From a virus (Duplodnaviria; Caudoviricetes): 64,000 nucleotides of DNA. Made by a program: the position numbers and the translations under genes. This document shows, piece by piece, positions 1 through 64,000 of this stretch; positions within the stretch are counted from its first letter, which is position 1; each line of letters starts with the position of its first letter. The stretch lies in IMG/VR virus record IMGVR_UViG_3300046787_000508, positions 128,001 to 192,000 of that record. The stretch is one strand, 5' to 3'. The notes below the pieces were generated by a model. That model had not been told where the DNA came from, searched no databases, and saw only the letters and a list, made by a program, of their open reading frames with translations.

Positions 1-61
1 GAAAGTTTCAAAAGAAACACCAAAAGTTGCGTCATCGTATGATAAAGATGAAAAGAAATCA

Positions 62-829
62 ATGACGGCACAAAAAAGAAGAGCAGAAAAAAAGGACCCT
101 AAAATAGGTAAAGGTAACAAACCAACGATGGTTCGTTTCGATGAACAAAAAGATATGAAAATAATTTGTGACGGTTGTGATTGGAGTTGGAACCTATCTG
201 AAGGTGGTAATGACCCATACGTATGTCACAAGTGTGGAAAGGACAATTCAAAAAAATATAAAAAAATGAACGTAAAAGTAACTGAAAGTCAATACATTAG
301 ACTTAATTTTAATAACCAATCTCCTAAATTAGTTAACGAAAATGTTATAATTTCTGATGCGTTAAAATACCAACTAACCACAAAGAAGACACTTGTTGAG
401 AATATATATAAAATTGGTACCGAAGGGTATAATAAATTAATCGACGAATGTAGAGAACTTTACGAAAACGAGGATTTAGATTTATTTGGTGACGATATTG
501 ATTTAATTTATGAAGATGAATTAGGTTTAGTGGAGGATTCAGATATTATTTTTGATGAAACATTGTATGAAGCGGAATATCAAGGACGTAATGTTCAATT
601 GGGTAAAATTATGCAGGGGGACATCAAGAAATTTAAAGTATACGTAAAAAACGATAAAGGTAAAGTTGTTAAAGTGAATTTCGGTTTTGGTGGTAAGTCC
701 GCTAAAGGTAAAAGAATGGTTATAAAAAAGAATAACCCTGAAAGACGTAAATCATTTAGAGCACGAATGAAGTGTGATACTCCAGGTCCACGTTGGAAAC
801 CGAGATATTGGGCTTGTAAAACTTGGTAA
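62..829 (+). CDS. Conserved phage protein (Zn-ribbon CxxC...CxxC plus C-terminal VNFG/RYW domain)
   Basis: 255-aa ORF; CDGC..CHKC motif; C-terminus KVVKVNFG...RRKSFRARMKC...RYWACKTW resembles a domain common in T4-like phages; start uncertain. Confidence 0.7.
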   Translation: MTAQKRRAEKKDPKIGKGNKPTMVRFDEQKDMKIICDGCDWSWNLSEGGNDPYVCHKCGKDNSKKYKKMNVKVTESQYIRLNFNNQSPKLVNENVIISDALKYQLTTKKTLVENIYKIGTEGYNKLIDECRELYENEDLDLFGDDIDLIYEDELGLVEDSDIIFDETLYEAEYQGRNVQLGKIMQGDIKKFKVYVKNDKGKVVKVNFGFGGKSAKGKRMVIKKNNPERRKSFRARMKCDTPGPRWKPRYWACKTW

Positions 830-1471
830 ATGAAAGTATTAATAACCGAATCACAAAATAAAAGATTATTTGAGGGTAGATACATTAACATCCCTATGGA
901 TAATGATGCCTCAGTTGAATTATGGGATAGTGGTGAAAGATTCGATTTAGAATCCATCGTAATACCAAAACAACTAAGAGGACAAGGTTATGGTACCGAA
1001 ATAATGAATAAAATTATTAAATTGGCGGATGATGAGTCAAAACCAATTTATTTAACTCCCGATACTTCATTCGGTGGTTCATCATTTAAAAGATTAGTAA
1101 GTTTCTATAAAAGGTTTGGGTTCGTTAAAAATGATGATAAATCCGTAACTAAACATTTTATGGTTAGATATCCACAGGTAAAGAAAAACACCAAGAAACA
1201 ATATATCGGTCAATGCGATACGTTACGAAGAGGTAATGAACAAAATGAAGAATATTGGCAACAAATGATGTCTAATAAACAAAAAATCGACTTTAATCAA
1301 TTTATCAATGGTGTTGATATGGATAGGTTGTTAGATGATGGAGAAACCACACAGGAATTCATCCAAGATTTAATTAATTCTGACCCATCCACTTCAGCGT
1401 ATGTTTCGAATTGGGGTAATAAAGAAACTTACTTTATCCAAACTGCCGGATTTGAATTTATCTTTGTTTAA
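830..1471 (+). CDS. GNAT-family acetyltransferase domain protein
   Basis: IVIPKQLRGQGYGTEIM (motif A, RxxGxG) and LVSFYKRFGF (motif B). Confidence 0.75.
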   Translation: MKVLITESQNKRLFEGRYINIPMDNDASVELWDSGERFDLESIVIPKQLRGQGYGTEIMNKIIKLADDESKPIYLTPDTSFGGSSFKRLVSFYKRFGFVKNDDKSVTKHFMVRYPQVKKNTKKQYIGQCDTLRRGNEQNEEYWQQMMSNKQKIDFNQFINGVDMDRLLDDGETTQEFIQDLINSDPSTSAYVSNWGNKETYFIQTAGFEFIFV

Positions 1472-1908
1472 TAGTAAATCACATTAACACCACATTCGTT
1501 TAGTAGTTGTAAACTTTTTTTCTGTGATTCTTCCCATTTTTCTTTATTCTTAGTGGTACACACCTCTTTACAATACACAGTTGTTACACCTGAATTAACA
1601 ATTCCTCTTGCACAATCCATACAAGGTAACCCCGAAGTAAGGTAAATTGTTGAATTTTTTAATGAAACCCCAATACGAGCAGCATTATATATTGCATTAC
1701 GTTCAGCATGTTCCATCCAGAAGTATTTTTCGGGTCTTTCCTGACGTTCTTTTAAAGAATCGTCTAAACCCCTTGGAAATGAATTATAACCCGTAGAAAG
1801 TACCTCTTTATCCTCCCCAACGATAACCGCACCTATCTGTGTAGATTCGTCCTTGGATTTGAGTTTAACCTGTTCTGCAATGTTTAAAAAATAGTCAGTC
1901 CAATTCAT
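1468..1908 (-). CDS. dCMP deaminase
   Basis: HAERNAI and PCMDC zinc-binding motifs; GYNSFPRG. Confidence 0.9.
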   Translation of the reverse strand: MNWTDYFLNIAEQVKLKSKDESTQIGAVIVGEDKEVLSTGYNSFPRGLDDSLKERQERPEKYFWMEHAERNAIYNAARIGVSLKNSTIYLTSGLPCMDCARGIVNSGVTTVYCKEVCTTKNKEKWEESQKKSLQLLNECGVNVIYY

Positions 1909-1909
1909 A

Positions 1910-2224
1910 TTAAATTAATTTTTGTTTTGTCCAATAATATACCATACCATTGGCGAATCTCATTAGATTCCTTGCCTCTTTCTTTAAGATTAGATTACCG
2001 ATTTGTACTAAATGTGTGTGATTTTTTAAATCAACCCCCACAACAAAACCATTTTCTGATTTTTCGTACGTTGTATCTCTCATTGGGAGACTATATTTCC
2101 CTTCGTCGTCGAGTTTCAACATCTTAATCATTTCGTCTTTCTTCATTTTACATTCAATACCTCTTGAATATATCAATTTTTCTAAAACGTCTAATCTTAA
2201 TTTTGTGTAATCAACCTCTGCCAT
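1910..2224 (-). CDS. Hypothetical protein
   Basis: 104-aa ORF packed directly upstream of the dCMP deaminase. Confidence 0.7.
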   Translation of the reverse strand: MAEVDYTKLRLDVLEKLIYSRGIECKMKKDEMIKMLKLDDEGKYSLPMRDTTYEKSENGFVVGVDLKNHTHLVQIGNLILKKEARNLMRFANGMVYYWTKQKLI

Positions 2225-2262
2225 GTTGCAAATATATGAAATTATTTATTAATATCCAAAAA

Positions 2263-2297
2263 CAAAAAACCCCCGAATTTCTCCGAGGGTTTTTTTA
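2263..2297. terminator. Intrinsic terminator downstream of major capsid gene (bidirectional)
   Basis: Imperfect A-tract/CCC...GGG/T-tract hairpin. Confidence 0.65.
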
Positions 2298-2313
2298 TTG
2301 ACATCCGTTAAGA

Positions 2314-4047
2314 TTATCTTAAAGTATCTAAACTGAAAGATTGTAAACCTCTTACTGTGATAGTACCGAAGAAACGGTTGTTAACCATTTTCTTAGCGTA
2401 TCTAGTCATGATACCTTTGATAGGTGTCATGTTGAAAGGGTTATACATTGTAGGAGTTAATTGTAACGGCACGTATGGTGCGTATACATAACCTGCGTCT
2501 AACAATGACTTACCTTTGTGTCCTACTAATATTTTGTTAGCTGGGAAGTAAGGGTCACGGTAAACTTGGTATCTACCTGCTAATGTACCAACTTTCTCAA
2601 TACCCATGTTGTATTGGTCTTGTTCAGCACCTGCGTTAGAAACGTGGAAGTATTCCAAGTCATCAAATACTGCAGAAACCTCTGAAGAAACTACAATCCA
2701 GTTAGCTCCACCTCTTAAAGTAGATTTGTGGATTTGAGCTGATAATTGGTTGATTTTTGTAACCAAAGTTTGGTTCCAGTCTTTTTGAGTGTAACCTGCG
2801 TAAGATGCTCCACCATTACCGTATTTCCACTCGTTGTAATCCCATTTAGCTGACCAAGCCGCACCTTTACGTAAATCACGTAAGATTTCACGGTCAACCT
2901 CTGCTGCGATTTGCTCAGATAATAAAGCTGTTAATTCAGCTTCAGCATCGATGTTGTGGAATGCACTAACGTCTTGAGCCAATTCAGGAGACCAAGAAGC
3001 TCTTAATTTTCTTTCAGTAACAGAAACAGTTACAGATTGTAAATCGAAAGAAACTTCACCGATGTTATCTTCAAACTCCATGTCAGAGTAAACTCTGAAA
3101 GATAATGAGATATCACTTGCAGTAAATCCTGAAGCTAAAGTTACGTTTGCGAAACCTGCAGTTGAAGAGTAAGTTTGTAAATCAACGTTAACGTAGATTA
3201 CACCTTCTTCATCACAAAGGTCATTATATTTTCCACCTGGGTAAGTAGAAGTTGATTTTTTACCGTACTCGATAATACCTTTACCGTATTTTTGAGTTAC
3301 GATGTTAAAGTTTTTAGACTCACCACCGAAGTTAACTTCAGCAGATGCTAAGAACTCTTCAGTATCCATAACAGAACCGTTTGGTCCGATTAATTTACCT
3401 TGACCATCTTTAGTGAAACCTGAGAATTTAACAACCAATGAAGATTGAGAAGTTCCAGTTAAACTTGCTCTTGTTACGTCACTTACAGTTCCGTTAGAGA
3501 AAGATACAACCGCAGCTGCGTTTAATGTTACATCGTCGTAAGAACCTTTAGAGTAATCGAACAATCCTGTTTCAGGGCTGTTACCATCTCCCGCTTCGTA
3601 GAAACGGTCGTAAAGGTTTCTTGAGTTAGCACCATATCCGTTATCTACGTTAGTGTTTGATGTAACACCATTTGCTCCACCGTAAGGTGCGTAATGGTCT
3701 CCACCATCTCTTTCCTGAATTTTAGGAATGAAGTAGAATAATTTACCGATTGGTAAGTTCATAGCTTGTACAGATACGATATCGTTAGCTAATAATTTTG
3801 AGAATACACGACGGATAATTGGGAAAACTACAGTCTCGAAAGAACCACTAGCATCAGAAACTGCTGCTTCGTTGATTAAGTAAGACGCTTGGTTTTCATA
3901 CAATTGCGCGATGTTATCTTTTTGGTGACCACCAAGACCCTCTAAGAATCCTAATTCGTCCCATTTTTTGATGGTATCTTCTTTGATAACTCTTAGGTGT
4001 TTTAACCCGATGTTACCTACCATACCTGATTCTAATAATGCTCCCAT
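2314..4047 (-). CDS. gp23: Major capsid protein, T4 gp23-like
   Basis: VQAMNLPIGKLFY, RKLRASWSPELAQD, HNIDAEAELTALLSEQIAAEVDREI, YAPYVPL, GIMTRYA motifs. Confidence 0.97.
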   Translation of the reverse strand: MGALLESGMVGNIGLKHLRVIKEDTIKKWDELGFLEGLGGHQKDNIAQLYENQASYLINEAAVSDASGSFETVVFPIIRRVFSKLLANDIVSVQAMNLPIGKLFYFIPKIQERDGGDHYAPYGGANGVTSNTNVDNGYGANSRNLYDRFYEAGDGNSPETGLFDYSKGSYDDVTLNAAAVVSFSNGTVSDVTRASLTGTSQSSLVVKFSGFTKDGQGKLIGPNGSVMDTEEFLASAEVNFGGESKNFNIVTQKYGKGIIEYGKKSTSTYPGGKYNDLCDEEGVIYVNVDLQTYSSTAGFANVTLASGFTASDISLSFRVYSDMEFEDNIGEVSFDLQSVTVSVTERKLRASWSPELAQDVSAFHNIDAEAELTALLSEQIAAEVDREILRDLRKGAAWSAKWDYNEWKYGNGGASYAGYTQKDWNQTLVTKINQLSAQIHKSTLRGGANWIVVSSEVSAVFDDLEYFHVSNAGAEQDQYNMGIEKVGTLAGRYQVYRDPYFPANKILVGHKGKSLLDAGYVYAPYVPLQLTPTMYNPFNMTPIKGIMTRYAKKMVNNRFFGTITVRGLQSFSLDTLR

Positions 4048-4080
4048 TTTAAAATATTTTGTTTTTTGGTTTTTTATTTA

Positions 4081-5247
4081 TTATTTTATTTTACTCATCA
4101 AATCCTTCATTCTCTTGAATTGTGGGTTTTCGTAAGCTTTCGCTTCAGATAGAACCTCAGTTGAAGATGTTGTTGGAGTTGAAATTAACTTTTCTACTAC
4201 TGACTCAGTCATTGGTTTTTTAGTGTCTAATTCAGCTTTAATAGAAGAGTAAAGATTTTTTGATTCTGTAATTGTGGAAATTGTATCAAATCTCTTTAAA
4301 ATGTTCAATTTCTCTTGTTTTGTTGTTGAATGTTCAGTGAACAATCTTGTAGCGTACGCTAAGTTAGCGTTGAAAACTGCAACTTCATTAAGTTTGTCTT
4401 TGAAAAGAAGTAAAGCTTTTTTGTATTCAGAATTTTGTTTCTTCAACTTTTCAACTTCTTCATTCATTTCGTGACGACCAGCTTTGAATTTTTTACCTTG
4501 TGTGGCAGGCTTTCTCGCATCGTTTGCAAATGTTCTTGCCGCTTCAGTCGCTTCAACTTCTTCAGTTTCAGATTCCTCTTCTTCAGAAACTTCCAATTCA
4601 GGAGCTTCAAAATCTTCACCCTCTGCAACTTCTTGGTCTAACGCGATTTCTTCTTCGTCAAGTGTGATTTCGTAGACAGTTTCCTCATCTTCGTTAATAC
4701 CGTCCATTGAAAACTCTTCTTCATCTTCATCTTCCATAGAAAAATCAGTTTCTTCTTCGTCCTCAACCTCTTGGTCTAACTTAATGATGTACTCATCTGA
4801 TTCATCTGAGAATGAAATAGTATCGCCATCTTTTTTAACTACGATACCATCTTCAGGTTTCATCGCTTTGAACACTTTCAAAACTTCTTCGTCAGATGCA
4901 CTTGTCATATCAAGTACGTCTTCCTCGTCGTCTGCAGGTTCGTCTGCCATTTCTTCTTCAGAATCTTCGTCGTCTAATGATGGTTCACCTTCTTCATCTT
5001 CTGAATCAGTGTCATCTGCGGTTTCGTCGCTTATCGAAGTTTCTTCATCACCAGGTTCATCACCGGTTACATCTTGTGCTTCTTCATCAGGAACATTTAA
5101 TTCCTCGTCTTCTGCTTGTTCTTTAAGCAAATCATTTAGTTCTTGCTTCATTACTGAAGAAAGTATACCTTTTGCATTTTGCTTTACGGCTTCTTCAAGT
5201 GTATTAACTTGAAGTAACGCTTGTTCTAAAATGGATTTTTGACTCAT
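4081..5247 (-). CDS. Prohead core/scaffold protein (gp22-like)
   Basis: Acidic coiled-coil protein between the protease and capsid genes; LNEVAVFNANLAY motif. Confidence 0.75.
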   Translation of the reverse strand: MSQKSILEQALLQVNTLEEAVKQNAKGILSSVMKQELNDLLKEQAEDEELNVPDEEAQDVTGDEPGDEETSISDETADDTDSEDEEGEPSLDDEDSEEEMADEPADDEEDVLDMTSASDEEVLKVFKAMKPEDGIVVKKDGDTISFSDESDEYIIKLDQEVEDEEETDFSMEDEDEEEFSMDGINEDEETVYEITLDEEEIALDQEVAEGEDFEAPELEVSEEEESETEEVEATEAARTFANDARKPATQGKKFKAGRHEMNEEVEKLKKQNSEYKKALLLFKDKLNEVAVFNANLAYATRLFTEHSTTKQEKLNILKRFDTISTITESKNLYSSIKAELDTKKPMTESVVEKLISTPTTSSTEVLSEAKAYENPQFKRMKDLMSKIK

Positions 5248-5331
5248 TCTAATTATTTGTTTTGTTATCTTATAAATATAACGGTTTTATGAAAAATTTT
5301 GTTTTTCGTATCGATATCCTAATAAATATTG

Positions 5332-6015
5332 TTATTTCGACAAAAAACTATCAAGTTTCCCCATCAGTGATTTCATTTTGTCCATTTCTTGAGGTTGTTC
5401 AGCGATAGATTCTTGGAATTTATCTCTGTCACCTAAGTCTTGGAATACATATGCTCCAGGTGTAGATGGAGACGACACTAAATCAAAACAAACCAATTCA
5501 AAATCTTCTTGAACAATGTTTTGACCTTTAATGTTTTTTAAAGAACCCACACCACGTGATGATATACCCAAAGTTGCCCCGTTCATAATTAACATTGCCG
5601 CTTGGTCACCTTTAGTAGAAACAATACCCATCTTCTTCCAACCTGGGGAAGTGAATAGTTTAATTTTACCCATTAGGATTTTACCGTCCCACCAAGTTTC
5701 CAAAATAGAATGAGAAACCCTATCTAAATCAATTAGAGAAGATGAAGGGTGATTTAACTCATTTAGAGCCCCACCTTTTTGAATAAGTGTTTGGTATTTT
5801 TCGTTCTCTCTTTTTAAAAGAACCTCGGGATAGATTCTCCCGTTTTTATTTGGTGTGTCGTATTTTTGTAAAACAGCATAAAGGATAAGGTCTTGTGAAA
5901 AGTCCATATCCTTCATTTCTGCTATAATCTTCTTATTGTCGTCGGGAGAGACGTGTCCTGCGTCGTATTCGATTAGTATACCTTTTCCCGTCTCGTTTGC
6001 TCCTAGTACCTTCAT
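5332..6015 (-). CDS. gp21: Prohead protease, T4 gp21-like
   Basis: NKNGRIYP, ELNHP, GISSRGVGS, DLVSSPSTPGAY motifs. Confidence 0.95.
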   Translation of the reverse strand: MKVLGANETGKGILIEYDAGHVSPDDNKKIIAEMKDMDFSQDLILYAVLQKYDTPNKNGRIYPEVLLKRENEKYQTLIQKGGALNELNHPSSSLIDLDRVSHSILETWWDGKILMGKIKLFTSPGWKKMGIVSTKGDQAAMLIMNGATLGISSRGVGSLKNIKGQNIVQEDFELVCFDLVSSPSTPGAYVFQDLGDRDKFQESIAEQPQEMDKMKSLMGKLDSFLSK

Positions 6016-6053
6016 TTATAGTTTTTATACTATAAATACATCAATATCGAGAC

Positions 6054-6479
6054 TTAATCTTTGTTTTTGAAAAAATTAAATATATTTCTATCATTTAAAT
6101 CATTATTAATGATAGTATCACTTATTTCTTTCATAAGGTTTTTTATGTCTTTTGACTTAATATCAAAAGATTTTTGAACATAAAATGTTATCTCTAAATT
6201 CATAAACGATTTCTTATCTAATTTTATGCCTTTCGTTCTAACATCTAAATCTACAATACTTTCCCTTTTAAAGTGGTCGTTATTTAAATCGTAGATTCTC
6301 GATTTTATTGTTCTTCTTGTTTTTGAGATTACATATTCGTAATCTGTTGTGTCATTATTTGGTAATAACCATGAATTAAGTTTAAGGTAAATTGTTTTTA
6401 AATTTTTATAATCAACTGTACCGTATCCTATTTTAACATTCTGATGGAATCCCAAGGGTATAAATTTCCCTGTTTTCAT
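6054..6479 (-). CDS. Hypothetical protein (bS21-flanking)
   Basis: 141-aa ORF in the head operon. Confidence 0.7.
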   Translation of the reverse strand: MKTGKFIPLGFHQNVKIGYGTVDYKNLKTIYLKLNSWLLPNNDTTDYEYVISKTRRTIKSRIYDLNNDHFKRESIVDLDVRTKGIKLDKKSFMNLEITFYVQKSFDIKSKDIKNLMKEISDTIINNDLNDRNIFNFFKNKD

Positions 6480-6573
6480 TAATTTGGTTCATATTTATTT
6501 CTTTATGGTGATATTAAAATATAGTTAAAATATTCAATAAAACCAAAAATATTTATAAATAAACAATAATATA

Positions 6574-6765
6574 ATGATAATAGTAAAACTTAGTAACGAA
6601 AAAAACTTAGAAACTGCATTAAAGACCTATAAGAATAAGGTCAATAAAACTAAACAAATTCAGAAATTAAGAGAAAGACAGGAATTTGTTAAACCTTCTG
6701 TTATTAGAAGAAAAGAAATTTTAAAAGCAGTGTACGTTGAACAAACAAAAAATGGTCTTAATTAA
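6574..6765 (+). CDS. rpsU: Phage-encoded ribosomal protein bS21
   Basis: 63-aa basic protein; LETALKTYKNKV...LRERQEFVKPSVIRR matches the bS21 signature; antisense to the head genes. Confidence 0.9.
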   Translation: MIIVKLSNEKNLETALKTYKNKVNKTKQIQKLRERQEFVKPSVIRRKEILKAVYVEQTKNGLN

Positions 6766-7495
6766 GACCATTTTTTAATTCATTTAATCTGTGTAGATTA
6801 TATCTCGAAGGTGACATTTGTTTGACCTCTTCTTTCACAGAATTTAATTTTCTTGATAAATCAGTATCGTTAGATTCATTTAATAATGTTGATACTGAAT
6901 TTAGAATACTTTCTTTTAAATCGGTAGTTTTTGATTCAACCTCTTCATTAGATAAAGAAAGAATATTTTTTAATTCCTCCTTTTGTTCCTCAGTTAATGA
7001 ACTATTATATAGTACATTGAAATTGTTAGCTAAAACGGCGTGTAATAAGTTTTCATTGGATGTGTATGTAGTGTCTTCTACAACGACTGGTTCTCTCTTG
7101 GATGTTAAGTGTTCCATTAGTCTATTCTTAGCATCTACCTTAGTTTCAACGTTTGATAGTGTATCCATTTCACATAAGTGGTCTAAAGCTGAATATACTT
7201 CATTTTCGTTGATGTCGGTGACATTAAGTTTTTTATCTAAAGTCTCACAAAATTCACGTAATGAAGACATGTGGTTTTTTAAAATTGAACCAAGTCCGTC
7301 AACATATTGTTTTGCGTTTTCTTTATTGTCGAAATATTTTGTTTCGATGCTTTCATAAAACAAATACATTTCTTTGAAATCTTTGTTTTCTTTAATTGTA
7401 TTTAAAATGTCTTTCATCTCAGCCTTATTCTGGTTGGTATAGGCTTCTGTTAATTTACTTAACATTTTAGTTTTTAGTGTTCCGAACTTAGTCAT
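6758..7495 (-). CDS. Hypothetical head-module protein
   Basis: 245-aa helical ORF directly downstream of portal. Confidence 0.75.
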   Translation of the reverse strand: MTKFGTLKTKMLSKLTEAYTNQNKAEMKDILNTIKENKDFKEMYLFYESIETKYFDNKENAKQYVDGLGSILKNHMSSLREFCETLDKKLNVTDINENEVYSALDHLCEMDTLSNVETKVDAKNRLMEHLTSKREPVVVEDTTYTSNENLLHAVLANNFNVLYNSSLTEEQKEELKNILSLSNEEVESKTTDLKESILNSVSTLLNESNDTDLSRKLNSVKEEVKQMSPSRYNLHRLNELKNGLN

Positions 7496-7497
7496 TT

Positions 7498-9327
7498 TTA
7501 ATCGTTTAAGATGTCTTTTAATTTATTCTCTATTTCATAAATATTCTGTTGTGCCTTATTAACGTCAAATAAATCCGCTATTTCGTCACCTTCACCCAAC
7601 ATTCCCAATATTTTATTCTTTCTACCTTCACTTAAGGGTGCTGTTCCACCTTCCATCGGTGGTGCTGAATCCATTGGTGGGGTTGACATGTCACCACCTA
7701 ATCCGGCATCTCCACCTGCTGCTGCATCTGTTCCACCCGATGATTCTAATTTAGTTCTTTCTTCTTCAGGGATACCATATTTCTTATCAACCTCATCAAA
7801 TATACCTGAACGTTTAATGATTGTGTTGGTTACCATTAACTCAGCACCTAACGCTCTCTCAAGACGTTGTTGTTGTAAATCAAGAATAACATCATTATCA
7901 CTTAAACCAAGGATATTTTTCTTGGCCCAAGTATGTGAAACAGGCAATATACCCATTTGTGATTGGTCAGATGTTGCGTCCTTATATAAAGTAATTTTTT
8001 CTTTCCATTGCTCAATACGTAATAAATCTGATTGTGCAGATGGATTAGTTAAAGACAATGTGAAATTATGTAACTCATCCTCTAACCCTAAAAGATAAAG
8101 GTGAACTAAAGCAATTTTATTTAATTCTTGAATTAATGATTTTTGTATTCTATTAATTGTTCTCGCAAAACGAATATCCATTAATGCCAAATTCTTACCA
8201 TCACCAACAACTTCTTCAAAACCTAAGAATGCCTTAGGAATACGAAGTGCTGCTAATAATTTCTTTTGGATGTACTCGATATCGGCAATCTCACCTAAGT
8301 TCTGAGCTCCCGGTAATGTTTCAATAGGATTGGTTTGAGACGGGTCACGAACAGGGATAAAATAATCTTGGTCAACAGCCATTTGATTATATCTCATATC
8401 AACCTGACCATTTTTCTGGTCCACAACTTGGTCTCTTTTAAATTTATTCGCCACACGTTGTACATAAGGTTCAATGTCCTTATCGTCCATGTTACCAACG
8501 AACACTTTGAATACACGTCTTTCAGGTGCTCTCGAAGTTCTATAAATTAACATAGCATCTTCAGCAAGTAAAAGTTGTTTCCAAATTCTTCTGATTTTAT
8601 CTAACATAGAAGTACCGTAAGGTAATTTTCTATCGTCACCCAATAATCTAAAGTGGGCAATCTCCCAAGCTTGAAATTCTAAATCTTTATTTTTCCAAGC
8701 AAATCTCAATTCTCTTGATGGAAGTTTAGTGTTTGTGTTAAAACCTGTTTGGTTTGGAACTTTTTGTACCGCACCTTCGATTCTTTCAACCTCAATGTTA
8801 GGTAATTGTTGACAACCAATAACACCCTTATCAGGGTCCACTTTTAAATAAACAAAATCATCACCATACTTACACATACCTCTAGCCCACATTTGTAGGT
8901 TAGTGTTAATGTCTAATGTATTTTCAAATAAATCAGTTAATATGTTTTGAATTCTTTTAGATTCAGAATAAATGGTTAATATCTCACCTTTTTCTGACAT
9001 TGTTGTTGACTCTTCTGCGTAAATGTCCAATGATGCCGAAACTTCAGGTGTAAATTCCATTGATTCGTAATCATAATATGCTGACAATCTATTTGGTTCG
9101 TAATAAACCGATTGATTATATAACGACTGGTCAATCTTCGCCCATTTATCTGCAACGTATTGACTTTGTTGTGCCTGTAATAACGCATTTTCAAAATCCT
9201 CCTTACTGTCAGTCTTTAGTAACTCATCTTTAGAAAATTGAAAAGATGGTGGAGCTTCAACATTAGGTCCTTGAAAACCAAATGTTTTAGTTAATTTTTG
9301 AAATATCGTTAGATTTTGTTTTTCCAT
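7498..9327 (-). CDS. gp20: Portal protein, T4 gp20-like
   Basis: AEDAMLIYRTSRAPERRVFKVFVGN, DYFIPVR, IETLPGAQNLGEIADIEY motifs. Confidence 0.95.
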   Translation of the reverse strand: MEKQNLTIFQKLTKTFGFQGPNVEAPPSFQFSKDELLKTDSKEDFENALLQAQQSQYVADKWAKIDQSLYNQSVYYEPNRLSAYYDYESMEFTPEVSASLDIYAEESTTMSEKGEILTIYSESKRIQNILTDLFENTLDINTNLQMWARGMCKYGDDFVYLKVDPDKGVIGCQQLPNIEVERIEGAVQKVPNQTGFNTNTKLPSRELRFAWKNKDLEFQAWEIAHFRLLGDDRKLPYGTSMLDKIRRIWKQLLLAEDAMLIYRTSRAPERRVFKVFVGNMDDKDIEPYVQRVANKFKRDQVVDQKNGQVDMRYNQMAVDQDYFIPVRDPSQTNPIETLPGAQNLGEIADIEYIQKKLLAALRIPKAFLGFEEVVGDGKNLALMDIRFARTINRIQKSLIQELNKIALVHLYLLGLEDELHNFTLSLTNPSAQSDLLRIEQWKEKITLYKDATSDQSQMGILPVSHTWAKKNILGLSDNDVILDLQQQRLERALGAELMVTNTIIKRSGIFDEVDKKYGIPEEERTKLESSGGTDAAAGGDAGLGGDMSTPPMDSAPPMEGGTAPLSEGRKNKILGMLGEGDEIADLFDVNKAQQNIYEIENKLKDILND

Positions 9328-9381
9328 ATCTATAAATACTAATTATAATAATCTAAGTCTTTTTTTTGTAATAATCAATAG

Positions 9382-11151
9382 TTACCTTGGTTTCCCAAAT
9401 AACCACGAAAATTCTTTATAACTATCTTTAGGTATATTCGTTGGATTACCCTCACTAAAGAGACTATTATCCATTGACATTGAACCTATTGGGTCGAATG
9501 ATGTCCCGTACGAATAGAATGTTTTACTCGCCTCATACGTTCTCTCTGACATAGTCCAAGACTCTAACATTGCTTTGTTTGCGTTTTCATTTCTCTCCAA
9601 TTGATTAAAACACATATCGCCGGCATATAATGCCATTGACATACTCATAATCGCATCATCATGTTGACCTTTCATGTGGTCAGGTCTACCGTTAAGATAA
9701 ACAAACGTATTAAGTTCACTTAATAATCTACTTGACCTAACAATAAAACCTTTTCTTAATTGTTCTTCAAACGCAGCAACGATTTGTGTTCTTTTATTGT
9801 TGAAATTTAACCCGGGTATTTTTTCAGTTGCTTTCTTGTTATATTCCCAAATATTTTGTGTGTTTATACCGTCAATATAAAGGTTTTTATAATTCATTTC
9901 CTGTAACTTTCTTGAGGTGGCAACTCCCATACCGCCTGTAATATCGATAACAATAAACGCCTCATATAATATCCCCCACTTATATGCAACCGCAGCTAAG
10001 TCATCCGGAGGTATTTTACCAATATATTCGGCAACTTGTTCCCTATCATCAAAATCCACAATATTAATTGACGAGAAGTCTTCACTATCTCCTCTACTAA
10101 CGTCGACTCCCATAATGTAACGATGACCGGCAATTGGTTCCTTCCAATGCCAAAATGTACCCTGCATGTATTTTTCTTTAGGTACACGTATCATATTCTT
10201 AGCGATGTTCTCTTGTGTCTCTCCAGGTATAACGGAATCCCCTGAACCTAAAAAGTCACATTCCAACTCCTGAGAAATCATACGTCTATCGTATTTAAAT
10301 TTCTTAGACATGGATTCAAACCACGATGAAAGAGGTTTATATCCCTCATCCAAATAGTCGTTATATTTTTCCATATCAAAATCGGTCATTACAATGTCAT
10401 CATCATTGTATTGTTCCCTATTTAACATGTAATGTACAATATCGTTACATTTTACCCATCTTAAATCTTTTGTGTAACGTGGGTCTTTAAACCATCTTAA
10501 ATCCGTAATGTGGAAATCGTTAACACCTCTAATTGCTTGGTCGTATACCCCATAATAAATTGGGTCATATCCATTGGGTGTTGAGATAAGAATAATCTTA
10601 CCACCCGTAGATAACGATGCCATAGACGCAGCCCAAAAGTCTTCACCTGCATCAATGTACGCAGCCTCGTCAAATACAAGTATGGTCGGTGTAAAACCAC
10701 GTAACGCATCGGGAGATGTTGCAACGGCTTTAACCTCACATCCATTATTTAATCTAAATCGACTTTCAGAGTTTTTATCAGGTGAGAAACCAACATTAAT
10801 CCATTCTGGCCACTGCTCCAAGAAATTTCTAACTTTGTTAGCCATTTCAATTGCGGTGTCACGTTTGTTGGCAATAATAAGAACCCTCTCAGGTTCAGTC
10901 TTCTTTGCTGTTTGTAGTTTTTTTGAAATCCAAGCTGCGGTTACGGTTGATACCCCCGCCTGTCTATATTTTCTTGTAATGTTCTCATTATACTTCTCAT
11001 AATCCTGAATCAATTGTTCTTGGTCAGGGAAAAGTTTTAATGGTACATATTTTTTTTGAGTATTATCGTAAGTTGTGAGGTATGTTCTTAAGGCATACGG
11101 TGCGTCTTTTATAATTCTTGCATATTCATGTAGTTGTTCTAATCTACTCAT
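9382..11151 (-). CDS. gp17: Terminase large subunit, gp17-like
   Basis: KYRQAGVST (Walker A), ILVFDEAA (Walker B), ISTPNG, MGVDVSRG nuclease motif, HDDAIM. Confidence 0.95.
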   Translation of the reverse strand: MSRLEQLHEYARIIKDAPYALRTYLTTYDNTQKKYVPLKLFPDQEQLIQDYEKYNENITRKYRQAGVSTVTAAWISKKLQTAKKTEPERVLIIANKRDTAIEMANKVRNFLEQWPEWINVGFSPDKNSESRFRLNNGCEVKAVATSPDALRGFTPTILVFDEAAYIDAGEDFWAASMASLSTGGKIILISTPNGYDPIYYGVYDQAIRGVNDFHITDLRWFKDPRYTKDLRWVKCNDIVHYMLNREQYNDDDIVMTDFDMEKYNDYLDEGYKPLSSWFESMSKKFKYDRRMISQELECDFLGSGDSVIPGETQENIAKNMIRVPKEKYMQGTFWHWKEPIAGHRYIMGVDVSRGDSEDFSSINIVDFDDREQVAEYIGKIPPDDLAAVAYKWGILYEAFIVIDITGGMGVATSRKLQEMNYKNLYIDGINTQNIWEYNKKATEKIPGLNFNNKRTQIVAAFEEQLRKGFIVRSSRLLSELNTFVYLNGRPDHMKGQHDDAIMSMSMALYAGDMCFNQLERNENANKAMLESWTMSERTYEASKTFYSYGTSFDPIGSMSMDNSLFSEGNPTNIPKDSYKEFSWLFGKPR

Positions 11152-11196
11152 ACTAATAAATATAAAAACTAAAGGTCTCTATTCGAGACCTTCATT

Positions 11197-12489
11197 TTAT
11201 TTTGGTAAACTAATTCCCATCTGTGATAGGAAATCAGTTAAGTCATCGTCTTTATGTTCTTCCATAAATTCATCCATTAGTCGTTTGAATTCTGAATCGG
11301 AAGTTGTAACGGTTTCATTATCTACCTTTCTGGTTAAATCGTAATAGATTGCACCTATTAATGTTTTACCCATATCGGTACCACCCATGATTTCTTTAAA
11401 TAATAATAAGAATTCTTTAACAGGTAGATTTACAATGTTTACATAAATGTAATATTGTATTTTTTTCTTTTCTTCGTCAGTAACAATTGCGTCAGGATAC
11501 AAATTGGTTAATCTTTTCCAAATTGCTCTACCTAATCTAATGTCCCATATTTCGTGTTGAACTTGGTCTTCTAAATCTTTAGCTTTCTCATAATTCTCAG
11601 GATTTTCAGGTTTTCTTTCTTTACCTAAAAATTCCATAACACCTTTAATTGCTTCATGAATTAAAAATGGAAAAATCATTGCCTCGGCATGTATTGTTGG
11701 TGGATTTGTTGACGTATCAATTCTTGTTTTACCTGATGCCCCACCTTCACCACTACCAGCAGCTGATAACATTTCATTAGGGAACTGCCAATAACCTAAC
11801 ATCATTGTTGATACAAAAATAGCATACTTTTCAGTAATTCCTTGTACTCCCATGATGTTTTCCAATTCACCAACAACTTTCTCGAAAAGATATGAACCGT
11901 CAACAGCATGACCTTGTGTCATTGCATTTACAATTCTTCTCTTTGCTCTTTCAGGGTTCAATTCATTGACATCATCTGCCAATTCCTCTTCCTTCTGTTG
12001 TAATTGTTGTTTGGTTTGGGTGTTATTTAATTTTATAGATTGTTTAACTAATTTAAAGTCAAATTGAATTCTATTTTCAGGAATTTTAAAATAATCTCTA
12101 ATTAAAGTTTCACAAAGTTGTTCTAATTCAGATTCATGAGTTGTTTCGGCTCTCATTACCTCACCTAATATTCTTCCTGCTTGGTTTGATAATTGAGCAT
12201 ATTGACCATTAATACCTGTACCAATGTTACGAACACCCGTGTATTCAGCTAACTTATCTAACGCATGTTTATATTCTTCAGACGCCAATAACTCTTCGTA
12301 ATTTTCGTGTTCTTCAGGTGCGTTTGGAAAATCAACTTTATCAAACGGGGTTTCTCTATTTGATAAATCAGATTGTACATCGGGACTTGGTCTACTATCA
12401 TCACTAAATGACATAGCCTCTTTTTGTTCTCCTTTTTGACCTAAAATTAGAGGTTTAACCTCCTTATTTGTTGATTTTTGTTTTGCCAT
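11197..12489 (-). CDS. Hypothetical protein
   Basis: 430-aa ORF in the structural operon. Confidence 0.75.
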   Translation of the reverse strand: MAKQKSTNKEVKPLILGQKGEQKEAMSFSDDSRPSPDVQSDLSNRETPFDKVDFPNAPEEHENYEELLASEEYKHALDKLAEYTGVRNIGTGINGQYAQLSNQAGRILGEVMRAETTHESELEQLCETLIRDYFKIPENRIQFDFKLVKQSIKLNNTQTKQQLQQKEEELADDVNELNPERAKRRIVNAMTQGHAVDGSYLFEKVVGELENIMGVQGITEKYAIFVSTMMLGYWQFPNEMLSAAGSGEGGASGKTRIDTSTNPPTIHAEAMIFPFLIHEAIKGVMEFLGKERKPENPENYEKAKDLEDQVQHEIWDIRLGRAIWKRLTNLYPDAIVTDEEKKKIQYYIYVNIVNLPVKEFLLLFKEIMGGTDMGKTLIGAIYYDLTRKVDNETVTTSDSEFKRLMDEFMEEHKDDDLTDFLSQMGISLPK

Positions 12490-13106
12490 TAGTTAAATGA
12501 ATTGATAATTTCTTTAAATCTCATAAAGTCTGGTAATTCTGAATCTCCCTTTTCGAATTTAGGGTCAGGGTCAGGACCTTCGTTTGGATTGTCCCATGGG
12601 TCAATGAACGGGTCTTTATCCGGTGATATTGAAGGTTGTTTAATGTCCGGTTCAACGTCGATATCCGGTTCTGCAATTGCGGGTCCTTGTTCGTTTAATT
12701 TTGTGTTAATCATTTCCATAATTTCATTTTTTGATGTAAAACTATGAAAATTTTCGTTAGCTAACAACTTTACCCACTCATTTATTTCTTTTTTTTCTTT
12801 ATTGACTACTTTTTTGTCCTTTTTTAGAAGTTTGAAATCCTCGGCATCAATCTCTCCATTGTGGTTTTTATCTAACTTATCTTGGTCACCTTTTAATTCA
12901 CCCTCATAAGTCTCAATGGTTTTTAAACTTTTTTTCGCAGCTTCAATATCGGCAGCGTAAGTCGGACTTTTTTTAGAGACCATAACTGTTTCTTCAGAAA
13001 GTATTCTCTCTGATAACATGTTTAATTGTTTGTCTGACATATTAACTAATGTACTTTCCGAAAATCCTTCGTTCATTAGTTTTTGTACTATTTCATTTCT
13101 TTTCAT
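12489..13106 (-). CDS. Hypothetical protein with EF-hand-like loop
   Basis: DKNHNGEIDAEDF; Pro/Asp-rich C-terminal part. Confidence 0.7.
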   Translation of the reverse strand: MKRNEIVQKLMNEGFSESTLVNMSDKQLNMLSERILSEETVMVSKKSPTYAADIEAAKKSLKTIETYEGELKGDQDKLDKNHNGEIDAEDFKLLKKDKKVVNKEKKEINEWVKLLANENFHSFTSKNEIMEMINTKLNEQGPAIAEPDIDVEPDIKQPSISPDKDPFIDPWDNPNEGPDPDPKFEKGDSELPDFMRFKEIINSFN

Positions 13107-13111
13107 GGAAA

Positions 13112-13504
13112 CTATTCTTTAATTTCTTCGTTTATTAATTCCAACCCTTTTATTCTCAATTTCTCGACAACAGTATCAAATTCTTCACCAAAGTGAAAAG
13201 AAACCCTAATAGGTCTCTCCTCAGCGTCTCTGTCAAATTCTTCCCAACCTAATGCAACAATTCCATCAACAGCATCAATCATTCCATGATAATCAGAGTT
13301 TTGTACGAGTTCAAGTTCTAAATCGGAATTTTTTAATAAACCAACTAAATCTATCGACTCAATCTGAGGTGGAACTGCTCTACCTGATGATGGAATTATA
13401 AACCATTCGTCTTCTAATACCTCAATGTCTGTTCCGAAAATGAATTCGTATTGTCTTTGACCTTTATAGTCTCTACCAAGTTCATTGATGTATATTAAAA
13501 ACAT
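13112..13504 (-). CDS. Hypothetical protein
   Basis: 130-aa ORF; ends in TAG. Confidence 0.7.
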   Translation of the reverse strand: MFLIYINELGRDYKGQRQYEFIFGTDIEVLEDEWFIIPSSGRAVPPQIESIDLVGLLKNSDLELELVQNSDYHGMIDAVDGIVALGWEEFDRDAEERPIRVSFHFGEEFDTVVEKLRIKGLELINEEIKE

Positions 13505-13505
13505 A

Positions 13506-14594
13506 TTATTTTATATATTTCCCTAACGCTTCTTTAACACTTTGGTTAATAACATCAGTTAATTCGTTAATGTCTAACTCTTTGATGTCATGTTGTTCAG
13601 GTTGACCCTCAGAATCACCAATTGGGTCTTCTTCGTTAATATCAAAAGTAAAATCAAAATCTCCGAAACCTTCTTCATCATCATGTGAGTTTTCACTATT
13701 TCTGAAGTATTCGTCTTCTTCACCACCCGGAGCTAATTCCATACCGAAATCATCATCTTCGTCAATTTCATCAAATGGGGTATTGATTAAAGCTTCTAAA
13801 GCGTCCATTGACATGTCGTTTTCTTCACCTAAATCAGTGTCTTCCCCTTCAGGTGCAACTTCTTCACCACCCATTTCAGGTTCTTCTCCTTCGTACTCAT
13901 CTTCGTCTTCAAATTGAGTAAGAATTTCTTCTTTATCAATTGAATCCAATTTGTCTAAATTCAAAGCTGAAACCACAGAATTGATAACATACTTAATGTC
14001 GTCACTTTCCATATCTTCCTGAGCTCCTCTTAATTTCTGACCTAACTTACCTGTTAGTTTTTGAATTAATTTAATTGGGTCATTATCTTCAGAATCATCT
14101 TGTGTTGGTTCTTCTTCAGGACCATCAATTGGTTCTTCTGCCGGTAAATCTTCTAAGCCTGCATCTGACATCGGTGCGTCATCCTCTGCAGGTGGTAATG
14201 CCGGCGGCATATCCGCAGGAGGTGCAATTGGAGCTTCAGTCGCTGGTTTGTTTTGTTTTAAAACATATTTTGTAGCTTCCTGTAATTCTTCTTGACCTTT
14301 TAAAAGTTCAAGTCTTTTCAGTGCTTCTGAATATGAAGAAAATCTGTTTTTATTTTTCATGAACATCCCACCAATGTAATCAAGGGAACTTTCGTTCAAA
14401 CCTCTCTTCACATAGTAGCTGTCCTTTTCTTTTACAATTCCGTAAACACCACCAATAGTGGATTCTTTAATAATCTCAGCACGTGGATTAGTCGGAACGT
14501 TTTTATTTTCATTAAAGTACGTGAGTTCAAGGATTCTCTTTAATTTATCCTCGCCTTTTAATTTCTCACTACCGATTGGTTTTAAATCTCCCAT
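13506..14594 (-). CDS. Acidic hypothetical protein (probable head-associated)
   Basis: 362-aa ORF with Pro/Glu/Asp-rich linkers. Confidence 0.7.
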   Translation of the reverse strand: MGDLKPIGSEKLKGEDKLKRILELTYFNENKNVPTNPRAEIIKESTIGGVYGIVKEKDSYYVKRGLNESSLDYIGGMFMKNKNRFSSYSEALKRLELLKGQEELQEATKYVLKQNKPATEAPIAPPADMPPALPPAEDDAPMSDAGLEDLPAEEPIDGPEEEPTQDDSEDNDPIKLIQKLTGKLGQKLRGAQEDMESDDIKYVINSVVSALNLDKLDSIDKEEILTQFEDEDEYEGEEPEMGGEEVAPEGEDTDLGEENDMSMDALEALINTPFDEIDEDDDFGMELAPGGEEDEYFRNSENSHDDEEGFGDFDFTFDINEEDPIGDSEGQPEQHDIKELDINELTDVINQSVKEALGKYIK

Positions 14595-14663
14595 TTTTGC
14601 ATTGTTAAATGAAGTTATTCTTATCCTATAAATACATTGATATAAGGAAAAAAATAACTGTAG

Positions 14664-15455
14664 TTATTGTGGTATAGACAATTTTTTATCTGTTATATCC
14701 GTTTTTAGTGTTAATAGCTTATTAATGTATCCATTTCTTCTAAGTAATTTGAAGGTTAAATTCTCATATGAGTATTCTCCACCTCTCTCTAATCCACTTT
14801 GTCTGAAACGTTTTATCTTATTTTTTAAGGATTTTATCTGATTTATTACGTCAGACCCAGATTTGGACTTTTCAATTAATTTATCAATTAACCTCATATA
14901 TTCCTCACCCTTCTCAATTATCTTAGAATCATCAATAAATTCTTTAGTTTTTTGAGGTTCAATTACCCACTTATCGTTTAGTACTGAATACACACCTGAA
15001 GAGACGTGTTTTTCGTCAACGTCTTGAACATATAATTCAACTTCGTACCCTTTTATCTTAATATTGTGATTTTCGTTCCACACGTCTTTTTTTGCATCCA
15101 AAAATTCTTTTACTAAATCGTGATATGCAGTGTTATTGATTTTGGTACTTTTTCCGTTTTCATCCATGTCAACTAATATATGTAAATCAACATCTGAAAA
15201 TTCTGACCAATTGTAATTTGATAATGAACCGGTTAATACAATATCGTGTATGAAAAAATCAACACCTAAGAAATCAATGAACGTATCTGAGATTTTTATT
15301 AATTTCTCCCTTACGTTACTATCCATTTTATACGTGTCTTTGATTTTTTTGAAGATATTAGAATCTAATTCATCTTTAGCCGAAAACGACTTTATGATTT
15401 TATTATCTAACTCACTATCTTCAAATAGTTCATCAACTAAGGATTTACCAATCAT
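14664..15455 (-). CDS. Pol-beta-family nucleotidyltransferase-like protein
   Basis: LTGSLSNYNWSEFSDVDLHI (GS...DxD) and VELYVQD. Confidence 0.8.
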   Translation of the reverse strand: MIGKSLVDELFEDSELDNKIIKSFSAKDELDSNIFKKIKDTYKMDSNVREKLIKISDTFIDFLGVDFFIHDIVLTGSLSNYNWSEFSDVDLHILVDMDENGKSTKINNTAYHDLVKEFLDAKKDVWNENHNIKIKGYEVELYVQDVDEKHVSSGVYSVLNDKWVIEPQKTKEFIDDSKIIEKGEEYMRLIDKLIEKSKSGSDVINQIKSLKNKIKRFRQSGLERGGEYSYENLTFKLLRRNGYINKLLTLKTDITDKKLSIPQ

Positions 15456-15697
15456 TTAATTTTTTGAAATTTGTATTTTCCGTTTATATTACTACTGAAG
15501 TACTTACCTTGAGATTCTGACATCCTAAATTTAGTGAATTCTGACCAAGGAAACTTGTAGTACTCATAAATACCTCCGTTATTGAAAGTAATCGTTAATG
15601 TCTCATCTGTAGTGTTATATTGTGCAGATTTTATGTTGGATGACTTTATGTCAACATTAATGATTGTCCCGTTAATTTGTTCCGATATAATTCCCAT
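15452..15697 (-). CDS. KTSC domain protein
   Basis: SSNIKSAQYN...LTITFNNGGIYEYY...SESQGKYFSSNI pattern. Confidence 0.85.
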   Translation of the reverse strand: MGIISEQINGTIINVDIKSSNIKSAQYNTTDETLTITFNNGGIYEYYKFPWSEFTKFRMSESQGKYFSSNINGKYKFQKIK

Positions 15698-15773
15698 ATT
15701 ATTTTATTTATGTTATAATATAATACATTTTAAGATAAATATCAACGGATATTTTTTGACATTTTGTCATTTA

Positions 15774-15805
15774 TTTGTTTTTTATTAAAATTTGTTTTAC
15801 ATTTG
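15774..15805 (+). promoter_or_regulatory. Bacteroidota-type housekeeping promoter
   Basis: TTTG (15774) - N20 - TACATTTG (15798) upstream of the Clp ATPase. Confidence 0.7.
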
Positions 15806-15828
15806 TATCGAACTAAAAAACATATGAT

Positions 15829-17850
15829 ATGGCAGTAGATTTCTTTGAAGAAGGACCAAAACAAAATCAAAAGAGTAGAAGACCTGGTTCAACAACACCT
15901 ATTTTAGATAATTTTTCACGAGATTTAATAAAGTTAGCTGAAGAAGGTAAGATTGACCCGGTTGTGGGAAGAGATAAAGAAGTGAAACGTATTTCTCAAA
16001 TCTTATCTCGAAAGAAAAAAAATAATGCGGTAATCGTTGGGGATGCGGGTGTTGGTAAATCGGCGTTAGTTGAGAAGTTAGCCATACAAATCCATAAAGG
16101 TAATTGTCCAAACAATCTATTAGATAAACGTTTAGTATCGTTGGACCTTACATCATTAGTTGCAGGAACAAAATACCGAGGACAGTTCGAAGAACGTATT
16201 AAAGCAATTTTAAACGAATTACAAGAGAATCCAAATGTAATTGTTTTTATCGATGAATTACATACCATGGTTGGTGCAGGTAATGCGAGTGGTGCAATGG
16301 ATGCCGCTAATATACTAAAACCCGCATTAGCACGTGGTGAAATGCAATGTATCGGTGCAACCACTTTCGATGAGTATAAAAAACATATTGAGAAGGATAG
16401 CGCGCTTGTACGAAGATTTCAAAAGGTTACCTTAAAAGAACCGACATATAGTGAGACAACAGAAATTTTAAATAACTTATCCCCATCATATGAAGATTAC
16501 CACAAAGTATCTTACGGTGAGGATGTTATTGACACTATCGTATTATTGTCAGATAGATACATCACAGATAGACAATTTCCAGACAAAGCCATTGACATCC
16601 TTGATGAATTAGGTTCAGAGAAAAGAGTTTCAACTAAAGTCCCTGAAATAATTGAAGAATTGAAAAAGGAAGTTGAAGTTATTAGAGAAAAGAAACTTCA
16701 AGTTGTTAAGAGTCAAAATTACGAATTGGCGGCCAAGTTACGTGACGACGAAAAGAAAGTTCAGAAGAAATTAGAAGAAGAAAAAGAAAATTGGGTTATC
16801 TCACAAAGAGATAATAAAACTCCCGTAATTGTTGAGGATGTATACAAAATTGTATCGGAGATGACAGGTGTCCCAATCACTAAATTAGACGTTAATGAAA
16901 CTGAAAAATTACTTGATTTAGAAAATATACTTGGTGAAAGAGTAATCGGTCAAGATGAAGCAGTTTCTATCATCTCAAAATCAATTAGAAGAAGTCGTGT
17001 TGGGATAAAAGATACAAATAGACCAATCGGTTCATTTATATTTTTGGGTTCAACAGGTGTGGGTAAAACTCACTTGGCAAAATCAATTGCGAGTACATTG
17101 TTTGGTTCTGAGGATAATGTTATACGTGTTGACATGAGTGAATTCATGGAAAAACACAGTGTTTCTCGTTTGATTGGTTCTCCTCCGGGATACGTTGGTT
17201 ACGATGAAGGTGGTCAATTAACAGAGAAAGTGAAAAACAATCCATTCTCAGTTATTTTATTTGATGAAATAGAGAAAGCACATAAGGATGTCTTTAACTT
17301 ATTATTACAAATCTTAGACGAAGGACATTTAACGGATTCATTCGGTAGAAAAGTAAATTTTACCAACACTTTGATTATTTTAACATCTAACATAGGTGCC
17401 AAGAAAGTAGTTGAATTTGGTGGTGGTGTTGGATTCAACACATTATCTAAGGAGAGTCAGTCTGAACAAGTTAAAAAGACTATTATAGATAAGTCATTAA
17501 AACAACAATTTAGTCCCGAATTTTTAAATCGTATAGACGATATCATCATCTTCAACCCATTGACCGATGATGTTTTAAATAAGATTATCACTATCGAACT
17601 TAATAAATTAGTTAAACGACTTGCAGAGAAAAAGTACGATATTGTTTTTGATAAAAGTGTGAACGATAAAATCCTTTCAATGAACAAAAATGAAGGATAC
17701 GGTGCACGACCTATTAAACGAATCATTCAAAATTTATGTGAAGATTTCTTGAGTGATGAGATTTTAAGAGGTAAAATAAAAGAAGGTAAATTAACAAATA
17801 TTAAGTGTAATAACGATGGTGTATTGTTAATTGGAAAAAAATTATTGTAA
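15829..17850 (+). CDS. clpC: ClpC/ClpB-type AAA+ ATPase lacking the N-terminal Clp repeats
   Basis: DPVVGR, GDAGVGKS, FIDELH, UVR-like coil, GSTGVGKT, RLIGSPPGYVGY, FDEIEKAH, GARP. Confidence 0.9.
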   Translation: MAVDFFEEGPKQNQKSRRPGSTTPILDNFSRDLIKLAEEGKIDPVVGRDKEVKRISQILSRKKKNNAVIVGDAGVGKSALVEKLAIQIHKGNCPNNLLDKRLVSLDLTSLVAGTKYRGQFEERIKAILNELQENPNVIVFIDELHTMVGAGNASGAMDAANILKPALARGEMQCIGATTFDEYKKHIEKDSALVRRFQKVTLKEPTYSETTEILNNLSPSYEDYHKVSYGEDVIDTIVLLSDRYITDRQFPDKAIDILDELGSEKRVSTKVPEIIEELKKEVEVIREKKLQVVKSQNYELAAKLRDDEKKVQKKLEEEKENWVISQRDNKTPVIVEDVYKIVSEMTGVPITKLDVNETEKLLDLENILGERVIGQDEAVSIISKSIRRSRVGIKDTNRPIGSFIFLGSTGVGKTHLAKSIASTLFGSEDNVIRVDMSEFMEKHSVSRLIGSPPGYVGYDEGGQLTEKVKNNPFSVILFDEIEKAHKDVFNLLLQILDEGHLTDSFGRKVNFTNTLIILTSNIGAKKVVEFGGGVGFNTLSKESQSEQVKKTIIDKSLKQQFSPEFLNRIDDIIIFNPLTDDVLNKIITIELNKLVKRLAEKKYDIVFDKSVNDKILSMNKNEGYGARPIKRIIQNLCEDFLSDEILRGKIKEGKLTNIKCNNDGVLLIGKKLL

Positions 17851-17964
17851 ATATTTGACTTTTTAATAAAGTTATATATATTTATATCTCGGAGGTTCTC
17901 TTTGTCGATTACCTTTTCGTTTTTTTTTCATAAGTAAATGGGGTTGAACCCATTGAAAGACCTT

Positions 17965-17996
17965 AAACCCCGACAACCTGTTGGGGTTTTTTTATT
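17965..17996 (+). terminator. Intrinsic terminator
   Basis: aaaccccgac-aacct-gttggggttt plus T tract. Confidence 0.75.
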
Positions 17997-18037
17997 TAAA
18001 TTTGGTATTGTCAGAAATAAAGTGTATATTTACTATA

Positions 18038-18214
18038 ATGAAAAAATATATTTTAGTATTCGCGGTTATTGTATCGATTACAATGGCGGCATGTGGTTCT
18101 AAGTCTACCACAAACGAAGCAACAGACTCAACAGCTACTCAAGTTGATAGTACTGCAGTATCTGCGGACTCAACAACGGCTCAAATCCCTGCAGATTCAG
18201 CTGCAACAAAATAA
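18038..18214 (+). CDS. Small Ser/Thr/Ala-rich lipoprotein
   Basis: MKKYILVFAVIVSITMAAC lipobox; start moved from 17981 to 18038; followed by hairpin ggggc-ttcg-gccct. Confidence 0.75.
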   Translation: MKKYILVFAVIVSITMAACGSKSTTNEATDSTATQVDSTAVSADSTTAQIPADSAATK

Positions 18215-18216
18215 AA

Positions 18217-18426
18217 ATGGGGCTTCGGCCCTATTTTTCAATTTTTAACATTATGAGAGAAAATTCAAAAGAAAAGGTGCTATTTGTATTAAACATGGCA
18301 TTACTTGTTTTATTGTGGTTCACAATAAATGTTTATCGGACTAAATTATCTGTTATAGAAAAAAGAGTAACGGTTTTAGAACAAAAAATGAATTCACAAG
18401 AAACAAAGGTGGTAAACGAAAAATAA
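18217..18426 (+). CDS. Small membrane-anchored coiled-coil protein
   Basis: One hydrophobic helix; true start probably the downstream Met (MRENSK). Confidence 0.55.
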   Translation: MGLRPYFSIFNIMRENSKEKVLFVLNMALLVLLWFTINVYRTKLSVIEKRVTVLEQKMNSQETKVVNEK

Positions 18427-18452
18427 CTACCCCTAATTTAATAAAACAATAC

Positions 18453-18773
18453 ATGGCAGCTAAAAAAGAACCATACATTCGATTGGAAATCAATACCAAT
18501 CACCAAGATTTTACAGATTTCTACGACACCAATAAAGAAATAATTTATAAGTCAATCGTGGAAGTTTTCGAGGGTCTAAAGACATCCAGAAAGAAAACCT
18601 TAAAACTTTTAGTTGTTAGTCAAATAAGTGGATTGGAATGGGACACCGAATTTAACTTCTCCAAAACTGAAACAAAAATATTAGTAAGGGACGTTATTCC
18701 ATATTTTGAACAAATTGAAGATTACGAAACTTGTTTAAAAATAAAAAATTTACATTACGAGTTGACAATGTAA
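18453..18773 (+). CDS. Hypothetical protein with C-terminal UVR-like motif
   Basis: YFEQIEDYETCLKI. Confidence 0.65.
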   Translation: MAAKKEPYIRLEINTNHQDFTDFYDTNKEIIYKSIVEVFEGLKTSRKKTLKLLVVSQISGLEWDTEFNFSKTETKILVRDVIPYFEQIEDYETCLKIKNLHYELTM

Positions 18774-18966
18774 TTTTTATAGTTTATATTTTAATAGTAT
18801 CAATCGTAAGAGATACGTTTATTTATTTTTGTCATATCCCTCGTTGTTTCTACTTCGGGGGATTTTTTTTGTATTATATAAAGAACTTGTGGTTATTATC
18901 CTATTTTTCTTGGTATTTTAACACTTTTGTTGTATTTTTCTAATAATTATATAAAAAAAATACAAT

Positions 18967-19104
18967 ATGTTAAACTTACTAATATCTCTACTAATACTAT
19001 GTTCCACGTTAGGTGCAACAATTTCTAAAATAACTACGGATTACGGTGTTAGAAAACAAAGACAACACACGAGACCGTTAAGATTAGATAAAGATGTGTT
19101 ATAG
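18967..19104 (+). CDS. Small hypothetical protein
   Basis: 45-aa ORF (MLNLLISLLILCSTLG...) read manually; hydrophobic N-terminus. Confidence 0.45.
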   Translation: MLNLLISLLILCSTLGATISKITTDYGVRKQRQHTRPLRLDKDVL

Positions 19105-20535
19105 CATCATTCTTGAACCAATTAAGAAATTGTTAGTCACAGTAGTTCCAGGTTGAGTATTAAGACTCATCTTGTAATTTAAACTTAGACCAAACCTTCT
19201 CGATAATTTTAAATCAAAACTACTACCAATCAAAAAACCAAAATGTCTACCAACGGTTGTTCCTCCCGTTACTGTGTTATAGTTAATTGGTGAGTACGTC
19301 GTAAAAATTTGTGGAGATATGGTGACTTTCTTACTATATTGGAAAGGTTTTGTCCAAAATACTATTGTTGATGTTGTTAAATTCAAATCGTATTTATCTT
19401 CTTGATTTTTTAATAATAAATTAACCATACCGATGTTATAACCATAGGTACCGAATTTCGGGTGGGGTTTTATGTATGTATATCCGACTAAACCCATCCA
19501 TGTACCATTTAGGTACGCAAACGTTGTTGAGTAACTGTGGATTGAATTTAACATTCCCTTATCATCCAATTTCATTTGAGTCATTCCCGTTGAGAATGCA
19601 AATTGATTTAATGTTGACCAAATCATTAAATTGACACTGTATGACTTATCACCCATTAAAGATGATTTAGATATACCTAACGATAACATTGCACTATATT
19701 GACCATCAGGACTTTCGGTGGTTGCCAAATCTGATGCAACTAATGTTGGGTTTTGTGATTGTTGTTTTTTCTTTTCGTCTTTTTTCTTCTCTTCTTCTTT
19801 CTTTTTCTCCTCTTTAGATTCTTCTTTTTTCTCTTCTTTAGATTCTGATTTTGATTCCTCTTTCTTTTCCTCACTTTTAGTTTCCGATTTTGATTCACTT
19901 TTAGTTTCAGAACTACTTTCTGATTTTGTTTCAGATGAACTTGAACCACTACTTTCCGAACTTGAACTACTAGATGATGAACTCGAACTACTAGATGAGG
20001 ATGTTGAACCTCCAGTGTTTGTTGAAGATGAACTACTTGTGGATGCCGAACTACTTGCTGCCGATGATGCTGAACCACTCGCGGCTGACGACGCCGAATT
20101 ACTTGCTGCGGATGACGCAGAACTACTCGCAGCTGATGAGGCGGCACTACTCGCGGCAGATGATGCGGCACTACTTGCCGCTGCAGTTGCGGCCGATGTG
20201 GCGGCTGCAGTTGCGGCTTGAGTTACGGCTTGGGTTACCGTTTGTTGAACTGTCTGTTGAACTACGGTAGCCGCAGGGCATGGTAATGACGAATACGTGG
20301 CATATGTGGTTTGTAACCACACCTGTAATTGTCCTGATTGTACTTCTGACGGTGTAAATGTTCTTACATCACCATAAAAAGATACAACAGCATTACCATT
20401 AACATATACGGTTTTTGCCGTTCTCACTTCCCCCGTACACTTATCAATGAAGGTTTGTGTAAATGTCTGTCCATTAACTTTTTGTGAAAGTAATGAAAAC
20501 AATAAAACTACGAATATAAAAAGATATCTTTTCAT
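19099..20535 (-). CDS. Secreted/outer-membrane protein with Ser/Ala low-complexity linker and C-terminal beta-barrel-like region
   Basis: Signal peptide; long S/A then K/E-rich tract; alternating aromatic beta-strand pattern in the last ~220 aa. Confidence 0.7.
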   Translation of the reverse strand: MKRYLFIFVVLLFSLLSQKVNGQTFTQTFIDKCTGEVRTAKTVYVNGNAVVSFYGDVRTFTPSEVQSGQLQVWLQTTYATYSSLPCPAATVVQQTVQQTVTQAVTQAATAAATSAATAAASSAASSAASSAASSAASSSASSAASNSASSAASGSASSAASSSASTSSSSSTNTGGSTSSSSSSSSSSSSSSSESSGSSSSETKSESSSETKSESKSETKSEEKKEESKSESKEEKKEESKEEKKKEEEKKKDEKKKQQSQNPTLVASDLATTESPDGQYSAMLSLGISKSSLMGDKSYSVNLMIWSTLNQFAFSTGMTQMKLDDKGMLNSIHSYSTTFAYLNGTWMGLVGYTYIKPHPKFGTYGYNIGMVNLLLKNQEDKYDLNLTTSTIVFWTKPFQYSKKVTISPQIFTTYSPINYNTVTGGTTVGRHFGFLIGSSFDLKLSRRFGLSLNYKMSLNTQPGTTVTNNFLIGSRMML

Positions 20536-20633
20536 ATGATTCTATTGTTGTTTATAATTTTTGTCATAACTATAAATACTAAAAAAGGAGGTTAATAAAC
20601 CTCCTTTATATAAATCAAATTGTAAATTACGTA

Positions 20634-21395
20634 TTACTTAGTAAAAATCCCCTTTTTAATCATTCTATCCAAAATATTAGCACATGCAATATCTAAAGCT
20701 TTCTTTGTGGATATTGAAATTGTAGATTGATTGAATTTTATTGGGTCTACAGTTGCGTCAGATAAAAGTGTTAATTCTCTATTTGTCTTAGCCTCACCTA
20801 ATCCAGAACCCGCGAAAACAACCCCTGTTTCTGCGTCTGTAAATCTAACCTGTAAACCAATACGAGTGACCATATTATCTCTAATACCATCTTTCATATT
20901 AATAGTTTCATCTTCAGATATAGAATAATCGTAACATTCAATTGTAACGAAATACTTCGCCAAATTAATCTTACCACGACCATCTAATTTATTTTCAGAA
21001 ATACCCGCTTGAGATGCTTGAAATTGTTTTACCATACGGTTTTTTATTTCTGTTGATGACTCAGTGAATTTAAAACGATTTAAATTTTCCAAATACTCCA
21101 TTGAAATATTTGCAACACCTAATCCTACTCTTTTTTCCTTTAACTCGGGATACATTTCGTATACTTCATCTGAGATTCCACACTTAAGTATTTGAATCGG
21201 AATTTGAGGACCCTCATAATCCATATAAGCGGATATGTCTTTTTTCTTTTCAAAGTCCGCTTTATACTCTTCAGTTTTTGTTTTACCGATTGTTTGTGCT
21301 GTAGATACGAAACTAAAGAACATACAAACTAATAATAATGATAATGTTTTTTTCATAATAATGTGTTTATTTAATATCTTTTCGGCCAAGACCAA
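20634..21395 (-). CDS. CsgG/FlgO-like envelope protein
   Basis: Signal peptide from MKKTLSLL; GLGVANISMEYLENLNRF...IGLQVRFTDAETGVVF resembles the CsgG fold. Confidence 0.6.
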   Translation of the reverse strand: MVLAEKILNKHIIMKKTLSLLLVCMFFSFVSTAQTIGKTKTEEYKADFEKKKDISAYMDYEGPQIPIQILKCGISDEVYEMYPELKEKRVGLGVANISMEYLENLNRFKFTESSTEIKNRMVKQFQASQAGISENKLDGRGKINLAKYFVTIECYDYSISEDETINMKDGIRDNMVTRIGLQVRFTDAETGVVFAGSGLGEAKTNRELTLLSDATVDPIKFNQSTISISTKKALDIACANILDRMIKKGIFTK

Positions 21396-21577
21396 CCTTT
21401 TTTAATACCACGAAGACCTAATAATGTTGAAAATCCAAAAAATTGAATAACCCATAATATGCCGGCCCAATTGGTCGTCTTTAATTCATGGTCAAACACA
21501 ATGGTTAATGTCACCATGTAAATTATAAGTGAATAAAACAAAATAACTTGTTCATATCTTAAAAACCAATTTTTCAT
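21371..21577 (-). CDS. Small membrane protein
   Basis: Two hydrophobic helices. Confidence 0.55.
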   Translation of the reverse strand: MKNWFLRYEQVILFYSLIIYMVTLTIVFDHELKTTNWAGILWVIQFFGFSTLLGLRGIKKGWSWPKRY

Positions 21578-21580
21578 AAC

Positions 21581-21811
21581 TTAGTTGTTTACGGGACCTT
21601 CGTACCAAATGTTATCAGGATTGTTTTTAAATCTTCCATCAATTTTCCATGTCACCTTATTTGAAATGTCTCTCATTCTATCTTGTTGATTCGTAAATTC
21701 AAGATAAATAAAAAACACTTGTGTTGACAGGGCAACTACAATCCATACCATTGTAAGGATTAGAAATGAGTTAAAAAGTAACTCACTTGTTTTGTTCAAT
21801 ATTTTTGTCAT
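21581..21811 (-). CDS. Small membrane protein
   Basis: One transmembrane helix. Confidence 0.55.
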   Translation of the reverse strand: MTKILNKTSELLFNSFLILTMVWIVVALSTQVFFIYLEFTNQQDRMRDISNKVTWKIDGRFKNNPDNIWYEGPVNN

Positions 21812-21863
21812 AATATATTGTTTTATTATAAATATAAAAAAAGGGAGATAAATCCCCCTTTAA

Positions 21864-22112
21864 TTATCCTTCATTTTCTTCTTTCTTCTTATGTGTGAAT
21901 TTATCCACCGTATCCGCACCCATACCAATTCCCGTTATAATCATAACGGCATTTACTAAGTCAGGTGACGGAGCAAAATCGGCATGTGAGAACGAATTTA
22001 AAATCATTGTAACACATAAAAATAGTGCACCAATCATAGCGATTACCGGTTTTACCGATATTGAACCTCTTTCATCTTTGAAAAGTTCGATAACCCATTC
22101 TTTAAATTTCAT
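21864..22112 (-). CDS. Small two-TM membrane protein (holin-like)
   Basis: Two TM helices and a charged C-terminus. Confidence 0.6.
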   Translation of the reverse strand: MKFKEWVIELFKDERGSISVKPVIAMIGALFLCVTMILNSFSHADFAPSPDLVNAVMIITGIGMGADTVDKFTHKKKEENEG

Positions 22113-22140
22113 AGTTTATTTATTTTTGTCATTTTATTTA

Positions 22141-22743
22141 TTAACCTTCCATGTCCATTTCGGCATATTCGTCTTTTACTTTACCACACTTCAAACATTC
22201 CTCAGTTCCATCACCATCTAAATCACCCCAAACGTGTTCACATTGTCTGTGGGCGAAATATTCGTCAATTTTACCGTCACCGTCAAAGTCTAAACCGTCC
22301 ATAACACCATCACCATCCTCGTCAATCTCAACTCCCTTTTTCTCAGGTTGGTCACTTACTTGGACATCTTGTCCAACTTCTGACGATTCTGTTAACACTA
22401 ATGGCGTTGTTGACATTGGTACAATCGGATTATTAGGACCATCTGCGGTATTACTTAAGGAAATTCCATCTTCTTCGTCCATTTTCTGAACTAACATTTT
22501 ATCCTTATCAGTATCACTAAACCAATAGTCAATGATTTTACCGTAAGAACCAATGAAAGCACCTAACATTAATAATAATAATTCTTTCCATTCAGCTGAT
22601 GCCGCTGTGTTTGTGGTTATTGCTCCAAAAATACCACCGATAATTATCATAAATCCACCCAATACCATCGCAGAAATATACCATCTACGTTGCATCATTG
22701 AATTTAATAGTTCTTTAAACCCACTTGGTTGTTGTTCAGCCAT
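22141..22743 (-). CDS. Two-TM membrane protein with Ca-binding DxDxDG repeats
   Basis: DEDGDGVMDGLDFDGDGKID and DLDGDG; C..H...C..C at the C-terminus. Confidence 0.7.
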   Translation of the reverse strand: MAEQQPSGFKELLNSMMQRRWYISAMVLGGFMIIIGGIFGAITTNTAASAEWKELLLLMLGAFIGSYGKIIDYWFSDTDKDKMLVQKMDEEDGISLSNTADGPNNPIVPMSTTPLVLTESSEVGQDVQVSDQPEKKGVEIDEDGDGVMDGLDFDGDGKIDEYFAHRQCEHVWGDLDGDGTEECLKCGKVKDEYAEMDMEG

Positions 22744-22773
22744 ATTCTTTTAAATTTTTAACTTTTTAATTTA

Positions 22774-23100
22774 TTACCACTGAGCAGGTTTTTCCTTAAA
22801 CTCATCACCTTCTTTTTTCTTAGGTGCCGGAGCAGGTGCAGGTGCCGATTGTTGTGTAGGTGTTGCCTTTTCTTTAATGATAACTGTTTTACCAGCTGCG
22901 GCTGATTGTTGTTGTGCTTGTTGATTTGAGTTTGTAATGTTAATTACCGGTGCGGCTTGTACGGGTGCAGGTTCGTCACCACCACCTCCAAGTAAACTAG
23001 CAGCCCAAACACCACCCGCAGTTACTATTGTACCTAAAGTACCGATTATGGTTTTTTTCAACCCACTCATTGTTCCGTCGTTTTCTGTTTCTTCTGACAT
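22774..23100 (-). CDS. Membrane-anchored Pro/Gln/Ala-rich protein
   Basis: Single hydrophobic segment followed by a low-complexity tail. Confidence 0.65.
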   Translation of the reverse strand: MSEETENDGTMSGLKKTIIGTLGTIVTAGGVWAASLLGGGGDEPAPVQAAPVINITNSNQQAQQQSAAAGKTVIIKEKATPTQQSAPAPAPAPKKKEGDEFKEKPAQW

Positions 23101-23124
23101 AATTCTATTTTTAATTTTTTTTTA

Positions 23125-23505
23125 TTATAATTTATTAAAATCTGTAATACCTAACTCCACTCCATTTGAATCGAATAAACCAATTCTATAAGCCGATGGT
23201 GGTAAAGATGAAGTATATACTTTAAGTATATTGTTTCCTGATTTTACTTCAATTTCTTCTTTTGACACAACTTTATTAGTTATGTCAAATATTTTTATTG
23301 TTACTACACCGTTAATTTCGGTCTTAACATTCATTGCAACTTCGCTCGTAACAAACGGAGTTTCTAATTTTATCCCGACTGAATTTTTAATCTGTAATTG
23401 GGGGGTTACAGATACTTCAGGTTCTACTATGAAATCATCTTTGGTACAACCTCCAAGAGTCATAATAATTAACGTAAGAGTTAATAGTTTTTTCATTTTT
23501 GTCAT
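23125..23505 (-). CDS. Lipoprotein with T9SS C-terminal-domain-like fold
   Basis: Lipobox LGGC; VTIKIFDITNKVV...GNNILKVYTSSLPPSAY resembles the Por sorting domain. Confidence 0.6.
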   Translation of the reverse strand: MTKMKKLLTLTLIIMTLGGCTKDDFIVEPEVSVTPQLQIKNSVGIKLETPFVTSEVAMNVKTEINGVVTIKIFDITNKVVSKEEIEVKSGNNILKVYTSSLPPSAYRIGLFDSNGVELGITDFNKL

Positions 23506-23849
23506 TTATTAAGGTTTATTATTGTTTTACCAATTTGGTTATTACTATAATCCACCAGTGTTAAATATAAATACTTTGACTGTATGGAATTAGTGTAAAT
23601 TTTCTTTATATTTTCACCGATTTGTCCGTTAAATTTTTCCTTACTAATAACTTGACCGGATTCCTTATCTGTTAAGATTAAAATATATGTTCCCGATGAT
23701 GGTAAATCAAAATGTATTGACTGACCATTTGAAACACTACTTTCGGTAACACTAAAGATATCATCTATAGCCATTACCTCAGGATATGGTAGCTCGGGTT
23801 TAGTACATCCTACTAATAAAATCAACGACATTAATATTAGTTTCTTCAT
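23502..23849 (-). CDS. Lipoprotein, paralog of 23125-23505
   Basis: Lipobox LVGC; GENIKKIYTNSIQSKY is similar to its neighbour. Confidence 0.65.
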   Translation of the reverse strand: MKKLILMSLILLVGCTKPELPYPEVMAIDDIFSVTESSVSNGQSIHFDLPSSGTYILILTDKESGQVISKEKFNGQIGENIKKIYTNSIQSKYLYLTLVDYSNNQIGKTIINLNK

Positions 23850-26155
23850 TAGTTTACCTTTATTTTTAATTGTGTTCCACTCTTACTTACAGCGTCGGTA
23901 TTCGATATTGAAGTCAATCCCAATATACTACTCAATCCTTGCAATGGTAAGAACGTTATTTTATATTCAGTTGTCTTGTCCAATGTAGTTGAACCATCTG
24001 TTATCAATGAACCCAATGTTATAAATGAACCTCTGTCAGTTCCAAAATTCGTAGGTGTTCCTTTTGTGGTAAATTCCACCTTTTCAAAACTTAATGCGGT
24101 GTTATCGTAGTTTAAATTGAATTGAGTCCCAACCACTTCCTGTTGTAAAGGGTCTAACGTTATTGTTACAACTAACTTACCACCGACATTCTCACCCATT
24201 AGATAAGCGTTTATTTCATTTGACGTTGTTTTTGACGATATGGACATTGTTCTCATTGAATTGGTTGCAACACCACTTATACTTTGTTGTGCTGAATGAG
24301 ATAGATTTATATCCCCCAACCAAGTCACATTAAGATTATACGTATTATTCAATACCCCACTATTCAAATTAAATGGGTATAAACTTCTCGTTGAATTTAA
24401 GACAGTATTCCAATTTGATTTAGTTATTGCATCGTATTCTGATTTACTATATAACTTCATCAAATAAGTTAAAGCAGTGTACTGTGTTATTGGTTGTATA
24501 CCTGTTATGTGTTGTAATAATCTATATGTATCTGCTTCGTTAAATATTCCGTTCCCATCCACATCTGCATTCATAAACTGTATACCTGATGTGAATTCTA
24601 ACCCACTTTGATTCCCAAATATTCCACCATTTGATAATTCTTTAAATGCCAAATAAACATCTGATATTGTAACAACACTATTATATAAAGTGTTTAATTC
24701 AGTTTGATTGTTTGCAATAATGTCAATACCATGTTGTTTGAAACTTTCGATTGGGGTAAATGTAAATTCAGATGTTAATGCATAATAACCTCCACCATTT
24801 CGTATGTTAGATGTAAATGATGAACTATTAAAGTTGAGTGGTGTTGTTGTATAGATGTACACCTCGGTCCAACCATTAGGGTCATAACTACCATAAGTTA
24901 CCGGTCCATTATATAAATCAAATAATTGTAAATTAGTTATTGTAGATGGGTCCGAAATGATACCATTTACCTCCCTACTATCTATCCCAACTCTATACCT
25001 TTGATTATACGTGTCATACTCATAAATCACGCACCATTCCACTTGTCCTGGTGTTGATGATACCTTAATACCTCCATTTGTTATTTTAGCAGTATCCAAA
25101 TCGTTTGTGATATCTACTTTACCCAAACCACTTAATACTCTCGATGTGTTGGTTGTTACACCCCATATATTATTTACATAAGTGTTTGCCTTTGCTGAAA
25201 ATTTAGTTTCATCCACATTACCACCAAAATCAATATTGAATCGTGCGGTTAATACATCTCCATTCGTGTGTGTCGTTGAATTGGTGTAAAATTCGGTAAA
25301 TGTTGCGTTATCTGGATTAGTCCAAGTCCCATATTCAATCACATATGGGTTATTATAATTGGGATGTAAATCATTCCAACAACTTGCACCATTCCATTTT
25401 GCTACGGGGTAATCTTCACTATGGTTACCACCATTTGGTTCACCACCACACCAGTTATTATAAACACCGGGAATATTACCCGCGGTTTGTCCATTCGATG
25501 TTTTCATCACAGTCCCCAATTCAGGACCATCATCAATCACCCAAGTCCCGTCAATTACTTTATCCGTTGCCGCAAACCATATGTTAGATTGTGGTACATT
25601 TGCTCTAATAAATGATTCCTCATCTGCAGATGTTAGAGTTAGTAGATACCCTTCTTGACCTTTGAATGTAGTGGCATGTGCATTTGTTTTTGCCACGGGA
25701 TAGTAAGCACCAATTGACACTGGTTTGTAAAAGTGTCCATTTACACCATTGTAATAATAACCCGTTGGATTAATCGTTGCAGCTACTGATAATTTTACAT
25801 TACCTTTATTTACACCTGTGTTCACTTTTAACGTAGTTAATGCGGTATTAATATTTGTCATCGTACCCGTCACAACTAAACGAGTTTTATTACCCGACAA
25901 CGTAAAACCACTTGCGGCTGTTAATCCTGTTGTTGTTGTTAAATAAAATGTTGTACCTGTTGGATATTCCACTAAACTAATCGATGCAAGTATCACATCG
26001 GTCGTTGAAAAACCAATTAATGAAAATCCACTAGCATCTTGTCCCGTTGTAGATGGTATAAACGATTTAGAGTCCGGAGCAGATACACTCTGTCCGAACC
26101 CTAAAAATGATGTTAATAGTAATAATATTACTAATATTTTACGCATGTTATTCAA
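23849..26155 (-). CDS. Secreted protein with C-type lectin, dockerin-like and cohesin-like domains
   Basis: Signal peptide; YNNWCGGEPN...WNDL (C-type lectin); ADVDGNGIFNEADTYRLLQHI (dockerin/EF-hand-like); VVGTQFNLNYDNTAL (cohesin-like). Confidence 0.7.
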   Translation of the reverse strand: MNNMRKILVILLLLTSFLGFGQSVSAPDSKSFIPSTTGQDASGFSLIGFSTTDVILASISLVEYPTGTTFYLTTTTGLTAASGFTLSGNKTRLVVTGTMTNINTALTTLKVNTGVNKGNVKLSVAATINPTGYYYNGVNGHFYKPVSIGAYYPVAKTNAHATTFKGQEGYLLTLTSADEESFIRANVPQSNIWFAATDKVIDGTWVIDDGPELGTVMKTSNGQTAGNIPGVYNNWCGGEPNGGNHSEDYPVAKWNGASCWNDLHPNYNNPYVIEYGTWTNPDNATFTEFYTNSTTHTNGDVLTARFNIDFGGNVDETKFSAKANTYVNNIWGVTTNTSRVLSGLGKVDITNDLDTAKITNGGIKVSSTPGQVEWCVIYEYDTYNQRYRVGIDSREVNGIISDPSTITNLQLFDLYNGPVTYGSYDPNGWTEVYIYTTTPLNFNSSSFTSNIRNGGGYYALTSEFTFTPIESFKQHGIDIIANNQTELNTLYNSVVTISDVYLAFKELSNGGIFGNQSGLEFTSGIQFMNADVDGNGIFNEADTYRLLQHITGIQPITQYTALTYLMKLYSKSEYDAITKSNWNTVLNSTRSLYPFNLNSGVLNNTYNLNVTWLGDINLSHSAQQSISGVATNSMRTMSISSKTTSNEINAYLMGENVGGKLVVTITLDPLQQEVVGTQFNLNYDNTALSFEKVEFTTKGTPTNFGTDRGSFITLGSLITDGSTTLDKTTEYKITFLPLQGLSSILGLTSISNTDAVSKSGTQLKIKVN

Positions 26156-27812
26156 TAACTAAATTTATTTTTTCACCTTTAGAATCAATAGCATCCGATA
26201 GAACAAAATAAAACAATCCCGCAGTGTTTGTTAAATTTGTTTTAGGAGTAAAAATCAACTTATACGGTGTACCTGTTTTTATTCTTGCGGTTTTTAATTG
26301 GTCAATAGAACCAAATGTTAATCTACCATTATCATGAGTTGAGAAGTTTGTAATTGTACTTCCCGCATTGAAAACAACTTCATCTAATGTTAATTTTGAT
26401 TCGTCATAATTCATAATAACCTGTAAACCTGCCAAATCCGACTTAGTCAAATTCGTCAATAATACAACTTTCCCATTTTCAATTTTAGATACCACACTTA
26501 AAGTTGCGGTTTCTAAAGTTTTTGACGTATATGATAAAGTTCCGTATGTTGACATAGTTCTATTCATTGTAACCACATTAGTGTTTACCGAATTAACATA
26601 GTTTCCACTAGCAATTCTACTACTAATTTCACTTGGCGATGATGAGTGTGACCAATCTAAATCTCCACCCCAAGCGTAAACCATATCAACAACTTGAGTT
26701 GGAGTGGTTATGGTTACGTCATTTTTAACAATCCCATCTAACCAACCTTGGTTTAATAAACCACTATACCATCTTACTGAGGTTGATGTAGATTTAGGGA
26801 TAAATGCGTTTGTTGATACATCTATACCCATAACATGTGAAAACATATAATATGAGTCCGATTCACTAAATGCCGTTTTATTGAATGTTATTAAACCAAC
26901 TTTCTTTTCTAAAGCAGGATACGTAAAGAAATTAGTGGTACCACTTATATCAGTTTGTGAGATACCTAAAAATGCCTTATAAGCATCTGACACCGTTACA
27001 ATATTATTCATAAATGATTTCTGATTGGCAGGTGCAACAAATACACCGAATTCATCACCTACTTTTACTTCAGTAGTGAATAACGCCTCTCCTGTCCCAT
27101 CTAATTGTTTAACTGCAATAGGTTGTTGAGTCCAATCAATTTGTTTAGTTCCGTCTGTTTTTAATTTCATTAATTGAACACTATGGTCTGTTATGTTCGT
27201 ATATGAAGATGGAAATAAAACTCTAACTTTAAATTGGGAAGTGTTACCGACAACGTTAGTTAATGAAATCCCATCCGTTGATGTGGTAATTGGTGATATA
27301 TATAAACCCGCGGCATCAATTGAATATGATAAATCTAATTTATGAATATTATTATATGTGTTTTGGTCTTTTATAATATATTTTTGAGTTGCCAACAAAC
27401 CGTCAATTGAATTATCGGTTCTCTGTAATGTAATTTGACCAACATTCCAATCAGGGTTCGATAAATAATTCCAAGGAGTTGTTGTATATTGACCATACAA
27501 TGATTTAGAGTCAACATTCTGAGATGGTGTAAATGAATAATTATTCCACCCAGTATAATAAGTTTGAACTGATGACCCTTGATTATATGTGGTTGATAGG
27601 TAACTTAAAGCCTTATTATTATATTGATATCTTAACCAAAAGTAACGAGGTGTTGTAATTGGGTTTGAACCCTTGATTACGGTGTATTTTATAGTTAACG
27701 TATCACCAACCTTATATGAAGATTGTGTTACTACAGATTGATTGATTGTTAATTGTGCGAACGTTGAAAATGATATTAAAAACGTCCCAAGTAAAAATAA
27801 TATTTTTTTCAT
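26148..27812 (-). CDS. Secreted protein with cohesin-like and degenerate dockerin-like domains
   Basis: Signal peptide; VTVSDAYKAF shared with neighbour (VTISDVYLAF); C-terminal LAGLQVIMNYDESKL cohesin-like. Confidence 0.65.
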   Translation of the reverse strand: MKKILFLLGTFLISFSTFAQLTINQSVVTQSSYKVGDTLTIKYTVIKGSNPITTPRYFWLRYQYNNKALSYLSTTYNQGSSVQTYYTGWNNYSFTPSQNVDSKSLYGQYTTTPWNYLSNPDWNVGQITLQRTDNSIDGLLATQKYIIKDQNTYNNIHKLDLSYSIDAAGLYISPITTSTDGISLTNVVGNTSQFKVRVLFPSSYTNITDHSVQLMKLKTDGTKQIDWTQQPIAVKQLDGTGEALFTTEVKVGDEFGVFVAPANQKSFMNNIVTVSDAYKAFLGISQTDISGTTNFFTYPALEKKVGLITFNKTAFSESDSYYMFSHVMGIDVSTNAFIPKSTSTSVRWYSGLLNQGWLDGIVKNDVTITTPTQVVDMVYAWGGDLDWSHSSSPSEISSRIASGNYVNSVNTNVVTMNRTMSTYGTLSYTSKTLETATLSVVSKIENGKVVLLTNLTKSDLAGLQVIMNYDESKLTLDEVVFNAGSTITNFSTHDNGRLTFGSIDQLKTARIKTGTPYKLIFTPKTNLTNTAGLFYFVLSDAIDSKGEKINLVIE

Positions 27813-27813
27813 T

Positions 27814-28353
27814 TTATTTCGTGTTTGTGAATATTTTATTAATTAATGACACACATGTCTTTTTAATTGCAGAAGACAATGCTTGTTGGTTTACTTTATC
27901 ACTACCTGAATCGGTAATTAATGTTGATGTAGAAATTTCGCTACTTGATTCCTCAGCAACGGCATCCTTTATCTTTTTCCCATCTTTGTCAGTTAAAAAA
28001 CCACGCATAACAACTAATGTCTCCTCAACATCAGAATGGAATACGGAAACATTTCTTTTGGTTCTATTAACATCAAAGTAAAGTAGTTCAGCCCTAAAAA
28101 TGTAATCAGCGTTTTCAGGACTCTCAACAATAACATAATCTTTTTCTTGAAGAATTTCTTGAAAGATATTCTTTACCCCAAATCCAAGGTTACGATTATT
28201 GGTGAGTTTACCAATTTTAATTTTATTCTCAACACCTGAAACGTAGACTGATTTCGTCTCATCTATTGGTCTTAACACGTCTACGAAGAACGCAAACGTG
28301 AAAAGATACAATAAGGGCAGTAGAGATACATTGAGTCTCTTTATTTTTGTCAT
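27814..28353 (-). CDS. Envelope protein, CsgG/LptE-like alpha-beta fold
   Basis: N-terminal hydrophobic segment; LGFGVKNIFQEIL...ADYIFRAELL; start taken at 28353. Confidence 0.55.
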   Translation of the reverse strand: MTKIKRLNVSLLPLLYLFTFAFFVDVLRPIDETKSVYVSGVENKIKIGKLTNNRNLGFGVKNIFQEILQEKDYVIVESPENADYIFRAELLYFDVNRTKRNVSVFHSDVEETLVVMRGFLTDKDGKKIKDAVAEESSSEISTSTLITDSGSDKVNQQALSSAIKKTCVSLINKIFTNTK

Positions 28354-28417
28354 ACTAATAAATATCATCTATTAGTCAACTGATTATAAAAAAAAATAAA
28401 AATATTTTAATCTTTTC

Positions 28418-28448
28418 TTGTTTATTACAATACTTATTGTTACCTTTG
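28418..28448 (+). promoter_or_regulatory. Bacteroidota-type promoter for tRNA cluster 1 leader
   Basis: TTG (28418) - N20 - TACCTTTG (28441). Confidence 0.7.
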
Positions 28449-28477
28449 TACTATAAATCAAAGGAAAAAAAAATTCA

Positions 28478-28576
28478 ATGAGACAATTTACACATACAAT
28501 GTCGTTTACAATCTGTTCAAAATGGGCGGATGAGCGTTCTATGTCCTATAGTCTCGGAATTGATGAATTAAGTTAA
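28478..28576 (+). CDS. Putative attenuator leader peptide 1 (32 aa)
   Basis: MRQFTHTMSFTICSKWADERSMSYSLGIDELS; codons match cluster-1 tRNAs; 3' end complementary to the terminator. Confidence 0.75.
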   Translation: MRQFTHTMSFTICSKWADERSMSYSLGIDELS

Positions 28577-28598
28577 AAGTAAATTAACTAATAATATT

Positions 28599-28636
28599 AA
28601 AACCCTGAGACTTATAATCTCAGGGTTTTTTGTTTT
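28599..28636 (+). terminator. Attenuator terminator before tRNA cluster 1
   Basis: aaaaccctgaga-cttataa-tctcagggtttt plus T tract, abutting the first tRNA. Confidence 0.85.
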
Positions 28637-28706
28637 GGGCCTGATGTCAACGGCAGACCACCTGATTTGCAATCAGAGTGTTTGGGTTCGATTCCCACAG
28701 TGTCCA
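28637..28706 (+). tRNA. trnA: tRNA-Ala(UGC), atypical
   Basis: Loop tt-TGC-aa; G3:U70 pair; bulged acceptor stem. Confidence 0.7.
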
Positions 28707-28712
28707 CAAATT

Positions 28713-28784
28713 GGAATATAGCTCAGTTGGTTAGAGCGTCATCCTGATACGGTGAATGTCGATGGTTCGAGTCCATCTATTCCA
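28713..28784 (+). tRNA. trnI: tRNA-Ile(GAU)
   Basis: Cloverleaf; loop ct-GAT-ac. Confidence 0.9.
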
Positions 28785-28792
28785 ACAACAAT

Positions 28793-28865
28793 GGTGATGT
28801 AGCTCAGATGGTAGAGCGCTACCCTGAAGAGGTAGGCGTCGGCGGTTCGAGTCCGTCCATCACCA
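28793..28865 (+). tRNA. trnF: tRNA-Phe(GAA)
   Basis: Cloverleaf; ctacc-ctGAAga-ggtag. Confidence 0.92.
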
Positions 28866-28869
28866 CAAT

Positions 28870-28943
28870 GACCTCGTAGCTCAGTTGGTTAGAGCACCTC
28901 ACTTTTAATGAGGGAGTCAATGGTTCGAGTCCATTCGGGGTCA
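28870..28943 (+). tRNA. trnK: tRNA-Lys(UUU)
   Basis: cctca-ctTTTaa-tgagg. Confidence 0.92.
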
Positions 28944-28949
28944 CAATAT

Positions 28950-29021
28950 GCTGCGGTAGTGAAGAGGTTAACACGTATCACTTTCTATGATAAGGCCGGG
29001 GTTCGATTCCCCGTCGCAGTA
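28950..29021 (+). tRNA. tRNA with UUC anticodon (Glu), atypical U37
   Basis: tatca-ctTTCta-tgata; intact acceptor and T arms. Confidence 0.6.
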
Positions 29022-29025
29022 CAAA

Positions 29026-29098
29026 ATACAAATTAGGCTAAGGTAGCCAAATGGTCTCCAAAACCATAGGAGAAAGTTCGATTCTTTCAATTTGTGCA
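29026..29098 (+). tRNA. trnW: tRNA-Trp(CCA), weak first acceptor pair
   Basis: atggt-ctCCAaa-accat; T loop ttcgatt. Confidence 0.7.
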
Positions 29099-29152
29099 AA
29101 ATATAAATTATGAAAAAGAAATTTGATATGCATTAGGTTAAATTCCTAATAT

Positions 29153-29374
29153 ATGAAACCGTTCAAAAACAAAGTAAGTCAAACGACAACTCACAACAAA
29201 GAGTATAAAATAGTAACAAACGATAAATTCGACCCATATTGGGATGAAGGATATAATTTTTATCCGAGATATCGTAGAGGGTATAAGAACCCAAATAAAT
29301 GTATAATGAGTTTTCAAATTAGAATGTATCGAACTTGGAAACATAATAGAAAAACACAATGGAGAATAATGTAG
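29153..29374 (+). CDS. Small basic hypothetical protein
   Basis: 73 aa, ends RTWKHNRKTQWR. Confidence 0.6.
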   Translation: MKPFKNKVSQTTTHNKEYKIVTNDKFDPYWDEGYNFYPRYRRGYKNPNKCIMSFQIRMYRTWKHNRKTQWRIM

Positions 29375-29781
29375 AGGGATTTAAGTTAAAGGCCGAAGCT
29401 CAACTTATCCAAATCAGAGAGGAAAGAAAAAAGAGGGTAAAGGAGTATTGGGAAAATCTCCCCAAGATTGTTACTCCAAACGATGTCCCTGAATTACCAA
29501 GAGTAGATATTCAGGAATGGAAAGATTTCTACGTCCCAAAATTAATTGAGGCGGGAGCAATTGGTAAGGACGATTTGATTGAAGGTCAAATTTACATTGG
29601 TGAACATAGAAGAGCGAATGTTGCTAAATGGAACGGAAATGAATTCATTTACAATAGAGAGAAATTTGGAAACGTTTATGAAGATAAATGTAACCACTTT
29701 GAAGATGATGATGGGTTCGCTTTATTTGTTCCAATTAGATTTGGTACTGAGGAAGAATATAAGCAAAATTGTTTACAATAA
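29359..29781 (+). CDS. Hypothetical protein
   Basis: 140-aa ORF within the tRNA cluster. Confidence 0.7.
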   Translation: MENNVEGFKLKAEAQLIQIREERKKRVKEYWENLPKIVTPNDVPELPRVDIQEWKDFYVPKLIEAGAIGKDDLIEGQIYIGEHRRANVAKWNGNEFIYNREKFGNVYEDKCNHFEDDDGFALFVPIRFGTEEEYKQNCLQ

Positions 29782-29789
29782 ACAATAAA

Positions 29790-29863
29790 GGGTCTCTTGG
29801 TGTAACGGATAACACGGAACACTACGAATGTTTTGTTAAAGGTTCGAATCCTTTAGAGACCTC
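29790..29863 (+). tRNA. trnR: tRNA-Arg(ACG)
   Basis: gaaca-ctACGaa-tgttt. Confidence 0.88.
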
Positions 29864-29869
29864 AAATAA

Positions 29870-29941
29870 GTCAGGTTGACCGAGTTGGTAAGGTGAAGGT
29901 CTGCAAAACCTTTTACGTTGGTTCGAATCCAACACTTGACT
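29870..29941 (+). tRNA. trnC: tRNA-Cys(GCA)
   Basis: aaggt-ctGCAaa-acctt; U73. Confidence 0.9.
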
Positions 29942-29950
29942 CTAATATAT

Positions 29951-30024
29951 GGTGATTGTAGCTGAAATGGTAAAGCACCTGATTGTGGTTCAGGCGATTG
30001 TGGGTTCGATTCCCACCTTTCACA
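29951..30024 (+). tRNA. trnH: tRNA-His(GUG)
   Basis: cctga-ttGTGgt-tcagg; G-1 present. Confidence 0.85.
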
Positions 30025-30031
30025 CAAAAAT

Positions 30032-30115
30032 TGCGGGATGTCAGAAGATGGTATCTGGGGAGTCTCATAAGCTCTTGCGTAAGCCTCGTGGGTTCGAGTC
30101 CCACTCCCGCAACCA
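30032..30115 (+). tRNA. tRNA-CAU (probable elongator Met) with 12-nt variable arm
   Basis: ggagt-ctCATaa-gctct; encoded CCA end. Confidence 0.75.
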
Positions 30116-30150
30116 TTTACAATGATATTTATATTCGGTAAATTATTACT

Positions 30151-30969
30151 ATGGAGTATAAATGTCAATATTGTAATGAAATGTTTGTTTTTGAAAAAAA
30201 ACAACAAGCGGGAGCTCACGTAACTAACTGTTCTATGAATCCCAAAAAAAAATTAATGACCGAGAAAAGGTTATTAAGTAAGGACCAAGTAAAAATAGAT
30301 AGAGTATTAAATTGTGAAAGATGTAATCAGGAATATACAATTAATATAACCAACCATCTATTCTCAATTGGTGATTATAAAAAACATTGTTCAAGAAAAT
30401 GTGCAAACAGTAGAACACAAAAAGAAGAAACAAAAAATAAAATATCGGAATCGGTTAAAATGTGGTTTGAAAAACCTGAAGTTAAAATAAAATTATTAAA
30501 AGATAAATCAAAATATAGAAGAAATAGAAAATGTCCATCTTGTAATGATGATTTTTTAACATTAAAATCGTCAAAACAAAAATATTGTTCATTGAAATGT
30601 GCAGGTTCCGCCGGAGGTAAAAACTCTAAACAGGGGAAAAGGAGTTTAAATGAAATTATGTTTTTTGAATTATGTAGTGAACATTTTGAAGGTGTAATGT
30701 CAAACGAAAACGCGTTTAATGGTTGGGACGCTGATGTTATTCTACCAAATGAAAAAATTGCAGTTTTATGGAATGGAATTTGGCACTATAAAAAAATAAT
30801 GAAAAAACATTCATTAACCCAAGTTCAAAATAGGGATATGATTAAAATAAAGGAAATAAAAAAATTAGGGTTTAAACCATATATAATAAAAGATATGGGT
30901 TCACATAATCCAGAGTTTGTGAATGAACAATTTATTATTTTTAAAAAATATTTAGAAAATATTTTGTAA
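30151..30969 (+). CDS. Zn-finger plus Vsr/EDxHD-like endonuclease (putative free-standing homing endonuclease)
   Basis: Several CxxC and CSxxC motifs; DADVILPNEKIAVLWNGIWHY...NRDMIK nuclease-like C-terminus. Confidence 0.7.
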   Translation: MEYKCQYCNEMFVFEKKQQAGAHVTNCSMNPKKKLMTEKRLLSKDQVKIDRVLNCERCNQEYTINITNHLFSIGDYKKHCSRKCANSRTQKEETKNKISESVKMWFEKPEVKIKLLKDKSKYRRNRKCPSCNDDFLTLKSSKQKYCSLKCAGSAGGKNSKQGKRSLNEIMFFELCSEHFEGVMSNENAFNGWDADVILPNEKIAVLWNGIWHYKKIMKKHSLTQVQNRDMIKIKEIKKLGFKPYIIKDMGSHNPEFVNEQFIIFKKYLENIL

Positions 30970-31018
30970 ATTAAAAAATAAATATTACATTTGTACAAGA
31001 ATTAAATGTTCATTGAAA
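30963..31018 (+). promoter_or_regulatory. Internal Bacteroidota-type promoter plus boxA-like site
   Basis: TTTG (30963) - N19 - TACATTTG (30986), then TGTTCATTGAAA. Confidence 0.65.
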
Positions 31019-31024
31019 ATATAT

Positions 31025-31096
31025 CGCAGGGTAGAGCAGTGGTAGCTCGGGAGGCTCATAACCTCTAGGTCGTCAGTTCGAATCTGGCCCCTGCAA
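31025..31096 (+). tRNA. trnfM: Initiator tRNA-fMet(CAU)
   Basis: C1:A72 mismatch; ggagg-ctCATaa-cctct. Confidence 0.88.
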
Positions 31097-31145
31097 CAAA
31101 ACATAAGATTAATTACCTTATGTATGGAAGGTTCGAAACTTCCGA

Positions 31146-31259
31146 TTGATTATGGTGTAAAGGTGCACGGCAGAACGGAGTAGGAATACGAAAAGCATTG
31201 AGCTTTCGTCGGTTCCGAAAGGGGAAACAGGATTATGGTTCGAATCCATTTTAGTCAAC
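31146..31259 (+). ncRNA. tRNA-like RNA with an expanded branched domain in place of the anticodon arm
   Basis: Acceptor ttgatta/tagtcaa, D arm and T loop ttcgaat; ~65-nt insert. Confidence 0.6.
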
Positions 31260-31260
31260 T

Positions 31261-31388
31261 ATTGTAATTGACATAACGTCCTTAGCGGGAGAGCTTAGTA
31301 TATTACGGATAATCCTTCGGTAATTTACGATATGGTAACGTAGAAACAAGAGTAAGAGGATTTGAGTTCTACCTATGTTAGTTACAAT
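31261..31388 (+). ncRNA. Candidate structured RNA
   Basis: 15-bp closing stem 31261-31275/31374-31388. Confidence 0.5.
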
Positions 31389-31392
31389 TTTT

Positions 31393-31465
31393 GGGATTGA
31401 GGTCAAACGGTTAAGATGTCGCCCTGTCACGGCGCACGGAGCGGGTTCAACTCCCGTCAGTCCCG
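31393..31465 (+). tRNA. trnD: tRNA-Asp(GUC)
   Basis: cgcc-ctGTCac-ggcg. Confidence 0.9.
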
Positions 31466-31673
31466 CAAATGAGTAAGAGATACTCAATGATTTGGCATCG
31501 TTCGAAATAATGATGTAGTTGTTTCCTTCCACGATTTTATAGAGGGGGTCTCGGAATATGGTCGTAACAAAACTACCGAGTATGTTTGACGTTTTAAGCG
31601 GTAAGACGCGATGGGTTTTTCAATACGAAAAACTGTGAATATCTACCTCGAAATAATCTCATCGGGGACAATT

Positions 31674-31759
31674 GGAAGGATGGCAGAGTTGGTCGATTGT
31701 ACCTGACTTGAAATCAGGCGTACTGCAAGGTACCGTGGGTTCGAATCCTACTCCTTCCG
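31674..31759 (+). tRNA. trnS: tRNA-Ser(UGA)
   Basis: cctga-ctTGAaa-tcagg; long variable arm; G73. Confidence 0.92.
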
Positions 31760-32033
31760 CAATTCGACGACATTTAGGGTGATTTAGTATCTAGATTACT
31801 CTTTGTAACGATTACGGAAGTACACATTTATTTGTGTTAAACGTTAAGTTCGACAGGTAGAAACTAAGTGGTTCGGAATTTGACTGAAACAAGGTGACTT
31901 GGTCTTTGAAGTATTCAAACGATTTATCGTTGTAGGTACTGAATAACAAGAAGATAAACTAAGAACATCATCGTATGAAGTTTACCTAGAGAAATTTATA
32001 AAACGATGACTGCTCGGAAAGACGGGCTCATTT

Positions 32034-32145
32034 AATTAGGTGGCGGAATTGGTAAACGTAGAGATGTTGAAGTTTAGGTATCACTATGATTAAGTTCAGA
32101 AACTTGACCTAATGCTCTAAACAGGTTCGAATCCTGTCCTGATTA
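32034..32145 (+). ncRNA. tRNA-like RNA with expanded branched anticodon domain
   Basis: Acceptor aattagg/cctgatt; Leu-like D arm; T arm acagg-ttcgaat-cctgt. Confidence 0.6.
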
Positions 32146-32335
32146 CAGGTCGTCTTTTTATATTGCTCCCGTTTGTGAGTTAACTTTATAGACGTAAAAC
32201 TTAAAGTAATGAAAATCATTCCCTTCTGGAGTTGACGGTAAAACTATCCAGTCCTGTTCCTTACCGAAGGAGTTTCCGGACGTTAATATGAAACTCAAAC
32301 GACAGTGAAAAGTAGGGACTTATAAGTTTTACCTG
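32146..32335 (+). ncRNA. Candidate pseudoknotted RNA
   Basis: Crossing long-range helices 32171-81/32292-300 and 32194-203/32323-32. Confidence 0.5.
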
Positions 32336-32350
32336 AACTTGTCCCGAATT

Positions 32351-32422
32351 GGCCCGTTCGACTATCGGTTAGGTCGTCAGGTTTTCATCCTGGAAAGAGG
32401 GGTTCGACTCCCCTACGGGCTA
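32351..32422 (+). tRNA. trnE: tRNA-Glu(UUC)
   Basis: tcagg-ttTTCat-cctgg. Confidence 0.92.
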
Positions 32423-32436
32423 CTAAATTTAATGAA

Positions 32437-32628
32437 ATGAAAAAGTTAATTTTATTATTGGTTGTGATGTTTAGTATGAGTGGTTGTTATACCACATATA
32501 GAACGCCACAAAGACACAATGGACTTAGACCTTTATGGTATAATCCAAGAACTCATCAAGGACCGTTTTATAATCATCCAAGACCAAGAAACATGAGACC
32601 ACATTTCAATCCAAGAAATCGTTGGTAA
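32437..32628 (+). CDS. Small Arg/Pro-rich lipoprotein
   Basis: MKKLILLLVVMFSMSGC lipobox. Confidence 0.7.
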   Translation: MKKLILLLVVMFSMSGCYTTYRTPQRHNGLRPLWYNPRTHQGPFYNHPRPRNMRPHFNPRNRW

Positions 32629-32669
32629 CATTTGACTTTTTAATATTTTATTAGTATATTTATATTATT

Positions 32670-32999
32670 ATGAAACAACATTAGACACATAGACTTATAA
32701 CCGTAACGAGAAAAGATATTTCTCCGGGTTATCAAATTGCACAATCGGGGCATGCAATTGCACAATTCTTTTTAGACCATCCCGATTTATCTAAAAAATG
32801 GAACAACAACTATCTTATTTCGTTGTCCATAGATTCCGAACAAAAATTACATAAACTTTTTACCGACTTAATTGAGTGTGGAATATCCGTATCCGTGTTT
32901 AACGAACCAGATATTGATAATCAACTAACGTCACTGTGCTTCCTCGAAACGGGAGATACAAAAAAATACACACATAAACTTAAATTATCTTTAAATTAA
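32670..32999 (+). CDS. Peptidyl-tRNA hydrolase 2 (Pth2)-like protein with in-frame TAG at codon 5
   Basis: ATG AAA CAA CAT TAG ACA CAT AGA CTT ATA...; translation MKQH*THRLITVTRKDISPGYQIAQSGHAIAQF...FNEPDIDNQLTSLCF; missed by the ORF track. Confidence 0.75.
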
Positions 33000-33108
33000 G
33001 AAACCATGAAATAGATACGACCACCGAACTAAACTTAATAAAGTAAAAAATGCTCGATAAAGGCATCAACTTTATCATTAAACAATAACTTTATTAAATT
33101 TAAACAAA

Positions 33109-33447
33109 ATGAAAAAATACACAAATAACCCAACACAAATGATTAAATGTACATTCTCTAACTCAGTTCATAAAATATTAGAACCTAATATCGATATTAA
33201 AAATCGTGAAAGATGGAGAAAAGAAAATCGTGACAAATACAATTTCACTGATGAACAAAAAATAGAAATGTTCGATAAGATAATGAAAATACATAAAGAA
33301 ACATCTAATGAATTAACATCTTATCAATTTGATAGGAGAGACAAAAAAAGGTTACACGCTGACCGTGTCGCTCGAGGTTATAAATTTAAAACAAAAACCA
33401 AAAAGGAAGAATATGAAAAAAATATTCAGAAAGATTTGGTATTATAA
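33109..33447 (+). CDS. Hypothetical basic protein
   Basis: 112-aa ORF. Confidence 0.6.
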   Translation: MKKYTNNPTQMIKCTFSNSVHKILEPNIDIKNRERWRKENRDKYNFTDEQKIEMFDKIMKIHKETSNELTSYQFDRRDKKRLHADRVARGYKFKTKTKKEEYEKNIQKDLVL

Positions 33448-33466
33448 AAAATAAACAATACATTTG
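33435..33466 (+). promoter_or_regulatory. Bacteroidota-type promoter upstream of the suppressor tRNA
   Basis: TTTG (33435) - N20 - TACATTTG (33459). Confidence 0.7.
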
Positions 33467-33575
33467 TATTATAATTTACAACCAAAGAGACATTGACTTA
33501 GTAACCCAGTGGAGGCACACATAAACTGTATTAGTGAAAAGTTGAGGTGATAGACCACCATGTTGTAAATTATTT

Positions 33576-33647
33576 GTCCTGTTAGTGTAGTGGTAGCACG
33601 AAGGTCTCTAAAACCTTTAAGGGTCGGTTCGAGTCCGACACGGGGCA
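33576..33647 (+). tRNA. Amber suppressor tRNA(CUA)
   Basis: Acceptor gtcctgt/acggggc; aaggt-ctCTAaa-acctt; T arm gtcgg-ttcgagt-ccgac. Confidence 0.88.
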
Positions 33648-33671
33648 CAAAAATAAAAAAAATAAAAAATA

Positions 33672-33703
33672 TTTGTTTACTATTGATATTTTTTGTAAAT
33701 TTG
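33672..33703 (+). promoter_or_regulatory. Bacteroidota-type promoter for tRNA cluster 2 leader
   Basis: TTTG (33672) - N20 - TAAATTTG (33696). Confidence 0.7.
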
Positions 33704-33720
33704 CATATACTTATTAAACG

Positions 33721-33828
33721 ATGAAGAATATAAATAACATATTGACGAGTACGAGACCCCTTAACAATGGTAATGGGTATGGTGTGCAACCGTTAAGTTA
33801 CTTATGTTCGGATATTATTGAGATGTAA
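33721..33828 (+). CDS. Putative attenuator leader peptide 2 (35 aa)
   Basis: MKNINNILTSTRPLNNGNGYGVQPLSYLCSDIIEM; codons 3-28 all read by cluster-2 tRNAs. Confidence 0.78.
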   Translation: MKNINNILTSTRPLNNGNGYGVQPLSYLCSDIIEM

Positions 33829-33850
33829 ATAAATTTTACAATTATAAATC

Positions 33851-33890
33851 AACCCGAACAAATTAAAAAAATGTTCGGGTTTTTTGTTTT
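33851..33890 (+). terminator. Attenuator terminator before tRNA cluster 2
   Basis: aacccgaaca-loop-tgttcgggtt plus T tract. Confidence 0.85.
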
Positions 33891-33933
33891 AATTAAATTT
33901 TATTATTACATTTGTAACGTAGTTCATTGACAT
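33883..33933 (+). promoter_or_regulatory. Promoter-like site overlapping the terminator plus boxA-like site
   Basis: TTTG (33883) - N20 - TACATTTG (33907); AGTTCATTGACA at 33921. Confidence 0.55.
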
Positions 33934-33947
33934 TCTGAGAAAGTAAC

Positions 33948-34032
33948 GCCCGGGTGGTGTAATGGTAGCCACGAGGGACTTAAAATCCCTTGGACAGAAA
34001 CGTTCGTGCCGGTTCGAGTCCGGCCCCGGGTA
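33948..34032 (+). tRNA. trnL: tRNA-Leu(UAA)
   Basis: aggga-ctTAAaa-tccct; long variable arm. Confidence 0.92.
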
Positions 34033-34080
34033 CGAAGCTTAGTTCACACTATACTCGCGAAGAGGAGGAAGTGTATTTTT

Positions 34081-34154
34081 GGTTCCATAGCTCAATTGGA
34101 TAGAGCAACACACTTCTAATGTGTAGGTTTCAGGTTCGACTCCTGATGGAATCA
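34081..34154 (+). tRNA. trnR: tRNA-Arg(UCU)
   Basis: acaca-ctTCTaa-tgtgt. Confidence 0.92.
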
Positions 34155-34212
34155 CACCGGTGGTAGTTTTGAGGTTGACGAATTCTACATAAAAAAAATA
34201 ATTCATCCACTA

Positions 34213-34285
34213 CTAGGTGTGGGAAAGTTGGTAATCCGCGTGGTTTGGGACCACGAGACCGTAGGTTCGAGCCCTACCACTTAGA
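34213..34285 (+). tRNA. trnP: tRNA-Pro(UGG)
   Basis: cgtgg-ttTGGga-ccacg. Confidence 0.92.
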
Positions 34286-34363
34286 CGAGATGGTGATAAC
34301 CAATCAGCAGCCAAAATGTATACAGAAATGCTGGAGGTGACAAACGGGGAGAGACCCGTACAT

Positions 34364-34443
34364 ACCCGAGTGGTGGAATGGTATACACAGCGGTCTTAGA
34401 AACCGTGTCGAAAGGCGTGTCGGTTCGAGTCCGACCTTGGGTA
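34364..34443 (+). tRNA. trnL: tRNA-Leu(UAG)
   Basis: gcggt-ctTAGaa-accgt; variable arm. Confidence 0.92.
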
Positions 34444-34451
34444 CGAAAATT

Positions 34452-34523
34452 GGCCTTGTAGCTCAGTGGTAGAGCAGTTGACTGTTAATCAACTGGTCGT
34501 TGGTTCGAATCCAACCGGGGCCT
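34452..34523 (+). tRNA. trnN: tRNA-Asn(GUU)
   Basis: gttga-ctGTTaa-tcaac. Confidence 0.92.
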
Positions 34524-34594
34524 CAAAAAGTTTAACCATATAAGGTTGAATAAGATGACAGACGAAAGTTATCTCTTGAGGGTAAAATGAAAAG

Positions 34595-34655
34595 ATTGGT
34601 AGAGTGGTACTACGGGGTGACGGCCCAAACGCAGGTTCGATTCCTGTATCGAAGT
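34595..34655 (+). pseudogene. Degenerate tRNA-like remnant
   Basis: D-like tggtagagtggta and T arm gcagg-ttcgatt-cctgt, but no 7-nt anticodon loop. Confidence 0.4.
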
Positions 34656-34717
34656 AATTTGAGAGTAAAGGTAAAAGGTATTAATAGCGGTCTAAAAACT
34701 GGGTTAAACTTTGATAT

Positions 34718-34799
34718 GGGAGCATCGCATAGCGGCAATTGCAGAAGACTGTAAATCTTCCCTCTTTCGAGTTCGTAGGTTCGAGTCCTACTGCTCCCA
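34718..34799 (+). tRNA. trnY: tRNA-Tyr(GUA)
   Basis: gaaga-ctGTAaa-tcttc; variable arm. Confidence 0.92.
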
Positions 34800-34813
34800 C
34801 AAAAAAACAAATT

Positions 34814-35467
34814 ATGGCAACATTAGAAACACAGTACAAGGATTTTTTGGTTAAAAACCCAAGTTCAACGTTTACATTTGAAGAATGGAAAAACGACCAC
34901 GGGGTTAAGATTGCAAATGCAGTTGAACGTTCTTCCTCACTTAAGAAAATTATTGATGAGATTAGAACACCCGAATACAAGGAAAGGAGATTAAAAGAAA
35001 AAAAAGAAAGTAAAGAAAGATTAACCGCCGAGTATCAGTTTGGATATTATGTTGGTGAAGAAATTGTGACAAGGCATTTACCAACGATTACAACAGATAT
35101 GATAAAGTCTCGTAATCAAATTAAAGTTTCGGATGAAGACACTGAAGAAAACAAACGTATACATGACCTATGGTGGGAGAGTGGAAAATATGGTTCCAAT
35201 CCTGACGATGTGGTTAATAAAGAAACTTGGAAATTATATCGACAACATATGGTTATGTTGGAAAAGAAGTATCTCCCAAATCCTTTAAAATGTAATATTG
35301 ATTTATTAAATATTCGTGACGAGAAAGATTTTAAAGATGGGTTAATCCATTCGTTGTGGAATTGTGATATGTGTACTTACAGTTTAAAACCTGAAGACAT
35401 TAAGATATACGATGATGAAGATATGTGGTTTACCATCATTGAATTTATCCTAAGAGACGAAGAATAA
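34814..35467 (+). CDS. Hypothetical protein
   Basis: Start moved to MATLETQ (34814) because the ORF-track start lies inside tRNA-Tyr. Confidence 0.75.
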   Translation: MATLETQYKDFLVKNPSSTFTFEEWKNDHGVKIANAVERSSSLKKIIDEIRTPEYKERRLKEKKESKERLTAEYQFGYYVGEEIVTRHLPTITTDMIKSRNQIKVSDEDTEENKRIHDLWWESGKYGSNPDDVVNKETWKLYRQHMVMLEKKYLPNPLKCNIDLLNIRDEKDFKDGLIHSLWNCDMCTYSLKPEDIKIYDDEDMWFTIIEFILRDEE

Positions 35468-35473
35468 TAGTTT

Positions 35474-43956: not shown

Positions 43957-44070
43957 ACGAACAAAAGGTCCGAAGACCCTTTGCCGAGATTAAGATACCT
44001 CCTTTTCGTTTAATATTCATTATCGATTAATGGCGACCAAACCATTAACCTCTAATATAAATATCTCAAA

Positions 44071-45030
44071 TTATACAAATCTCGCGATTGCTTTCAATGC
44101 ATTTATACCCATAAAACTACCAACCGCAGCTCCGATACCTGGTTCGGAACTATCTTGTTGTGGTACAGGTAGTTGTTGTGTTTGTTGTAATGATGACATT
44201 TCTTCAGGTGTTGTGGTTTGTTGCACAAACTGAGCAAATTGTGGATTTTTCATTAACATTTCTGCCTCTGAAGGGTTTGACATTTTTCTTTCCAAATCCT
44301 CAATGTTAAAAATTCCTAATGCACCTAAGAAATTACTACCAAGTAATAATCTTTTTACAACTGCACGTCTCGCCATTTTACCTTTATAAACAACGTTCCA
44401 CCATCTTGATAACCAATTTGTTGGTGTTAGTCCACCTGTTTTAATCATGTATTTTTGTAGTGCGTCTCTTTGGAATGTTTGTTTAAGAGTTTTACCCACA
44501 CCATTTTTTAAAACCTCCCCTGTCTTAGCTGCCGTAGATTCAATCTTAGAAGCTAACCCAACATGTAAATTTCTTGCTGAATTCATTTCACCACCCCATT
44601 TACCTGACACTTTTGAAACATCTCCAATTAGTTTATCAACTTTTGGGTTCGTAAAATATTTCGATGCTTTGGCGTAATTTGCTCTAGCGACCGGATTCTC
44701 AGCTAAAAATTTAGTAAATGTCGACGCAGTTCTAAACGCTCCCATACCTTTACCCATTTTAAGTATTGGTTTAATTAAGAAGTCACCAACTGTAGGTATT
44801 AATGCAAATAACATTAATCCCGCCTCAATGTATCGCTTTTCTCTTAAGAACTTTATAATAAGAATAACATCGGCTATTTCACCTATCACAGGAACAAATC
44901 CTGCAATCATTAATGCATTCTCGAAGAAACTCTCATCCAAATCCTGATTCACTTCGAACACTTCAGATTTGATATATTTTTTTTGTTTTATATTTTCCAT
45001 TTTAATTAGTTTTTCCAAATGGCACCACAT
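44071..45030 (-). CDS. Hypothetical (probable virion) protein with pre-toxin TG-like motif
   Basis: AGFVPVIGEIADV...ALIPTVGD; start probably MENIKQ. Confidence 0.6.
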   Translation of the reverse strand: MWCHLEKLIKMENIKQKKYIKSEVFEVNQDLDESFFENALMIAGFVPVIGEIADVILIIKFLREKRYIEAGLMLFALIPTVGDFLIKPILKMGKGMGAFRTASTFTKFLAENPVARANYAKASKYFTNPKVDKLIGDVSKVSGKWGGEMNSARNLHVGLASKIESTAAKTGEVLKNGVGKTLKQTFQRDALQKYMIKTGGLTPTNWLSRWWNVVYKGKMARRAVVKRLLLGSNFLGALGIFNIEDLERKMSNPSEAEMLMKNPQFAQFVQQTTTPEEMSSLQQTQQLPVPQQDSSEPGIGAAVGSFMGINALKAIARFV

Positions 45031-45641
45031 ACTTTTTCTGCGATACCTTCACCTAAGTTTGATTGTCTTAACACATCGGCAAATACGTTTCTTAATGCAA
45101 CCCCACCGATATCTTGTCTAATGTTCATTGGTCTTTCTCCTGTTTGTAAATAAGCCACAACACCTTCAATTACTGCGTCCGATATTCCTGGCATACCTTC
45201 AGGTGCCAAACAGAATTCTTTACTTTTAAATACCTTTAATAGGTCTCTAACATCGTAATCCGCTAAAACTGCTGAGATGAAAGTCGCTGCACCTGCACCC
45301 ATACCTAAACTTGTTAATAACCACTTAAGTATTTGTTCTTTTACTCCTGATAATCCGCCACCAAATAACGCACTTAAAACATTTGTTTTATCCCAAGTAT
45401 CTGCTGCCATACCACCAATACCTTGTTTTAACCTATCAGTTAAACTCTGCTCCACTAATGGTTCTATTTCTTCTAATGTATAACCTTCTTCCATCAAATT
45501 ATCCGCAATTTGGATATATGATTGAATGAAGAATCCCTCATCAGAAATATCTGATAAGGGTTTCAACGATTCTGTTAGATAATTTGTACGAGATTGTTCT
45601 TTTTGAAGTTCTTCTCTGATTTTTTTCTTAATATCGTTCAT
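45006..45641 (-). CDS. Hypothetical protein
   Basis: 211-aa ORF in a co-oriented operon. Confidence 0.7.
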   Translation of the reverse strand: MNDIKKKIREELQKEQSRTNYLTESLKPLSDISDEGFFIQSYIQIADNLMEEGYTLEEIEPLVEQSLTDRLKQGIGGMAADTWDKTNVLSALFGGGLSGVKEQILKWLLTSLGMGAGAATFISAVLADYDVRDLLKVFKSKEFCLAPEGMPGISDAVIEGVVAYLQTGERPMNIRQDIGGVALRNVFADVLRQSNLGEGIAEKVCGAIWKN

Positions 45642-45647
45642 TATTAT

Positions 45648-47447
45648 TTATTTTTTTAACCACACGTATTTTTCACCGTATCTCTTATCAAGTTTTTGTT
45701 TAATTCTATCGTAACCCATTCCTGATAAAATTGAATCCAATTTACCAACGGTTTCATCGTCTAATTCGGGTCCTTTGTATTTTACTCGATTAGTTGGTGG
45801 AAGTACTGTTCCATCTTCTAATGTTGTTTCATTTGCATCACCTCTTAATAAATTAGCATCTTTCAATGCCTTATATAAATCGGTAGGTTGTTGGTTCGAT
45901 TGAATCAATTGAGTTAACTCAGGAAGTTTAATGTCGATTGGATTAATTTTTAATCCCGCCATTTTTAAAGGTTCAATCGGCTCTAATTTTTTTCTATTAC
46001 CTGAGCAATTTGTCAAAACCGCTTTATAAATGTCCTCAGTGATACCTTTTGATGTATCATATCCAGCTTCCTTTAATGAGGTTTGTGTTTTTGGTCCGTA
46101 ATTACCTGTTTGTAAATTAGTTGGTAACCCTAAACATACTTGCATTTCTCTAATTAAATCATTTTTACATCCATAAGAGAAAGGTAAACCTTTACACGGT
46201 TTATATGGTGAAGGTTTCGATTTTGATTTTACTTTTGGGTTTGGATTAGTTGTGGTAGTTGTTTTCTTTTCACCATCCCAATCAATATGGATATTTGCAT
46301 ATTTTGAAAACTCACCAGATTGTTCTTGTAATTTAGCAGCAACATCAGATGCCCCACCACTTGTACCTTTACAATAATATGAACCTCTCACTTTACCATC
46401 ACCGGTAATTGCTCTACCATTTGGCCAAAAGAATAAACCATTATGTCCACTTGATTTTTGGTCAATTCCATCTGCAATTTTTGCAACTGCAACATCACCA
46501 GTACCCACCACAAAATCAACACCATCTAAATTGGCTATACAAGCGGGTATAATACCGTTAGTGTTCTTACCGTCTTCACCGAACATACCTTTTAGTAGTT
46601 CATAGATTCCATAACCGGCCAATCCATAAAGAGCCAATTGTTTAGCGTTTAATCTACCCTTCAATTTTTTCAATCTATTGAAAACATCTGGTTTAAATCT
46701 TTTTAATTGTTCTGATGCTTTTTTCGCCAACTCAGCTCCTTTATCACCAATCTTAGTTAATAAACCAGCACCCTTAGCAACTTCTTCCGCAGGTTTAACA
46801 ACGTCTTTAGCCACAAACTTAGCAACTTCAGGAGACGTTCCTTTTAATGTATTAGGGTTTAATGCGGGATTACCACCTTTTACACCTTTAAATTGACTTA
46901 CATTTTTTACATTTCCACTTGCTTTCTGAGCTGCAGTTTTCAATGCCGCTTCCGCTTCTTGTGCTGACATACCGTATGTCTTAACTAACGTATCTTTTGC
47001 CAATTTTAAATTTTGAGCATTTGGAGCCATTACTGTCCCATTAGGGTAAACCTTTCTAGAAATTTCTTGAAATGATTTAGAATCAGTTAAAAACCCTTTT
47101 AATTTAGCGGCAACTTCAGGTACCTTGTTAGCTTGTTTTATAATATTAAACGAATCCATCGTTGACATTTCACCACTTTTCAAAGCTGCGATTGCCTCAT
47201 CTGCCGTTTTAAATTTACTTAATCCAGGAATCTCATTTTTAAATGTTGAGAATAGACCCTTTTCTTTAGACAAAACATTTGCTAAAACTTCAGCACCACC
47301 CTTAGCTGCTTGAGTTACCTGTTCGTCAACTTCCACTTCTGGTGTTGTTATTTCTTCTTCTGATATAATTGATTCTGTTTTAACATCTGTTGTTTCAACC
47401 AACGTTAACATTTTTCTAATTAAATCTACGTTTTGATTATTTTCCAT
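45648..47447 (-). CDS. Large virion-like protein with a peptidoglycan-binding-like repeat
   Basis: DLIREMQVCLG...TGNYGPKTQTSLK resembles PG_binding_1. Confidence 0.6.
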   Translation of the reverse strand: MENNQNVDLIRKMLTLVETTDVKTESIISEEEITTPEVEVDEQVTQAAKGGAEVLANVLSKEKGLFSTFKNEIPGLSKFKTADEAIAALKSGEMSTMDSFNIIKQANKVPEVAAKLKGFLTDSKSFQEISRKVYPNGTVMAPNAQNLKLAKDTLVKTYGMSAQEAEAALKTAAQKASGNVKNVSQFKGVKGGNPALNPNTLKGTSPEVAKFVAKDVVKPAEEVAKGAGLLTKIGDKGAELAKKASEQLKRFKPDVFNRLKKLKGRLNAKQLALYGLAGYGIYELLKGMFGEDGKNTNGIIPACIANLDGVDFVVGTGDVAVAKIADGIDQKSSGHNGLFFWPNGRAITGDGKVRGSYYCKGTSGGASDVAAKLQEQSGEFSKYANIHIDWDGEKKTTTTTNPNPKVKSKSKPSPYKPCKGLPFSYGCKNDLIREMQVCLGLPTNLQTGNYGPKTQTSLKEAGYDTSKGITEDIYKAVLTNCSGNRKKLEPIEPLKMAGLKINPIDIKLPELTQLIQSNQQPTDLYKALKDANLLRGDANETTLEDGTVLPPTNRVKYKGPELDDETVGKLDSILSGMGYDRIKQKLDKRYGEKYVWLKK

Positions 47448-47466
47448 CTTTTATTCTATTTTATTT

Positions 47467-48702
47467 TTAATTCATTTGAGATAATAAATTACCCATGTCT
47501 CCCTCAATACCTTGTTTTATTACATCGTCAGGTATTGCTGATGCAACTTTACCAATCTCTTGATTAGATTTGTTTGCTGAGTAATTTTTATATTTATCGG
47601 CACCATACTCGATACCTTTATTTAAAGCGTAGAATCCAGTACCTACTTTTGCACCTTTAATCGCACCTTGACGTGCCATTGATTTAGTCACCTGTTTTAG
47701 TGGATTAGTAATGTCTTGTTTTATACCTTTAGATACAATAGATTTTAATGAAGGATTATTTACCGATGCCTTCTGTAATGCAGGACTAAATGTTGACTTC
47801 ATGTCGGTAAAGACTTTACCAAGACTACGTTTAGCGGTTGAAACTAAAGACTCGGCTTTAGGTCCGAAAACACTTGCCAACCATTCAAACGGTTTTGCCA
47901 ATAGACTTAATATTTTTCCGGCACCTCCGGCTAACATTTCAATTAACGGACCTAAGAATTTAGGACTCATTTTTGCTATATTACCACCCACACTTGTAAA
48001 TGCGGTTTTTAATCCCTTAGCGGCACCTGAGAAAATTAATCCTACGAAACAAACCGCAATATCAATATAAGCCCATGCACCTTTTATTTTACCTGTCATT
48101 AATTGGTAAATTTTCCATATACCTAAAATACCCCATAAAATTCCTGTGGCTAACTTACCGACACCAATTGCCGTCAACGCAACATCTAAACCAATTCCAA
48201 CGGGTGATAACATGAAGTTTTCTAATTTCTCCATAAACCAAGGTAAACCTTTATTCAATACCCAAGCACCTGCCTCTTTAACTTTATCCCATGCTTTACC
48301 TGCAACTCCCTTTACATCGTCCCAAATACCTTCAGCCAATAATGGATATTGTTCCACTAATTTTAGTTTAACAAAATCCCAAGCTTCCTCTATAAGTTGT
48401 AGTGTGTCAGTTGAGTGTTCATTCTCAACCAATAGTGATTGTCCATATTTCATCTCATATTCCATAATGTAATTAGGTTCGTTACCTAACAATGGATATA
48501 TCAGTTTTCTCATTTTACTAAATAAATCAGTCGATTCCATTAAAGAATGTTCATAAGATAATGTAAATTGAGATTTGTACATTTCGGAAACAAAAATAGG
48601 ATTTGGTGAGTTGATATCGGTAGAAAGACCTGTCTCAATGTCAACAAGTTTGTTAAACATTTGTACAAATCTACCGTCCTTTGTGATTATTGGTTCTCCC
48701 AT
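47467..48702 (-). CDS. Hypothetical protein with hydrophobic helices
   Basis: 411 aa; Gly/Ala-rich hydrophobic central region. Confidence 0.7.
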   Translation of the reverse strand: MGEPIITKDGRFVQMFNKLVDIETGLSTDINSPNPIFVSEMYKSQFTLSYEHSLMESTDLFSKMRKLIYPLLGNEPNYIMEYEMKYGQSLLVENEHSTDTLQLIEEAWDFVKLKLVEQYPLLAEGIWDDVKGVAGKAWDKVKEAGAWVLNKGLPWFMEKLENFMLSPVGIGLDVALTAIGVGKLATGILWGILGIWKIYQLMTGKIKGAWAYIDIAVCFVGLIFSGAAKGLKTAFTSVGGNIAKMSPKFLGPLIEMLAGGAGKILSLLAKPFEWLASVFGPKAESLVSTAKRSLGKVFTDMKSTFSPALQKASVNNPSLKSIVSKGIKQDITNPLKQVTKSMARQGAIKGAKVGTGFYALNKGIEYGADKYKNYSANKSNQEIGKVASAIPDDVIKQGIEGDMGNLLSQMN

Positions 48703-48742
48703 TATTTTTGTGATTATACTATAAATATCAAGTAAAACTTAA

Positions 48743-48997
48743 TTATTTTAATTGATTTGCGGGACCGTCTCTTTTTGTTCTATCGTCCATTTTTTTATTA
48801 CCAATTGGGTTTGCGGGTCCCCTTGAAAGTTTAGAACCTACAATGTCTGACCATTTTGTTACTTCAGGATAACCTTGACCTCCACTCTGTGTTGCCGATG
48901 TACCGGCACTAGGTTCTGCAGATGCTGGGTCTTCCTGTTCTTCAATATCTTTAGTAATAAGATTTTTTAATTGTTTTTCGGATATAATAAGTCTCAT
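48743..48997 (-). CDS. Hypothetical protein with N-terminal ISEKQ motif
   Basis: Start moved to MRLIISEKQLK at 48997. Confidence 0.65.
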   Translation of the reverse strand: MRLIISEKQLKNLITKDIEEQEDPASAEPSAGTSATQSGGQGYPEVTKWSDIVGSKLSRGPANPIGNKKMDDRTKRDGPANQLK

Positions 48998-49091
48998 GTT
49001 AATAAATACTGTAGAATATTTTGTATATAGAAAAATACTCAATTTTCTTGAGTTTTTAAACCTTATATCCGTGAATTTGTTTGAATAACGA

Positions 49092-49460
49092 TTACTCGTC
49101 GTAGATAGTTGGGTCTATCTTTGAAAACATTTTAATGTAAACACCCGCCTTAGCGTTTGCCTCATCTTCAATTTCTCCACCTATATCCGGTGGTTGTACT
49201 TTAAGTCTACCTTGTTCGAATTGTTTGTGGTGAACCATTTCGTGTGCGATACTTCTTAACACGTCAACAAGTGCTCTATTTTTACCCGTAACTCTTATTA
49301 GTTTATTTTCTTTGGTATAATCGTAATTTGCGGTTGTTTTTAGACCGTCACGATTATTCTGAACGGCAATCGTCGGTACGGTTTTTAAGTCAAGTTCTTT
49401 TTTAACAAACCTAACAAATTTGTCTAATGTATCTTTTTTCTTTTCGTTTAAGAATCCCAT
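49092..49460 (-). CDS. Zincin-like HExxH protein
   Basis: LRSIAHEMVHHKQ...IEDEAN. Confidence 0.75.
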   Translation of the reverse strand: MGFLNEKKKDTLDKFVRFVKKELDLKTVPTIAVQNNRDGLKTTANYDYTKENKLIRVTGKNRALVDVLRSIAHEMVHHKQFEQGRLKVQPPDIGGEIEDEANAKAGVYIKMFSKIDPTIYDE

Positions 49461-49471
49461 AGTAATAAATA

Positions 49472-49711
49472 TTACAAAGTTTTTTCTTCAGGTAAATCGT
49501 TATCCTTAAAATATTGGGTTAACAAATCAATAATGAAATCTTCATCAATTTCATTCATTTCATCTTCAGTTATTATTGTTGGTGAGTTATATTCAATGTC
49601 TTCAAAAACAAGTTCCACCACTCTGTAGTACCTGTCTCTATCCTTTCTAGTAGAAAATTCGACATACAACGTCCTGTTGTCGTCGTTATAAAAATATTCA
49701 ATAATTGTCAT
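49472..49711 (-). CDS. Small acidic hypothetical protein
   Basis: 79-aa ORF. Confidence 0.6.
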   Translation of the reverse strand: MTIIEYFYNDDNRTLYVEFSTRKDRDRYYRVVELVFEDIEYNSPTIITEDEMNEIDEDFIIDLLTQYFKDNDLPEEKTL

Positions 49712-49752
49712 ATCTAAACAATCATAATTATATTACATTTAAGGAAAAGACC

Positions 49753-50418
49753 TTAAGCCATATCAGAATGAACGTTTTTAGGGTTCATTGCAATACTTGC
49801 TGAATTTAAAACTTCGTAGTGTAGGTGAGCTCCCATTGAGTTTCCTCTATATGGGTCATTTGGTCCACCTCCAGAATATCCAATTAATTGTCCTTTTTTC
49901 ACGTCCTGACCTTGACTAACTGTCCATCTTTTTAAGTGACAGAATTTAGTTTTTAACCCAACACCTGTATGGTCAATCTGAACAAATCCACCGCATCCGT
50001 TTGGTGAGGTATCTTTAGCCGTTACAACCCTACCATCTGCGGGTGCATATACAGGTGAACCTGATACCGCAGGTAAATCGACCCCTTTATGGTTTTTAGA
50101 TGCACTACCACCGACATTACGTGGACCAAATCCACTTGTTACTTTTGTTCTTTTACCTAGTGGGTTCATTAACTCAGTTCCCGGTGGAATATCGTTTGCG
50201 AATGTACTTGACGAACTATCAGTATTACCCCCATTTAATTTATCAACAGCGGACCCAATTGGGTCTCTCATAAATTTAGCAAATGCCGCAAGTGCTGGTG
50301 CCTCTTTTTCGAGACTACCCATTAAATCTCCACCTTCCTTTTTAGGTGCTTCCTGTTCATCTAAGGTTACCATCAATTTATTCAATTGACCCTCGGTTAA
50401 TTTTAGCTTCATATACAT
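49753..50418 (-). CDS. M23-family peptidase
   Basis: HKGVD, FCHL, AHLHYEV motifs. Confidence 0.9.
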   Translation of the reverse strand: MYMKLKLTEGQLNKLMVTLDEQEAPKKEGGDLMGSLEKEAPALAAFAKFMRDPIGSAVDKLNGGNTDSSSSTFANDIPPGTELMNPLGKRTKVTSGFGPRNVGGSASKNHKGVDLPAVSGSPVYAPADGRVVTAKDTSPNGCGGFVQIDHTGVGLKTKFCHLKRWTVSQGQDVKKGQLIGYSGGGPNDPYRGNSMGAHLHYEVLNSASIAMNPKNVHSDMA

Positions 50419-50459
50419 ATAAATATACTGTTTATTGTACTTTCTAAATAATTAATAAT

Positions 50460-50750
50460 ATGACCGTTAATTTTCTACTTCGAGCAACTAGAATTATTCA
50501 TTCGGATGATTATGACGACGATGAGTTGGTGATGGTGTACGATTATATACGTAGACTTGACAATGAAACATTAATAGTGTATCTTAATACATGTACGGTA
50601 ATATCGTATGATAACGATTTAGAATTTTTTATTGAGATAATTGACGGATTAATTTCTATTCTTGAAAAAAGAGAAGAGTATGAAAAATGTGATAAGTTAT
50701 TTAAAAGAAAACAACAATCGTTAGAAATAATTAAACTTAAAAAAATATAA
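50460..50750 (+). CDS. Hypothetical protein with UVR-like C-terminus
   Basis: LEKREEYEKCDKL. Confidence 0.6.
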   Translation: MTVNFLLRATRIIHSDDYDDDELVMVYDYIRRLDNETLIVYLNTCTVISYDNDLEFFIEIIDGLISILEKREEYEKCDKLFKRKQQSLEIIKLKKI

Positions 50751-50751
50751 T

Positions 50752-50901
50752 ATGTCAGTATTTGGAATGTCAGAAGAAGAGAGAAAGAAAATCTCCGACC
50801 AACACAAAGTAGCTATGAAAAAGGATAGTGAAAAAAAAGAAGAATTAAAAAAAGGTTTACAAAAACCAGAAGAAAAGAAAGAAGATAAAAAAACCTCCTA
50901 A
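50752..50901 (+). CDS. Small Lys/Glu-rich protein
   Basis: 49-aa ORF MSVFGMSEEERKKISDQH read manually. Confidence 0.55.
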   Translation: MSVFGMSEEERKKISDQHKVAMKKDSEKKEELKKGLQKPEEKKEDKKTS

Positions 50902-50916
50902 TCGGAGGTTTTTATT
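50891..50916. terminator. Bidirectional terminator between convergent genes
   Basis: aaaaacctcc-taatc-ggaggttttt. Confidence 0.75.
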
Positions 50917-51631
50917 ATTTTTCCCAAGCGTAATGTTTAAAATTTCTCATAAACATATGAACCGCGGGACTATTTTCAAATATTGGTAAACCACTATTTC
51001 TTATTGCAACCCCAATGGAATATCCTTCACCGTAACCTAAAATATATTGATTACGTTCCGTATCCTTCTTATCACAAAAATCAGATAACATATCCCAAGT
51101 CTCTAAGAATTTAACTATTCTCTCATCTTTTCTAATTATAAGAAAACTTTCTTGGAAAAGAATCACTCCATCAGTTAATAATGATGACCTATCGCAGAAC
51201 TCCTTGTATTCAACACCATAAGGAACCCTATCAACTTTACCCAATATGAATTTATCAAAGGAACAATCTGCCGGATATTTCCATAAAATTTGAGGGTAGA
51301 TTCCGGGTTCTAAATCTAAATCTGTAATCTCATTTAAAAAGTTTACATCCCTAACCCCATGGTCAGCATCCATTAGAACTACATGGTCATAGTTCTTAAA
51401 TCCTTCTTTAAATAATAATTTCTTATCATGAAATGAGAACTTCTCCTTTTCATATTTTATAGTTGTAATTCTATCTGAAAAATTAAATTTTTCCACATCA
51501 TCAGTTAAAATGATGAATCTAACATCAATTACATTACTAATATCGTTTATTAGTTTTATTGTTTTTTCGTGGTATTTTACACCGACAGATGCAATACCAA
51601 TTACAAAATTTTTCATTAAATAAGTGTCCAA
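50915..51631 (-). CDS. Putative glycosyltransferase (GT-A, DxD)
   Basis: IILTDD, FHDK, VLMDAD. Confidence 0.65.
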   Translation of the reverse strand: MDTYLMKNFVIGIASVGVKYHEKTIKLINDISNVIDVRFIILTDDVEKFNFSDRITTIKYEKEKFSFHDKKLLFKEGFKNYDHVVLMDADHGVRDVNFLNEITDLDLEPGIYPQILWKYPADCSFDKFILGKVDRVPYGVEYKEFCDRSSLLTDGVILFQESFLIIRKDERIVKFLETWDMLSDFCDKKDTERNQYILGYGEGYSIGVAIRNSGLPIFENSPAVHMFMRNFKHYAWEK

Positions 51632-52413
51632 TTTTCACAAACCAAATCACCAAAAGACTTATTATGTGATTTTTCTTTATAGTATTTCTCAGAGAACCAA
51701 TTATTAGTTGGGTCCGGTGAGATAACGTTATTATTATCCCCTAACCAAGCACTCCACCAACTAAAGGTGCTATTGGCTATTATGTTATTTTTAAACATTG
51801 ACATCAAATGTAACTCAGTAAAATCACTTTTCTCGTTGATGTAGGTTTTGTTTTTAATAAAAGTTAAGTTATCCTTACACCATTGAATATCATCTGAAAA
51901 AATAACAAATGTTGTGTCGTCATCGAAACGACTAACAGCATCCATATAGTAGTCTAAACTTAGGATGTTCATATCCGGATTTAATAATGAATCACCTTTC
52001 CTAACATGTAACGTACAAGTTTTACCATTTATAAGTTCTGAGTAGTCATTAACTAATCTATTTTTTATCTCATCTTTAATTGAGAATAATTCAACAACCT
52101 CATCTCTGACGTGTTTGAAATACTTTTCAGATTGAAAAAACCCATCGATTATTGTGTCAGTATTAAATTTTGGTGGTTTAACATATTTTATATCACCTAT
52201 ACCCCAACGACTCACATCGGTAAGGGAATTTAAATCTACCCATGGTAATTCATGTTTAAATTCTGAATTTGCACCGTATCTAACTCTTCTAAAATTACAA
52301 ACGTCAGGAAATGCAAACGAAGTATTACTATCGTTTGCTGCTCCCATCGTTGTTGCAATTTGAAATAAAGAGTTACCTAATCCCCAACCACCTAGTCTTT
52401 CAAAAACTATCAT
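51616..52413 (-). CDS. Alpha-1,2-fucosyltransferase (GT11)
   Basis: GGWGLGNSLFQ, GFFQSEKYF, LHVRKGD, IANSTFSWWSAWL. Confidence 0.9.
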   Translation of the reverse strand: MIVFERLGGWGLGNSLFQIATTMGAANDSNTSFAFPDVCNFRRVRYGANSEFKHELPWVDLNSLTDVSRWGIGDIKYVKPPKFNTDTIIDGFFQSEKYFKHVRDEVVELFSIKDEIKNRLVNDYSELINGKTCTLHVRKGDSLLNPDMNILSLDYYMDAVSRFDDDTTFVIFSDDIQWCKDNLTFIKNKTYINEKSDFTELHLMSMFKNNIIANSTFSWWSAWLGDNNNVISPDPTNNWFSEKYYKEKSHNKSFGDLVCENWTLI

Positions 52414-53111
52414 AATTCAAATTTATTATAAAGTTCATTAACTTCAGCCAATTTATCTTTTGATTTCTCACCAATTCTTGCCCAATAACTATCACCTCTT
52501 AAAGTGTGGTCATACTCATAATCCTTAATACAGAATAATTTGTAACCAGAACTTAACCATAAATAATTAAAGTATATGACATCCACCGCCCAATACGCGA
52601 AGGACTCATCAATTTTCTCTGATACCTTTAAATAATTTTCCCTGTTAATTAAAAAATTACCTGTATTTAAAAATATTTGCATATCTAAATTAGGTATTTT
52701 AGGTTTAACAAATTCCATATCCATCAAAACGTTTGAGAAAACTTTAAATCCAAAATTAGGTCTTGCAAAATCAGGGCAGTACGTTGTTTCGTTATTTAAC
52801 TCTAATTCTTTGATTTTATCAAAACAATTCTTTTCTAAGAAATTGTCTGAATCCATCAATAGGACCCAATCATTTTTACAATTCCTCACTAAATTAACTC
52901 TACTTAATAAGGGTGACAAATTCTTTTCATTTTGAAATACTTTAACGTTTTCACTTTCGTACGGTTTAAGTAAATCGTAATCTTCGGTAAAATCATCTTG
53001 AATGACAATCTCATCAATTAATCCTCCGGACATCGTGAAAAAGTCTCTTTCTAATTGTTTTAAGATGTATTTGTAACTATTGTATGTTGTAAATGCTAAG
53101 CTTATTTTCAT
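52410..53111 (-). CDS. Family 2 glycosyltransferase
   Basis: TTYNS, IVIQDD, LLMDSD. Confidence 0.8.
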   Translation of the reverse strand: MKISLAFTTYNSYKYILKQLERDFFTMSGGLIDEIVIQDDFTEDYDLLKPYESENVKVFQNEKNLSPLLSRVNLVRNCKNDWVLLMDSDNFLEKNCFDKIKELELNNETTYCPDFARPNFGFKVFSNVLMDMEFVKPKIPNLDMQIFLNTGNFLINRENYLKVSEKIDESFAYWAVDVIYFNYLWLSSGYKLFCIKDYEYDHTLRGDSYWARIGEKSKDKLAEVNELYNKFEL

Positions 53112-54316
53112 AGTGAATAATCTTTTCTTTCAACCCAATTACCTTGTTTATCAACAGGCCAATAAACCCATTTACTCGGTTCGATGAATGTTTTAACAGT
53201 AACATTTAATGTCTCAACATGTTCTTGTAGGTCATTTCTATAAATTACATTACCGTCTTTATCTTCTATACCAATGTATATGAATTGGAAATCGACCGTT
53301 GGTTTTGGTATTGTTAAATTATATGTATGTTCAATTTCGACAAGTTTATCCCATTCTGTGTTATCGTTAACTGGTGGATTAATACCCTTAATTGCGTTTG
53401 GGTGCAATTTTCTATTTAAAAAGTTAATACCAGCATATAACTCATAGTCACGGTGAGACCTAACTGTCCCTAATCCATAAATCCCTAAGTCTATGTTATT
53501 ATCCTCTTCTTGTAACATGTGTCTTAACCTTCTCTTACTCTCATTGTCCATCTCCCACCAAGGTTTTTCAACTAAACCTTTAGTTTTGTTTTCATTGTTA
53601 AAGTCCGTCCAATGTTTTGTTCTACCTTCTCTTGTGTATTCATGCCACACAACAGTTTTATGTGGGTGAAATAAATCATAACCCAATGTGTAGGAACGAA
53701 TTGATAAACTAATCTCGTCACCTGCGAAGTAGATATTTGGGTCGTATTTGTACTCTTCACAGTGGTAACCCCATGTAAAGAAAAAGTGTCCACTGACAAA
53801 TCTAGCCGGTATCGGTTCAGTTAATGATTGCCAATTTTCAATATGATGAGGTCTAAATAAAATAGTTCCACCTGGTGTAAAATTAGACGGTACCATTTTA
53901 TACGGTTCAACATTTAATAACGTATTGTCAGATGGTCGATACATCCCCGCATATGCTGTGATAATTGGTTTCTCCGACCCTGTTTGGTTCATCATGGTAA
54001 TTAACTCCTCGTCCCAATCCTGAAGAAAACGGTGGTGAGAATCTAATTGCATCGTGTATTCTTCATCTTTCCATAGTTTCTGAATTTCACTACGTGCCCA
54101 ACATAAACCTTTACTTTCGTTCCATGGATAATCTAAAATTGTGAATCTTTCATCATTGGCATATTCTTCCATGGATTCAGTTTCATCTCTTTGCCAACAA
54201 ATACCGAAAGTTAACATTTCGGGCTTACTAGCTTTAGCAATACAATCTCTTATTGTTGGTAATAATTCAGGGTCTCTATATGAGGCTATCTGAACAAAAA
54301 TCTTTCTGTTTCCCAT
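53108..54316 (-). CDS. GlcNAc-transferase-like (GT60/Skp1 GnT-like) protein
   Basis: IFVQIASYRDPEL, GLCWARS, MQLDSHHRF..WD, GDEISL motifs. Confidence 0.8.
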   Translation of the reverse strand: MGNRKIFVQIASYRDPELLPTIRDCIAKASKPEMLTFGICWQRDETESMEEYANDERFTILDYPWNESKGLCWARSEIQKLWKDEEYTMQLDSHHRFLQDWDEELITMMNQTGSEKPIITAYAGMYRPSDNTLLNVEPYKMVPSNFTPGGTILFRPHHIENWQSLTEPIPARFVSGHFFFTWGYHCEEYKYDPNIYFAGDEISLSIRSYTLGYDLFHPHKTVVWHEYTREGRTKHWTDFNNENKTKGLVEKPWWEMDNESKRRLRHMLQEEDNNIDLGIYGLGTVRSHRDYELYAGINFLNRKLHPNAIKGINPPVNDNTEWDKLVEIEHTYNLTIPKPTVDFQFIYIGIEDKDGNVIYRNDLQEHVETLNVTVKTFIEPSKWVYWPVDKQGNWVERKDYSL

Positions 54317-54375
54317 TTTTTATTTTTTTATATTAAAATATACGATTTTTTTTCTAAAAATCAAATCTTTAGTGA

Positions 54376-54407
54376 TTTGTTATTATTGTTTTTTTTTATT
54401 ACATTTG
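54376..54407 (+). promoter_or_regulatory. Bacteroidota-type promoter
   Basis: TTTG (54376) - N20 - TACATTTG (54400). Confidence 0.65.
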
Positions 54408-54426
54408 TTTTATATTAATAACAGAC

Positions 54427-64000: not shown

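Follow-up and report, generated by a model that had tools for sequence, protein, structure and literature searches.

A putative codon-matched transcription attenuator in front of a tRNA operon of a very large phage

The region at positions 28418-28636 of the window, by which we mean the whole stretch of 64,000 nucleotides that was analysed, is probably a ribosome-mediated and codon-matched transcription attenuator of a phage tRNA operon. An earlier note on this DNA had read the region in this way, and the reading is supported by conserved and covarying alternative RNA helices, by the conservation of the leader ORF, by the match between its codons and the downstream tRNA genes, and by the parallels found in a second leader of the same phage. 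In the unit, which we call leader 1, a predicted promoter is followed by an ORF of 32 codons, an intrinsic terminator and, without any gap, the gene for tRNA-Ala.

The leader 1 region and the downstream tRNA genes

The window covers bases 128001-192000 of a record of 202,894 bases, which is estimated to be 60% complete and has a G+C content of about 33%. The source is a very large uncultured phage carrying 26-27 tRNA genes and a tmRNA. Among cultured phages no close relative was found, and a distant blastn search with the region 27800-30200 matched tRNA genes only. Because of a tRNA(CUA) gene we considered recoding of TAG, of which there is no sign: TAG ends 13 of the 133 long ORFs.

The neighbouring gene on the 5′ side of leader 1 (27814-28368) lies on the minus strand, and the sequence from 28369 to 28636 is a divergent intergenic region. 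Since the neighbouring gene is divergent, transcription from farther upstream cannot reach the tRNA genes. As there is also no room for a promoter between the terminator and the tRNA-Ala gene, the genes from tRNA-Ala to tRNA-Trp can be transcribed only by way of the terminator.

The earlier note had placed a promoter in front of the leader ORF. The promoter sequence present there is not a −35/−10 pair. With a regular expression scan we found on the plus strand at 28418-28448 a motif of the Bacteroidota type, in which TTG (28418-20) is separated by a 20-nt spacer from TACCTTTG (28441-48). The published consensus of the Bacteroidota housekeeping promoter is TTG-N19-TAnnTTTG, and it is from this consensus that we infer the promoter function of 28418-28448. 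The transcript is predicted to start at about 28455-58. In the alignment of the 29 distinct homologous leaders the promoter motif is retained in nearly all, with TTG and TAnnTTTG at fixed spacing. The 5′ untranslated region (28456-28477, plus strand) is A-rich and unstructured and ends, as judged from the alignments, in a conserved TTCAATG start context.

Further copies of the motif precede the initiator-like tRNA-Met (30964-93), the tRNA(CUA) (33436-66), the second leader (33673-703), the second tRNA cluster (33884-914) and the tmRNA (43022-52), and many of the relatives also have an internal promoter before the initiator-like Met. A bare TAGATTTG at 29736, which lacks a properly spaced TTG, may be a weak internal promoter before tRNA-Arg. 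As the general promoter of the phage the motif was rejected: there are 43 copies against 25 expected, they are concentrated in the tRNA/tmRNA region, and only 6 of them lie 10-80 nt before an ORF of at least 60 amino acids.

The tRNA-Ala(UGC) gene (28637-28706, plus strand) has its first base directly after the U-tract of the terminator. It scores 30 bits with the Rfam tRNA model, is found by aragorn at a lowered threshold (-ps85) and is conserved in the relatives. It opens cluster 1, which consists of Ala, Ile-GAU, Phe, Lys, Glu, Trp, Arg-ACG, Cys, His, two Met, Asp, Ser-UGA and a further Glu. Cluster 2 begins with Leu-UAA, Arg-UCU, Pro, Leu-UAG, Asn and Tyr and continues with a CAU tRNA, which we take to resemble tRNA-Ile2, and with Val, Thr, Gly, Gln and Ser-GCU. 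Between them the two blocks divide the genetic code and overlap at AUG only.

Downstream of tRNA-Ala, the stretch 28712-30115 (plus strand) contains the genes for the tRNAs Ile-GAU, Phe, Lys, Glu and Trp, two ORFs and the genes for Arg-ACG, Cys, His and Met, all without a strong consensus promoter of their own. The synthesis of the tRNAs from Ala to Trp, and probably also of those from Arg to Met, therefore needs read-through. The second half of cluster 1 (31025-32423, plus strand), with the initiator-like Met, Asp, Ser-UGA and Glu, is preceded by the extra promoter at 30964-30993, so that leader 1 can modulate this half but cannot gate it exclusively. With this promoter before the initiator Met and another one after the terminator of the second leader, some of the tRNA genes can also be transcribed without gating.

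Conservation and codon content of the leaders

Translation of the ORF at 28478-28576 (plus strand; MRQFTHTMSFTICSKWADERSMSYSLGIDELS) gave the 32 codons, followed by a stop, that had been reported for it. Homologues were collected in two ways. A search with the divergent neighbour protein returned 26 related viral loci at 43-85% identity; 15 of them have a tRNA cluster of the Ile/Phe/Lys type, and a small ORF is found at the same place in all 15. A search with an alignment of the leader peptides returned 41 loci and, combined with the neighbour-protein search, led to 29 distinct leaders, the leader 1 unit being present in about 45 related viral contigs. All 29 distinct homologues retain the start codon, the reading frame, a length of 29-34 codons and the terminator. 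In one of them (L055) ATG is replaced by GTG, likewise a start codon. Neither of the two leader peptides of the phage has a match in PHROG or Pfam.

The conserved core of the leader comprises codons 6-20 (28493-28537, plus strand; HTMSFTICSKWADER) and specifies 13 different amino acids, including all 12 specificities of cluster 1. The sequence H-T-M-S-F-[TI]-I-C-S-K-W-A-[DE] is almost invariant across lineages, the order of the residues included, and in an alignment of 10 peptides H6, K15, W16 and M22 are invariant. In a distant group (L023-L025) most of the core residues are changed, with the composition still within the tRNA set. For a core of 12 codons the alternative codons comprise 8 synonymous and 8 nonsynonymous ones, whereas single-base changes offer 21 and 80, respectively (21/101); synonymous exchanges at the third position are thus in excess. 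The replacements seen in the core (M to T, K or E, T to M or I, S to T) are chemically non-conservative and all lie within the cluster-1 tRNA set, as is predicted by selection on codon content and not on a folded peptide; in one lineage T7M8 is swapped to M7T8. The 3′ third of the ORF varies as a peptide (SLGIDELS, SRGVL, SRGFDCNIG and others) and always holds a GUCYCRRGG-like RNA sequence, whose reading frame differs between lineages. Judging from the comparison of these sequences, the leader 1 ORF is evidently translated.

For the analysis of the codon content we labelled each codon by the cluster able to read it, using standard wobble and letting a tRNA with U34 read a whole four-codon box. 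Codons 12-23 of leader 1 (28511-28546, plus strand) form an uninterrupted run that is read by cluster-1 tRNAs throughout, and all four TCN codons are present in the ORF. The earlier proposal that this run and the rest of the ORF cover all cluster-1 specificities was borne out, with a run of 12 codons and 12 of 12 tRNA species; the complete set of specificities is found within codons 4-20. In Monte Carlo simulations with the genome's own codon usage the probability of a run of at least 12 codons was 8e-4, that of full coverage 6e-4 and that of both jointly 6.5e-6. Among the 472 ORFs of the 203-kb record that start with ATG and have 25-40 codons, leader 1 is the sole ORF that combines a run of at least 12 codons with full cluster-1 coverage. 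Leader 2, the second leader, has a cluster-2 run of 21 codons (26 if the CAU tRNA reads ATA) and all 12 cluster-2 species, for which the simulation gave p = 2e-5 (run) and p = 4e-6 (run and coverage), and it is the sole one of the same 472 small ORFs with a cluster-2 run of at least 15 codons. Within the matched runs the split codon boxes are represented by Ser TCN and Arg CGT in leader 1, and by Ser AGT, Arg AGA and Ile ATA in leader 2. In the relatives L076 and L068 the run reaches 20 codons with 13 of 13 species and 24 codons with 14 of 14 species, respectively.

Eleven of the 31 leader 1 codons are of the cluster-2 type (AGA, CAA, ACA three times, TAT, AGT twice, CTC, GGA and TTA), and these are located mostly outside the core. 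At the core positions 6-20 the unmatched codons are Thr codons only (ACA in the window), and they occur only where the Thr tRNA belongs to cluster 2. The absence of Asn, Pro and Val from leader 1, to which the earlier note had pointed, is true of the window but does not extend to the relatives, whose leaders contain Val and sometimes Asn, mostly outside the core; the corresponding absence of Ala, Phe, Trp and His from leader 2 was checked and holds. As each regulatory codon is present once or twice and not in tandem, the sensitivity may be low.

The leader 2 unit (33673-33885, plus strand) is composed of a promoter (33673-703), an ORF (33721-33828), an antiterminator strand (33805-11) and a terminator (33851-81) with a U-tract; it is followed by the further promoter at 33884-914 and by cluster 2. 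The view that the two leaders are unrelated and nevertheless follow the same logic was upheld, as leader 2 specifies an unrelated peptide and has the same architecture and a codon match of its own.

In the sequences compared, the codon content of the leaders shifts with the relocation of the Val and Thr tRNA genes, mainly in leader 2 and for Val also in leader 1. One lineage (L047, L048, L050-54, L061, L063 and L067-69) has tRNA-Val and tRNA-Thr in cluster 1. Val is present in its leader 1 core (...KWAEV...), and its leader 2 core reads YIQQPLNNPLSGNGRGIYL, with Ile-ATA where other lineages have Val and without Thr in 4 of 6 variants. The Thr tRNA is found in cluster 1 in many relatives. Within the clade of the window, L029 and L030, whose tRNA-Thr belongs to cluster 1, lack Thr codons in the leader 2 core, while the window, whose tRNA-Thr belongs to cluster 2, has two of them there. 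For the Thr contrasts we used a tree of the Leu-Arg-Pro tRNA genes and spacer, on which the Thr gene moves between the clusters at least 4 times. All 23 rows show agreement between the number of Thr codons in leader 2 and the place of the Thr tRNA gene, and so do all 4 phylogenetically independent pairs; for these pairs the sign test gives p = 0.125, a value of 0.05 being out of reach with four pairs. There are exceptions: one Thr codon is kept in leader 2 of L061, L063 and L076, and leader 1 of L039/L049 contains Val with no Val tRNA detected by Rfam in the available cluster. A strict correlation between Val codons in leader 1 and a Val tRNA in cluster 1 was rejected, as it holds in the lineage with the AEV core and fails in L039/L049, L045, L055 and L057.

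Terminator and antiterminator

The 12-bp terminator said to abut tRNA-Ala was confirmed as a hairpin at 28599-28629, with tRNA-Ala starting at 28637. The whole intrinsic terminator (28599-28636, plus strand) is made up of the 5′ arm (28599-610), a 7-nt loop (28611-17), the 3′ arm (28618-29) and the U-tract (28630-36). Its 12-bp stem has 5 G-C pairs and is followed by TTTTTTGTTTT; the folding energy is −16.7 kcal/mol (z −5.2). RNAalifold finds 10 pairs of the terminator, of which 3 are changed on both sides. Between 28300 and 36600 there are only two strong terminators on the plus strand, one after each leader and with identical tails.

The 5′ strand of the proposed antiterminator (AGUCUCGG, 28550-28557, plus strand) is located within codons 25-27 and pairs with 28605-12 over a core of 8 bp, one G-U pair included. 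The pairing had been described as 11 bp with a bulge; of this the pairing and the 8-bp core stand, and the remaining length is a possible extension. In the window the antiterminator forms the base of an extended stem–loop (28550-28612), the apical part of which is a small hairpin AGUUAA...UUAACU (28571-28589, plus strand) that contains the stop codon and has similar counterparts in the relatives. The fold of 28545-28613 has an energy of −13.9 kcal/mol (z −4.4) and is weaker than the terminator (−16.7 kcal/mol). In relatives the antiterminator is stronger, in L068 for instance −25.1 compared with −16.4 kcal/mol for the terminator.

Conservation of the antiterminator pairing in homologues had been set beforehand as one of the points on which the attenuator reading could fail. 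The best duplex between the 5′ arm of the terminator and the ORF is located at the same position, ORF nt 70-85, in all 29 sequences, and the strands covary. The mean duplex energies are −15.3 kcal/mol for the cognate arms, −12.1 kcal/mol for non-cognate arms and −8.9 ± 2.3 kcal/mol for shuffled ORFs. MAFFT shifted the register of the pairing strand and of the 5′ arm from group to group, and the strands were anchored by a script instead. In the anchored pair tables the antiterminator is changed on both sides at 4 pairs. Compensatory changes are seen when L024, with GUCUCAGGGUU pairing with AACCCUGAGAC, is compared with L023, with GUCUCGAGGUU and AACCUCGGGAC, and likewise when L047 (UCCCGAGGU with ACCUCGGGA) is compared with L061 (UCUCGAGGU with ACCUCGAGA). 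Over the whole table pairing is seen in 146 of 176 cells, compared with 137 ± 2 for strands permuted among the sequences, and the observed value is reached in 0 of 20000 permutations, a result that is inflated by the relatedness of the sequences.

Folding of a transcript that stops at the terminator loop, i.e., without the 3′ arm, produces the antiterminator in 8 of the 9 sequences examined. In the equilibrium fold of the full leader with the ribosome footprint masked we almost always obtained the terminator, whatever the position of the ribosome. Since the equilibrium favours the terminator, the switch model depends on folding kinetics. In the minimum free energy fold of the window the start region pairs with 28550-55, a candidate for an anti-antiterminator (1:2) element, but this pairing is not conserved in the relatives. 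A further hairpin, P1, is found inside the ORF (28511-28531, plus strand; AUCUGUUCA-AAA-UGGGCGGAU), with −8.3 kcal/mol and z −3.7. RNAalifold keeps P1, and three of its pairs are changed on both sides in the distant group. We can only speculate that P1 may act as a pause or timing hairpin for polymerase and ribosome.

Proposed mechanism, alternatives and known systems

The direction of the response, the stalling geometry, the use of the promoter and the role of P1 are what we infer in the following model. The host RNA polymerase would start at 28418-48, and a ribosome would translate the 32-codon leader, in which codons 6-20 offer one or two codons for each downstream tRNA species. With fast decoding the ribosome would reach codons 24-32 and the stop codon and would cover or unwind 28550-57; with this strand occupied, the terminator 28599-28629 would form and transcription would end in the U-tract before tRNA-Ala. 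If a charged tRNA is scarce, decoding would be slow at any of its cognate codons and the ribosome would lag behind. A ribosome with its A site at codon 20 or earlier should not reach ORF nt 72, so that 28550-57 would be free to capture the 5′ arm of the terminator. It would then pair with 28605-12 to form the base of the extended stem–loop, the 5′ arm would be sequestered, and the polymerase would read into the tRNA genes. The outcome would be a feedback loop in which the tRNA set is made on demand.

Other explanations have to be weighed against this attenuator model. A translation-dependent switch could report the general translational capacity, for example ribosome availability, elongation rate or the stage of infection, with the codon composition being secondary. 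It would fit with the fact that there are only one or two codons per tRNA species, that the other cluster accounts for 11 of the 31 codons and that several relatives have unmatched codons. Such a switch, however, does not need a run of 12-24 codons that are all read by the downstream tRNAs (p 1e-3 to 1e-5), nor full species coverage, nor Ser and Arg boxes that are divided correctly between leader 1 and leader 2, nor a codon content that shifts with the relocation of tRNA genes. We consider it rather unlikely. The ORF could also encode a functional micro-protein with a leaky terminator of its own, the tRNAs being made by constitutive read-through. Conservation of the core HTMSF[TI]ICSKWA in amino acids and in residue order across lineages would be expected for such a protein. 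Its C-terminal third, on the other hand, is kept not as a peptide but as an RNA motif, whose reading frame varies and which covaries with the terminator, and the replacements in the core are physicochemically non-conservative and yet remain without exception within the tRNA set. Given in addition the joint probability of 6.5e-6 for the codon match and the lack of any PHROG or Pfam family, we regard a micro-protein as improbable.

The invariant residues H6, K15, W16 and M22 of the 10 peptides and the well conserved order of the core would also be compatible with a nascent peptide that, like TnaC or SecM, arrests the ribosome in response to a small molecule or factor and thereby controls the terminator. 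Against such an arrest peptide, L023-L025 alter most of the core residues and keep the composition within the tRNA set, and leader 2 has the same architecture and its own codon match with an unrelated peptide, which makes this explanation very unlikely in our judgement. The ORF could finally be a chance ORF before an ordinary terminator or RNA-processing hairpin, possibly a small non-coding RNA; weak sub-threshold matches to Rfam sRNA families, which are driven by the terminator, point in this direction. This is hardly credible, since the ORF is conserved with a pattern of synonymous changes, is unique among 472 small ORFs and is accompanied by alternative helices that covary; as far as sequence comparison can tell, the comparative data already contradict it.

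We return to the attenuator reading. Should it be true, a virus would measure decoding capacity codon by codon and make each of its tRNA sets on demand. This would give a handle on the question why phages carry tRNAs, be it for the compensation of codon usage or for the replacement of degraded or cleaved host tRNAs. The element would also serve as a compact natural reporter of the supply of many tRNA species at a time, and its co-evolution with the tRNA gene order would offer a computational route to find and validate such elements across viral metagenomes. More tentatively, the two leaders, each spelling half of the complete tRNA repertoire, might together be a sensor of decoding capacity for the phage. 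Depletion of any one of the host tRNA species, e.g., through anticodon nucleases of the host or through tRNA decay induced by the phage, would then stall the ribosome and switch on the matching operon of replacement tRNAs. We see this as possible but doubtful. If it were true, phage tRNA arrays would be inducible counter-measures and not constitutive supplements to codon usage, and this could be a general design principle in large phages.

According to textbooks tRNA genes are controlled at the level of the promoter (growth-rate and stringent control), and full-text searches of the literature turned up no account of tRNA genes under leader-peptide control. As a possible precedent we considered the small ORFs that phage T5 has in its tRNA region; they were rejected, being ordinary-looking small proteins without a codon match, and no terminator is annotated before the T5 tRNAs. 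No leader, T-box or sRNA family of Rfam, including His_leader, Phe_leader, Trp_leader, Thr_leader, Leu_leader and T-box, matched at its gathering score: His_leader (RF00514) gave 18.2 bits against 49 and Phe_leader (RF01859) 14.8 bits against 55.

T-box riboswitches likewise link the state of tRNA to the choice between terminator and antiterminator in a 5′ leader. They are untranslated, however, bind uncharged tRNA through a specifier codon and the T-box sequence and regulate synthetase and amino-acid genes, whereas the sensor of leader 1 would be a translated ORF. The pheM leader attenuates pheST, an aminoacyl-tRNA synthetase operon, and is thus a case of leader-peptide attenuation of a component of the translation apparatus in which decoding feeds back on supply; in contrast to leader 1 it regulates a synthetase and senses a single amino acid. 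With trpL, hisL, pheL and leuL leader 1 shares the mutually exclusive terminator and antiterminator and, in our model, the readout of the ribosome position, but it lacks their tandem codon runs.

Closest in design are features of ilvL (of ilvGMEDA) and thrL, the multivalent leader-peptide attenuators of enterobacterial amino-acid operons, of which ilvL has 32 codons. As in these, a short leader carries regulatory codons for several amino acids spread over many codons, the antiterminator overlaps the 3′ part of the leader and the 5′ arm of the terminator, and an intrinsic terminator precedes the genes. ilvL and thrL control biosynthetic enzymes in Proteobacteria and have repeated codons for 2-3 amino acids, whereas leader 1 precedes tRNA genes, represents 12-14 species once or twice, is carried by a phage with a promoter of the Bacteroidota type and has no sequence or Rfam relationship to them. 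By analogy with these systems, the underlying logic would be that of classical leader-peptide attenuation; new here are the tRNA genes as the target, the use of one or two codons for each of 12-14 tRNAs, and the phage setting.

Leader 2 and the promoter of cluster 2

The second tRNA gene block, cluster 2, is preceded by leader 2, the sister unit of the proposed attenuator, whose terminator 2 occupies positions 33851-81 and is followed by a U-tract. Within positions 33884-33947 we find a consensus promoter of cluster 2 itself, which begins inside this U-tract, and between the promoter and the tRNA-Leu(UAA) gene the same stretch contains a conserved GTTCTTTGACAT-like block. Since cluster 2 has a consensus promoter of its own after terminator 2, leader 2 is, on the sequence, an additional input to cluster-2 transcription and not its sole gate.

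Each cluster contains a tRNA with the anticodon CAU. The cluster-1 gene (30032-30115, 84 nt) has an unusual D region, and the cluster-2 gene (35474-35548) is the orthologue of the CAU tRNA which adjoins tRNA-Ile(UAU) in the relatives. We take the cluster-2 tRNA to be similar to tRNA-Ile2, and if it is indeed tRNA-Ile2-like, the ATA codons of leader 2 would be cognate.

A decayed copy of the leader preceding cluster 1 is present in two related viral contigs (L058/L059, about 6001-6170). It retains the ORF core, but its hairpin has lost the U-tract and is followed by a different tRNA; it may be a natural loss-of-attenuation variant.

Additional tRNA genes and insertions

Between the two clusters lies a tRNA of the amber-suppressor type (anticodon CUA, 33576-33648) with its own promoter (33436-33466); no CUA tRNA was seen at the corresponding position among the relatives inspected. 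Read-through of one TAG would lengthen a few long ORFs. General recoding of TAG was rejected, because TAG is still the terminal codon of 13 of the 133 long ORFs.

The tRNA array also contains a 272-aa ORF (30151-30969) with a weak match to an HNH endonuclease PHROG (E = 1e-5). Across relatives the distance between the tRNA sub-blocks differs by ~1 kilobase, which is consistent with mobile insertions. A full-length match to the Rfam tRNA model (39315-39440, 126 nt, 45 bits) suggests a tRNA-like gene carrying a ~55-nt insertion; aragorn made no tRNA call at this locus.

tmRNA and GOLLD RNA

A phage-encoded tmRNA (43073-43482, Rfam 81 bits) has a promoter (43022-43052) of the same type as those of the CUA tRNA and cluster 2. 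No match to the GOLLD RNA in the window reached the Rfam gathering score. The related contig L070 encodes a tmRNA too (17877-18273), and directly downstream of its tRNA cluster 2 it carries a GOLLD RNA (Rfam RF02032, 13658-14066, 314 bits).

Follow-up and report, generated by a model that had tools for sequence, protein, structure and literature searches.

An early amber codon in a PTH2-like hydrolase gene of a standard-code phage and its association with a phage-encoded suppressor tRNA

The locus and its genes

The window analyzed here is a stretch of 64,000 nucleotides, bases 128001-192000 of a 202,894-bp IMG/VR virus contig (IMGVR_UViG_3300046787_000508) that is estimated to be 60% complete. 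On its plus strand we read directly a leader of four codons closed by an amber stop, ATG AAA CAA CAT TAG (M-K-Q-H-amber, 32670-32684, with the ATG at 32670-72 and the TAG at 32682-84). The leader is in frame with a PTH2-like hydrolase domain on the same strand (32685-32999), which comprises 104 sense codons (32685-32996) and ends in a TAA at 32997-99. The 104-residue product downstream of the TAG is devoid of methionine. The earliest canonical start after the TAG is a TTG at 32823, codon 46, and a start at that position would delete strand 1 and helix 1. The TAG is followed by ACA CAT AGA CTT ATA, and no usable start precedes strand 1.

Upstream of the leader lies a promoter-like element, TTGACT-N17-TATATT (32632-32660, plus strand, 10/12 sigma-70-like matches), which can also be read as TTTG (32631-32634) followed by 20 nt and TATATTTA (32655-32662). 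The 3' end of TTGACT-N17-TATATT is 9 nt upstream of the leader ATG, so that the 5' UTR would be very short or missing. The region contains no more promoter-like matches than shuffled sequences do (8 vs 9.1). An arrangement of TTTGACT, TATATTTAT and ATG with identical spacing recurs in five relatives (L098, L024, L109, L110, and L111), and it is solely through this conserved, fixed spacing that a promoter, inferred from the sequence alone, remains a plausible possibility. The motif RTATTTAT was also considered as a late promoter. In 31/67 cases it occurs 8-40 nt before a gene start, for 30/65 with the reversed control, and we make no claim for it.

The hydrolase gene is followed, after 6 nt, by a second amber-gated element, a micro-ORF on the plus strand with the sequence ATG AAA TAG ATA CGA CCA CCG AAC TAA (MK-amber-IRPPN, 33006-33032), which ends 76 nt before the next gene. 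In relatives, the micro-ORF reads MK-TAG-IRGPT (L098, L003, L103, L104), with IIRGPT (L023) or ITIRGPT (L107) after the stop, or MKTH-TAG-RIRCPT (L099). Its codons show synonymous changes, and the peptide is therefore under selection. Inspection by eye found no conserved hairpin in the spacer between the micro-ORF and the next gene. The latter, which lies between the hydrolase gene and the tRNA, encodes a conserved, basic, all-helical protein of 112 aa (33109-33447, plus strand) found in 25 loci of the clade of the window. Its AF2 model has a pLDDT of 85, and we obtained no informative match for it in Pfam, PHROG, Atlas, or fold searches.

A suppressor tRNA with anticodon CUA (33576-33648, plus strand) begins 576 nt past the hydrolase stop, in the same orientation as the hydrolase gene; between the two, the plus strand is free of terminator-like sites. 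It has a good ARAGORN cloverleaf and scores 59.6 bits against the Rfam tRNA model, for which the gathering score is 29. The anticodon loop is C-U-CUA-A-A, with U33 and A37 present, the discriminator base is A73, and no CCA is encoded. The canonical features of an amber suppressor tRNA (cloverleaf, anticodon CUA, U33, and A37) are all met. Its closest counterpart among the tRNAs of the phage is tRNA-Cys, with 71% identity and an identical anticodon stem, but tRNA(CUA) has A73. This nearest match is not decisive for the identity of the suppressor.

The tRNA(CUA) sits within an array of about 27 tRNA genes (28637-36232). Three Rfam tRNA matches were not called by ARAGORN (31393-31465, 39315-39440, and 28637-28706 on the plus strand), and the one at 39315-39440, being 126 nt long, may contain an insert or an intron. 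The array also includes an ORF of 272 aa (30151-30969, plus strand) with a weak match to an HNH endonuclease (phrog_1271, E 1e-5) and a faint one to NUMOD3. On such weak matches, it can only tentatively be regarded as a homing endonuclease. Further downstream, we identified a tmRNA (43073-43482, plus strand; Rfam RF00023, 81.3 bits vs a gathering score of 47) that the combined tRNA/tmRNA scan of the window by ARAGORN had missed. Together, the tmRNA, the tRNA array, and the PTH2-like gene suggest a ribosome-rescue toolkit of the phage, as inferred from sequence.

The hydrolase protein matches the Pfam profile of peptidyl-tRNA hydrolases 2 (PF01981) with 20.4 bits (E 6e-4), below the cut-off of 23, and phrog_1866 with an E-value of 3e-12. 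The 58 aligned family members all reach E-values of 0.01 or lower against PF01981 (best 1.3e-10), and the family profile matches the archaeal Pth2 2zv3 over its full length (E 1.2e-7) and human Bit1 (E 1.4e-5). The AlphaFold (AF2) model of the protein has a pLDDT of 93.1 and a pTM of 0.87. Its top Foldseek matches are solely Pth2 (2zv3, TM 0.76, rmsd 2.2; Bit1 1q7s, TM 0.79), and the structural matches among the Swiss-Prot models of AFDB are Pth2 or PTRHD1 in 30/30 cases. The protein is thus predicted to have the PTH2 alpha/beta fold. In the model, the first three residues of the read-through product show disorder, and since the gate lies in this disordered N-terminal tail, the identity of the inserted residue should not matter. 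Downstream of the gate, the reading frame is unbroken, shows purifying selection, and gives a protein with a good predicted fold.

The active site is another matter. The catalytic lysine and aspartate of Pth2 are Lys18 and Asp86 in the Sulfolobus enzyme. When the family profile is aligned to 2zv3, the phage family shows a near-invariant tyrosine (Tyr21) at the second lysine of GKGK and a glutamate (Glu79 of E-P-D) at the aspartate of R-D-A-G, whereas Gln25, His28, and Thr87 of the active-site region are kept. The phage protein does not meet the expectation of a catalytic Lys and Asp, and for this reason we file it as PTH2-like rather than as a proven Pth2. These two replacements also raise the possibility, inferred from the sequence, that the substrate is not ordinary peptidyl-tRNA.

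The phage uses the standard code, and the gating by TAG is local rather than genome-wide, a result that applies to a contig covering about 60% of the genome. The coding density under code 11 is 0.94 over all 202,894 bases, and reading TAG as glutamine gives no gain of coverage, over the whole contig, beyond that of a control reading TGA as tryptophan. The 213 genes called on the contig end in TAA (182), TAG (18), or TGA (13), and the 18 genes ending in TAG have a back-up stop at a median of 4.5 codons. The genes for the major head protein (2314-4047), the portal (7498-9327), and the large terminase (9382-11151) lack in-frame TAG and are intact under code 11. With this density, no gain from TAG as glutamine, and intact late genes, we rejected a code-15 (TAG-recoded) phage for the part of the genome that is covered. 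One hallmark of code 15, a phage-encoded tRNA(CUA), is nevertheless present in this standard-code contig. We found neither an RF-1 domain nor a GlnRS/GluRS catalytic domain in the same 60%. No other gene with an early TAG was convincing in the 203-kb contig, as the candidates overlapped longer genes, and the hydrolase gene and the adjacent micro-ORF remain the sole convincing gated cases. A free-standing candidate at 43116-43262 was discarded, being inside the tmRNA gene.

A sequence-only reading of this region had made several of these claims, and its observation was confirmed. The leader followed by 104 in-frame sense codons, the absence of an in-frame ATG after the TAG (the first canonical start being the TTG at codon 46 of a Met-free product), and an intact tRNA(CUA) some 580 bp downstream were all confirmed, the latter at 576 nt by both ARAGORN and Rfam. 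Local rather than genome-wide recoding held over the 202,894 bases. The host-type promoter it proposed is present as a sequence and is also sigma-70-like; it is not enriched over shuffles, and its support is the conserved spacing. The Pth2-like identity held for the fold (AF2 and Foldseek), with the PF01981 score of 20.4 under the cut-off of 23 and the catalytic Lys and Asp replaced. A start at a near-cognate codon after the TAG would have refuted the reading, and there is no plausible one in the window gene.

Conservation of the early stop and its association with cognate tRNAs

We collected homologues from IMG/VR, JGI metagenomes, GenBank phages, and species-representative genomes, which resulted in 171 loci and 136 distinct core sequences. 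The species-representative genomes contributed four matches, all gated and all on phage-like MAG contigs. An ATG with 1-13 further codons and then a stop is found in 109/136 distinct homologues, and the leader has 2-4 codons in 97 of these 109. The homologues span a deep divergence (35-72% identity), and in none of the gated ones does the stop lie beyond the first codons: it is 1-12 codons upstream of the first beta-strand, with no canonical start in between. The closest relative (L098, 72% identity) has an identical MKQH-TAG leader. In other relatives the leader peptide varies (MRKN, MKNL, MKRH, MKNY, MKNM, MKKQ) and the TAG is kept. In 10 loci, a GGAG precedes the leader ATG by 6-10 nt, and this Shine-Dalgarno-like element leads us to take the leader ATG as the initiation site.

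The gate is almost always amber, with TAG in 103/109 and TAA in 6/109 gated homologues, whereas only 10.5% of the long ORFs of these loci end in TAG. The flanks of the gated loci behave as standard code, and a further TAG occurs in just 6/109 gated genes. The base after the gate is A in 81/109 and G in 27/109 homologues, i.e., a purine in 108/109, whereas after the genuine terminal TAGs of the same loci the next base is most often T (17/44). A purine after UAG is known to favour suppression in E. coli. The codon after the stop is ATT in 67/109 homologues. Among isoleucine codons following the gate, ATT accounts for 67/72, compared with 49% expected. This nucleotide-level excess may reflect sequence context or AUU initiation in those homologues, and both remain possible. 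In 26 homologues the codon after the stop is GTT or GTA, and in others it is ACA, AAC, AAA, or AGC. AUU initiation offers no explanation for these GTT/GTA cases, for the codons ACA CAT AGA CTT ATA of the window gene, or for the covariation with the anticodon described below.

Not all members of the family are gated. An ungated, higher-GC clade of 15 members is nested within the gated clades, mostly without suppressors. L064 (IMG/VR 3300037010_001382) is the only AT-rich member that lacks both a canonical start and an in-frame leader: immediately behind a tRNA-Gly, it has a leader reading ATG AAG CGG ATC TAA that is shifted by one base relative to the frame, with no suppressor nearby. An indel could possibly account for this exception. 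The loci of the Prevotella phages Lak-B7, Lak-B5, and Lak-C1 (L015-L017) have TAG-recoded flanks, the coverage of which rises from 0.41 to 0.76 when TAG is read as glutamine. Their PTH2-like gene is ungated and has an ordinary long N-terminus. The tRNA found about 0.6 kb upstream of this gene has the anticodon UUA instead of CUA.

A tRNA(CUA) is found in the flank of 73 TAG-gated loci, on the strand of the gene. When considering only the TAG-gated loci with at least 2 kb on both sides, 46/56 have a CUA tRNA and 10/56 have none within 4-5 kb. The suppressor tRNAs are all on the strand of the gated gene (49/49 tallied, and all marked '+' in another set). In a first set of 40, the distances between gene and tRNA range from -1.9 to +3.6 kb and are mostly between +0.6 and +1.9 kb. 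The genes gated by TAA are accompanied by a tRNA(UUA) in 5/6 cases and by a CUA tRNA in none, the sixth being on a 1.2-kb contig. In one TAG-gated locus, the short flank contains UUA alone; through wobble, ochre-type anticodons are able to read UAG as well. The association between the type of stop and the anticodon is highly significant (Fisher p = 2.7e-7), with the caveat that the counts are not all phylogenetically independent. In a maximum-likelihood tree, gating by TAA has at least three origins inside TAG-gated clades. The suppressors of the TAA type are only 75-79% identical to the CUA ones, which rules out that they are one-base derivatives of these. The comparison shows that the gate is conserved, specific of the cognate stop, and linked to the tRNA.

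One relative of 425 kb (97% complete, standard code), whose genome we read from end to end, has no CUA tRNA near the gene. Its single tRNA(CUA) (125640-125713) is 5.7 kb upstream on the same strand, and the main array, with some 50 tRNAs, is about 50 kb away from it. When we searched this relative for other gated genes, the TAG candidates were no more numerous than those of a TGA control. This megaphage, an IMG/VR contig of 425,361 bp (G001; loci L182-L203), carries 53 tRNAs, one of which has the anticodon UCA (8783-8856). GenBank lists the contig under a 'Pacearchaeota' MAG (L179), probably through a binning error. In five other loci (L072, L090, L093, L088, and L097), the hydrolase gene has an ordinary start, yet is immediately followed by a suppressor tRNA, either CUA or UUA. 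The linkage between gene and tRNA is therefore wider than the gate.

Gating is also seen in another gene. In sister clades, the PTH2-like gene is directly followed, in the place taken by the micro-ORF in the window, by a conserved protein of 81 aa gated by M, MK, MM, or ML and then TAG in 18 loci (e.g., L018:5345-5596; also L019-L027, L100-L102, and L109-L114), with the motif …FHFNKKHL…PMWV.KCRGDTYYV…. It has no match in Pfam or PHROG and is absent from the contig of the window.

Proposed mechanism and alternative explanations

Considering this comparative evidence, and in the absence of any experiment, we favour the view that the suppressor tRNA encoded by the phage gates the synthesis of the hydrolase. 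We likewise regard the gene as probably a working, translationally gated gene rather than a broken one, again with no experiment to support it. In this model, ribosomes would initiate at the ATG at 32670 and reach the UAG at codon 5. If RF1 wins there, only a tetrapeptide would be made; if tRNA(CUA) decodes the UAG, translation would run on into the 109-residue hydrolase with its PTH2 fold. How much hydrolase is made would depend on the balance between RF1 and the suppressor tRNA that has been processed and charged, such that mRNA and tRNA would form a natural two-input gate. The expression, processing, and charging of tRNA(CUA), as well as its competition with RF1, are assumed parts of the model. 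The enzyme may then cleave peptidyl-tRNA or a related acyl-tRNA, although hydrolysis is inferred and untested, and the capacity to recycle tRNAs and ribosomes would be supplied in step with the read-through of the stop codon. Such a coupling is conceivable in a phage that has its own set of about 27 tRNAs, a tmRNA, and a PTH2-like enzyme, but it remains inferred. A caveat is that the 18 phage genes with a terminal TAG would likewise be exposed to read-through by a strong suppressor.

In terms of what the sequence-only reading had proposed, the conservation of the early TAG and its co-occurrence with a CUA tRNA, for which it had suggested a survey of homologues, held, with an early stop in 109/136 and a cognate suppressor nearby. 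The dependence of hydrolase synthesis on the suppressor is supported by comparison and not by experiment. Peptidyl-tRNA hydrolysis, the limitation of RF1, and a purpose in the recycling of ribosomes and tRNAs remain inference only.

The alternative that best survives, which we still consider unlikely, is a neutral or incipient recoding, in which the suppressor makes TAG tolerable and TAG drifts to indifferent sites without any regulatory role, or with that of enforcing the retention of the tRNA. Borges et al. (bioRxiv 10.1101/2021.08.26.457843) proposed that the acquisition of suppressors precedes recoding, and described standard-code relatives that carry them. The existence of such relatives is in line with this alternative, as are the location of the gate in a disordered tail and the ungated family member of the TAG-recoded Lak phages. 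However, drift should scatter TAGs across numerous genes and sites, and the 203 kb have just the hydrolase gene and the adjacent micro-ORF as convincing cases. Furthermore, the stop is confined to the first codons of one family across 35-72% identity, was retained through at least three switches to TAA with matching tRNAs, and has a 3' context unlike that of true terminators.

A second alternative is that the leader is a mini-uORF followed by reinitiation at an adjacent near-cognate codon, often AUU, with no need for a suppressor. We judge it very unlikely. It has in its favour the ATT codon after the stop in 67/109 homologues and its over-representation among isoleucine codons, and AUU is known as a rare start codon of bacteria, as in infC. 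Yet, the codons after the TAG in the window gene offer no usable start before strand 1, and 26 homologues have GTT or GTA, and others ACA, AAC, AAA, or AGC, in this position. Reinitiation predicts neither the use of the rare TAG over TAA, nor the covariation of TAA with UUA, nor the in-frame position of every leader that was found. Finally, a pseudogene, an assembly error, or a sequencing error, which might be suspected when a short gene on a metagenome-derived contig is interrupted once, in frame, close to its start, is all but excluded by the same feature in 109 distinct homologues from independent samples (IMG/VR, JGI metagenomes, GenBank megaphages, and MAGs) and by a downstream frame that is intact, under purifying selection, and has a good predicted fold. 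The covariation of TAG with CUA and of TAA with UUA, with its three or more switches, is predicted by none of pseudogenization, sequencing error, or reinitiation.

There is a bolder version of the gating model, which taken as a whole seems improbable to us. The cassette would be a closed feedback controller, in which the leader stop senses the activity of the suppressor and the PTH2-like enzyme, whose active site has Tyr where Lys is usual, trims this activity by deacylating the suppressor tRNA or releasing its peptidyl form, while the micro-ORF would encode an arrest peptide dependent on read-through. Read-through would then be held at a level that a standard-code phage, with its 18 TAG-terminated genes, can tolerate. 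If true, this controller would be an analogue, at the level of the tRNA, of the autoregulation of RF2.

Comparison with known systems

The closest known systems are the recoded phages of code 15 (crAss-like, Lak, and others), in which TAG stands for glutamine and suppressor tRNAs are present (bioRxiv 10.1101/2021.08.26.457843; Peters et al., PMC9523058). A phage-encoded tRNA(CUA) that reads in-frame TAGs is common to both, and the authors of these works proposed a tRNA-dependent delay of certain genes until the tRNA is active. In contrast, the phage studied here has the standard code, with TAG ending 18/213 genes, and gating is confined to one codon, always at the same place, of a single small gene family and to the neighbouring micro-ORF. 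The gate is physically linked to the tRNA and covaries with its anticodon, and the gated gene is related to translation rather than structural or lytic. Borges et al. (bioRxiv 10.1101/2021.08.26.457843) do not mention peptidyl-tRNA hydrolase. Gating by a stop at a single codon of a single gene would be a means of regulation that occurs in nature and is distinct from wholesale recoding, and perhaps a step that precedes it.

Suppressor tRNAs are known in recoded phages and in some standard-code ones (bioRxiv 10.1101/2021.08.26.457843; PMC13037316). Those of standard-code phages had so far no known target, and the hydrolase gene provides a conserved one. In the open-access literature that we searched, which does not cover subscription journals, we found neither suppressor tRNAs nor early stops linked to PTH2 or peptidyl-tRNA hydrolase. 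On at least three occasions, stop and anticodon have changed together, which is unusually direct comparative evidence for the decoding of a natural in-frame stop by a specific tRNA.

As for the enzyme, PTH2 genes are known in jumbo phages (Iyer et al., PMC7824862), likewise large phages with tRNA arrays, and the survey mentions neither gating nor suppressor tRNAs. The archaeal and eukaryotic Pth2 (PF01981; PDB 2zv3, 1q7s, 1xty) share the fold (TM 0.76-0.79) and the Gln, His, and Thr. The phage family differs from them by the near-invariant Tyr for the Lys of GKGK and the Glu (E-P-D) for Asp. It points to a PTH2 subfamily with a changed active site and a biology tied to read-through.

Other likenesses concern the short reading frames. 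The bar minigenes of phage lambda and other ORFs of 2-4 codons followed by a stop yield drop-off of peptidyl-tRNA, the substrate of Pth. The phage leader is a mini-ORF of the same class, in which drop-off may be supposed only by analogy. The bar minigenes are separate and out of context, whereas this mini-ORF is in frame with the hydrolase. Arrest peptides of the SecM/RAPP type have an R-A-G-P or R-A-P-P core at the arrest site. The micro-ORF peptides share a similar R-(G/P)-P core (IRPPN in the window, IRGPT in relatives), but lack the Ala and would give a nascent chain of just 8-9 residues. By this analogy, an arrest peptide is a possible lead and no more.

The gene for RF2, prfB, is autoregulated through an early in-frame UGA. 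There, as would hold for the phage gate, a translation factor gene has a stop early in its frame that senses the decoding at that very stop. However, prfB relies on a +1 frameshift and senses its own product, whereas the phage gate would rely on in-frame read-through and sense a tRNA, with any feedback by the hydrolase being only hypothetical. Amber suppression has also been used in synthetic AND gates, which combine the supD tRNA with a T7 RNA polymerase gene carrying amber codons, and in laboratory amber mutants grown on suppressor hosts. In both, as in the phage cassette, the output requires an mRNA and a suppressor tRNA. Unlike the synthetic gates, the phage cassette is natural, conserved, self-contained, and the size of a transcription unit, and it would represent a compact natural AND gate of mRNA and tRNA.

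Follow-up and report, generated by a model that had tools for sequence, protein, structure and literature searches.

How might a large bacteriophage that carries a near-minimal complete set of tRNAs decide when to transcribe them? We addressed this question at a locus in which a short open reading frame (ORF) and an intrinsic terminator precede an array of 12 tRNA genes, and asked whether this arrangement could act as a leader-peptide attenuator whose codons report on the tRNAs encoded behind it. The locus lies in the 64,000-nucleotide stretch analyzed here (hereafter, the window), which corresponds to bases 128001-192000 of the 202,894-base IMG/VR virus record IMGVR_UViG_3300046787_000508. 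This record is estimated to be about 60% complete and probably belongs to a large phage of well over 200 kb. Its promoters have the Bacteroidota form (TTTG, 19-21 nt, TAnnTTTG), a motif that occurs 10 times in the window against 2.4 expected, and related contigs come from lake and other freshwater metagenomes. An earlier note, made from the sequence alone, described a promoter, a 35-codon ORF, a terminator, a copy of a terminator arm within the ORF and 12 downstream tRNAs, and all of these features were confirmed (Table 1).

Table 1. Features of the two leader units, the tRNA clusters and neighboring elements (positions are those of the window).
Feature	Position	Strand	Description
Promoter P1	33672..33703	+	TTTG (33672-33675), 20 nt, TAAATTTG (33696-33703); Bacteroidota -33/-7 type
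Leader 2 ORF	33721..33828	+	35 codons plus TAA; codons 3-24 hold at least one codon for each of the 12 downstream tRNA specificities
Segment 1	33726..33738	+	Codons 2-6; 5' strand of helix 1:2
Segment 2	33797..33811	+	Codons 26-31; 33797-33809 (codons 26-30) pairs with segment 1; UGUUCGG at 33805-33811 (inside codons 29-31) pairs with the terminator 5' arm to form the antiterminator
Segment 3	33853..33860	+	Terminator 5' arm CCCGAACA; CCGAACA at 33854-33860
Segment 4	33872..33890	+	Terminator 3' arm UGUUCGGG (33872-33879) plus T-run to 33890
Promoter-like site P2	33883..33914	+	TTTG (33883-33886) inside the T-run, 20 nt, TACATTTG (33907-33914)
Conserved stretch	33922..33933	+	GTTC(A/T)TTGACAT between P2 and tRNA-Leu; role unknown
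tRNA cluster 2	33948..36232	+	Leu(UAA), Arg(UCU), Pro, Leu(UAG), Asn, Tyr, CAU (35474, probably Ile2), Val, Thr, Gly, Gln, Ser(GCU); a protein ORF lies between Tyr and CAU
Twin unit before cluster 1	28478..28636	+	32-codon leader 1 (28478-28576); antiterminator copy AGUCUCGG (28550-28557); terminator 28603-28625 (28603-28610 / 18-25); T-run abutting tRNA-Ala at 28637; also delimited as 28478-28629 and as 28417-28636
Invariant stretch in leader 2	33763-33789		TATGGTGTGCAACC
Elongator-type tRNA-Met(CAU)	30032-30115		84 nt, with a long extra arm, unusual for tRNA-Met
fMet tRNA	31025-31097		C1/A72 mismatch of an initiator; full promoter motif at 30963
Ser(UGA)-like gene	32034-32146		113 nt; read by ARAGORN only with an insert
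Suppressor tRNA unit	33435-33648		Full promoter motif (33435-33466); conserved structured stretch of about 100 nt closed by a long stem (about 33471-33573); CUA suppressor tRNA (33576-33648)
tRNA-like gene	39315-39440		126-nt Rfam tRNA match with an insertion
tmRNA	43021-43482		Promoter motif TTTG-N20-TACATTTG at 43021; tmRNA at 43073-43482 (Rfam, 81 bits)

We first sought to determine whether the unit is conserved. A degenerate search for the peptide core in IMG/VR yielded 10 distinct versions of the whole unit, and a stricter DNA pattern applied to metagenome contigs raised this number to 38, all from related uncultured phage contigs. In all of them the order is promoter box, ORF, terminator, second promoter-like box, conserved GTTCTTTGACAT and tRNA-Leu(UAA), which always follows directly. 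The same degenerate pattern gave only chance matches in one genome per prokaryotic species, as all 33 GTDB hits lie in unrelated genes, as do the hits in four contigs (L018, L022, L064 and L090), and no homologues were found in GenBank phages by tblastn. It should be noted that the relatives are close (76-89% identity in a neighboring protein), and the number of independent evolutionary events is therefore small. The stretch between P2 and tRNA-Leu is more conserved across the 38 versions than the promoter box itself and is not repeated elsewhere in the window, nor are the motifs GTTCWTTGACAT and TATACTTATTAA.

Several lines of evidence suggest that the ORF is translated, although this is inferred from sequence comparison rather than from ribosome or RNA data. 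The ATG is invariant and the frame is open in 38 of 38 versions, at 34-36 codons. At least four indels were found within the ORF and every one is a multiple of 3, while indels after the stop codon are not. Synonymous changes are frequent (CCC/CCA/CCT, AAT/AAC, ACG/ACA/ACT, GGG/GGA) and third codon positions vary most. The peptides of the two leaders match no Pfam or PHROG family. Interestingly, one version of leader 2, found in the related contigs L009 and L019, ends in TAG rather than TAA in a phage group that carries a CUA suppressor tRNA; if TAG were read through, the ORF would extend by three codons to a TAA.

The RNA has the classical 1:2 / 2:3 / 3:4 arrangement of an attenuator. We identified a 1:2 hairpin that the earlier note had not described, in which three pairs show compensatory double changes: A-U to U-A in 6 of 38 versions, U-A to C-G in 3 with both single-step intermediates present, and A-U to G-C in 4. 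RNAalifold independently recovers this helix and the terminator on 20 versions. Helix 3:4 has an 8-10 bp G+C-rich stem (-12.0 kcal/mol) that is paired in 38 of 38 versions and shows an A-U/U-A swap. The 2:3 duplex (-8.7 kcal/mol) keeps six invariant pairs, GUUCGG pairing with the terminator 5' arm in every version, while the seventh pair is U-A in 29 versions, A-U in 5, U-G in 2 and mismatched in 2. In the A-U group, segments 1, 2, 3 and 4 have all changed together. The Ser codon inside GUUCGG is TCG in all 10 versions found without requiring it, even though TCG is only 9% of Ser codons in this genome. Helix 1:2 overlaps 2:3 by only 5 nt, so that exclusion between them is partial.

We then folded the transcript of 13 versions, cut just before segment 4 and with 31 nt masked around the ribosomal A site. 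In these minimum-energy folds, 2:3 forms fully with the A site at codons 2-25 in most versions, is lost at middle codons in a few, where 1:2 re-forms behind a single ribosome, and never forms from codon 27 to the stop, placing the switch point at codon 25/26. In some versions 2:3 also forms without any ribosome, so default termination is not guaranteed. Equilibrium folds of the full transcript give the terminator with every mask, as expected for a kinetic switch, and thus say nothing about such a switch.

Is the codon content of the leader matched to the tRNAs behind it? Codons 3-28 all fall within the 33 codons served by the 12 downstream tRNAs, and all 12 specificities occur, in codons 3-23. 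This assumes that U34 tRNAs read whole four-codon boxes and that the third CAU tRNA, in cluster 2, is Ile2, an assignment inferred from the initiator-type mismatch of one of the other two and the elongator-like appearance of the second. The earlier note estimated the chance of such a 26-codon run at 1e-7, which assumes independent codons and is not valid. The 33 codons make up 54.6% of codons in the genome's long ORFs, and polar, Gly-rich stretches of real proteins give runs of at least 26 such codons 9 times across the six frames. Such a run occurs in 0.15% of random 35-codon segments of real ORFs (p about 1.5e-3). What is unusual is coverage: full 12/12 coverage by a 34-codon segment has p = 0.0036, and a run of at least 26 that also holds all 12 classes was never seen in 500,000 samples. 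The match is therefore more than chance, though for a different reason than the one originally given.

Across the 38 versions, own-set codons are 98.9% of alignment columns 3-26 and 40% of columns 27-36, a break that coincides with the switch point predicted by folding. The uninterrupted run itself is not conserved, as TCN, ATT, AAA or TGY codons intrude in relatives, but 12/12 coverage is kept in 37 of 38 versions. For example, versions that lost the CTT at column 15 carry a CTT at column 10, and Ser-Thr is sometimes swapped to Thr-Ser with both classes kept. An apparent loss of tRNA-Asn in two related contigs (L013 and L110) was an ARAGORN miss, as Rfam finds a tRNA in that slot. Given the peptide, the zone also holds 7 rare G-ending codons (p = 9e-4), whereas the rare-codon bias in leader 1 is not significant. 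However, most classes are represented by only one or two codons, and the central peptide motif (GNGYGVQP) and its nucleotides are more conserved than a checklist of codons alone requires: the fourteen nucleotides of TATGGTGTGCAACC are invariant, including four synonymous sites, in all 10 versions found with the degenerate pattern.

Interestingly, a second, unrelated unit of the same design, beginning with a promoter-like box, lies before tRNA cluster 1. With relaxed ARAGORN settings and Rfam, the region between 28637 and 33648 was found to hold tRNAs for Ala, Ile(GAU), Phe, Lys, Trp, Glu (two copies), Arg(ACG), Cys, His, Met, fMet, Asp and Ser(UGA) (two copies) and a CUA suppressor, and the 24 decoding classes are therefore split 12/12 between the two clusters. 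The 31 sense codons of leader 1 cover all 12 cluster 1 classes, including Trp, Cys, His, Met and Arg-CGN (p = 1.6e-4). Both leaders covering their own sets occurred once in 400,000 random pairs and, conditional on the total diversity of 20 classes in leader 1, none of 1,073 random segments covered all of its set. Taking only the predicted sensing zones (leader 1 codons 2-21, leader 2 codons 2-25), only 4 of 2,704,156 possible 12/12 partitions of the classes are fully covered, and the genomic partition is one of them. All 23 versions of leader 1 keep 12/12 coverage, although the search pattern required the KWAD core. Its antiterminator copy, which resembles the terminator 3' arm, covaries with the two terminator types found in relatives: GUCUCGA occurs with the CCUCGGGAC type in 10 of 11, and GUCUCAG or GUCUCGG with the CCCUGAGAC type in 10 of 12. 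As the T-run leaves no room for a promoter before tRNA-Ala, this cluster can only be reached by read-through.

The correspondence between leaders and clusters is nevertheless imperfect. The classes free to move between the partitions compatible with both leaders are Lys, Gln, Arg-AGR and Thr, and the one relocation seen among relatives is tRNA-Thr, which lies in cluster 1 in the related contigs L003 and L019. Yet leader 2 of L019 keeps a Thr codon, leader 1 carries Thr codons everywhere, and Ser TCN codons, whose tRNA is in cluster 1, intrude in several versions of leader 2. In L019 and L013, a GOLLD RNA (Rfam RF02032, over 300 bits; L019 8171-8578, L013 4637-5044) lies a few kb downstream of the tRNA clusters, but no GOLLD match was found in window 36000-64000.

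Based on these findings, we suggest, with reasonable but not full confidence, that this is a ribosome-mediated transcription attenuator in front of cluster 2. Transcripts from P1, and any reading in from upstream, would carry the leader ORF. A ribosome that runs through to codons 27-36 would cover segment 2, allowing segments 3 and 4 to fold into the terminator and stop transcription before tRNA-Leu. A ribosome held anywhere in codons 2-25 would leave segment 2 free to pair with the terminator 5' arm as soon as that arm emerges, the terminator could not form, and RNA polymerase would read into the tRNA genes. Slow decoding by any one of the 12 tRNAs should therefore raise synthesis of the whole set, giving a feedback loop, although the kinetic competition between the two folds and tRNA supply as the signal are inferred. 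It should be noted that the terminator is probably not the only route to cluster 2, a caveat that the earlier note had raised. A promoter-like box stands at P2 in all versions and matches the exact consensus in 22 of 38, no worse than P1, and the same full motif precedes the fMet tRNA, the suppressor tRNA and the tmRNA, which relatives also carry. Cluster 2 therefore probably has a basal promoter, to which the attenuator would add transcripts from P1 and from upstream, and "modulating" describes its role better than the "controlling" of the earlier note.

Other explanations appear unlikely, but were considered. P1, the ORF and the terminator could form an independent transcription unit for a 35-residue peptide with a function of its own, with the tRNAs transcribed from P2 and the codon coverage and arm complementarity incidental. 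The conserved P2, the strong terminator and the conserved peptide core, RP(L/V)N-GNGYGVQP, are in line with this view. However, it does not explain 12/12 coverage in two unrelated leaders with complementary sets, the composition break exactly at the predicted switch point, the conserved copy of the terminator arm inside both ORFs, which covaries in the twin unit, or the twin unit whose terminator abuts a tRNA with no promoter between them, and no protein family matches the peptides. An untranslated structured small RNA ending at its own terminator, with a fortuitous ORF, is less likely still: the region folds better than shuffles (z = -3.7), helix 1:2 covaries and the invariant nucleotides include synonymous sites, but the signature of coding described above argues against it and no Rfam family matches. 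A conserved structured stretch occurs nearby, before the suppressor tRNA, and is also present in L003 (about 5730-5826), where an ORF follows it instead of the tRNA.

It is also possible, though we consider it improbable, that the unit is a real attenuator that only reports whether ribosomes follow RNA polymerase at all, as under host shut-off, ribosome shortage or a given infection stage, and so separates upstream transcription from cluster 2 without useful specificity for individual tRNAs. In several versions 2:3 forms whenever no ribosome covers segment 2, only one or two codons stand for most classes, and transcription can enter from the suppressor tRNA unit since no terminator lies between 33648 and 33721. 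Yet a general sensor needs no particular codon content, whereas the two leaders partition the 24 decoding classes as their tRNA clusters do and leader 2 prefers rare G-ending codons.

The closest known systems are the multivalent leader-peptide attenuators of enterobacterial amino-acid operons (thrL for Thr and Ile, ilvL for Ile, Leu and Val, and also trpL, hisL, leuL and pheL), which share with this element a short leader ORF (whose translation is inferred here), alternative 1:2, 2:3 and 3:4 pairings, an intrinsic terminator and control codons placed so that a stalled ribosome frees the antiterminator. Here, however, the genes behind the terminator are tRNA genes rather than biosynthetic enzymes, a promoter-like site follows the terminator, and the leader holds one or two codons for each of 12 decoding classes rather than a run for one to three amino acids. 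There is no sequence relation, as a covariance-model search of 27000-38000 (cmscan, E up to 1) found only tRNAs and sub-threshold chance matches, with no match to Rfam leader families (His_leader, Trp_leader, Thr_leader, Leu_leader and others) or the T-box. The pheM leader of the E. coli pheST operon probably offers a parallel in regulating a component of the translation apparatus, an aminoacyl-tRNA synthetase, according to decoding of its own codons, but it senses a single amino acid and regulates a protein enzyme, whereas here the products are the tRNAs themselves. T-box riboswitches also report the state of a specific tRNA through a terminator/antiterminator switch and regulate translation-related genes, but they bind uncharged tRNA directly, need no ribosome and sense one tRNA. 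In antibiotic-responsive leaders (ermCL, ermBL, the msrD leader and similar), ribosome stalling on a short ORF remodels downstream RNA structure, but stalling depends on a drug and the nascent peptide and they regulate resistance genes, while here the codon content points to tRNA supply as the signal. We found no published description of leader-peptide attenuation of tRNA operons in full-text searches, which did not reach most subscription journals and could have missed older work, for example on phage T5 tRNA regions.

We speculate, tentatively, that the near-minimal complete tRNA set of this phage is split without overlap into two operons, each gated by a checklist leader that carries at least one, often rare, codon for every tRNA behind it. 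Loss of any single tRNA species, for example through a host anticodon nuclease, phage-induced host tRNA decay or codon demand late in infection, would then stall ribosomes on the matching leader and switch on the replacement set, making the pair a two-channel sensor and counter-defence circuit for tRNA integrity.

Leader-peptide attenuation is a textbook mechanism, but it is known for amino-acid biosynthesis and a few synthetase or resistance genes, and typically uses runs of codons for one to three amino acids. Here the same hardware appears to regulate tRNA genes themselves, through a leader that samples every tRNA in the operon, extending ribosome-mediated attenuation to phages of Bacteroidota. 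If this is right, it gives phage tRNA arrays a regulatory logic in which they are made on demand, offers a compact, portable sensor of decoding capacity, and links these arrays to current questions about tRNA-targeting host defences and phage-driven loss of host tRNAs.
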